DNA of 64,000 bases from Chlorokybus atmophyticus (GCA_009103225.1 RHPI01002503.1:180391-244390), one strand, 5' to 3'; positions 1 through 64,000 are shown, numbered from the stretch's first letter. Numbers and translations are program-made. The notes: generated by a model from the letters alone, not told the origin.

Positions 1-1234
1 CGCAAGAGTCGCCTCCACCTCGTGGTAGGAGGCTCAAGGGGGACCAATGTTCAGCCCGGCACCGCTGCCCCCTTGGTATAGCTCAGGTTGGCATCGTTTC
101 CTGCCTGCTGCCATGTATAAGCGGCTGCTACCGTTTCAGGAGGTATTATAGGGCGAATGCCCCCCCTCCCCCTTTCTTAATATCGGACAAGAACCATGTC
201 CACAGCAGGCATAGTGATACAACTGATGAGGCATGTCATTCGTGGGGCTTGCAAGGAGGAGGGTATGTTCGACTTTGTATGGTGGCAATGACATGCAATG
301 TACATACGCACGACCAGTCTGATATGTGCTGTTCTGAGCTTGCACTACGCAAGACCGCCAAGGCCAAATCATAGTCCCGTTGCGTCACCCTTCACCAACT
401 TTTCCATCCTTATTCATGCAAATCGTGCATAAAATATATGCACGTGCCTGCCCTGCTCTTTAACGCCTTGCTGTGGCTGTGGCTGCTGCGCCAATCTCCT
501 GGGGTTCTCACCTTGCGCATGTGCATGTGTGCTCAGGTCGGTTGGTTCTCGCTTGCTGCTTGCCACTGCATCCTACTGCCGCCCCCCCAGAGCACATGGT
601 GCATATATTATAATATAGTATGCAAGGATTGTGGCATGCATGAGAATGTAGCGAACATGTGCATATAATTGTGAAGCCCCTATGAGAAGTGAAGTGTTGC
701 TCTTGCTTGTCTCCGTGTCTAATTTGCTTGCTGCTTGTGGTGCATTGGGAATGCTGCTTTGCCCTGCAATGCACGCTTATGCACACTTAGTGTACGTGCA
801 CTACACACATGTGTATCATATTTACCCCAACATCGTGGGGATTATAATCCCCTCTATTAAATATACAATGTGTTTATACTACAAGAATTTATGATGTAGC
901 TCGTCCCCTCGGGGGGGAGGGGGGGCGGGGGGGAGGAGAGAATTGTACATGTACATGGTTGTATAAAGCATGCAAGCTCATAAGCAAGTAAGCGAGTACA
1001 TGCTTAAACAATTCAAATTGGGGGAGCATACTGTGCTAGTAGCTCAACAACTCCGAACGCCATCTACAATTTTAGTTTATATGTGCATGTGTGTGTAAAG
1101 CAGCGGGCAATGGGAGCGGTCAGGCAGAGCAGGGCAATGCAGAGGGACAACGTGCGCGGCAAGGAGGGTGGGTGGTGGCAACGGTTGAAATACTTCTAAA
1201 AAAAAGTACTAAGTGCCTTTTTCTTGAATTTTTG

Positions 1235-1476
1235 NNNNNNNNNNNNNNNNNNNNNNNNNNNNNNNNNNNNNNNNNNNNNNNNNNNNNNNNNNNNNNNNNN
1301 NNNNNNNNNNNNNNNNNNNNNNNNNNNNNNNNNNNNNNNNNNNNNNNNNNNNNNNNNNNNNNNNNNNNNNNNNNNNNNNNNNNNNNNNNNNNNNNNNNNN
1401 NNNNNNNNNNNNNNNNNNNNNNNNNNNNNNNNNNNNNNNNNNNNNNNNNNNNNNNNNNNNNNNNNNNNNNNNNNNN
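1235..1476. other. Assembly gap (run of N)
   Basis: Continuous N run between ...ttcttgaatttttg and gggagtctt... Confidence 0.99.
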
Positions 1477-1650
1477 GGGAGTCTTGTGCTTTGCGATGGC
1501 CACGGCAATGCTGTGCAATGTGTATAAACCCGGGGGGCATATGATGAGGAAAACACAATTTACATGTTGAGTGATATTAATCAAGTGTGGGACAAACGTG
1601 AGACTACACATATGTCATTATTATATCGTTTATGAGTGTCCATTACCATG

Positions 1651-1877
1651 TCCACTTCACGTATTTATTTTAAACTCAACACTCAAGTGCTACCATAGAG
1701 CTCTCGTGTTTCGTTTGTGTTGCATGTCACATAAGGTTTGTTGCGTCAATAACTGTAAGTTCCACTTTACATACACATATCTGTTTCAAACTCAACACCC
1801 AAGTGCTACTATGGAGCTCTCGTATATCGTTTGTGTGGCATGTCACAATTCAAGGTTTGTTGCGTTGATAGCTGTAA
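1651..1877 (+). repeat. Degenerate tandem duplication, two copies of about 110-117 bp
   Basis: Copy 1 (1651-1758) reads tccacttcacgta...aaactcaacactcaagtgctaccatagagctctcgtgtttcgtttgtgttgcatgtcaca...aaggtttgttgcgtcaataactgtaa. Copy 2 (1761-1877) reads tccactttacata...aaactcaacacccaagtgctactatggagctctcgtatatcgtttgtgtggcatgtcaca...aaggtttgttgcgttgatagctgtaa. Most substitutions are transitions. Confidence 0.85.
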
Positions 1878-2310
1878 TTACATGATGAGAGTGCGTTAGG
1901 CTGCCAGGGCGGGTCCAGCGCAATCAGCTAGCCCTCACGTCGAAGGCCCAGGCCCACCCGCGACTGCACTCGTCGTATCCACGTCAGCATCATAAGCAAA
2001 AGCGGCGCAAGGCAGGTGGCGGCAACGGCGGCGGCGCTGCAGCGGCTTGAAATGCTGGTGGCACCGGCTTCAAGTCAACCCACCTAGTGGACGACGTGAA
2101 GCTGCGTCGCAAGCTGAAGTAAGCTTAGCAGCAGGGGCCTGCGCCCGTAGTGAAAACAGCAGCGCATGCGACGGGCGCCGTCATGCGAGGCGCAGGCGGC
2201 TGGGTGAGCAATCAAACAGTGAGAAAGGAGCATTTGTTCACGCTGTTTGCTTCAGCTAGTCGAGCGCAATCGGTAGAGTGAAAGGCTGTTTGGCATGGTG
2301 TGTTGCCGCT

Positions 2311-5300
2311 ATGACTACTGTGTGCATGCGTTCGCTGTGCGTTGCGCTAGGCGCGCACATAGCCTTGTTATCCAGAGCAGAAGAATTGCACCAGCAAACG
2401 CGTATAGGCGTCAAGCCCCCAGCTGTTGCATGCATAGTGTCGATCCCCGTTGATGCTTAAAGCTCCTTGCTTTGAGCGCATCGACGGGGATTGAGACAAT
2501 GCATGCAACACCCCGCAGGGGTTGACGCCTTTATGCACTTGTTGGTGCAATCTCACAGCCCGACAGTTTGCTTTGGTGTATTTAAGCAATGAGCATTTTA
2601 CTTGATGGCCAATGCCACAAGCCAATGTACAAGTCTGTTTGTCCCCATCGTCCCATGCATGCACATTGTGAAGATTAATCAAGCTTGATTGCCTTTTCAG
2701 GCGTGCGTTGTGCTTGCCGTCGTTGTCTGGGCTGCAGCATATGCTGAGGCGCATGCAGCTGAAAGGTAAACTCATGTGATGTAATGCATGCCACAATGGA
2801 AACACAGCTTTACATCAAGTGCAGCGACACAAAGTTGTTGTGGTCTTGAACACATCATGCAGTATGACTACTTTTGAGAATGCAACTCTGCGATGCAGCA
2901 CGGTTTGCAGCGGCTTGCAAGCCAAAACCGCTGTTCCGGCCTTCAATGGAGATCACGCACCCGGGCGTTGCGCAATGTATGGCATCTGCGGTGCGCGCAA
3001 AGATGGCAAACCTCTCAACTGCCCCAACAGCACGGTTGCTGTCACGGTAAATGCCGTGTCCTTCACATGTATTGGATCTGCACGCACACAGACAAAGACA
3101 CACGCCCACTTGCAGACGCAGACACACGTGCACGCGCATGCGCATGCACACACGCACAGGCACGCATGCACATGTGCGGCCAACGCTCGTATGTGCATGT
3201 GCACACGCATATGCATGCTCATATACTGAGACACATACAAGGTGTGGGCGAATCGCTGGCGAGCTTGCACCCTCCCCCGTGGTGGTCATCGAGTTGTGTG
3301 CTCGCATTATGCTCACAAGTTTCTTTGTCTGTGTCACACAGCCAGATGAGGAGTTTTCCAAGCAGGTCCAAGGGCTGTGTCCCACTTTCACAGGGGACAT
3401 ATGCTGCAGCAAGGAGCAATTTGATGTCTTGAGGAATCAGGTCAAACAGGTGAGCTGCTTTGGTTGCAAAGCGCGAGGCGAATGCATGGCATGTGGTTGT
3501 GGTAACGTGAATGCTTGTTTGTTATATTGTGCAGGCAACGGCTTTTCTCAGTGGCTGTCCTGCTTGCAACCGCAACTTCCTCAACTTCTTCTGCAACCTG
3601 GCCTGCTCTCCTGATCAGTCCTTGTTCATAAATGTCAGTCGGACAGCATTGGTAAGTGCTCCTTAAGAGGTTGTAGAGCGTGTGTGTGCGCACGCGCATG
3701 TGTTTATGTGTTGCACTTAACGCGTGGTGTTGCAGGCGCCGTCCAACAATCGGACAAGTGTGGTGGCGTTGGACTTCTACGTGGCAGAGCACTTTGGCAC
3801 AGAGTTCTACAAGTCCTGTCAGGACGTCAAGTTTGGCTCCATGAACACGCGCGCCCTGGACTTCATCGGTGGCGGGGCGACCGACTATCCATGTAAGGAG
3901 ACAACAGTCCTGGTCGGCATTGGCACATATCCAGCACGTCTCACGTGCATTCATCGTGCATGTGTGTCATTCAGCGTGGTTCGAGTTTTTGGGTACGGAA
4001 GCTCTGGACGGGCAGCCCGGCGCTCCATGCACTATCAACTTCCCTTCTGAGGTAAACAGTCAAGCATAAGTAGGTGGATGCCATTATTGGCGAGCATGCA
4101 TACCACTCCGTTTGTATCGATTGGATCTGCACACAGGCAAGTGTTCCTGAGGGCATGAAAGCCTTTGATCTTCCGGTGGTTCCATGCGAAGGCCCTTCAA
4201 TGCAGTGCTCCTGCGGGGACTGCCCCGCGGCCATCGGCTGCAGCGCGCCCCCGCCACCCGCACCTCCCAAACCTCCCAGACACATCCTGGGGGTATTGTC
4301 ACCATCATTACGTCATGCTAAGTTCTCCATCATCCCTGACTGGCCTGCGTTGTTTCAGTTACGACCGCTGGCGTTCTGGATGCTGCTGCTTTATTTCCTC
4401 ATCATTGTCGCGGTGGTGTGGGTTTACGCGCACCAAGTGCGCGTGGTCGAGCGGGCGCTGCACGATGGCGACGGGGCAGCCACGGAGCCTCTGCTGTCAT
4501 CCAAGAGGACACCATCGTCATCGCACACGGGAGGCTCGCACCGCAAGTCCCGAGCCGATTATGCCAAGCCGATGGTGAGATCAGAGGTTGCCCTTACTTT
4601 GCTATGCTCACGTATTAGGACTTGGTGGCTCGTGTTGTTCACCACTGCGTGCATGGCAGGCTGTACCATCAGGTTGGCTGCAAAGCCATCTTCACAAGAG
4701 TTTCAAGCTCCTGGGTTCTGCTATCGCTGAGCACCCCGCAGTTAGCCTGCTTGCCTGTCTTGCTGTTGCCGGACTTTTCAGCCTTGGGTTGCTGCGCTTC
4801 CAGGTGGACACGGATCCTGCAAAGGTACCAACTTCGCATGTCAATCTCACATGAAGTCATTGCATTGATATCATGTTGTTGGCTTGTCTCAGCTTTGGGT
4901 GAGCCCCAAGTACCAATCAGCCAAGGACAAGGCTTTCTTCGACCAGCACTTTGGCGCTTTCTACCGCATTGAGCAGGTACGTCACAATTCGCAATAACAT
5001 GTCAGTAAGTATTGTAGAGTTGAACCAGATGGTGAGATGCTCCACGCGCCAGCTTATCCTGGATTCCTGTCTTTGCAGCTGATCATTTCCACCAAGGCCA
5101 CAGCAGGGTCCGAGCAGCCGCCGATCGTCACCGATGACAACTTGCAGCTGATGTTTGACATCCAGAAAAAGGTTGCTAGCATGCTTTGATGGCTCTTCCA
5201 TGCAGCGAAGAGCGCGCCAAGTGCTTTGAGCACTCTCCGCAGTCCTGCCTTCTTGCCTCACAACAAACACATTGCCTCTAGTACGACGTCATAAGTTGCC

Positions 5301-8300
5301 TGGCTGCAGGTGGATGCTGTCGCGGCCAACGTGTCAGGATCGGCTGTGAGACTGCAGGACGTCTGCTTCAAGCCTATGGGGGATGCCTGCGCGACCGAGA
5401 GCATCTTACAGGTGCGCATACATGCATGTATGTGTTCGAGTGCATTGAGGTCACGTAAGCTGTTACTGTTACTCAAGTGCATTGCACTGTGCAGTACTGG
5501 CAACTGAGCGAAGAGAAGTTGTTTGAGTACGGCGGCGCAGAGCATGCAGAGTTCTGCTTTCAGGTAAGAGTTATTGCAAGCCATACCAAACTCCAACCAG
5601 CTGCCAATCTCATGTTTCCTGTACACCGTGCCACCAGCACTACTCGTCTTCGGAGATGTGTCTCAGCAAATTCAAGGCTCCCATTGAGCCCTCTGTAGTG
5701 CTCGGTGGCTTCAATGCAACCGAATATACCATGGTGAGCGGCGTTAGATCATGTGCATGGATGCGTGCTCGTGTGTGCGCGTGCTTGTGTATGTGTGCCG
5801 TTGTGAAGAACAGGATTGGCTGCGAATAATGGTTTGTGCTTACGACTTGGTCACACTTTTTTCAGGCAACTGCATTTGTAGTGACGTTTGCTGTCGACAG
5901 TTCGCCCAGCAACCAGGAAGCGGCGCTCGCGTGGGAGGAGGCATTCCTCCGGGTGGTTGAGGTACAGCACTCTGTTCACATGCTTGCGGCAAGTGCAGCA
6001 GAGTAGCCACATGCAGACTGTGTGTGAGGACGAATCCAACAACAATGACATCTGTTTTGTTGTTGCCGCATAGGCTGAGCTTCAGCCGCTGTGCGATAAG
6101 CATGGGCTGCGATTGTCGTACTCGACAGAGCGCTCTGTGTCCGACGAGCTGCAGCGCGAAAGCGGCATGGATGTTATTACCGTTGCGGTCAGCTACCTTG
6201 TCATGTTTGTGTACATGGCAATTGCTCTCGGGCGAATGACTGCCGACCCCACCGAAGCGTTCATCCAGTCAAAGGTATCCAAAATCAAAGGTCGCGCAGC
6301 TTGTAATTTCAAACTGTGCAAAGTTCTTGTCGATATCATCGGCGACCACCTCACTCACATACAAGCAGCTGTGATTGCCTGAAGCATGCCCACTTATGGT
6401 TGTTTCCTTCTGTGTTGTGCTTCAACCTGCAGGCTCTGCTCGGTCTGGGGGGCGTCGCACTGGTGTTGATTTCAGTCACCGCTGCAATCGGTGTCTGCAG
6501 TGCCGTTGGCATTCACTCAACACTCATCATTGTTGAAGTCATTCCTTTCTTGGTCCTGGCGGTACGCACTTTGTGACAGAAGAGCAGCAATCTTACGTAT
6601 TGCACAAACAGGCATCGTCATGCATGCATGCATGCTTACAGCCTTCGCGGTGCAGGTCGGCGTGGACAACATGGTCATTCTTGTGCATACGTTGAAGCGT
6701 CTCGATCCTAGGCAACCGCTTGAGGAACGCATTGGAGATGCGCTTGCAGCTGCGGCACCGTCCATCACGCTCGCAAGCCTTGCAGAGACCGTTGCTTTTG
6801 CCATGGGCACTCTGACACCGGTCCCTGCCGTGCATGTGTTCTCGCTGTTTGCAGGTGAAGCTAAAGCACTCAGCTGTGTCTATTGCACTCTGCTGTTGCT
6901 GTCCAGCGTGAACAGCGTTGCCGTCTTGCAACTGTTAGCGGCAACACGCGGTCACGCTCACGCGCGCGCTCACATACACGCATGGTTGTGTGCTCCGTAC
7001 AGGCATTAATCTGGGCTATGCATGCAGCGGTTGCGGTTTTCTTCAACTACTTGCTGCAAGTCACGGCATTCGTTGCCATGATGGCAATGGACTTCCGCCG
7101 GGCAGAGGAGCACCGAGTGGATTGCCTCCCGTGGGTACAAACAAGGCCGCGCTACCAGTACCACGCAACAGACCGAGGTATGATCTGCAGGTTCACAATA
7201 TGTGAGGTAGCTTTGCAATGATGTAACAACGTCAGTGTACAACACCCTCGTGTGCCTAGGTGCGTCGCTGCTGCACAAGCCCCGCCGCATGCTCGTCAAC
7301 GCATACATGGAGGACATACACGTGCCATTTCTCGCACGCAAGGGTGTCAAGGCGTTCGTAGTCATTGTATTTGCGGGCATGCTGCTCTTCAGCATTGCCT
7401 CTTTACCGTTGGTGAAGCCGGGCCTGGATCAGCGCGTCGCCCTGCCACGCGACTCCTACCTTCAGGGGTACTTCACGGACATCACAGAGTACCTTCGTGT
7501 GGGACCGCCGCTCTACTTCATGCTGAAAGACTTCGACTATACCAGCGAGCAGCGGGTAGATTCGGTCTGCGGCATTGGCGGTTGTCATCCAGATTCACTG
7601 GTCAACGAGGTGGTCATTATCTGTTGCTTACAACTTACCTTCATAGTAGTTGCTGTGAGAAAACCCTTACACATACTGCATGCTGTGGAGCACCAATTTG
7701 AGCTATCTGTTGGTCAAAGCAAGGCAGGTTGCTTACCAGCATGTATCATTGTCGTGCAGCCGCAGCGCCAACCCTTACATGTGACTCTTCTGTCTCTCAT
7801 CACAGATTGCCAAGGCGGCGCTCGCTCCAGCATCCACACGCATCGCACGGCCAGCGGCGTCCTGGCTCGACGACTTCCTGACGTGGATATCGCCGGACGC
7901 GTTCGGCTGCTGCCGCCAGTTCCCCAACGGCACGTACTGCCCGCCGGACGACCAGCCGCCCTGCTGCCCGGACCCTGAAGTGCCCTGCGAGAGCTTTGAT
8001 ATCTGCAAAGACTGCACTGTGGTGAGGACTCGCTGCAGGTTGTTGTGTTGTACACAAAAAGGTCTTGTTACAGGCCAATGACACTGTATAACCGCACACT
8101 TGATCTTGGACTTGGTCACAGTCACCGCGCATTAAGTTGGTCATGCGGTGTCATGTGCATGAGGTGCTTTGCGTTACTTGGAGGTACTTAACAATGTGCA
8201 ATGCTGTTGTGCAGTGCTTCACAGCATCGGAACTGCAACATGGGCGTCCAAGCCCAGAACAGTTCAGAGAGAAGCTTCCATGGTTCCTGATGGCCATCCC

Positions 8301-10189
8301 ATCCGCAGACTGTGCAAAGGGCGGTTACGGCGCATACAGCCAAAGCCTTGATCTAACTGGTAGGAACACTGCAAGTCACAAAACTGAGACACCCGTACTT
8401 GCATGTATCTGCCAAAGTGCTGTAATGAAACGTAACTGTTGTTGTGTGTACAGGGTTTGACAGCGGGGTAATTGCTGCGTCCAACTTCAGGACATACCAT
8501 ACGGCTTTGAGGACGCAGGATGACTTCATTGAGGGCTTGCGCACTTCGCGCAGTTTTGCGCAGCAACAAAGCGCGCACGTGGGCATGGAAGTGTTCCCGT
8601 ACTCCATCTTCCACCAGTTCTTTGAGCAGTACTTGACAATCGGTTACGACTCAGCCGTCAACCTCGCGACCGTCATCGGCGCAGTGTTTCTTGTATGCGC
8701 CGTGTTCACGTACAGCTTGTGGTCGGCGTCCGTCATCATGTTCGTCATAACCATGGTCGTCGTCGACATGCTTGGCGTGATGCGTCTGTGGGGCATCGAG
8801 CTCAACGCCGTCTCAATGGTCAACCTGGTGATGTCTGTCGGCATTGCTGTAGAGTTTTGCGTCCACATCACGCACGCGTTCGTGCACTCTCCCGGCAAAA
8901 CTCGCTCCGCACGAGCGTCGCATGCCGTCTCCACCATGGGAGCCTCTGTCTTCAGCGGCATCACATTGACAAAGTTTGCGGGCGTCAGCGTGCTGTATTT
9001 TGCTCGATCTGAGATATTTGAGGTAAGGAGGGCATGACATGCAGTACAAACTTTGGACTCGTTTGTTGCTATGCGCACAGAAGCACGACAATGACACCTT
9101 GGCCTGCCAGGTGTACTACTTCCGCATGTACATCAGCCTGGTTGTGCTTGGCGCGCTTCACGGGTTGGTCTTCCTGCCGGTAAGCACCGACCTGATTAAA
9201 TCAAGTGTTCCTGTTGTTGGTGTTAACGCGTTTGCCAAGTCTTTGTGCATACAAAGCGTGTGCAAGTGTGCAAGTGTGCAAGCAAGTATCTATCGTTGAG
9301 ACTCTCAACAGATACAGATAACAGGTACAGATTGAATAGCGACTCAAATATTGCCTTGCAGGTGCTGCTGAGCCTAGTTGGCCCTCCTTCAGCCACACGC
9401 AAAGGGAGTGCGGGCGCGCCGACACTCGAGGACTTGGGCATTGACGCGTGCGAGGACTGTGCCTCCAGCGACGATGACGACAACGCCGGAGACTTCTCGC
9501 AGGCGCTGCCGCTGCCGGAGGACGCACTTGAAGCAGAGGCGGACTTTGCCTCGGCCGTGCCGCTGGAGGACTCTCCGCTGCCGGTGACAAGGACAGTACC
9601 TTTTCTGCAAGATGGTGAGGCGGGTGGTGCTGATGGTGCCGGCAGCGGGTCTAAAGGCGGTGTCGCGGGTAACGGACAAGCGGCTAACGGCAGCCCGCGG
9701 TGTCATGTGTGCCGGCTTCGGGGGCAGGAGGTCGTTCTGGATCCGTGCGAACACGTTGCCACGTGCGCTGCGTGCGGCAAGAGGTGAGGTGTGTACCCTG
9801 ACCATGGCATGTTTCAAGAGGTTGAGTGATTGTCAATCTGTAGCACTTGAGTGAGCACTGCACCGCAATGAGATGCCCTGCAGTGCTTCCTGTCATCGAG
9901 CCATTGACACATCAAATAAGCAGCAGCTACTCGAGTGCTGTATGTCAGCCAGCCTTGATAGTCCCAAAGCAGCTTTAGGATGTCATTTCATAGACCAAGT
10001 CTGGGTCTTTGTGGGGCCCATCTGAGCCGAGGAGGCAGTAGGCAATTGTCGAGTAATGTAAGCATTAACCAGGGTTGTGTTTGCACCAGGTTACTGGATG
10101 CTAAGGCAGGGTGCCCCAGATGTCGAGTTGCTGTGCAGCGAATACATCCGTTCAGTAGAAAGGCTCTCTTTGCCAAGACAGGAAGTTGA
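2311..10189 (+). CDS. NPC1: Niemann-Pick C1-like sterol transporter with C-terminal C3HC4 RING domain (multi-exon; true start uncertain, first securely recognised exon about 2910-3047)
   Basis: The Cys-rich N-terminal domain reads [24 protein letters not shown] and [17 protein letters not shown]. The middle domain reads FYRIEQLI and YWQLSEEK. The sterol-sensing domain reads [14 protein letters not shown] and [12 protein letters not shown]. The C-terminal membrane region reads [61 protein letters not shown] and [17 protein letters not shown]. The frame then continues through an acidic linker into a RING; stop TGA at 10187-10189. Confidence 0.95.
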
Positions 10190-10835
10190 TGTGTGATGTT
10201 GTAGAGCTAGTGATGCTGCGTTGGTCATGATGCATGCAGCGTGTAGTAGTCACACAATTTGTTGCGCCGGCCGTAATGCATGTTGAAAATCTCACACGGG
10301 TCATTCTGTTGCGGATTGTTTGTACATTGTACATTGTGGAGGGTATGTGACGGCTTGCAAAGTGCATACTCCGTGCAGCCCTACAAACAAGCCAAAGGTG
10401 GCTCTCGACAAGGCTGGCAAAGTGGGTTTGGGTACTGTTACAGTTCACACTGCCGCATGTACCATAGAAAAACATACGACTGACAGCCCTTGTTGCCTCT
10501 ACTGGGAAAATGTAATAGCTCTTCCAAACCGTGGCAATTAAGTGCTCCTGGAGACAGCAAAACTAGCAGCACTGCTATGCTGCTTCAGTTGCAATATGGC
10601 TTTGTGCTGCACACTATTGCTGATTGTGATTATGATGCGGACAGCTCTAAGCTCAGTTGCACAGTTCATCCCAACTTGCTCGCAGGCACAAGGTTACTGG
10701 CATGCAGCCGCAACATACAGCTGGCTCATAATCTGCACATTCTAACACGCAACTGGTGTCCCCGCCATGGTTGACAAGAAGGCCATGAGAAGTTTCAGGT
10801 TGTACAGCATGCGGTGAATAATAAGGTTAAAGCAG

Positions 10836-11915
10836 TTAGGGAAACACCAGGTTGGAGTGCAGCTCCTCCACTTCTTTTGACAGCTCCGTCAGCTCGGTCG
10901 AAAACTTGGCCTGGTCCTCTTTTGTTACCAAGTCAGGCTTTAAAGGCGCGGGGAGGATGAGCATGCAACTGGTCGGCCTTTTGGTTGCACCCGCTGTGCC
11001 CAGATCCTGTAGAAGAAGAACTCAGTAGCGGTTGAGCTCAACATATGGGAGCAGTAGTGCAAGACACATATATGACTGACGGACACACAGATCAAAATAC
11101 AACCATACATAACGACACGGACACGTTGTACGCGCCTCTTTGGATGGTACATAGATGTATGGCACATCCAACTCCTCGCAAAGGATAGGTAAGTGGGTGA
11201 TGACATCGATAGGTGAAATGTCGCCTGCGATAATGCACAGCCTGGCCCAAAAAACAGCACAATCAAGTCAAAGTCAGCTCGGTAGTAAGTCACTGCGCAC
11301 TGCATTGGAGCTGTGCTGAGCATCAGAAGGAGAAGCAACAAACACACCCTTTCTGGCCTTTTCGCAGCGCTTTCACAACCTCTTTCACTCCGCGCTTCAG
11401 CTGCTTCTGCTTGGCCGCTTCAAAATAGAACCAAACAATGTCAGCACACCGATGATACTGTGGACACAAAGCCTAGTGGCATAGTGTGGTATAGCACAGC
11501 GATGCTTCTGCGACTTATGAAACTAACTAACGCATCATACTCGCTTACCAAAGAGGCCAATGCAACAGTCAGCAGGACCTCACTGTGTATGCTTTACACA
11601 CTTCTAGAATGTGTGGACATGCACAACGCCGATGGCAAGTCATCAGCAAGCTCTGCTGCGTATGACGTGCGTAGTGCTTTGCAGCAATGTGCACTACCGC
11701 GACTGACATAATGGAACGCCTAAGTGCATGCAAAGCGTCCGTGCCCATGCTCATGCCCATGCCCTGGCCTCCATACGCGCACCTTTCTTCACAATCTTGA
11801 GCGCCTTCTTGTTGAGCTTCTTGCCCGCCAGGGGCTTTGCAATTATAGACACCGCTACTCGCTTCGCCTTGTCCTTCTCCACCTCCTGCTTGCTGTTGCC
11901 GTCCTCCTCGCCCAT
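10836..11915 (-). CDS. NHP2: H/ACA ribonucleoprotein subunit 2 (L7Ae family), 4 exons
   Basis: Spliced product: [127 protein letters not shown]...VFP*. The [13 protein letters not shown] and GATKRPT motifs are typical of NHP2. Intron 3 has a GC donor. Confidence 0.95.
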
Positions 11916-11954
11916 GGCGCCGACGAAGCTTGCGCTGACACACACCGGCCCCCC

Positions 11955-11962
11955 AACCCTAA
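11955..11962 (+). promoter_or_regulatory. Possible telo-box-like element (AACCCTAA) just upstream of the NHP2 start
   Basis: aaccctaa lies about 40 bp upstream of the NHP2 ATG. Telo-boxes are known in 5' regions of plant ribosome-biogenesis genes. The motif is short and could be chance. Confidence 0.3.
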
Positions 11963-12319
11963 CAAGCCCTCAACGCCGCCGCCATGGCTTGGACTCTCTG
12001 TATTTTCTCTCCTATGCTCCAACCTTCTCTAACTCACCCAGGAGGACCACCTCCGTCTCCTGCGTGTCGCCGCCCTGCTGCTCCTGCTCCTTCTCCTTCT
12101 CCTCGACCACCGCCGCCGCCACCGCCGCTTTCACTCACTCGCGTTATGTAGAGTGCGTTAGCTACCAACTATACCGTGAAGCTAACGTGGTGCAGAGCTA
12201 ACGTTTGTGCCATGTGGTCTGGTCTGGTCTGTGGCCTGGCCTGGCCTGGCCCCGTCTGGCCTGGTGTGTTCGCTCTGCACTTCCCCTCAGGACAGGCACG
12301 GGTAGGAGGTGCCGCCGCT

Positions 12320-15141
12320 ATGAGCAGCAGCAGCAGCTTGGCAGTTGCGGCGGCAGCGGCGCTGCAACTCCTCCTCCTGCTGTTTGTGGCTTGCGCTGAG
12401 GGCGGTGCGTCTCGCAGCAGCAGCTTGTTGACATGCTTGTTTACATGCATAATGCCACTTACAGCGAGCTTCAGCCTGCGCTGCAACTGAGCCTGCTGTT
12501 ACCAGACGCACACACTTGCTAGTCTGTGACTTGCTCATGCGTTGCGTTTGTCAAACAAACAGATATGCTGTTTGTTTGCTTGCTTGATCGTTCATTCGCT
12601 GTGTGACAGATTCGGTTGTCGAAGGGGTTGGAATATTGGTAACCTCAGTAACCTGAAATTCACAGCTTGAGTTGTTTTGTGAAGTATCAACTTCTGTTAC
12701 AAATCGCCGCAGACTGGATTACAAGCAGCAGCACTGCAGTTGAGCAAGCGTTTACTCAGCCCAGGCTCAGCACAGGCTAATCACGAGCAGCAGTGGTTAC
12801 GTTGTGTTGGTCTAGTATGACACTGTGCATGCGCTTCCGCGCTGTGTGTGTGCGTGTGTGTGTGGCTGGGCGGGTGGGTGCCAACTCGTGCATATATATC
12901 TGAAGCAGTGTACGCCACTTCTATGTGCCATGCGGTGATGATTGCTATTAACAAGTTTTCATACACGTGCCCGTTTCGTTCAGGTGCAACACCATCGCCG
13001 CTGGGTTTGGCGTACCCCTCCTCCTCGTCCTTGCCCTCATCCACGGTGTCAGCATTCATGCCGGAGCAGTACGATGGCGAGCTCGCCCGCACCTTCGCCG
13101 AGTACGCGTCCGCGGTATCATGTCATGCCATACTTTGCCATTTGCTACTACTGCTGTTGCTGTTGCACGTCTTGCCTGCCTGTGTGTCGAGTTGGAGCCC
13201 AAATGTCATGCAAGTCGTTTGACGTCCGACCAACATGCGTTGAGCGCATCTCTCTCACACACACACACACACACACCTGCGCAGGCGTATTGCGAGGACA
13301 CGAACGCGCTTCTCGCTTGGAACTGCACGCGCTGCGCCCATCGCACAGCTGTAAGACCATCGCCAGCCCTATGAGACAAGTCATCATACTCAGTCAATGG
13401 ACACGCACAAACACACGCATGCGCACTCACAAGCACACACGCACGCAATGCACGAGCCCTAACACTGCTGCACTGCAGGGCTTCACAGTCGCGGCCGTGG
13501 TGAGTGCGCAGCAGGGCGCTCTGCGGGTGAGTAGAAGGTACCACACAAGCAGTGACCTTGGTTGAGTCTCTGACGTACTGTGGGTGTATATGTGTTGTTG
13601 TTTGAGGCATGTGCCATTCATCGCTGCCATGCGTGCAGGCGTATGTGGGGGAGTGGTCTGTGCCAGGCCAGGCTCCCATCGTGGTTGTGGCCTTCAAAGG
13701 CACACAGTACAACAGGTAGGCAGCCATGCAGAGGACAAGTGTTATGTTGTCAACATGCTGGCGCAAATTGTGAACACGCTTGCGCTAGAAAAAGCGGGTG
13801 GCATTACTTACACTTGTATTGCAACAGTCTGAGGACCTGGATAAAGAACTTGGACTTTCTGGAGCTGGACTACGGGTATCCCGGCGTTGAGGGTGCAAAG
13901 GTGAGCGCACGCACGCATTCAGCACCAGTTCAGAGTAGAGTCACTCTCCGCCTCTCTGGTGAGAATCAACCGGTCACAATTCGCACTTGTCCACGACTTG
14001 CCAACCGTATCAACAATAGGAGCGCACATGCCTTGAGGCATTGAGCTTTCCACTGCACGCACGCCCAGAGTGACACGTGTTTTGTCTCGTGCGCGCGTGC
14101 GCGTGTGTGCCTGCACAATACGCACGCTACACAGCACACATGCACTGATATGCACAAACACAGACAATGTTTCTTCAATGTGTAGTGTTAACAGTCAACA
14201 CACTTAGTTTAAACCAACAATGCAGGTGCACTCGGGCTTCTTCACGAGCTACAACTTCACGGACCTAAGGCCCGGTGTGGTATCCGCCGTCACCTCCCTG
14301 CAAGGCAACAACAACCATGGCAATGGCGTCAACAACCACAACAATTACATCCGCACGCGCGTTGAAGCCAACAACGGTCAGAAGTGCATCGTCGTGGTCG
14401 GCCACAGCCTCGGGGGCGCCTTTGCCGCATTCTGCGCACTCGACTTAAAGGTGGGGTGAAGTATAGTATTCCCAGCTTTTCAATCCCATACAAGATGTTG
14501 TGGCATGTTGACCTTTACGTGCACGCACAGTTGAACTTTGGCTATGAGAATGTGAAAATGGTGACTTTCGGGCAGCCGCGCATCGGCAATCGCAAGTTCT
14601 CGGAGTTCTTCAACTCTCAGGTTGGGTTAAGTGGCTTTTCACACTGTAGCTCTGTATATGTGTGTATGTGTGCTCTTGAGTTTGTAACAATGTGTGGTAT
14701 ATGACCCGTGCCAGATACCCAACGCGATGCGAATGACGCACCAGAGTGACCCCGTGCCACATTTACCCCCGCTGCTTGGCAAAGGCTACCGCCACTTTCC
14801 AACTGAGGCAAGATAGCAATAGTTATGGTTGTGGCTTTTGTGGCTTTTGCAACATGACACTAATGTTGTTGTGTGTTTTGCAATGCAGGTGTGGTTGCAC
14901 TACCAGAAGGGCTTTGCTAAGTACCTGCTCGAGACGGTTTGCGACGGCTCGGGGGAGGACCCAACATGCTGCCTGTGAGCGAAGCGGACTGTTGTGTCGT
15001 AGTGTTCGTTGACATATTTGTGTGTTACCAAACGTTGTGTGACCTTGTGGGGCTGTGGTGGAGTGCAGGTCCTCCAAGGGCCGCAGCATCTTTGATCACA
15101 TACACTACTTTGCGCTGCCGATGCACTCGGTCTTCTGTTGA
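12320..15141 (+). CDS. Secreted class 3 (fungal-type) triacylglycerol lipase, multi-exon
   Basis: Signal peptide MSSSSSLAVAAAAALQLLLLLFVACAEG, then YDGELARTFAEYASAAYC, WNCTRC, IVVVAFKGT and VHSGF. The nucleophile motif is VVGHSLGGA (about 14393-14419), followed by VTFGQPRIGN, RMTHQSDPVPHLPP (catalytic Asp), CDGSGEDPTC and SIFDHIHYF (catalytic His). Stop TGA at 15139-15141. Confidence 0.92.
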
Positions 15142-15962
15142 GTTTTTGCGCCGCCTCGTGCTGGTTGGTGATCAGAGACAGAGGCAGCAAACGTTACGAT
15201 GCTGATGTGATGGGAAGGACCACCAGACAGCAATCAATTTTGCTGCCCGTGCCGGTAGGGGAAGGGTTGGGTTTACGGTGGGTGTGCGGGTTAGCATCCG
15301 CCCGCTCGCGCATGCTTGTAGGTGTGCGCGGGGTGTCTGTCAGTGCTATGTGGAGTTCTCATATTGAATTGAGAGCCACATACACATGCAGGTGTTACTG
15401 CTTGTCTGCACTGAAGAACCTGCATAGCTTCAGCACAGAGGCCTTTTATTTGAATAAGACTCGCATTACAGCGCGTATGTAGCGAGATCATGCTGTATAC
15501 TAGCCTCCTTCTTGCAGCAGGCAGGGAAACAGTTGCAGATACAACAATAAGAGTGCTGACTTCCAACTGCTGTGTCCCAAATGCTAGGCTTGGGCATGCA
15601 GTCAATGCACCATGTAATATTGGTGGTTACACTGTGGTCATGATGCAATGGCTGTGCCATGGCAGCAGTGACCTGTGATTGCGCTGTCCACGTAATAGTC
15701 AGGGTCTCGTTACATTGCAACCACTTTGGGTACTCCAACGTCATTGTGTATCTCCCGGCTGCTCGAAAGCAGCTGCTGGGTTGGCACGACTACCCCCCAT
15801 GTGCAAGGAATGAAAGCAGTGCCTGTGAGGCATGTTGCTAATGGAAGGCCGTATCCGACAAGCTGTGTTTCCAGCTTAGCTCACACGAATCAGTGTGTGA
15901 GTGGGCTATACCGCGCACTCCAGTCTTGCGTCCAACATGCACATCTCTCAATGTGTATTATG

Positions 15963-17134
15963 TCAACCTGTGGACATTGCTCGGATGCCGCTGGTGTCAA
16001 TGAAGCGCTCCCACTGTGCCCCGTCAAAGGCGCACACGTCGACGGAGCGCACGGTGCCGGGGTCAAGGCAGTGCACGGTCACCGCGAAGCCGTCCGGGTT
16101 CGAACGCGGCACGTAGAAGGGGCATATACCACACACCTTGCAGAACTTGTGCTGCGTGCAGGGTGAAACGATGTCACACGTAACATGTCATTAGCGGTGC
16201 CTGTAAGAAGAGTTGTTGCATTGGCTGTTGGGGTGTGTGAGGATTGTGTCTGTGTGAGTTTGGAGTGTACCTTAGCGGTGTGGGTGCCGAAGGTGTAGGT
16301 GGACAGGCTCTTCGCGCCCTGGAGGAGGTGGAACCTACTGACGGGCACGATGAAGTGCGTGTTGCGCTTCATGCGGCATATAGAACCTGACCGTAGCATG
16401 GTTGGGATATCGCATGCGCGCACACAAAACACCCACCCATTCACGCACATGCCCCCAAATCCAGTCAGCAAGCGCAGCTAGTCAACTGAATTGCGCAGAC
16501 AGTAATCATGAACTTACAGTTGCAGTCCCACGCAGTGAGATCCTCGGCTGCCTGCACCTGATACAAGTAGCAGGGAAGGTGAGTGGTTGCGCGTCTGTCA
16601 TCATGTGAATATAGCACGCAGTGACTCTGTACATAGTGTGTCACACCGTTGTCACGATGACCACCTGCTTATTGCCTGCACTGGTAACCAGACAACATGC
16701 AACAAGAGACGATCAGGAACTGTCGGACTGTTTCATGTGAGCCAAGTCAGTGTCGTCTTGATATTGACGTTGTTGCACACGAAGAGCACACGAACTGGCA
16801 TGCCATGCATGGCCGCATGTGAGAAGCTGCTCACTGTTCGTGCGCTTTGCACGACAAGCTGCTTGGTGCGCGTATGTCCAATGCGCTTTCACTCTCTGCT
16901 TGCTGAGCTAAACGTGAACGGTCCCTCAACCTCGACCACTGTGACACACGCGCATGCACACTCCAACATGTCATGCATGTGTGCATGCGCGCCCACTGTC
17001 ACCTCAAAGCGCACAGCCCCGCAGTGGCAGCCCCCTCTATGCGTGACGAGGCCCTCCTTTCCCATCTCCGGCTCCACCACCTGGGCGTCCTTGTCCTGAT
17101 CTGTGCGCTCCGCCTCTCCTGCCACCTCGCTCAT
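15963..17134 (-). CDS. GFA family (glutathione-dependent formaldehyde-activating / CENP-V-like) zinc protein, 4 exons
   Basis: Spliced product: ...THRGGCHCGAVRFE-VQAAEDLTAWDCNC-SICRMKRNTHFIVPVSRFHLLQGAKSLSTYTFGTHTAK-HKFCKVCGICPFYVPRSNPDGFAVTVHCLDPG...FDGAQWERF...STG*. It has the CxC, CxCxxC and CxxC zinc ligands of the GFA family. Confidence 0.93.
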
Positions 17135-17230
17135 GACGACCAGCCTAGTGCGCTTCTATGCTTGCACCACCCCACCCTTGTTCTCTACTTAACCCCAACC
17201 CCCGTCTGCAGCTCTGCGACGTCCAGAGCC

Positions 17231-17800
17231 ATGTCGGCGACAACGACGCCCACGACAAGGGGGGAGAGGCGGCATACCAGCGTGGTGAACGCGGAGGAGC
17301 TGGAGGAGGACAAGGACAAGCGGAAGGAGGTCCAGGACATTGCCTCGCCGGGCGGCGCCTACCGTGCCAGGCGTTGGAGGCTTGGGGCGGCGGCGGGGTC
17401 GTCCGCCCTGGGCTGCAGCCTGTTCGAGGTGCCAGCGGGGGCGGCGGCGTTCCCCGCCCACTACCACGCCGCCAACGAGGAGGCTCTGTACGTCCTGGAC
17501 GGCGAGGGCGTCCTCCGCATAGGCCAGGAGGAGGTCAGGGTCAGGGGTGGAGACTACGTCGCTCTCCCTGCCGGCCCCAACCACGCCCACAAGCTTATCA
17601 ACCCCGGCCCCAACCCACTCCGCTACCTCGCCGTCTCCACCATGAACCCCACCGACGTCGTGGTGTACCCGGACTCCGGCAAGGTCGGCGTCCTCGCCGG
17701 CGGCGCACCGGGCAACACCGCCGCCGGCGCCAAGCGCTACGTTGCTGGCTTCGTGCACATGGACAAGCTCGACATGGACTACTACGCCGGGGAGGAGTAG
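17231..17800 (+). CDS. Intronless prokaryote-type monocupin (189 aa)
   Basis: Single exon. Cupin motif 1 is FPAHYHAANEEALYVLDGEG (HxH...E) and motif 2 is GDYVALPAGPNHAHKLIN. It continues YLAVSTMNPTDVVVYPDSGKVGV and ends DYYAGEE*. Very high GC3. Confidence 0.9.
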   Translation: MSATTTPTTRGERRHTSVVNAEELEEDKDKRKEVQDIASPGGAYRARRWRLGAAAGSSALGCSLFEVPAGAAAFPAHYHAANEEALYVLDGEGVLRIGQEEVRVRGGDYVALPAGPNHAHKLINPGPNPLRYLAVSTMNPTDVVVYPDSGKVGVLAGGAPGNTAAGAKRYVAGFVHMDKLDMDYYAGEE

Positions 17801-18754
17801 GGCTAGAAGGGGGAGGAGGAGAAGGAGGTCAATCCCACGCGCTGTGCATGCACAGTGCATAACATCACAAAACCAAGCATCAAGTGAGTATATGTGGCCG
17901 CGCATGTGCAGCATGCACAGCGCATGAGCTTCGGCCTGTAGCTGTAATTGTGTCTGATGCGTACAGTGACTCACAGTACAGTAATGTACAGCAAGTATAT
18001 AAGGTTCCGGTCGGCCGCATGCTGGCTCTCATTACAAGCTCGCTTACTACGCGACGCTTACACATGGGCACGCGAGCATGACGGCGCAAGAATTGGATGG
18101 GAAAGCCGCTTTATACATCAGAGGGCAGCACAACCTGTGCGCTGCATCCTGCGTATACTACCAGTAGTCTGGTCTCTCTAGGTTGCTGTGGTTGGTTCGT
18201 GTGTAGTTAGTTTACTGTAGTATCGCGTGTAAGGTAGTTGGTTAGATGCTTCTGTTGACCATCAGGCAATGTGTACATGCTGTGTATGGCTGCTGGTAAA
18301 GTTGCATAACCATGCATGCGCACATGCATAGTCGCGCTTACTTGACATCCATACCGCAACAGTAGGTGTTCCTCTTGCTTGTTACTCTTGTGGCAATGGG
18401 ACAAGAGGCAAGTATGGGACTACAGGCGAGGCGCAGCAGGAATGTGGGTGTCGTCGCATGGGGCGCGGGGTGGGGTGGGGTGGGGTGTCTGTATATGGGG
18501 AATGCTGTTGATGGAGATGTGATAGCGTTACGGTGCAACGATGAGCACATGGTGCATCGCCATATGCTCATCATTGAATTTGTGTAGGTTTGCAACTATA
18601 GAGTGCTTACTTGGACGCGGAGGACTACAGTGATGGCAGCAACTGGCAGAATAAGGCTGGCACTGTACAACTGATTGCAGCATGACAGAGAACAATCCCA
18701 AGGTTCCAAACAGCCAACACCCAGCAACCGCTGGCCGACAACCAGTGCAACCTT

Positions 18755-24150
<5,396 letters not shown>

Positions 24151-25291
24151 ACACCCTTTCAGTTAACACCATCAACGCAAAACAATAAATGGTCACTAAC
24201 GCTGGCAGACAGCTTGAGTTCCATACCAGATCTCTTCGCCCTACTCAACCATTGGAAGCGGCAAGGGGATGTGGTGCACAAGTTGTGTGAACTGTTCTTG
24301 TTACACTGTACAACTCGCTTGCTCCACTGCTCTGGGGAGCATGCTGATTAAAAAGAAGAAAAATTTCGTTAAGAAGTGATGACGTGAGGTGCATTGTTGT
24401 TTTGTTATTTCGAATTGAATGGTTGTTGCGTATGAGAAGGTGAGTTGGGTGTATGTATGGCGGGCTGCAACAGATAACACCGTAGCACACAGCTACAAGC
24501 GGCTTTTTACAATGTATTTGCTACTACAACACATAGAGTTGACACGGCATGCCAGTTCATCAAGATTACAGGAGACCCCAGGGGAAGCGCAGTTTTTGGA
24601 TGTACGTAGCAAATGCTGGTAGGCTACACGCGATGTTGCTTTCTTACCCGCGTGCTATGTGCTGTGTGTATGCGGGCAGCAATGCCAAGGGACATGGCAT
24701 GCCTTCACACATGCCCGCATCAGCCCACAAAATCAAGTCCATTGCTCCGCCGCCTGCTCTCCACCTTCACCTTCCCCTCAGCCATCGCCGCCCTGCTAGC
24801 TGCTGCTGCAGGCCAGCTTTGTGCGCAGCGATCTCCGTGAGCTTTATCCATCAGAGTGAATGTCGCCTTCAGACCTGGTATGGTCCCCGCATCATAAATC
24901 TCTGAAGTCCGTAGCATTATAACGCGGGGACCATACAACGCGGGAAGCAGTAGCGGCAGTACGCAGGTTATCGTTCGTCATCCGGCGGCGACGGCGGCGG
25001 CGGCGGGGTAGGCGACAAGGGACCGTGCGGCGGGGTTGGAAGCTGTTTGACCATACTGCCAGCCATTGAGTAGCAGGCGGGCTCAATCTAGCAGCAGTAG
25101 ACAGTGACTTGCCTGGCTGGGCGGGTGAAGACTCGCTGCTCGGTGTGCTGCTTGGTGGGCATGCTGGGCAGTGCTGATTGGCAGTCGAGCAGCGGTGGTG
25201 GAGGAGGAGGAGAAGGTGGAGACGGAGGAGAATTTTGAGAAAGGAAGAGGGAGTAGGCAGGTAGGTGAGACAGGTGGGGCATTCGGGTTTG

Positions 25292-28719
<3,428 letters not shown>

Positions 28720-29634
28720 ACTGATTGACTAACTATTGATGGTCTGCTCTATGGGCCAACGGAGCAGCTTCATGGTTTGATTTCTAGCCGCAGAAGCTGC
28801 ATACTGTGGTGTACAGCCGCGGGCATGCTACGGAGTCATAAAGAGCGTCAGGTTGGACGATGCAGTTGTTGCGGCATGGCGCTTGTATGGTATTGTGATA
28901 AACAACCTGCTAATTGCAGAGATGTGGTTGGGTTTGAGATGGCAATGCATCATGCAACAACACCCTGTCAGCACCGCAGTGGGTGCTGTGGGTTGTGACA
29001 TTGTTTCGTCAGTTGGCTGGGAGAATGCTTGGCAGTTCGGTGCACCTCTGCTGGAAAGCAGTGAATTGCACCGGTTGTGACATCCAGTGTTTAATACGCT
29101 GCACTACTCACTTTGGACAGCAAAACGCACTAACATTAGCATGTAAACGCTGCATACACCAGTTTGGACGCAAGGAGTCTAGCGCTGCAGCAGCATTTTC
29201 ATTGATAGATGTCATCGGTTTGCTGTGGTTATGCCAATTTCATGGACATGTATATGCCTGTGTGCGCGTTAGCGCGCCTGTGCGTGTATATGCAAGCTGC
29301 TTGCACGCAAACTTGCATCGCGTTCACGCCAGCCGCGCTGGGTACCAATACAACACAGGTAATGTAGTAACAACAGATCCGTAACCACAGAACTGAAACG
29401 GAAGCCAATTGTACTTCTCGTTCTGACAATACCCGTTACAACCGCCACTGCACAATTGCAGTAGTGCGTATGTTCCCCTCTCACTACTACTGTCCAACAT
29501 TCCACAATAGCGTGACGACACGGCTTTCCACCCCGCTTCAAGCCTGCCCCGCTTGCATGTATGGCACTTCATTTCAATCCATCAAACAAGACACCTCAAA
29601 CAACAAAACTCGTCGGTTGCGCTACATCACCGGT

Positions 29635-31617
29635 CTACCGCACGACGTGCCTCATGTGCTGCGCAGGATACCGTTCCCCGGCGACGGGCAGCTCGTTGAT
29701 GATGCTGCGCACAGCGTCAACTTCACCCTTATCCAACTTCACATCCAAGGCCCCCAGGTTCTCCTTCAAATACTTCACGCGCTTGGTACCTGCCGCAGCA
29801 AGACCTAACGATTAGAACCAGCATTGACATCGGTGTGACAATCGCCAAGCAGTGTTTTCTGTACCACACACATACACATGCGTGCGCACAGCAACAAACC
29901 TGGAATGGGTATAATGTCCTCCCCCTGAGCCAACACCCATGCCAGTGCCAGCTGGCCAGCAGTGCAACCTTTCTTGCTTGCTATTTCCTGTCAGAGAGCA
30001 ACCCAACTGAGCTTACAACAACATGCACCAAGTATTGTGCTCTCAAAGTCTGAGGCTTCGTCCCCAGTGTACCTCAATCTTCTTGACTATCTCGAGGTTC
30101 TTGGTGAAGTTCTCCCCGGTGAAGCGCGGGTGCCCGCGGCGGCCATCATCTGCATCAAAATCCTCTGGCGACTTGAACCTGCCACCAGCATCACACATTC
30201 ACTCGACACGGCAACGAAGAAGTCTCAGCTGCTTGTGATTGTGCGGGCGCGCGCGTGCGGGCGCGCGCTGTGGTTTGCATGTGGGGGGCATGTGTACTCG
30301 TGTTTTGGAGAACATTGCTTACCGGCCGGTGAGGAAGCCCCTGCCAAGGGGTGAGTAGGCTACCACGCTCACGCCAAGCTCGCGGCACGTGTCCAACACG
30401 CCGTTTGTCTCAATGTCCAGAGTCCAAGGAGAGCTGCATTGACGACAACATAAGTTCCCACCTCACCCACCCCGCGCACGCACATATTACTTAGCCAAGC
30501 CTACTATTCCATCTGCACTGCCGAAATAGGATGCACGGCATGCGCTCTTCTCAGCTGGTCTGCCGTGCACTCCGACAGCCCAAGAAACCTGCCACACAAC
30601 ATTGTTGCATTGGCACATACACACACAAACAAACCAACAGTGGGTGTGTGGAGTTCCCTGTCACACCTGACTTTGCCCTCCTTCACCAGCTCTGCCATGG
30701 CCTTGACCGTCTCCTCGATGGGGGTTTCCTGGTCAACGCGGTGCTGATAGTACAGGTCGATCTGATCAACACCAAGACGCTTGAGACTCTTCGCACACGC
30801 CTCCTTCACATACCTGCATCCAGTGATTATCATAAAATCCAAGCATCAGTTCAGCATGACCTCAGCCGTGCACTACCGTGCTGCACGTGCCTGTGAGAGA
30901 TTGCTTGCCAAGTGCTATACTCTGTGTAGTGACAGACATGGTTGTGAACGCATGATACTCATGCTGTTTATGTCTTACGCTGGGCTCCCGTTGCAATGGA
31001 ACTGGCCGTCCACAACGGTGGCGCCGAACTTGGTGCACAGAAACACTTCACTCCGCCTGGTCGCCAGCACCTGCATGCAGATGACTCTGATTACTGGAGT
31101 TGTCATCTATGATACTGATTGCAGATGATGGTTGCAAAGAATATCCTCTCTGTTATGCGATATGTGGTCACGAACGACTGTAACAACGACGACCATGAAA
31201 ATAGAATGGCAGCCGCTTGTACGCTGTTTGCATCTTCTTAAGTCTGGACATGCATGCAGGCAGGCAGTACAGTAAGCTATATGCACCAATACACCAAGTA
31301 CCAAACACACACTGCGGCGCCTAGCCACAGAGCCAAGGGAATGCGTGAGCGAATGACTGAGTAGTAGGTGAGTGACTCAGTCCTAGTGACGTCCTTGCCT
31401 TTGCCAGCAGTTCCTCGTTCTTCCCCATCCCATACAGCTCCGCCGTATCCCAGAAAGTACACCCTGCGTCCAGTGCGGCGTTGAGCGTGGCCAGCGACTC
31501 CCCCTCGTCCGCCGCGCCGTAAGCGAACGACATCCCCATGCAACCCAATCCCAGAGCCGACACGCGCACGCCGCTGCCGCGACCGAGCTCACGGGTCGCC
31601 ATGGTTGTGGACGGCAT
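29635..31617 (-). CDS. Aldo-keto reductase (AKR13/YakC/PCNT115-like), multi-exon; start 31617 or 31602
   Basis: Motifs in order: [25 protein letters not shown] (catalytic Asp/Tyr), LCTKFG (Lys), [19 protein letters not shown] (His), [57 protein letters not shown] and GERYP. Stop TAG at 29635-29637. Confidence 0.95.
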
Positions 31618-32159
31618 GGCTGAGACGGAGGAGCAGGAGGAGGAGGTGATGGATCAGGTTGTTGAGGAGGTTGCTTGCATGGGTTGTATGCAGCAGGCGA
31701 TGTGGTGTTTTGTACTGGTGCACTGCGTACCGCCAGTGCGGAGTGCACCGACGTACGGTGCGCAGTGTACAAAAGGTACAGTGTACTGTCCGTATCAGTT
31801 GACACTACCACGTGGCTACCAAAGTGTGCGCATTGGATCAGATTTCAAGAATTTGCAAAGTCGCTCATGACAATATGCCCATCGTACGTATTGTTTATTT
31901 GCATGCAACTACGTGGATAGGTTATTTGCATACAATTATTATTACCGGTATAGGATAGCACATGCAAGTGTGGAACTGATTATCAACTTATGCATGTCAA
32001 TCACGCGCATGCACTTAGCTAGCCAGCGCCAAGGGTTTGTGTCCCAGTGTGAACTGTTTGTTGTGGGTGATGACATGACATGCGCTGGCTGGTGTGCTTG
32101 CTTGTGACTGCTGATGCTAGGGGACCTTATACTATATGCTTGAAGCAACCGCATTTGAT

Positions 32160-33360
32160 ACCAACCTTATCATGGGCAGTGTCACGCAGTCTGTGGTTAT
32201 AGTAATAATATGATATGATATGATATAAACTTATAAAGTATTCCTTTTGCAATGCAAGAAGACGTGTTTCATTATCTTTGCAATGCTGTCAAACCTATAC
32301 ATGATTACAAAAACTTTTGTACATGTATTACATGAAGTGTCAATAGACCGATGTAAAATGAAGACTATTGCTACCGCGTTTTCGTTGAAGACTTTAATAA
32401 CAAGTAATCAGTAAGTTATAATCTTTCATACAATGAATATACTAGTTGTGTTTTGCACATAATCATTCAAACATTACCTCACTGATCAACACCTAATGGA
32501 CACTTGTACACATCTTTTAAAACTGTATGCCGAAAATTGTTGTATGTATCGTCTTCATGCGTCTGCACAAGACAGTCACTAGATAATAATGTGCATACTT
32601 GTTATGAACTTTACAACGTGTAAGATTGCAACCGTTGTAAAGTGACTTGCAATAGCTGCAATAGATTTTGCCCAATGTTAATACAATGTTAACGGCAATA
32701 TCATCAAGTTTGCCAATAAGTCGAGAGCGATTGGTACAAGTATAATTGCAAGCATGTTTAACGTTGTGTTGGTTTGAAAAAGCTGGGGACGAAGACGGTT
32801 TTGTGAACTTACGTGCCAACTTCCTTTTTTGCGTGAGTAAATTCAAACAATGTGCATTATGTTTGTAACAGCTGTAATTGTATATGTACATATCTAAAAT
32901 CGCTCGTGTTGTGGATTGCAAGCCTTGGCGTGCATGTGTACGAGTTCAAAGATTGTCATGAATCATAACATTCCCAAACATATTTAATACACAATAATGA
33001 TTCTTTAAAGACATTACGTGAGTATATGAACATCATATTCACAATACCAAACGACGTTTACTTGTTTTTGTGTTTACGTTTGCAAATCCTTGATTTATAC
33101 TCGAGCTTGTTTACAACACGTCGCATTCAATGTCAATATGTAGACTTTATCATGGCATCATAATAATAATCTAATATACATACCGGTGTGCATGCCTTGC
33201 ACTTGCATTTGCACGCGTGCATGCAACACATATGTAGGTCACAAGCCCCGATAGGCTGGCCGGTATAATTGTTGGTTTTTACTAATAAGTTTTGCTAATG
33301 TTATGTATCGTTTGCCATTGGATTTCTATAGCCTATGCATAGTTTACACAAATGTGGTTA
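32160..33360. other. AT-rich island (about 30-40% GC versus about 55% in flanks) with a stop-interrupted relic reading frame; possible decayed mobile or viral insertion
   Basis: Sample lines counted by hand gave 28-42% GC. About 140 sense codons run on the minus strand (32520-32945), and the same frame continues upstream through TGA/TAA stops. No family was recognised and the boundaries are approximate. Confidence 0.5.
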
Positions 33361-33794
33361 AATGGTACCTCTCCCCTTACTACGCTTCGTCTGTCGTGGT
33401 ATTTCCATCCACCTAGGGCAGCAAGGGCAGCAAGCTGAGAAAGACTGCGCCCGTACATTATGGCTGCATCACAAGTGGAGTGGGGCTCCCAAGCCATATT
33501 GTATGTCAACAAGTCTTAGAGTTTGTGGTTTTGCAGTCCTGAACTTCAGCATTGCTACCTTCGATGCCCCATCATTACAAATGCCCGTGTAATTGCAAGT
33601 ATGCAATGAGCTAGCATGACCGCTCACCAATTCTCTTTTCTACCTGTTGTGGAAATTCGTTGTTTCTTCATGAACGACGCATATCACACCTACCCACTGA
33701 ACATGTGATGGACACAACAAGCTAAGCACCATTTAGCTACCCATTGACTGGGTACGCTCAAGGCACCGTGGTCATTCACATCCTTACGTGTGGA

Positions 33795-35995
33795 TTAACT
33801 AAGGGCGGTATTGTGTTCGGTGTGTTTCAAAGTGAGGCAATGGTCCTCATCCATACTTGCTATCTGCAAAGTGTTCTGCTTGCTCGTTAAGAGCCCTTTA
33901 ACACTTTGCGGCGGCTTGGCAATACCAGCGGCAACGAGAGACCTGAAGCCTTCCAATGCGTTGGAGCCATCGAAACGCACAGAGTAGGAGACTGAGCTGG
34001 TTGAGGCATCATTATCGTCGCCATCTTCTTGCCCAAACAGAGGGTCATGCACCTGTGGGAAAGAGGCATGCAAGGTTGCGTACATGCTGGGCAAAAGCAC
34101 ATGAGAGTTTCCGTTGGGGCGTTTGACATGATGCTTTGAAGCACGTACCTGAAACTCTATGTGATCAAGTGCGGGAAGCGGGCCCGACCCAAAGAGCTGC
34201 TCTGCTAACACTTGAGATGCTGGCTTTGCTGTTTGTTTGTCTGCAGCTGTCACACAACACGTGCACACCGTTTGAACATAACCGCAAGTAGTAATATGGA
34301 CTCTCAGCCAAACTCCACAACTCTGCACCTTTCATTGGCCGCTTCCGCTTGTTACGCTCCAATGGCCCGCCTGTCTCCACCCCTGACTGCTCAGGCAAGG
34401 AACTGCTGCTGTCCCCATGGACCAATTGAAACAGCGCATCTGCACATTTGCACACAACCAACATCACCATACCAACATGCTTGAGACGCGACAAGATGCT
34501 ACTCAAGCCTGTACCTATTCGTTTGCCGCTCAGGTTCTGCTCTTCAACATGGCTGCAGCCCAGCGCGGCGCCGACAGCATGCAGGATATACGGTTTGTGC
34601 TCGTGGCGCGGGCTCGACCACAGCACGTATGGTGACCTCGTGTGGTAGACAAGGTAGCACGCCGCCGCCTGCTGCTGCCGTGCGGTTGCGCCCGGCGTGT
34701 CTGCAGCAATGCGAAGCCACAACGCGTCGCCGGACGCCCGCACCAGAGTGTGCTGGATCAAGGAGCATCCAACGTTCAACCGCAGCTGTGTCATATGTTT
34801 GAAAAGCCAACACTACTTCGCTTGTAGTTGGTCTTGTTACCTGATGATAGTATATGCTGAACTCTTGTGTGATTCGCGATGCGAGCGCCGTGCCATCAAT
34901 CTCAGGCCTGGCCCACTGCCCTGCATGAATGCGTGACCAACTTGTGAATAAGCAGGCACTACTGGCGTCATTGCATAGCAAGCCAATGGCAAACCCACCT
35001 GAACTTTGGGGTATATGCAGGGCGTGCCATCGCTTGGATGTCGGACGTGCACGTATATCTGCATAACAAGCAACCATAAGATGTGTGCATGGTACCAATA
35101 CTGACCCAATCACGACACAAGCCTGAATGCATGTTCTCTGTCTTGCGAACAGTTACAAGTTGCGCATGTAGACATGCATGCAACGTGCTGGGTGGCTTGA
35201 CTCACATGCCAGATCAACCTCGGCAACCTGCTCTGGCGTAGCGCCTTCATCCTGCAGCGTATGGAATGGAAATGCACCACGTTCGTTGTTGGTTACCAAC
35301 TTGCAAGCACGCAGCAAAACCTACCTCTTACCAGATGGTCGTCGAGCATGCGATCAACAGTGGCGTGCTTGCTTTCGCTGCTCGTCACCTGCCCGCCCCA
35401 TTGCCGCAGCAGCTGCATATGCAGACGTGCAACACATCAGTCAACGCTCACAAACACATACGCAATGCTTGATTGTTAAAATGCTTTTGATTGAGAAGAC
35501 GTGTGCATTGTCCAAACAATACTGTTAGCTGCGTTGGCCACCAGCAGCTGAAATTTATTGGACAGGCCTTTGCCGCATACTGCAAACAAAGGTGAGACGC
35601 CGTGCATGTCGTGCTGTTTGCAATGCCGTTTTGTCAGTCAATTCAGGGTATGATTAGTTCTGCTTGTGAGTAGCGTGGACCTGCGCATTAGCAATAAAGT
35701 TGTCAAGCAGCCATCGTTGAGACAAACTTGCTTTCCCCTCGGGGATTGGGCCGTTCGGTCACTCGGTGCTTTGGTCGCATTGCAACAGTTACTGTCAAGA
35801 CAACAACACCATCCAAGTCCAGCAGAGAGCACAGCAGCAGAGCCTTGCAGACAATCACGGCTGATTCACACTGCAAGGACACAAAAAAACTGAAACGCCG
35901 TCAACAACAACCCCAGCGCCAACCTCATCTAGCTCGTGCTTGCGGAGGCGCTTCAGCATGCCGCGCAGCGTCGCCCGGTCCGTGACGCCGGCCAT
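33795..35995 (-). CDS. CENPN: Centromere protein N (CENP-N/Chl4/Mis15) homolog, multi-exon
   Basis: Spliced product: MAGVTDRATLRGMLKRLRKHELDE-LLRQWGG...-EQVAEVDLAY-IRARPTSKRWHALHI...-GDALWLRIAADT...CYLVYHTRSPYVLWSS...LSGKRI-DALFQLV...-QLFGSGPLPALDHIEFQ-...SVRFDGSNALEGFRSLVAAGIAKPP. This is colinear with recalled human CENP-N segments ELTTILKAWDF, LLDIIYMQFHQHQKVW, NAVWIRIAW, YVVYYSQTPY, FGDYPQPQLE and IKFSSPHLLEALKSLAPAGIADAP. Confidence 0.85.
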
Positions 35996-36750
35996 GCCTG
36001 CTTAAGCTCAAGCAGCTGTAGCGAACTTTGAGGCCTGTGGTCTAAGCCTGTAGCCTAACGGCTCACGCCTAGCTTATGCGCAACTGTCTCCTAGTGGCCG
36101 GTTGGGGCAGGCGCCGGTTGGTGATTAGGCCTCCCACCTCCACCTCCACCGTCGCCCCCGCCTCCGCCCTCCAACGACGAGGTCATTGAGGACAGAGACA
36201 AGCATGAGGCGGTGTATGAGGCGACTTGGCGCCACACGCAGCTTCGTCTGAACGCGTGTGCGTGCGCCAAGCAGTCATAGCAAGCACTTGTACAGGCTTA
36301 ATCATAGGCCAGATGCATCACAGTATTCAAGTGCTAAACTAGCAAGGCACAAGCAAGCCAAGTATAAGCCAGCAACAACAACAAGCAGCCAGGACTTTAT
36401 TGTAGCAGGGGCGGTGCTTAACCTATTGCTATGTGCAGTAGCTGTGCAAGTGCAAGTGCAAGTGCAAGTAGTGGGGGAGGAGGTGGAGGGGTGTGAAGAA
36501 GTTGGCAATAGGGTAGCAACCAACGTGTACATGTTGTATGCCTGCGCTACCACCACCATGCGTGTGCATTCATTGCGCTTTTCACCAACACCGTACACAC
36601 TAAGTAAGTACGAGCAAGCATGAGAGAGAGGCTCAGAGCCAGTGCAACCTTCAACCGCAACCAAGAGAAATAAACAAAGAATCAAACACACGCAACTTCC
36701 CACTGCACAACCCAACATTCCCTCCCGGAATCAACATCCCCCAGCCGCTA

Positions 36751-36838
36751 CTAGTCATCGCCCCCGCCGCAATCATGCCCACCGCTGTCAGGCCCGCCGC
36801 CATGATCCCATCCCCCCGAGCTGTGATGATGATGATCG

Positions 36839-36872
<34 letters not shown>

Positions 36873-38177
36873 CTCCACTACCCCACCCACTGCTCCATCC
36901 ACTACCCCATCCGCTACTTCCTCCACTACTCGTTCCACTACTCGGCCCATGATCCCGGCTCTGACTGTCATGCTGATTCTCATGATGGTTGTGTGAACGG
37001 CTGGTTCCCACATCATCGTCGTCCCATGCGCTCAGCAACGCCCACCCGTCGTCGTTGTCGTCCTTGCGGTTGTTGCGTGTCGTTGTTGGGGAAGGAGGGC
37101 CGGGGAGGTAGCGGCGCTTGTTGGAGGAGGAGGAGGAGGAGCGGGGCTGAAGGGCGCGAGAGAGCCAGATGGCGAAGGTGGCAAGAAGAGCGAACCTGGT
37201 GGGTGCGGGTGTGGGTGCGGGTGTGGGTACAAGTAAGAGCGTGTGCTTGCATATGCGAGTGTGCATGCGTGCGTGCATGGTCGCATGTGCAAGCGTGCAT
37301 GGGTGTACATCCTCGTATGTGTATGTGCATGTGCACTTGTGCATGCGTGCACGCATGCGTAGGTACTTGCTTCGCTACAGCAGCAGTTCAGTTATTTCTT
37401 ACATGAACACTTCGCCAAGGTCAGTCACAACGCCGCCAGTGACCCAGACGACGAGCCACACCGCGAGCACGGCGCCGACGTACTTGAGGCGCATGGCGGA
37501 CGTGCCTGGCGCCGCCAGCAGTTGTCTGCACGCGCACACAACCACAACATATGCCACATGCTCGAGTCAGCCGTTGACACAATAACAGCTGCAAGACAAT
37601 AGATAAACTACCCGACCACCCAACATGCCAGAAACGCAGTGTGCATGCAGCGCAAGGCACAGCTTGCAGTAGGAAGTTCACACATGCAACCAATGCTGGA
37701 TGGTGGGTGACACACAACACGCGCTATGCTTAGAGGCGGACATTGCATACACACAGTCCATGTTGCAAGAGTGCAACATTACTGCGTGTAGACGCAATTG
37801 CCACGGTAAAAACAAACAAACAGACACAACCACTCCTTCCATGCCACAGCCATCCCCTTCTCTCACTTGGACGTCTTGACAGTGGCTCCCCACACTTCCT
37901 GCGCCGCCGCCGCTGCTCCCGCAGCCGGTCCCCCCACCCGCGCCCCTCGTGGTTTCCTGGCGCGCTCGGTGCCGTCAGCCATGGCGACCACGCCGCCGTT
38001 GACATGGCTGCGGCGGGAGGGGAGCAGCCTTGACGGTCCTAGCCGCAATGGACTGAGACATAGACCCTTCCCGGGACTTCTGAGGGAAGTTGGCCGCTCC
38101 ACTCCCCGGACACTGAACCTGGCACGGCATGCTGACGACACTAACGTCGTTGGGGACACCGCCGCCATCGCCGCCAT
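36751..38177 (-). CDS. Hypothetical protein with predicted plastid transit peptide, two hydrophobic helices and a Gly/Ser/His/Trp-rich C-terminal tail (3 exons)
   Basis: Exons 38177-37867, 37525-37403 and 37195-36751 join in frame at GT-AG sites. The N-terminus MAAMAAVSPTTLVSSACRARFSVR... is Ser/Arg-rich. The hydrophobic segments are YVGAVLAVWLVVWVTGGVV and VFMFALLATFAIWLS, and the tail is ...SGWGSGWSSGWGSGG...HHHHSSGGWDHGGGPDSGGHDCGGGDD*. Confidence 0.65.
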
Positions 38178-38792
38178 CGCCGCCGCCGCCGCCGCCGCCG
38201 AGGGCGTAGTTCACTAGTTGCCGGTCTCACTCACTCAACTGGATAAAGTGAATCAAACTCAGTGAATCAAACTCGTTCGCGCGAGTCTCGACAAGTGATT
38301 CAGCAGTAGGGGATGCCCGCCCGCGCAATCAACACATAAGCTGCAGTGCGCGTCCCCCCCCCCCCGGCTTTCTGACACGTGACGCCTGCAGCAAGCGCCG
38401 CCTCGCTGCTGGCTGTTTGCCTTGGTTTTATTATGAACTAGACCTATGCAAGTGTGAAACCAACAACTCAAGGCTAGGCAGTGTGAGAAGCTTTACACTC
38501 AGACTGCACTCAGAATGCATACAATGCCGTCAACAATGGTTGCCCGAATCTGTTTGCTCTGGCGGGTTGGTGGGAAAGGGGTTACGTCCAGATTGGCTAG
38601 GGCGAGATCGACCACCAGTTGCCCTGTGCTCTACCTGACCTGTTCTGATTGATGATCGATCCAATCTGCTTGGCCAAAGCCAATTCAGCAAACGGACTAC
38701 GTGCATTACTTTTGAAGATGTTGTGTACAGTAGTAGTAGTAGTAGTATAAGGCGTCCGCCTGGCAATTAGTGTTGATTATCCTTCGTCTGCA

Positions 38793-40235
38793 ATGAAGGT
38801 CAGCAGTATGAGCAAGCCATCAAAAGCATACAATCAGCAACAACCACAGCGACGCTATTTCTGCATCATCATGTTGTTTGTGACACCGCACTATCTCGTT
38901 GCTGTTGGGGTTGACACGTTGCCCAATCTCTGTGATGACGTATTGAGTGCTATGCAGGTGACGTCTCCTTTTCTTATTCGACTACACCTGGACAAGACGC
39001 ACCAGCTCCTCAACGGCAGGAGCTTCCAGGTATACCCTCCAGCCTGTACTTCATAACCATGACGAATAGTATACTAATAGTCAGTACTTACTTCATACTA
39101 TACTACTAAGTTTACTGCACAGATGTTGAGGATGTACTTCAAGGCCCTGGATGTGCGCGACCACGACCGCATGGACGACATTGCCTTCCTGGCCTTCATG
39201 CGCGCAAGCACAGACCTGAGGTGGGTGGTGGATGGATGGCGCATATGATGAATGCACACACCAGCACTCCACTTAAATGTGCGTGTGCATGTGCGTGTGC
39301 GCATGCGGGATTATTTCAACAGCAGCCTTCACTGATTATCACGCACTGCGCAGCACTGCGCGGATATATAGTGTGTTTGAGATGTTCGATGTGGATGCCA
39401 GCGGGTACCTTGATTTCGACGAGTTCTACCTCCTGTGCTGCATGCTCATCTCCATCAAGGTGATACAACACTTGTCATTAACAACCACTATGGTATGGTA
39501 ATCCAACTCACAAACAAGGGGTAGAAAAACACAACGGTATCCAATTATTCTCCATAAACATACCATCGCAGAACCATGAGGAGAAGGCGTTCTCAAGCAT
39601 ACACTCGCGGACTTGCTTCGAGCTGCTAGACGCTGACGGGAGTGGTAGCATCACACTACAGGTGAGTGGGGGACGTTTATACAACAAGTACTCTCCAACA
39701 GATGATGAATATCACCTTTTCACCGGCATGCTCGCAGGAGTTCCAGCGGTTTGGCTTCATGTTCAACATCTCACAAAATGCATCGCAGAAGATCTTCCGG
39801 CACTTTGATGTCGACGACAGTCAGGTATGATTATTACCAGAAGGGAATTAATTATCTGGCAACCCTCCAATGGGCACCCATCTACTACTTGTTCACAAAC
39901 ACCGAGTCATGCATGTTGTGCAGGAGTTGGACTATGAGGAGTTCAGGATGTTCACTCTGGCTTGCCTGGAGATGCAGCAGGAGATGGAGCAGCTGCAGGC
40001 CCTGCAGAAAAATATGAGTGCGTGCCATTGCATTCACTTGCTTGTGTCTCCTGTCGTGAGTTGGGTGTCGGTTTTGTTTTGTGATGATTTTGCTGTGTTC
40101 TGCTGTTTCTGTAGCTTTTCCAACTGCAACGGCTGATTAGTGTTTTACCTAACTTTACGCGCAGGCCCTCTGAGAAAGCTGAGTTTTCAGGCTCAGAGGT
40201 GGGTCAAAGACAGGGACTTGTGCCAAATCCAGTAG
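38793..40235 (+). CDS. EFCAB9: EF-hand calcium-binding protein, EFCAB9-like (CatSper auxiliary subunit family), 8 exons, 207 aa
   Basis: Exons 38793-38798, 38958-39029, 39123-39220, 39354-39459, 39572-39661, 39738-39824, 39924-40017 and 40165-40235 total 624 nt with consistent phases. EF loops are DVDASGYLDFDE, DADGSGSITLQE and DVDDSQELDYEE. The non-EF segments FLIRLHLDK, YFKALDV, TDLS, EFYLLCCML and NHEEKAF...HSRTCFELLD match recalled EFCAB9. Confidence 0.8.
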
Positions 40236-40399
40236 CAACCAGTAGCAACACGAGATTCCACTCAAGTCACTGCTGTACATACGCACTGCCCAAAGCCATA
40301 CGCTGCAGACGACACCCGACTCTGCAACATGTCATGCAAGCCGCAGCAAGTCCGTTACACGAGTAACTGTTTGTGTGTGTGCATATGCGCGTTCGCCCC

Positions 40400-43300
40400 T
40401 CATGTCTCCAGGCCCAGTGGCCTTGTAAGCCAACTCAGTCCCACCTTCAGCTTGTGCTGGTTGGTGGGCAGCCGGTAGAGATACGCCAGCTTGCGGACTG
40501 CCACAACACGCACGAGAGTGTATCAGTCACTTAGATGTCAGTGTTGTGTGGGCTGTTGGGAAGAAGCAGAGAAAACATATGGGTCAACATCAAGCCCACC
40601 TGCTCCGCCCGCTGCGCCAGCGAGCTCCAGGTTGCCGGCGATGCTCAGACGCACCGCCCCGTCCATCTTGCCGAGTGTCATCATGTCGCCGAGGTGCTGG
40701 TACCTGCGTGCGGGATGCTCAGCAGCTAACAACACTCAAAACTCCGCGTGCGTGCATATATGCATGCGTGTGCGTGTGTGGACGCATGCGTGCGCGTGGG
40801 CGCATGCCTGCATTTTTGCACGCGCATACGTACGTGCGTGCGTATGCTTGCACATGTTTTGTGTGAACCCTTAGACCGCAGCATAAGTTACATTGAGGAA
40901 TGCTACTCGCAACCAGCCTGACAGAATATAACCAGAATCCAGGTGTTACTTACTTGAAGGGCAGTAGTGGCTTGCCGTTTATTGCAGACCACAAGTTCCA
41001 CCCAACATAGTCCGCTTGCTGAAACGCCACCTGCTCAAGTAATAAAGTCAGGACACGCGCATCCACACCCCCCACACACACGCGCATCCACACAACTCGT
41101 TGCACACACCGCAAGAGCTCCTTGTGCACTCTCCTCACGCAGTCACAACAACACGTTAGCACGCAAGGAGCCCCTCACCTGCGCCGTGGACGGCAGATAT
41201 CTCCCGTTCTCATCCACCGCGGTCGCCGAATCCCCCAACGCAAACACCCTCTGATTCCCTCTCACCCTCAGCGTGGCATCCGTCTCCGCTCTCCCCCTCG
41301 GATTCAACGGAATCATGGCCTCACCGTTCCTTCCATTCCCACTCTCAGGCACGATGGATTCGGTACCGACGGTCCAGAGGACGAGGTCGGATAGTAGAGT
41401 GGAGTAGGAGCCGTCGGAGGACTGCACGTCGATGGTGACGGGGGAATCGGGGACGCCCTCGCGAGAGACGCCGCTGAGACACTTGACGAAGGTGCCCAGG
41501 AGGAGATCGACGTTGCGGGAACGAAGGACCTGGTGGGGTTGAGAGGTGTCTGGTTGGAGTGTACGACAACAACAGGAAGTACAAGCGCGACAACAACGAC
41601 AACAACAACAACGGCAACGGCAACAACAACAACGGCAACAACAACAACATCAACTACAACAACAGCAGCAGCAGCAGTAGCAGCAACACCACCAGCAACA
41701 CCACCAGCACAAGCAGCAACAACAACAACATCAGCAGCAGCAGCATCAACAACCACAACCCCACCCACCTCCCTCGCCGCGTTGCGTTGTACGTCCGGCG
41801 CAAACGGCAGGAAGTCCTTCACGGGGTCGATGACGCGTACGTTCCCGCGTTCCCCGAGCCTCTCCGCGATCGTGGCGGCCAGCTCAATGCCGGAGTAGCC
41901 CGCGCCGACCACGGACACGGAGATCGGGGGACGGCCGGGCTTCAGCTTCTGGACTTGCTCGAGATGGGTCAGACGGGAATCCACGTTCTGGCAAAAGCAA
42001 AGGAAGAAAGGAAGAAAAGAGTCAGTTGTTGCGACACGCAAACACAACATTTGCAAAGTAGTAAATCATCAAGTGCACATATGAATAATGATGAATGAGA
42101 TTATGTCATCAAACTGTCAGTGTCAGTCGTTGATGACAAAGCAGTTTCTTTGCTTGAATGAAAGCATTGATGGCAAGTCTATGTTTGGTACAAGGTGAAT
42201 GCATTCACGTATTGTGTAACTGCTGCACTTGTTGTTTTGGCTAGTAAGCATCAAGCGCAATGAGCACTTCTCCCAGTACCAGCGCATCCTCTAGCGTGAT
42301 GAAGGGGCAAGCATACTCTTTGGCTCCAGGGCAGATACTCAACTTTGCCTTGGCACCCAGCGCCAAAACCAGCCTGCACACCACAAACACACACTTGCCA
42401 CAAAGACCTCCGCTACCGATAACACATGAGCAACACGGTGTTCATACGCAAAACAATGAAGCCGATCAGTGCCCTCAGCAATGCAGCAAAGCCAGTCTAC
42501 CAATCATAGGGCAGTTCTTGACCGTTGTCAAGCTGGACAGTGCCCGCCCCGGCCCCGGGTCGCACGGACTTCACGGTGGCCTGCACGAACTTCACGCCCG
42601 TGGAGGCAAGGAGGTCGTTGAACCGCGGGGCCACCTCCCACGGCTTGACTTCTGCGATACAGATGATAAAGTATGGATACATAGATAGTGCATAGCAAAG
42701 CTAATGTACTATATGTCTCACCGTGGTTAAGAAGCTCGTATAACAGCGGTTTGAAGATAAAGCGTTCCGACTGATCAACGAGTGTGACCTGTGGACACAC
42801 GGTAGAAGATTGATTAATTGAGAGTGCCATGACTTGTTGGCAGCTGACAGTGGGCATGTGACAGACACACAACCATAACAGCACAAAGTGCAGCGCACCT
42901 GCGGTCGCGTGTTGCGCGGCCAGTACAGCGCGTCCACCTTCAGCGCCGTGTACAGTCCTCCAAACCCACCACCCAGTATGCAGATCCTCGGCCCCTAGAG
43001 AATAACCTCTGTCTGTTGTCAACACATTACTGCATTGCAGCACATCTCAACAAACCATGACTATCAACACGCACCCCAGTTGCCGAGTCCATGCGGGCAG
43101 CGCCCTGGCCTTCCAGCATAATGTCATTGTTAGAGAGCCGGCTGGCGCTGCTTCTGTGCATGGACTGACTGCTGCTGGTGCCTGTGCCTGCGCTGGTGCT
43201 GGGTCTTGTGTTTGAGAGGAAGTCTGACGAGCCTTTGGGCGTGCTCGCATGCATATCTGATGATGATGTTGCTCTTGACTGTGCACTGCAGCTGCATGGC

Positions 43301-43834
43301 CTCCTTGCATTTGTTCTGGTCAACGATGCGGCAGGCTGCTGCTCTGCGCACAGCAAAGCAATGTTGTGTGTACTTATGCATGCAACCGACCTTTTGCTTG
43401 CTCTGCCTGCTGCTCTACATGCTAACTTTCCATAAGTGTGGTCCACACACCAGCATAAAAAAAAGCAAGGACTGACTGATTGCATCACGCGTTTCCCACC
43501 TAGCTTGTCTGGTAGAGTTCTTCTGGAAGACAGGCTCAGCTGCAGTGACAGACCACATTCAGAACTGTTACATTGTACTTGCTGTCGCAGCTGCTACGCG
43601 CATTTCACAAGCTCAATGCAACCAAGAGTGAAATATATTGACCTCAGCATCGATATACATTTCTGCTCATGCTAGCGTTTAGGTTAGATTTAGCTGCACC
43701 ATGCATGCAGCATGCAGTTGACGCTCCAACCATACCGAATCCTTTCTCCTGGTATTTAGCCGTTGCGGAGCAGCACCACATAGCCAGCTAGCGTTAATCC
43801 CACACGTAAACGTCATCGCCGCCGCCGCCGCCAT
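40400..43834 (-). CDS. NDC1: Plastid type II NAD(P)H dehydrogenase C1 / demethylphylloquinone reductase, multi-exon
   Basis: A transit-like start MAAAAAMTFTCG precedes ICILGGGFGGLYTALK (FAD), LVDQSERFIFKPLLYELL, YDWLVLALGA and VVGAGYSGIELAATIAERL. The C-terminal half has VFALGD, LPSTAQVAFQQADYVGWNLW, PFKYQHLGDMMTLG and RKLAYLYRLPT...KVGLSWL. Stop TGA at 40400-40402. Confidence 0.95.
41566..41757 (+). repeat. Compound (AAC)n/(AGC)n/(ACC)n microsatellite in an NDC1 intron
   Basis: acaacaacag...aacaacaacaacggcaac...agcagcagcagcagtagcagcaacaccacc... lies between the NDC1 exons ending ...NAARE and beginning VLRSRNVD. Confidence 0.8.
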
Positions 43835-44462
43835 CCTTCCCGCTGTAACAACCACATTGATGGCCTTCCACGTGTCCTCTCAAGCTGCCAGCAACTTAGG
43901 GTTGCCCTAGGGCAGAATCGATCGATCCTGAACATCTTCAATTGAGCTGAACCGGTTTCAGCGCCTGATGCCCCCAAGTCACGTGCTTAGGATCTATTTC
44001 AAGCGCAGCGTCACGCGTGTGCCGCGACATAACGGCGGAAAGCCCGCCAGCGTGACGGCGTGACGCAGCCCGCCCTGCCCGTTGGCGCCCTGCACTGGCG
44101 GCGGCGGCGGCGGCGGCGGCATCTGCTGCGGTGGTGGGCTTCTGCTTCTGAGGAGACGGAGTGTTACATGGACAATACATTCCGTTTGCACAGCTTGTAC
44201 ATAGGCCTATTGTATTCACCATTCTACTTCTACTCATCAGCAGCAACGGTTTAGGGTTGCGTTTAGGTCTAACCTCAAGTTTTTGCTTCAAGGCTTAGTT
44301 CGTAGGGTGCAAGGCTTAGGGCTTGGAATTCCAGGCGAAGGGGTGTAAGATCTCAAACCCTCCATCCTCCTTGTCTCTCTCGTCCGCCTTCCCAAAAGCA
44401 ATGAGTAGATAGGGTTCAAGGAGGGGGGGATCAGCCCTCCTCCACTACTACTTTATCCCCAC

Positions 44463-47400
44463 ATGGCCAGCGGCGGCCCCCCTCGGGGTGGCGCTAGTGC
44501 CAGTCGTATCCTCAAACACGCCACATCTAGTACCAAGGCGCATGGTGCAGCTGTCGCTAGCGCCATGCCGCTGGAGCTGGCCAGCAAAGTGAGTAACAGA
44601 TTTGCTTGCGTGTTTGTGTGATGCGTGGGTGATGATGTCGCTATACTTAGGGGGGTTGTGTTACGTTAGAAAATGGTAAGCTAGTCACTAGTGTTGAGCT
44701 TGTCATGGCATCATAAAATCAGCGTGGCTCAGGTACTATGTTGTCTCAAGTCAGTACTTTCATCAACGGCACCAACACATCCGGGTGGTACCATTGCGGG
44801 GTGGATGCTTATACAGAGTGATAACTTGCTGCCTTCGTGCGCATGCATGCGGAACAATACGTCACCTACACCCTAACCTAGTCGTAAAACAACAAGGGTG
44901 GATAGTTTCACACTGCAGCGTGCACGCACATACACATATACGCGCACACACGTACGTGAACACCACATGCATGCATTCTTGAGTCCCCAGTTCAATGCCA
45001 TTCGAAGCGCTTATGGTACTCTTAGTTTACCTGTGGTTCTTACTCTGCATGCGTGCACGCACTTTAGAAGGCTGCGGCCGGCCCCTTTTCGCGCGCGTCA
45101 CAAGCGAAGCCTGCCATCGTGGAGCTTCTCGACATCGCCGAGTACACTCACCAGGTACCTTGACTCCCCCACACATGCACAACACAACACCCCCGCCCCC
45201 ACACTCACATGTGCTCTCGTCCTCTTTTTACAGAAGACAAGTTCGGTGCCGCCAGGAGAGCCCCTCTTTCAGCCGTTCCCTGCACAGATCACCTTCGCCA
45301 ATTACCAACCCTTCCAGGAGTACAAAGCCACCCTGCGCCTGCGCAACAACGACACCGTACGCACACATAACATCAACATGCATGCCACAGCCTGACACAT
45401 GCAGTGTCAAGTACTTGTTGTCTTCTTACAGGTGATACGACGTGTACGCGTGGTGCCGCCCAAGACGCCGTACTTCACCGTGTCTGCACCGAGAAAAGGT
45501 GGAGCTGAGAATGGCGGCCATCATGTTGATAACGCTGCCGAGGACGGCACGAGCAAAGTCGTGGCCGGGATGGAGGTGAGTGTACTAGTAGCATTGCTGT
45601 GTGGAGAAGACAACACGTGTACAAGTCATGGACACAATGATAAATGATGTTGTGCCAGGTGTCGTATATCATCACTTTCCGGCCCAACTCCACGGACGAC
45701 TACTCTGCGGACTTGACGATTGTGACCGAGCGAGAGAAGTTTGTCGTGCGCGTGGTTGCCATCGGCGCCCGCGGTAAGTGCAAGCCCGATTGTTGTAACA
45801 GACCATAATACCACACAAGAGCAAGTTTAATCCATTCAACATCTTTGCAGCCGTGCTGAACCTGCCCGAGTCTGTACAGTTCCCCACCACACCCCTCAAG
45901 AAGACCGCAACAAAGGTGTGATACACTCTCAACAGAAACCTTGCACCAGTCGCACCATCCTCATAACATTGACTATGATATTGAGCGTTGCTGTAACAAC
46001 AGACGTTGCTAGTGACCAATACGGGTCCCCGCGGCGCCTCTTTCTCTCTTCGCTGCACGCCTTTACACAGCATTGACTCCCCCTACACCGTCTCCCCCTC
46101 CCGCGGTTCCCTCGCGCCAGGTGACTCCCTCTCCCTCACCCTCCGCTTCACTCCTCGGCTAGCGTGCGAGGACTACGTTGGCACGCTGCGTGTGGTGTAC
46201 GACGGTGAGGGAGAGCAGAGTGAGGACACTGTTAGGTTGGTTGGGGCGGGGTGTGAGGTCAATGTGGGGTTGAGTTTCGAGAGCGTGGAGCTGGCGACGA
46301 CGTTCGTCGGGCAGCGCTCTCAACGCACGCTGAAAGTAGTCAACCGAAGCAATGGACCCGTCCACTTTGAGTGGAAGAGGTTCGGGAGCGAGGGCGAGGA
46401 GCGCGAGGCACGCCTTGCTGCCGAACTCTCCGCTGCGGCTGATGCGGGTCCTGAAACGGGTCCCGACATGGACACACGTCCCACCACAAGCCAGTCCTCC
46501 TCCTCTTCCAACAACTCCTCCACCCCGTCCTCCTCGTCTTCTTCCTCATCCTCCTCCTCTGCTTCGCGGCCCTCCTCTTCGCGGCCCTCCACCTCTGCCT
46601 CCCGTGTGAATGTGGAGGAGAATGACGACGAGGACTCGGAGATTGATGAAGCCCTCCTGCTAGATAAGTCCCTCACCTCCCCGCAGCGACAACTACAAAC
46701 ACTGCGCATCGCCTCTGCGCACGACAGGCAAGCGAGCAAACAGTTCATGTGTGCATATGATGTGTACAGGTTCAGAGGACACACACATTCACATATGTAT
46801 AACAAATACCAACGCGTTAATCCCAAACAGGTTCCTGTATGAGGATGCGGCGGTGAGTATATATCCCCTGGAGGGAGACATATGGCCCGGCGGCGAGTGT
46901 TTGATTACTGTTGGCTTCGCACCGGGAGCAGCGTTGGATTATACTTCTGTGGCATACTGTGACATCACCGGTATGTGGTGATGTCGGTAGTGCGTGTGTA
47001 TCTAGCATTGTGCTGATCGCATGCATGAGTGGTGGGATGAAGTGATAGGGATACAGAGATTGCTTTTTGTTGTGTACCTTTGTAGGGCGTGCGCAGAGGT
47101 TGCCGCTGAAGATCCGAGCGCGAGGTGAGGGTCCCGTGGCCGTGTTCGCGTACGACACGGTCGATGTTGGGGACGTGTTCTTCAACTCCTTACACCGTTA
47201 CGAGGTGGAGCTTCAGAACCGCGGCGGCATCCCCGCACCCTTCCGGTTACTCTCGACCCAACACTCCACGTTATCACCCGACCGCAACAACAATAGATTC
47301 ACCTTCGAGCCCGAATTTGGCGTGGTCCCGCCGGCCGAGCGTCAACCCCTCTTCATGATGTTCGAGTCCGCCACGCTTGGCGCCTTTGACAAAACCTTTG

Positions 47401-50400
47401 CATTCAACATTGAGGGCTGTACGAAACCTTTGGAACTCCAATTCAAAGGCGTGGTGATTGGCCCCACGTTCGCGTTAGACTGTAAAGACATGCATTTCGG
47501 ACTCGTGGCGCACGGGTTCCCGTACGCGCAGAGACTCGCTATCACCAACACGTCGGAGATACCAATGACCTTCGCACTGCGATGCGTTGTGGCTGCGGGT
47601 GAGGGGGTAAGTGAGAGAGTTGCTGAGGGGTTTACTATCACGCCGCAGCAGGGCGCAGTCCCGCCGGGCGGCAACCAAGAGATTGAGGTTGTAGCTTGCC
47701 TGCGACGGGCTGGACAAGTCAGGTACCTGTTTGGTGCCTCTGCATGTTGTGAATGGGGCAACACTGTGGCTAAGTGATACGTCTTACAGGTGTACCCTCG
47801 TTGTTGATATGCCGAGTGTTGGAGAGAACCTTGCAAGCGTACCCATCTTTGCTGACTGCCAAGTACCAAAGGTTTGAAGCCTTCTCATCAACTTAGCTGT
47901 AAAAGCAGCTTACCCCTTGTATACAATCCCCACTGCATTGAAGAACTTGATTTTCCATAATTGGTTTGCATCTTCCTCTTCAGGTGTCTTTGCTTCAAGA
48001 CACCCTCGACTTCGGTTCCTGCTTCTTGCGTCACCCTTACGCCTCGACTCTCACACTCGTAAACGAGTCTACCCTTCCCGCTCTCTTCACTGTTCTCCCT
48101 CAAGACGAGATGAGCCAGGGTCTCGCCGTCTACACGGCGGACCCGCCGTCGGGTCAGGTCCCAGCATTAGGTCAGTCGGATGTGACCCTCACGCTCGCGA
48201 CGGAGCGATTGGGTGGAATACGTCTACCCGTTGGCGTGAGCGTTGGGGGGATGGAGGGAGTGATGGAGGTGATACTTGCTGCGAGGAGTACAGGACCCGT
48301 GCTGGAACTGGCGGGGATGTTGGACTTTGGTAAGGTGGATGTGTTGAAGGAGCACAAGCGCGTGGTGAAGGTGCGCAACGCGTCGTTGATACCGGCGGAG
48401 TTCAAGGTGAGAGACGGTGTGCATGTGTACGTGTATGTACATGTGCGTGCGGGACCAGGTGGGTGAGTGAGCAAACGAGTTATTTGTGAACATCATGAAG
48501 GTGTTCATCACGGGGGCTGAGTCGGTGTTCTCCGTGGATGTGAGAGAAGGTATCATCCCGCCCTCTTCTTTTCTCGAGTTGGGTGTCTCCGTCACCCTCG
48601 ACGACACTGCACGCTTCGCCGATACGCTTAACGTGCTCGTCATTGAAGGCCAGGACTACGCTGTCACGCTGTCGGCCGTTGGATCCGGCTCCACCATTGT
48701 GTGTGACAAGCTCGACGAGGCCGGGAGCGTTGTACACTTTGGACATCAGTTCACCGATGCGGCCTTCTCCAAAGAGTTTGTTCTACAGAACGCTGGAAGA
48801 AGACCCCTCTCTGTCACGTGGATCAATGAGAACGACCCCGCTGCCGTCCAGGCCGCCAACGCAAAGAACAAGAAGGGTAGCAAGACTCCCAAAGATGTGA
48901 ATGCCAGCCATGTGACAACAGACACCGCTATTGTCAGTGCTGCAGCTACCACTACTTTCAACAGTAGCAGCAGTGGCAAGGTTGTGTTCATGCTGTTGCC
49001 GGACAAGGCGGTGATCCCGGCAAAGTCTTCGTGGGTGTTTATTCTGTCAGGTCAGTCGTCCGTGGCTGGCGTGTTCTCCGAGACTCTCGTGTGTCGGACT
49101 GTCGGGGCTGGTGGCGGGGGTGGGAAGGCCGGCGGCAACCAGGCCAAGGACGTGTATCGTGTGGTTGTTGACGCCGACGTGGCCGTCCCGCGCGTGGGTA
49201 TCTCCACCGCGGTCCTCTCTTACGTGTACGCGTGGCAACCCGGTGTACCTCTGCGCCCTCAGACTCAAGCCCTCACCCTCCGCAACGTGTCGAAGCTCCC
49301 ACTAGAACTTGCTATGCGCACGACCCCACCTTTCTTCATCGACCGTCCACACTGGAACTTATCCCCCGACGAGGGCGCCACGGTCAACGTGACCTTTTCC
49401 CCCGCCGTGGCACGCGACAAGGTGTCCTCCTCGGCCTCTGGGCGCATCACCGTGTCATACGCCGACTCAGCGCAGAAGGACTACGTGGACCTCCTCGGCG
49501 AGGTGTCGCTACCCAACCTGGAGATACGGCCCAACACGGCCATCGACTTTGGCTGCGTGCAGAACGACACATCGGCGCGAAAGACACTCACGCTCACGAA
49601 TGTGTCGAAAGTGGAGGTACACTACTCGTGGGCCTTCATCGAGGAGGGCACTGTTGATGATGATGCGGCCAGCACGATCAGCAGCGCCACATCACCAAAG
49701 GGCCGTAGCAGCAAACCCCGTTTACCCGCAAACCAGGTGAGTGTGACGAGTACGTGTGTGATGAGAATGTGTGTGCTCTTGCATACCTGCAGACAACAAT
49801 ACGCTAACCAATCAATGTAACAGGTGTTTGACATCCTGCCATTCAGAGGGACCATCCCTCCTGGCCAGTCTGAAACCACCGAGATTGTGTACTACGCGCA
49901 TCCCGGCAGCAGATACAAGTATGATGGTGATGGAAAGATTAGCATACACAGATGTTCAGACGCTAACTCATGGCTTGTTGTGACAGGGCGGTAGCAGTGT
50001 GTGAGGTGGAGGGCGGTCCCGAGTATGAGATTACAATGGAGGCCGAGGCGGGGATGATCAAGTACTCCCTCGACGTGATGTCGATCGACGCGGGTGCGAC
50101 GCTTTTCTGCCGTCCCGTCGAGAAGGAGTTCTACCTTGCCAACACGGGCAAGGTCCCCTTCGACTTCCGGGTGGACACATCCCCTCTCTCCCGCGCGGGC
50201 GTGGTGCAGGTTCACCCGCTGGGAGGCGTGTTGGCAGGCGGGGACAGGCAGCGGTTCCTCGTGCGCGTGACGCCCGGATTGCCCGAGCGCGTGGTGGAGA
50301 AGTTCCGCATTGAGGTTGCGCACTTTGAGCCGTGCGAGTTCACCGTCTACGCAGAGGGAGTTTACCCAGCAGCGCTATTGTCTCTCCCGCGCCCCGCAGA

Positions 50401-53400
50401 TGACGTGGCCTTCGAAGCCTGCCTCGCACAGGCACGCGCCAACCTATCCGCACATGGGCCCCGCGGCCCCACCTCCCCTATCACAGTAAGGAGGAGCCAC
50501 ACCTACACCCAACACACATACCCTCCTTTTTCACACTGCTCACACTTGGTGCATGCACAGAGTCCAACAAGGACATCTATGCAGTCGAAGACCCCTCTTC
50601 GCCGGCCACGCAGCAGCAGCCGCTCTGTCACGTCCTCGTCGGTCACGGGTGGACCCGAGGGAGGGCTTCCCGTGCTTCGGCCCAGCTCAAGCAGACACTC
50701 TTCCGTCATCGACAGCCCTCGGGCAGGGGCCATAAGGTGAGTACTTATATACATATACTTGTGCTTGCTTTTATCTTTCTACTCCTTCTGAATATGCACA
50801 ATGCCACATTCCAGCCCCGTGTACACTCCCTCGGCAGAGGAGGTTGAGACCGAGGCGGACCGCCTGGCTCTGCGCGCGCACCTGGTGGGGCGCGAGTCCA
50901 ACAACAATGCATCCCTTGAAGCTACACGCGAGAGACGACGCACCATTCATGTCGCATCCGAGGGCGTCATTAGCAATGACGTACGTGTTTGGTGTTTGTT
51001 CTGTCAAGGAGCCCATCTCAGTACAAGTCTGCTTGACTGCAGTTGTATCATACCATTTTTTGCGTGCAGCAGAGTGCAGAGCAGCAAGGAGGAGGAGGAG
51101 GACCTCATGTTGCCGGTGAAGAAGGAGGCGGAGGAGGAGGAGGAGGGAGCCCCCCGCCTTCTCCAACAAGGCGTCAGCCACGTTCACGTGCATCCACAGC
51201 ACCAGCAGTGGACCTGTCCGCACTAACACTCGCTCAATACGTGTGCGACTTCGGTGCGGTGACCAAGGGCACCAGTCGCCGCAAGACCTTCCGCGTGACC
51301 AACTCCTCCTTCAGCGGTGCCGTCACGGGCGGCATCTCCCTCACCGTGGCCGACAAGCATCGCTTGGCTGCCGCGGGTCTCACCGTCGACCCCGACAATG
51401 TCCTGAAGCTCCCCGAGGGCGAGAGCGTGGAGCTGTCCGTGACACTACAAACAGCCAAGGCTGATGTGGCCGTCGGGACACTCGATAAGCCACTCAGACT
51501 CACGCTGAAAGGTGGACCCGCACTCGTGGTTCATCTACGGGCTCTTGTCGAGGTCCCGGAGATGAGACTCTCGGCGGATGCGGTTGATTTTGGCAGAGTA
51601 CAGGTTGGGCATTGTAAGGTTGTTACGGTGCAGCTGCACAATCATAAGAGCGTACAGTGCGAGTGGGCCGTAAAGAAACCGACTGAGGGCGTGCGAGACT
51701 GGGAGCTGTTTGAAACAACACCGGCCTCGGGCACACTCGCACCTGGAGAATGCGCCAACGTGGAGGTAAAATGCTCTGTGCGTGCGCATGTCTGAGTGTG
51801 TGTGGGTGTGTGTAATATGCTCTGTGCACGCGCGTGCCCGTGGCCGTGCGCGTGCGTGCGTGCGTGCGTGCATGTGTCCTGCAAAATTTTTGTGTGTGAG
51901 TTAACTTTCCTGTCTGTAGATTAAGTTCACCCCCAACGCGGAGCGCGATGGCTACGCCCAGAAGATCCCCATCAAGGTCAACTACAACACCAAGGGTTAC
52001 TCCCTCAATTGCAAGGCCAGCGCCTACTCCCTCCGCATCCGCGCGGACCCTCAGACCCTCTCTCTCTCCCCTCTCCTCCCCTCTGCTCCCCCGACACGCG
52101 CCCTCCTCACCCTACGCAACGACAGCGAGGCCTCCGTGGAGATACTCGCACCGGACTTCGATAAGCAGTGGATGGTGGATGAGGATGCCGTGCGACACGG
52201 GGTGGACTGGGCGGGGAGTGTGACTGGGGATAGGGTGGCGGTGAGGCCGCGGCAACCGGGCATGGGACTGCAGGTGGGTAGGGGTTGATGTGTGTTGGTG
52301 GGGTGGAGTGGGTGGGTGGGGGCTCATGAGGGATGTGCGTAGGTGGAGATTGTGGAAGCGTATCAGAAGAAGAAACGGATGGAGAAGTTGGAGCAGGAAA
52401 GGCGGGAGCGCCTGCAGAATGCAGCGGAAGGCAAGGAGGGTAAGCAGCAACATCAAGTCAGCATTTAACCATCCGCACACCACTCACAAGGAAGGGATAA
52501 GGGCATGAAGCTGCTTACTTCCTCGGCTGAAATGATGATCATGCAACATTCCATCACTCAAAGTTTCCTGCTTACTGCACCACTTACTGCCAGCACTTGT
52601 GCATTGCATGTTTGCTAACCACTAATACTTAACAGGAGATGCAGCTGAGGGTGCCGAGATTGGCGACTTGGAGAGTTCTTCAGACCCCACCGCAGTCACC
52701 GACGACAGCAGCGTCAACATCGTCCTGTCCGGCCCCCCTCATGCGGGTGCCTCAGCACTTGCCTCAGCACTCGCTCAGCGCTACAACCTACTCGTCGTGA
52801 ACACCGCTGCTGCAGTAGACACAGCTATCACATACGCCACGGACGGCATCGACAACGCCAGTGATGCCGCACGCGCGGCCGCAACCCATCTAGACAACTT
52901 GGTCCAGGCTGCTGCGGCTGCCGCTGCCGACAAGAGCAAGAAGAAGGGCGCCGCCGCTGCTGCCAAGGAGGTCAAGGTAGAGCTCAGCGAGGACCTTGTG
53001 GCTGGACTCTTGAGGGAGGCTATGGGTGCGGGAGATGACAGTGGGGCTGACAACAAAGGATATGTGTTTGACGGAGTGGAGAGCAAGCACGCATCTGCGC
53101 ATGTTGTGGCCAAGGCGATTGCGTTGGCGCTCGGCCAGGCGCAGTCAACATCAACGGAGGGCGACACGGATATGAGCAACTCCTGCTCCTCCAAGCCTAC
53201 CCGCCGACGTTTGGACTTCCTGCTGCTGCAATTACCCATGGAGGACGCCATAGCAAGGCGTGATGCCTTAGCCGCCGAAGGGGAGGCCAACGCTCCTGAT
53301 CTTACATTAGAAGCTTCTGCTGGGGAGGCTGAGGGCTTGAATGATAGCGAGTTAGAGGCAAAGGCAGAGGCAGACAAGGTGGAGGAGGAGGAGAAGACGC

Positions 53401-56400
53401 TTGAGGACACATCTGGAGACAATGAAAGCAAGCCCAGTGCCAAGTACATTGCATCTGACGAGCAGATACAAGGCTACTACGCTGCTTTGTCCTCCCTTCG
53501 CGATGCGTTAGGCTCAATTCAGGCGCCGGACGTATCCGTCCGCACACGCGACATCCCTTGCCAAGGGTTGGAATCACCAACTGTGGAGACTCTGTTACAA
53601 GAGGCGTGCCGGACGCTGCCGGACTGGCGAACAGCCGAGGAGCGCGCGCGCGACATACCCGAGCCCTTCACCCTGCAGATATTGAAAAAACCCAAGGCGT
53701 CGCGTCCCGTACGCGCACCTGTGCTGCACTTCTCACTCTACACTCCAACTAGTAATAACGGGAGTGCGGAGGAAGGGGAGATGCAGTACTCGCAGCAGAC
53801 AAGGTGGGTGGTGCCCGCGCGTGGCAGTGTGCAGGTGGAGGTGCGGTTCGCATCGGCAGAGGTGGGGACCTTTGAGGAAGCTATTGTGTTTGAGGCGCTG
53901 GGAGGGGAGAAGGCGGTGTCGGTCGCGTGTAAGGGAGTCTGCGCGTATCCGCAGATCAGCCAAGACTACCGCAATGTGTTCTACCGCAAGGTATGCATAG
54001 CATTGGCCTGTGTGCGTGCGTGCGTACGTGCGTGCACGCGATCATACATGAACCTGCGCATATGCGTGTATGCGTGTGCGGTCATGTTTGCGTGCGCGTT
54101 GAACTCTATCTAAACGCCACCCACTGACTGTTGCACTCACAGGTTAAGGTAAGGCCCGCCTCCGCCGCCATATCCAAGCAGTACGTTGTCTCCAAAGGCG
54201 TTTTCGACTTCGGTCCCTTGTTAGCCGGCAAGTTGCTTCCGCCATCGCGCGCACAAACTCCCTCAAAGGCCGCCCGCGACTCTTCCGCCGCCGCCGCAGC
54301 AGCAGCAGCCGCTCTCCCCTCGCAGCTACCCGAAGCCCAGGTGGCGGAGAACCGCGACCGCTTCCGCATCACCAACAATGGACTCTTTGACGTGAAGGCG
54401 GAGCTGTACTTCAAGAACCAGCGAGAGCAGCAAGGAGAGGCCCCTCAGGGTGCCAAAGAGGGAGCCAAAGGTGGACCCGCTGCGGGTGCAAAGAAAGGTA
54501 CAATCAAACCTCCAGAAAGTCTTCCCGTCTTCAGCGTGGACCCTATGGAGATCCTCCTTCGTGTTGACGAGACCCGCGACGTTGTTATCAGCGCGTTCCC
54601 GTCATCCATTGGTCTCGTCTCCGACATCCTCGTGGTCCGAATTGACTCGAATCCCGTACCCGTGGAGTTCCCCGTGCAGTGCACCGGCGCCACTCCCGTG
54701 CTTGAGGTCGAGGGGGCCGACGTGAAGTTCGAGCGGTTACTTGTTGGACATACTGACAACAAGGAGGTGAAGCTGAAGAACGCGTCGCTACTGCCACTCA
54801 AGTGGAAGATTGTGGGAGGGGAGGGACTACCGGCAGGACTCGCGGTCAGCGAGACGCAGGGAGCACTCGATGCCGGCGCTGAGACCATTGTTAAGGTGGG
54901 CACATTATTTGATGCTATCGTAGAGGTGTGACATACTGTGTTATGAAATCGGGGTGCTGAGTGTATCAGTCATGTGCGTGCAGGTCACATTGACAGCCAG
55001 TGAGAAGGCTGTGCTGCAGCACAAGATGACGCTGCAAGTGTTTGACAGCCAGGTACGTGTAACTGGACCTGATACGTCTTTGTAGATATGTGCGTGTATG
55101 TGTGCCCTGAACTCTGTACGTCGTGTATAGGAGCTGCGTGGGATCGCTCAGGAGGTGCCCATCACCATTGCCGCCGAGGCGTACAAGATCGAAGTCGACG
55201 TGCAGTTCCCCTCGGGACCCGACAAGATGCCTCCTTATGGGGGCCTGGACTTTGGCGTCCTCCGCGTGCAGGTGCATTTTGGCCCTCCTACATGCACACA
55301 TAGATTGTGAACTCACAATTGATGTGCACTCGCGCTGACTGCCCTCTTGCTTGTTGCGCTCAGGATGATGCAGTGCGGACCTTCACCATTGCCAACACCG
55401 GCAAGTACCGCATTGGGTTCGCTCTCTCCCTCGGCTCGACCAAACAACAACAACCCCAACCCCAACAGCAGCCCAATGGTAAAGAGATAGGCAGCCAACT
55501 GCCTCTCCCGGCACGGTCGGCAGCTACAGCCATAGAGGGCTTGTTCACTATATCTCCGATGGAGGGCGTGGTGGAGCCCGGCGCAAAGCAGCCCACCGCC
55601 GTCACGGTGCACTTCAACCGCGACAAGCTGCTCGCCAAGGAGGTGGAGCTGCGAGGAAACACGGAGATACAGCTCGCCATCGTGGAAGTCCTCACTGGAA
55701 AGGTGGAAAAGCAAAACGCATTGTCATTGCAGTAACAGCGGGTGTTGATAACGTGTTGGGGATTTTTGCAGAAGGAGCACATGATGCCTGTGAGGGTGGA
55801 TTTGCGAGCTGTGTTCAGCAAGTACAACGTGCTGCCAGGTGAGCTTGGTGTGAAATCACTGCAACATTTACCATCAGCGCTGAGAGGCAAGATACAGTAA
55901 TGTTCAGTATTGCCATGTCAATTTGCTTGTAACACCATTGGTGTACTCAACATTTTCTCTCGCGTTCCAGCGCGAGGCATGAACTTTGGCCCATTGGTGT
56001 ACAACACCACCTCGAACCCCCGCACCTTTGAGATCCAGAACTCCGGCGAGTTCCCTTTCGCTTACAGTCTTTTCTCATACGGCGACGGCGGTGCCGACGG
56101 ATCATCAGACCCTCAACAACAGCAACCGCTCTCGCCGACGTCCCCGGGCCGGCCCGGCACGGCTTCAAAACAAGCCGCCGCTGCAACGGACCTGCGCTCC
56201 CCCGGCGGCACGCGCAAGACCTCCGTCATCGCCGGGTTCAACACGCTGCAGCTGGGGAACTTCTCGCTCACACCGTGCTCAGGCACGGTACCCCCGGGCG
56301 CAGTACAGCAGGTGTGTGGGATGATGTTGTTGGTATAGAGATGTGTGTGTTGACTGGACTGTCCCACTCACTCGACTTGGCTGTTCCAGGTCAGCATTGT

Positions 56401-59400
56401 GTTCGTGGCGGAGAAGGCTCGTACGTACGTGGAGGTCCTGGGCATAGACATCGCCGGTCGGGACCCCGCAGACCATCCTGTAAGCATGCAACAACAACAA
56501 CACTTATTCAATCATAAACACCCCACCCAACTCACCCACCTCACCCACCTCACCCTACCTCACAGGGTGGCATCCCCTACGAGATCGCCGGCGAGTCCTG
56601 CATCCCCGGCCTCTCCGCCTCCGACCTCGACGGCATCTTCGAGGAGCAGCGCGTGGTGGCGGCCCTTGACCCCTTCGACGTCGCGAAAACTGGTGGGGGA
56701 GTCTTCTCGAAACGAGAGAGGACGTTCTATTTTGGACCGGCCATCGCGAGGATGAACGCTGCGACGGGGGAGAAAGCGGAGGGGGGGGCGTTCTCGCACG
56801 CAGTACAGGCAAACCTCAAGTACGTGACTGTGCTTGGTACTTTTCGACAGTAACGGTTGTTGGAGGTCTGCTGTCAACACAACATGCGTTGCAATTTGCT
56901 ATGAACGCTCACGGTGCTGCTTGAAATTGAATAGTGTTAGTCCTAGTACTGCTAGTAGTAGTAATAGAAGGAGCACTCGTGCGTGCATGCGTGCGTGCAT
57001 TACATGTGCTTCAAGTAAAACAAATGTTGCACGTTCAGGTTGACCAATCCCAACAAGGTGGCGACGACTGTCGAATGCTCTCTCAAACCCAAGCAGCCTT
57101 CCGACGGGAAGCCTCAGGACTTCCCTATGGACGTCCAGCCTCGCAAGGTTGAGATCCCTCCCCACGAGCACCGTTATGTGACTCTCTCCTTCGCTCCAAC
57201 GGCCATCCAGACCTACTGCGCCGTGTTCGAGGCCGCCGCAGAGAACGGTGGCGGGGACCCGCGCACGAGAGCCTTCTCGTGCGATGTTGTTGGGGAGGGG
57301 TGCCTACCGCACGTATCGATACACACGTCTACGGCGAGTGCGAGTAGTGAGGGAGGGGGTGTGGGGGTGAAGTTCCCGCGCGTGCTGCCGGGGAAGCGGG
57401 TGACCGCGGAGATACGAGTGAAGAACTACGGGACTCTCGCGGCCAAGACCGTGTTGGAGTGGGGCCAACCTAACACTAGTGATAATGTGTTTGACATCAC
57501 ACCCAAGGAGGGTCTCACAGCAAGTCTAGAGAGCAACCAGAGTCAAGTGTATGAGGTGTCCTTCGCCCCACGTGCGCCAGGTCAGTATGCCCACGAGGCC
57601 ACACTTGTCGTCAAACACAACCCCTTTGAGAGTCAGAAGATTAAGATTAGCGGCGAGTGCTACGTCGAGGACGTGACCTTTGTTGGGTTACCTGATGGTT
57701 ATGACGATGAGCTTCACTTTGGCGACGGTGCTGTGGGTGAAGAGAGAACAGTTCAGTTTTTGTTGAAGAATCACTCGGGGAGGCTCTGGCGCTTTGCGTG
57801 GCCAACGGCAATACAACATGTCACATTCACGCCGGCGATAGGGCACATACACAAGGGTGGTGAGAAGGCTGTCACGGCGGTGTTCAGACCTGAGGAGCCT
57901 GCTTTCTACAACAACACGGAGGCTTTGCTTGCGTTGAGTGCGATTGAGTATGATGGGGATGTGGTTGAGTGGGACGACACGCACACGTCCATGCCTGAGC
58001 CGGCGTACCTCCCCGTCGACGGCGGCAAGCTCGACAAGAAGGTTGTGTTGAAGGTCCATGGCGTTGCGGACAACGCTCGCTACGAATGCGACGCCAAACC
58101 CGTCGTCTTCCGGCCCACCATGATGCACCAAGCACGCACGTACACCTTCCCGCTGAAGAACACCAGCAAGGCCAAGATGACATTCAACTTCTCCATACTC
58201 AAACCAGGAGAGAGAGATACAGCCGATACAACCCAACCTTATACAGTCAAACCTCAAGAGGGTGAGATTGATGCCGGGGCTGTTGTGGACGTGTGCATCC
58301 GTTTTGCTCCTCTTGAGGTGGGAGACTGTGCCCGTGTGTTGGTCTGTGACATGGGTCCGGGTCGTTTAGAGCCCGGGTTCCAACCCTTGAGGATATCTCT
58401 TGATGGGAGAGTGACAAGACCCTGGTGCCACTTTGATCTGCCGGATAGTAATTATCTGTCGGCCGGGAGGAGGAACCCGGAACTGAGGGGACCGACGGGG
58501 ACGCTGGGACCGCTGGATCCCAATACGAGGGTCGTGGAGTTCGACTCGCTCGGGACTAAGGTGAAGAGCTTTTTGAATACAGCTTTTGAAGTAGATGTAG
58601 TCTCCCTCTCTGTGCGCGTGTCCACAACTAACAACAACATAGCACATCACTGCACAATTCATACCTCAATGACACGCTACACTATACTCATCCTAGTCAC
58701 ACGCAACACGACACACTAGCCACCTGTCAAACGATGTTGGTAGACTATATACATACTACACTATCCCAGTCGAGTAGTACTCAAGTTTACTCCACACATC
58801 TAATCACCTTCCCACACTGCCTGACACATTGCTTCCCATCTCCCTCCCCTCGGCAGGTCCGCAACACCCGCCGCTTCTTCGTCCTCAACCCCACCTCCAT
58901 CTCCTACGAGTTCCACTGGATCGAGCTCACTCCCGACTCCACCTCATCCTCCCTCTCCCCCTTCCGTTGCGCCAACGCGGCCACGCGAGGTGTTATCACC
59001 CCCGGCCGTCGCTACGAGATGGCGTTCGAATACACGCCGGAGGTGGAGGGGACGCAGGAGAGCTTCTGGGAGTTCAGGATACCGGAAAGGGAGATCGTCG
59101 TGCCGTTCCTCATGGTGGGGAGGGTCGTGGAACCGAACGTGGGGTTTGATAGAGCCAATGTCAACTTCAAACAGGTGAGGGGATACTAGTGATACGCTTT
59201 GCAGCTTGTGTGCGTGTCTGTGTGTGTGCCCGCGCACGCGTGCATGTGCATGCCTGTGAGGGCGTATGCACTGGTGTGTGTCTGTGCACACGCCTGTGCA
59301 TGTGTGCATGTGTCCCTATATGGCTGGCTTTTCACTGAGCTCCTTATGTCTGAATCAGATCTTGGTTGGTGCTAAAGGCAAAGAGTTGATTCACTTAGTC

Positions 59401-62400
59401 AATGGCGAGCACGTCCCCTTTACCTTCTCCTTAGACCGCTCTTCCTACGACACGGGCGAGTCCTCCCACCCCACCTCAACAACAACACCTTTACTAACCT
59501 TCTCCCCTTCATCCGGCACGGTCCCCCCCAACTCCTCCCTCCCGATCGAGGTCCTCTTCGCCCCCGCCCACGAGCGCGCCTTCAACTTCAACGTCACGTG
59601 CGCCGTGCGCAAGAAGCCCGCCAAGCTGTCGCTCAACATCAAGGGGGAGGGGTACGCCATACACGACAGTCTGGTGGTGGAGATGGCGGACGGGCAAGCG
59701 GTGCAGCTGGGGAGTGCGAGTGTGAATCAGCTGGATTTTGGACAGGTATGTATGTTTCTACACACATGGGAGGATGGCAACTTCTATGCTAATGGCTTGC
59801 ATTGCAACTGTTGTGTTCAGGTGCTTATCAATGAGAAGAGCAGCAAGAAGCTGTTTTTGGTCAATGCTGGAAGTATCAACTTTGACTTCGTGTGGGACAT
59901 CGGCAAGTAAGCGTGCCACAACAGAACTTTGCGTGTGTGCATATGTACGTGTGTACGTATTCGCATGCATGCACGTGCGCACGTGCGTGTCCGTGTGCAC
60001 TAGCGCGTGCGTGTGTGCGTGTGTCTCCTTGTGTGCATGCACGCGCGTTGCTGTCTTCACATGCTCACGCATGTCCTCCAACAGTGCTGCCTCCGTGACG
60101 GTCTCTCCCGCCGCCGGCACCGTCTCCAAAGGCGACCGCATCCCCATCGACCTCACCTTCTCTCCCCGTTTCCCTGAGTCCCTCGACGCCCTTGTCGCCT
60201 GCGCCGTCGTCAACAGCCGCCGCTACCGAATCCGTCTCGCCGGCGTGGGACACAGACCCAAACTCGCCTTCTCGTTCACGCACCACGACTTCGGCCTTTG
60301 CTTCATCGACCAACCGGGACTGATAGCAAAACAAGCGACTCTAGTAGTATCTAACGACGACACCGCAGACATCTCCTTCGACCTTGTATCAGAACCATCT
60401 CCCCACATCAAGATCACATCAACACCAACTGTTCTCTCACCTGGTTCACGAGTGTCTATCCCAGTTGTGTTCACGCCTCAAGCGGCGGCGGCGTATAGAG
60501 AGATCGCCTCCTTTGACGTGAACGGCCTCTTCACGGTGAATGTTGTGTTTACGGGTGAGGGGACTCCGTTGAAAGTGGAGTTGTTGGACCCCGTCGCGCA
60601 GAAGAACCTGCAGTTCGGGGCGGTGAGGCCGGGACACGAGGTGGTGAGAGTGGTGAAGGTGGTGAATAGGAGCAGGATCGCGGCCACGGTGTCGATGAGA
60701 TCGTCGTTGGCAACCATGGAGAGATATGCGATAGCGCTGCGAAACGCCAAAGACACCTTCACGATCAAGTGAGTGTGCTCTTGCTGGTATGTGTGTGTGT
60801 GTGTGCGCGTGTGACTGAGTCTGCATGCGCGCGTGTGCTGGTGACTGTGAACGGGCTTGTGCATGAGCATGCGAGTGAGCGTCTGCGAACAGGCAGGACT
60901 ACTTGTGTGTGAGTGTGTGTGCGTACTTGCGCATGCGCGAGTGTGTGTGCGGACGTGTGTGCGGGCGGGCGGGTGCACGCGCGCACTCGTGTGCGTGTGT
61001 CTCTATGCACACGCACATGCTAATCCTCCTCTCCGCCCGCAGACCCAAGGACGTCCTCTCCCTCGACCTTTCTTTCCACCCCCTCCAGCGCACCCGCCCT
61101 TTCTCCGAGGACCTCCTCGTCGAGGTCGCGGGCGTCTCCTTCCCCCTCCTGACGATGTCCGGCGCCTGTCTGGGGATTGAGGTCAAGCTCGCGGGGGAGA
61201 GCCTCCCCTTCGGGACCGTCGTCGATGGGGCGAGAGCGACGAAAAGGATCCAGCTGGAGAATACGGGAGACGTGAGGACAAAGTTTACGTGGGTGAGTGA
61301 CAGTGAGTGAGTGGGTGGGTGGGCGTGTAGGTGATCGCGCATCTCTGCATGCCACAAACACACACACACACACTCACACACACACATATACACATGCACG
61401 CGTGGGCATCTGCGTGCAGAGCCTGCGCGCGTGTGTGCGTGCCTGTGAGTCTGCTGTCATGCTGCTAAAGAGCACCACTTGAAGCAAGACTAACAACGCA
61501 TTCACACATGCACAGGATGTATCAAGTCTCGCCCCCCACTTCAGCATCTCCCCCAGCGACGGTTACGTGGTCCCCAACGGCGACGCGGTCCTCGAGGTCT
61601 CTTTCCACCCTTCCGGTCCCGACCCCGACATACGCGTGGAGCGCGTGGAGTGTAGGATTGACGGCGGGGTCACGCAGCACCTCACGCTGACGGGGGCGTG
61701 CGCTCCCAGGAGTCAAAATAAGGAGACGGTCGAGTTCACGGCGCCGGCCAGGGGGACCATGGCGAAGAAGCTGAGGGTGGTGAATGGGAGTAGTGGGGAG
61801 TGGGTAGTGAGACCGACGGTGTCGCCGTCCGAACACTGGGCGGGCGCAAGCGAGGTAAGCAACTCTCTTGAAGCAATGCACTGTTCAGAGTGAACCGATG
61901 ATCACACACTTGGGCATGGTAGTCGTAGTAGTCGTGTCTGCTTTGCTGGTACTGCTGCTACCACAACCAACATGCCGCTGTCAGCGATAGCGACGGTTCT
62001 GGCTATGGTAGTAGCAACACCAGTACTACTGGTGTCACAACGTTCACTAATGCTGCCTCCACTACAACTAGCTATAACAGCTTCAGCGACTGCTTGCACA
62101 GCTCACACTCTTGAGTTCAGTCAACTCAGTCCACTCCTGCAATAGTATCCTGTAGACACCACTGAACTTCACCTCTCTGTGCAGGTGCTTGTAGTGCCTG
62201 CGGGCGGTGCCGCCGAGTACGCCGTCACCTACCGCCCATCCACTATGTCCACCTCCTCATCCCCTCACCTCGGCACGGCCTTCTTCCCCCTCCCCGACGG
62301 CACAGCGATCCTCTACGGTCTCTCCGGCGTAGCCACGGAGCCTCTCTCCGCGGGACCCGTCGTCAAACACGTCTTCAAAGCCAAATCAGCGGAGAAGGTG

Positions 62401-63623
62401 GCTCTGATGGTGGCCAACTGGATGAGTAGACCGCAGCGGTTTCGGGTTGTGGTGGATGTGGAGCCAACGTCCACGTCGTCGTTGTCGTCGTCGACGTCGT
62501 TGAAAGGTGTGGAGTATATCGACGTGCCGGCGTTGTCGGCGCGCGAGGCTACGCTACGGTTTTATGCGTTTATAGAAGGGGTGACTAAGGCGAAGGTGAC
62601 TTTCATCAACGAGGACACGGGAGAGTACTTGTGGTATACTGTTGAGATTACTGCTTCAGCTCCAGGGATAGTTGAAGAAAAGACACTCGAGTGTCCCGTG
62701 CGCCAACGTGTGATGGAACGGATATCCATCACAAACCCGCTTGGAACCGATGTATCACTCAAAGTTAAGTGCGACAGCGGGGCGATATCGGTCTCGGACT
62801 CCTTATATATCAAAGCCAGCAGCGAGGGCGCCCTCGATATTGCCTTCAGACCCCTGCTTGCATCCGCATCGGACGCATCCCTCGTGTGCGAGTGCCCCGA
62901 ACTCGGCCGATATCAGTACCTACTTCATCTCAAGGGCGCACCCGCTGGACTCGAGCGAGTAATCAACTTCAACGTGCCGTTGGGTGGGAGGCAAACCCAA
63001 CCCTTCCGTTTCATGCACTACCTGAATGCCAAGGCGGAGTACGCGTGTCGGTTCGGCAACAAGGGACAGTCGGGCTTTGAGGTGGACCCGACGGTGGTCG
63101 GACACGCAGCGGGACCCGAGGGAATTGAGGTCGAGGTTGACATTGCCTTCGAACCCACGCGGATCGGAGACTACTTCCAGGATGTGCTCACGGTGTCCAA
63201 CAATGAAGCAGGAGAACACGTCGTGCCCGTCACGGGACACTGCATCCCTCCCAAACCACAAGTAAAAACCGCATCACTATAGTTGACGTGTGTGTCCTCA
63301 ACACACACGCACAGACGCACGAGCACGCACATACACACACACTCTAACTCTCTCCCCTACAGGGTCCCTTCACAATTAAGGCACAGGGGTCTTCAATCTC
63401 CTTCAAGAACGTGTTTGCGAAGCAGGTCGACTTCACGTTGGCGGTGGACAACCCCGCGTTCACGGTGAGCAAGAAGGAGACCATCACGCCCAAGAAGACC
63501 GTCTCGCTGGCCGTCTCCTACAAGCCCGTCGCTGGCCAGCCCGCGAACGCAACCAATGGCAAACTTATCGTCACGTGCGCTGAGAGTCCAGCGCCGTGGG
63601 TGTTCTACCTGCAGGGGCAGTAG
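44463..63623 (+). CDS. HYDIN: HYDIN, axonemal central-pair protein (very large, many exons; first exon less certain)
   Basis: The N-terminus IVELLDIAEYTHQ...LFQPFPAQITFANYQPFQEYKATLRLRNND is followed by serial ASH/Ig-like repeats: YPLEGDIWP, LDFGSCFL, FDILPFRGTIPPG, CKGVCAYPQIS, YVVSKGVFDFGPLLAGK, PWCHFDLPDSNYL, RRFFVLNPTSISYEFHW and LPFGTVV...RIQLENTGDV. An adenylate-kinase-like segment lies near 52710-53260. The protein ends PWVFYLQGQ* at 63621-63623. Confidence 0.95.
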
Positions 63624-64000
63624 AAGAGAAGAAGTAGTAGTAGTAGTAGTAGTAGTTTGTATGGTAGACACATTCTTTGTGTAGGAAAGAGTTTAGTGCT
63701 CAGCGCTTTGTACAGTTGTATGGGGACCACATGCGGAGTATGGCAGGTAAAGTGCGAGCGCATTGGCTTGCTTGTTCATCAATGATATCTACGATGGCTT
63801 ACAATGTTGCTACATGCAACTTGTGGTGATGTGATCTCAGGTGTAACTGTCTGTCCGGCAAATCAACACGTTGCACATTGTCATTCACTCTGCCTACATT
63901 TGTGCGCATGCGCGTGTTCCCAGATGTGCCTCGTCTACTGCATGGGTATGTTGCTTGCTCTGCATCACCACACTCGACAACAGCAGGTAATGTCAACATA

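What the first reader, a model, noticed from the sequence alone, without database searches (positions are those of the whole stretch)
9362..10189. NPC1 sterol transporter fused in frame to a cytosolic C3HC4 RING: candidate sterol-sensing lysosomal/vacuolar E3 ligase
Seen in sequence: the last NPC1 exon starts at 9362 with VLLSLVGPP, close to where canonical NPC1 ends. The same uninterrupted exon continues through about 105 acidic, low-complexity residues into [29 protein letters not shown] phase-2 GT-AG intron (9784-10089) joins in frame to [18 protein letters not shown]...GS*. The resulting spacing C-x2-C-x11-C-x-H-x3-C-x2-C-x10-C-x2-C is a complete RING-HC of the zf-C3HC4_3 type (as in MGRN1, IAPs and MUL1). 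Established: the NPC1 C-terminus is cytosolic, and animal, yeast and land-plant NPC1/Ncr1 lack a RING. Known SSD+RING proteins (TRC8/RNF139, RNF145) are ER proteins with RING-H2 and no NPC1 luminal domains. Inference: this alga may couple lysosomal sterol export or sensing directly to ubiquitination, an architecture I do not recall being described.
Basis: partly seen in the sequence, partly recalled or inferred. Interest (0 to 1): 0.88.

Follow-up and report, generated by a model that had tools for sequence, protein, structure and literature searches.

The report
NPC1 sterol transporter with built-in RING
In the alga Chlorokybus, the lysosomal-type sterol transporter NPC1 carries a complete, expressed ubiquitin-ligase (RING) domain on its cytosolic tail; its distant sister alga Mesostigma has the same fusion, no other NPC1 examined does, and the public gene model cuts the domain short.

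Summary

- **Gene:** window 2183-10189 (+) encodes a full NPC1. It is collinear with human NPC1 residues 24-1260 (E 9e-235).
- **Tail exon:** exon 9362-9783 runs without a break from the end of the last membrane helix, through a 104-residue acidic linker, into the first six zinc ligands of a RING.
- **Intron:** the GT-AG intron 9784-10089 is removed in assembled transcripts from two independent studies. One 4607-nt contig carries the transporter exons from at least 4750 on, plus the RING.
- **Domain call:** the spliced RING scores 42 bits on Pfam zf-C3HC4_3 (cut-off 27).
- **Public annotation:** the genome is Chlorokybus (JGI Chlat1). Its model Chrsp44S05762 reads into the intron, stops 33 residues early and loses the last zinc pair.
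- **Conservation:** Mesostigma viride NPC1 (Mv19167) has the same C-terminal RING with identical ligand spacing.
- **Range:** about 390 other NPC1 homologues and 32 metagenome loci show no RING. These include Klebsormidium, Chara, land plants, chlorophytes, fungi and animals.
- **Literature:** the held papers do not describe this architecture.

E3 activity, location in the cell and any link to sterols are inferred, not tested. It is a new variant of a known kind, of moderate interest. The scan noted this same stretch once before, in an overlapping window (s1-171939).

The parts
2183..10189 (+). Coding region of the NPC1-RING gene: 27 coding exons, 26 GT-AG introns, 1440 aa. The mRNA is about 4.6 kb.
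   Evidence: The public model P0164 maps exactly onto the window. Of the 17 introns from 4825 on, 15 are listed joints in RNA contigs. Introns 5962-6073 and 6275-6432 were placed by reading frame and agree with P0164. The nine introns before 4750 rest on the public model only.
2963..4292 (+). NPC1 N-terminal (sterol-binding) luminal domain, residues 51-283, interrupted by introns. A signal-peptide-like hydrophobic stretch lies at residues 4-22.
   Evidence: Pfam PF16414 scores 223.6 bits on P0164.
6263..7140 (+). Sterol-sensing domain, residues 654-804, interrupted by introns. It contains the TM4 motif AVGVDNMV.
   Evidence: Pfam PF12349 scores 172.3 bits and PF02460 111.9 bits.
8454..9179 (+). 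Two exons (8454-9022 and 9111-9179) encoding the C-terminal transmembrane bundle up to TM13. They contain the TM10 motif SVGIAVEF.
   Evidence: RNA joints. Alignment to human NPC1 residues 1078-1260, E 2e-61.
9362..9783 (+). Tail exon. It holds the end of TM13 (VLLSLVGPP, 9362-9388), the acidic low-complexity linker (9389-9700) and the first six zinc ligands of the RING (9701-9783).
   Evidence: One uninterrupted exon in the RNA contigs of X1 and X2. Translation. A partial PF13920 hit on this exon alone.
9784..10089 (+). Phase-2 GT-AG intron inside the RING. If it is retained, TGA at 9785-9787 ends the protein after GKR, which is where the public model ends.
   Evidence: The joint 9781>10088 (cut +2) is seen in X1, X2 and X4. 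P0164 ends at ...CAACGKR.
10090..10189 (+). Last coding exon. It holds the last zinc pair, a Pro, and an Arg at the recalled 'linchpin' position (CPRCR, 10112-10126), then a 20-residue C-terminal tail and the stop at 10187-10189.
   Evidence: The RNA contigs run on for 216 nt (X1) and 213 nt (X2) past the joint.
10190..10303 (+). 3' untranslated region. The X1 transcript contig ends near 10303.
   Evidence: Positions 1-216 of X1 record 1 lie after the joint at 10088. RNA depth is zero over 10322-10520.

Best explanation
This is a genuine, expressed gene of Chlorokybus. It encodes a complete NPC1-type sterol transporter whose cytosolic C-terminus is extended by an acidic flexible linker and a RING-HC domain of the zf-C3HC4_3 type.

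Shown:
- One transcript and one reading frame.
- A RING completed by splicing.
- The same fusion in Mesostigma.

Inferred from homology: the N-terminal domain and the loops face the lumen, and the tail faces the cytosol. That places the RING where E2 enzymes are.

Inferred from sequence: the RING is probably catalytically competent. It keeps all eight zinc ligands, the hydrophobic E2-contact positions (Val in CHVC, Leu four residues after the sixth ligand, Pro in CPRC) and the Arg right after the last Cys. All of these are identical in Mesostigma.

Most likely mechanism (inferred, not tested): the tethered RING recruits an E2~ubiquitin to the membrane that holds NPC1. It then ubiquitinates NPC1 itself and/or close neighbours, and so sets the turnover or sorting of the transporter. 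This would be a built-in version of the ubiquitylation that mammalian NPC1 receives from separate ligases and that responds to sterol level. Whether the sterol state of the transporter gates the RING is open.
For: Transcript evidence:
- RNA contigs from two studies join the NPC1 exons from at least 4750 on to the tail exon and splice out 9784-10089. The splice sites were verified.
- The end of TM13, the linker and most of the RING lie in one exon. A read-through between two genes is therefore impossible.

Domain evidence:
- PF13920 scores 42.1 bits, E 7.3e-11, on the spliced RING, against 19 bits on the truncated public model.
- P0164 aligns in a single stretch, residues 52-1281, to human NPC1 residues 24-1260, E 9e-235. 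The human protein ends 18 residues later; the alga's runs on for 159 more.
- NPC1_N, MLD and SSD all score above their Pfam cut-offs.

Conservation:
- Mesostigma viride Mv19167 (P0005, 1645 aa) carries PF13920 at residues 1593-1631, behind a linker that does not align.
- The RING alignment shows all eight ligands, the spacing and E13, P18, V22, L32, L33, G38, P40, R43 invariant.
- Chlorokybus and Mesostigma belong to the clade that is sister to all other streptophytes (PMC8611356).

Closest solved RINGs: MDM4, MUL1 and CBL at E about 1e-3, and XIAP at E about 5e-3.

[quoted passage not shown]' (Ohsaki 2006) is cited in PMC3019559.
Against: - No biochemical data exist. E3 activity, substrates, location and sterol dependence are all untested.
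- The best solved match is MDM4, whose RING I recall as inactive on its own, so similarity alone does not prove catalysis.
- AlphaFold models of the RING were of low confidence (pLDDT 48 and 56), and the fold search was meaningless. The alignments had only 1-2 sequences.
- The E2-contact and 'linchpin' positions are assigned from my own knowledge of c-Cbl, cIAP and RNF4, not from a tool.
- In run X4, probably another Chlorokybus species, unspliced contigs are about as deep as spliced ones. A RING-less isoform may therefore matter.
Confidence: 0.6

Rival explanations
1. The RING does not catalyse. It serves as a pairing or docking module (as I recall for MDM4 or BARD1), for instance to dimerise NPC1 or to bind a separate active ligase or a cytosolic sterol-transfer partner.
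For: The best solved hit is MDM4 (E 0.0014), which I recall as inactive alone. C-terminal zf-C3HC4_3 RINGs, as I recall, often dimerise through the residues after the last Cys, and both algae keep a hydrophobic tail after CPxCR.
Against: The Val, Leu and Pro contact positions and the Arg after the last Cys are present and conserved between two very distant algae. By my own knowledge, inactive RINGs usually lose some of these.
Confidence: 0.15
2. The RING is active, but its real targets are other proteins, such as regulators or lipid-transfer proteins at the vacuole/lysosome surface. NPC1 would act mainly as a membrane anchor, perhaps sterol-gated, rather than as the substrate.
For: The long flexible linkers, 104 residues here and about 150 in Mesostigma, would let the RING reach neighbours. 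The Chlorokybus linker has only two Lys. TRC8 and RNF145 are SSD-bearing E3s that act on other proteins (PMC6292692, PMC5656429).
Against: Nothing here points to a partner. The Mesostigma linker is Lys-rich, which would suit self-modification.
Confidence: 0.2
3. The main product is the RING-truncated protein of the public annotation (stop at 9785-9787). The spliced form would then be a minor or non-functional isoform.
For: The public model P0164 ends at GKR. X4 has unspliced contigs at depths 101 and 80.7 beside spliced ones at 116 and 44.5.
Against: In X1 the spliced contig has depth 52 against 3 for the intron piece, and in X2 no intron contig was laid. The last exon encodes exactly the missing zinc pair in frame. 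Mesostigma has the complete RING.
Confidence: 0.04
4. It is an artefact: a misassembly, or a chimeric gene model joining NPC1 to a neighbouring RING gene.
For: None found.
Against: The end of TM13 and most of the RING share one exon. Transcript contigs of two studies agree with the genome without any difference. An orthologue in another genus has the same architecture. The window holds no second RING copy.
Confidence: 0.01

Closest known systems
Mesostigma viride NPC1, JGI Mesvir1 Mv19167-RA.1 (P0005)
   Same: It has the same architecture: NPC1_N, MLD and SSD, then TM13, a low-complexity linker and a C-terminal zf-C3HC4_3 RING. Ligand spacing is identical, and both have CPxCR.
   Different: It is 1645 aa. 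Its linker is Gly/Lys-rich rather than acidic and cannot be aligned. The RING core is only about 40% identical. Its gene structure could not be fetched.
Canonical NPC1 / Ncr1 / plant NPC1-like (human NPC1 structures 3JD8, 6W5R)
   Same: It is collinear from the N-terminal domain to TM13, all NPC1 Pfam domains are present, and the TM4 GVDN and TM10 GIAVEF motifs are kept.
   Different: Human NPC1 ends 18 residues after the aligned part. This protein adds 159 residues with a RING. None of about 390 other homologues has a RING.
TRC8 (RNF139) and RNF145, ER-resident E3 ligases with a sterol-sensing domain
   Same: One polypeptide combines a sterol-sensing type membrane domain with a cytosolic C-terminal RING. 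These ligases are sterol-responsive (PMC6292692, PMC5322959).
   Different: By my own knowledge they are ER proteins with a RING-H2, and they lack the NPC1 luminal domains and the two-fold RND transporter core. Here the RING is C3HC4. It is an analogy, not a family relation.
C-terminal zf-C3HC4_3 RINGs: MUL1 (plant SP1), XIAP/cIAP, MDM2/MDM4, CBL
   Same: Pfam family, ligand spacing, CPxCR, and a position at the very C-terminus. The MUL1 alignment also extends through ...CPxCRxA(V/I)xR(I/V)xP(F/L).
   Different: Similarity is weak (E about 1e-3), so no particular RING family can be named as the donor. The protein contexts are entirely different.
Patched (PTCH1) C-terminal tail
   Same: By my own knowledge, this related RND/SSD protein has a cytosolic C-terminal tail that brings in ubiquitin ligases (HECT type, through PPxY motifs) to control its own trafficking and turnover.
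   Different: There the ligase is a separate protein. Here the ligase domain is part of the transporter.

Membership tests
NPC1 (RND/Patched superfamily sterol transporter) | N-terminal NPC1_N domain, middle luminal domain and sterol-sensing domain | tested here: met
   PF16414 223.6 bits, PF22314 127.6 bits and PF12349 172.3 bits, all above their cut-offs.
NPC1 (RND/Patched superfamily sterol transporter) | Collinear with solved NPC1 over all 13 membrane helices, which implies a cytosolic C-terminus | tested here: met
   A single alignment of residues 52-1281 to human residues 24-1260, E 9e-235. The topology itself is transferred from the solved structures, not measured.
NPC1 (RND/Patched superfamily sterol transporter) | Charged motifs in TM4 (GxxxD) and TM10 (GxxxE) | tested here: met
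   AVGVDNMV and SVGIAVEF can be read in the translation. Their role is from my own knowledge.
NPC1 (RND/Patched superfamily sterol transporter) | Sterol transport and lysosomal/vacuolar location | not testable with these tools
   Needs an experiment.
RING-HC, Pfam zf-C3HC4_3 | Eight zinc ligands C3HC4 with cross-brace spacing | tested here: met
   C-x2-C-x11-C-x-H-x3-C-x2-C-x10-C-x2-C. The spacing is identical in Mesostigma.
RING-HC, Pfam zf-C3HC4_3 | Score above the Pfam gathering threshold | tested here: met
   42.1 bits against 27, E 7.3e-11, profile positions 4-48 of 49.
RING-HC, Pfam zf-C3HC4_3 | RING fold | tested here: inconclusive
   AlphaFold gave pLDDT 48.5 (single sequence) and 56.3 (two sequences). 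Foldseek found no match with E below 1.
RING-HC, Pfam zf-C3HC4_3 | Zinc binding and E2-dependent ubiquitin transfer | not testable with these tools
   The contact and 'linchpin' residues are present, but activity needs an assay.
SSD-RING E3 ligases TRC8/RNF145 | RING-H2 (C3H2C3) ligand pattern | tested here: not met
   The fifth ligand is Cys (C3HC4). The best Pfam family is zf-C3HC4_3, and zf-RING_2 scores below its cut-off at 26.1 against 27.3.
SSD-RING E3 ligases TRC8/RNF145 | Membrane domain without NPC1 luminal domains | tested here: not met
   NPC1_N and MLD are both present.

The most novel reading that the evidence does not exclude
The transporter is itself a sterol-gated ubiquitin ligase. 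Conformational changes of the sterol-sensing domain or the transport tunnel would be passed through TM13 and the tail to switch the RING on or off. Sterol flux out of the vacuole/lysosome would then be written directly into ubiquitin marks on NPC1 or on signalling and lipid-transfer partners. By the 'Rosetta stone' logic of gene fusions, it would also predict that NPC1 in other eukaryotes works with a separate RING ligase of this type.
Probability: 0.15. Interest if true: 0.85.

Novelty: new variant of a known kind. Interest (0 to 1): 0.58.

Why it matters
NPC1 is the protein mutated in Niemann-Pick type C disease, and how its abundance and activity are set by sterols and ubiquitin is only partly understood.

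A natural fusion of NPC1 to a RING has been kept in two algal lineages whose clade is sister to all other streptophytes. That is evolutionary evidence that ubiquitin ligation at the cytosolic face of NPC1 is functionally useful. It also gives a compact system in which to test the link: one polypeptide, with the ligase and a likely substrate together.

It adds a second, independent class of 'sterol-sensing domain plus RING' proteins beside TRC8 and RNF145, this time on a transporter of the late endocytic type.

On the practical side, it corrects the public Chlorokybus gene model. That model lacks the last exon and therefore hides the domain from domain-architecture searches.

Tried and rejected
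- **AlphaFold on the RING:** run on the 63-residue RING alone and on a two-sequence alignment. Both gave low confidence (pLDDT 48.5 and 56.3).
- **Foldseek on the better model:** only noise. This is not counted for or against the fold.
- **ESM Atlas with the Mesostigma tail:** only short unnamed or MMPL/Patched fragments, scores 0.75 or less.
- **Homologue search with the Mesostigma RING alone** (P0005 residues 1583-1645): only the query itself was a candidate, so it says nothing about distant fusions.
- **The look-up of encoding contigs for P0005:** not on record. The Mesostigma intron position could therefore not be compared.
- **Metagenome scan with the TM13-plus-tail alignment:** 32 NPC1 C-terminal loci, none with a RING motif downstream in the DNA held. 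L018 has a Gly-rich tail that runs off its contig.
- **Paper searches:** 'NPC1 + RING finger + algae' and 'Niemann-Pick + Chlorokybus/Mesostigma' found no description of the fusion.
- **Second RING copy or donor gene in the window:** tblastn found none.
- **Misassembly or chimeric-model idea:** considered and rejected.
- **Not done:** the full 1440-aa spliced protein was never sent as one query, because it has no single reference. Its pieces and the public 1407-aa model were used instead.

Full report
**1. Observation**

- An acceptor (…TTGCAG) ends at 9361, and the exon opens at 9362 with VLLSLVGPP.
- The frame stays open through an Ala/Gly/Asp-rich stretch. The 113 residues before the first RING Cys hold 20 Asp+Glu against 5 Lys+Arg, pI 4.05.
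- The frame then reaches [27 protein letters not shown].
- A donor GT lies at 9784 and an acceptor AG at 10088-10089.
- Joining 9783 to 10090 keeps the frame (phase 2) and reads …[35 protein letters not shown], with stop at 10187-10189.
- The ligand spacing is C-x2-C-x11-C-x-H-x3-C-x2-C-x10-C-x2-C.

Pfam confirms the domain. The tail exon alone gives a partial zf-C3HC4_3 hit (E 7.5e-5). The spliced 63 residues give 42.1 bits, E 7.3e-11, above the 27-bit cut-off and covering profile positions 4-48 of 49.

**2. Transcript evidence**

Two runs from different studies hold the stretch: X1 from 2021 and X2 from 2013. I laid their contigs on 4750-10700.
- X1 has one 4607-nt contig at depth 52.
- X2 has contigs of 1449 and 2246 nt at depths 9 and 26.
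- They match the genome with no differences.
- They skip 15 listed introns, each with GT..AG ends once the ambiguous bases are shifted.
- Among the listed joints are 9180-9361, the intron before the tail exon, and 9784-10089, the intron inside the RING.
- The contigs continue 213-216 nt past that joint, to about 10303. RNA depth is zero over 10322-10520.

Because these contigs skip so many introns exactly, they are spliced mRNA and not contaminating DNA.

Unspliced signal in X1 is one 236-nt contig inside the intron, at depth 3. In X2 the depth in the bins that span the intron fits the exon parts alone.

The end of TM13, the linker and six of the eight RING ligands sit in one exon. The fusion therefore cannot be read-through between two genes.

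**3. The whole gene**

Pieces of the upstream frames hit NPC1_N and the sterol-sensing domain.

A search with the exon 8456-9022, followed by a search with the best long-tailed hit, brought up the genome's own public model: JGI Chlat1 Chrsp44S05762 (P0164, 1407 aa). It is identical to my RNA-guided model. This identifies the genome as the sequenced Chlorokybus. The strain is now called C. melkonianii CCAC 0220 (PMC8611356).

Mapping P0164 gives ATG at 2183 and 26 GT-AG introns.

P0164 carries NPC1_N (223.6 bits), the middle luminal domain (127.6 bits) and the sterol-sensing domain (172.3 bits). It aligns in one stretch, residues 52-1281, to human NPC1 residues 24-1260, E 9e-235. Human NPC1 then has 18 more residues; the algal protein has 159 more.

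The charged TM4 and TM10 motifs (GVDN, GIAVEF) are present. The transporter part looks intact.

By homology with the solved structures, the tail is cytosolic.

**4. The public model is truncated**

P0164 ends at …CAACGKR. The annotation ran through the donor into TGA at 9785-9787.
- The truncated RING scores only 19 bits.
- The database's precomputed Pfam list for P0164 has no RING.
- The RNA-supported protein has 1440 residues.

**5. Relatives**

Among the 150 nearest cluster representatives to the C-terminal membrane exon, a RING pattern occurs in one protein, P0005. This is Mesostigma viride Mv19167-RA.1, 1645 aa, with PF13920 on record and confirmed here at 42.7 bits.
- Its tail begins like the Chlorokybus one (…[17 protein letters not shown]…).
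- It runs through about 150 Gly/Lys-rich residues that do not align.
- It ends in CLNCVDGPRECRIQPCGHVCVCMPCAQQLLAEFRGCPQCR….

In the alignment of the two RINGs, all eight ligands, the spacing and E13, P18, V22, L32, L33, G38, P40, R43 and A45 are invariant.

Chlorokybus, Mesostigma and Spirotaenia form the sister group of all other streptophytes (PMC8611356). The fusion therefore predates the split of these two very different algae, and its RING, though not the linker, has been kept.

**6. How far the fusion reaches**

None of the other proteins listed carries PF13920.
- 119 further NPC1 homologues were ranked on the Mesostigma C-terminal region. They include Marchantia, Coccomyxa, Chlorella, Micractinium, Myrmecia, Scenedesmus, fungi and animals.
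- 119 were ranked on the whole Chlorokybus protein. They include Klebsormidium, Chara, mosses, liverworts, Selaginella and seed plants.
- A RING pattern search over the 265 proteins fetched by that point found only P0005.
- 32 metagenome loci that encode an NPC1 C-terminus have no RING motif downstream.

These censuses are limited. Only the best 120 hits are listed per search, relatives must share short words with the query, and introns are present in the metagenome DNA. They show that the fusion is rare. They do not show that it is unique to this clade.

The simplest history is a gain in the common ancestor of Mesostigma and Chlorokybus. An older origin with later loss is not excluded.

**7. 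Within Chlorokybus**

Run X4 comes from the same 2021 study as X1 and holds almost none of the gene at 95% likeness or more. It is probably one of the other species sequenced in that study, which diverged 24-76 Ma ago (PMC8611356); this is an inference, because the run ids are coded.

X4 still has contigs identical to 9758-9797 and 10088-10116.
- Spliced contigs have depths 116 and 44.5.
- Unspliced contigs have depths 101 and 80.7.
- The intron sequence departs from the window after 9797.

This fits constraint on the RING-coding exons. It also raises the possibility that intron retention, which removes the last zinc pair, is more than noise in some species or conditions.

**8. How it most likely works**

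Shown: a full transporter with a complete RING on a long flexible tail, transcribed as one mRNA and conserved in a second genus.

Inferred from established knowledge of RING E3s (c-Cbl, cIAP/XIAP, RNF4; my own recall):
- The Val between the first two Cys, the Leu four residues after the sixth ligand and the Pro after the seventh occupy the E2-contact positions.
- The Arg directly after the eighth ligand is the 'linchpin' that primes E2~ubiquitin.
- All of these are present and invariant between the two algae.

The nearest solved RINGs are MDM4, MUL1 and CBL at E about 1e-3, and XIAP at E about 5e-3.

I therefore read the tail as a probably active, membrane-tethered E3 module facing the cytosol. 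The most likely use is ubiquitination of NPC1 itself or of close neighbours, controlling turnover or sorting of the transporter.

There is precedent in trans. Mammalian NPC1 is ubiquitylated more when cholesterol is depleted (Ohsaki et al. 2006, cited in PMC3019559). By my own knowledge, the related Patched recruits HECT ligases through its C-terminal tail. TRC8 and RNF145 combine a sterol-sensing domain with a RING in the ER (PMC6292692, PMC5322959).

Still open: whether the sterol state gates the RING, which membrane the protein sits in, and which E2 it uses.

**9. Comparison and novelty**

It is a member of the NPC1 family and of the zf-C3HC4_3 RING family. All sequence-level criteria were met.

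It is not a member of the TRC8/RNF145 family. The RING type is wrong (C3HC4, not RING-H2) and the NPC1 luminal domains are present.

I found no paper that describes an NPC1-RING protein. The Mesostigma protein sits in public proteome sets with the domain detectable but not remarked on. The Chlorokybus one is hidden by the truncated model.

I rate it a new variant of a known kind. It is a real, conserved and unusual domain architecture with a plausible and testable function. However, RING domains are promiscuous fusion partners and the range is narrow, so interest is moderate to good (0.58).

**10. What did not work**

- AlphaFold with 1-2 sequences gave low-confidence models, and Foldseek gave noise.
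- The ESM Atlas gave nothing useful.
- The RING-only homologue search had no candidates besides the query.
- The Mesostigma gene could not be fetched.
- The 1440-aa spliced protein was not submitted as a single query, because it has no single reference.

Noticed in passing
window 9784-9787 and 10090-10189: The public Chlorokybus gene model (JGI Chlat1 Chrsp44S05762, P0164, 1407 aa) reads through the donor at 9784 into TGA 9785-9787. It misses the last coding exon, so it is 33 residues short and the RING is truncated below the Pfam cut-off.
   Followed up: yes
window 9758-10116 (run X4): A run of the same 2021 study, probably another Chlorokybus species, has both spliced contigs (depths 116 and 44.5) and unspliced contigs (depths 101 and 80.7) over the RING junction. 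Its intron differs from the window after 9797. Intron retention would give a RING-less protein, so regulated retention is conceivable.
   Followed up: partly
window 1235-1476: An assembly gap (run of N), about 700 bases upstream of the NPC1 start codon.
   Followed up: no
window about 10520-12000, minus strand: A convergent neighbour gene of the L7Ae/NHP2 type (Pfam PF01248 on 11323-11469:-). RNA depth over 10521-10700 is very high (626 in X1). Its 3' end lies about 200 bases from the NPC1 3' end.
   Followed up: partly
L018:3001-3398 (metagenome contig VFQN01023191.1): An environmental NPC1 C-terminus in which TM13 is followed by a Gly/Glu-rich tail of more than 60 residues that runs off the contig end. 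It could be another long-tailed NPC1. No RING is visible in the 230 bases held.
   Followed up: no
P0180, P0253, P0258 (database proteins): Other NPC1 proteins in the database carry extra Pfam domains: protein kinase in Apophysomyces and EF-hands in Ixodes. These are either real add-ons or merged gene models.
   Followed up: no
window 3047-3341: The third intron of the NPC1 gene holds a CA/CG-rich simple-sequence stretch, which translates as HAHAHAHTH-like runs in the ORF list.
   Followed up: no
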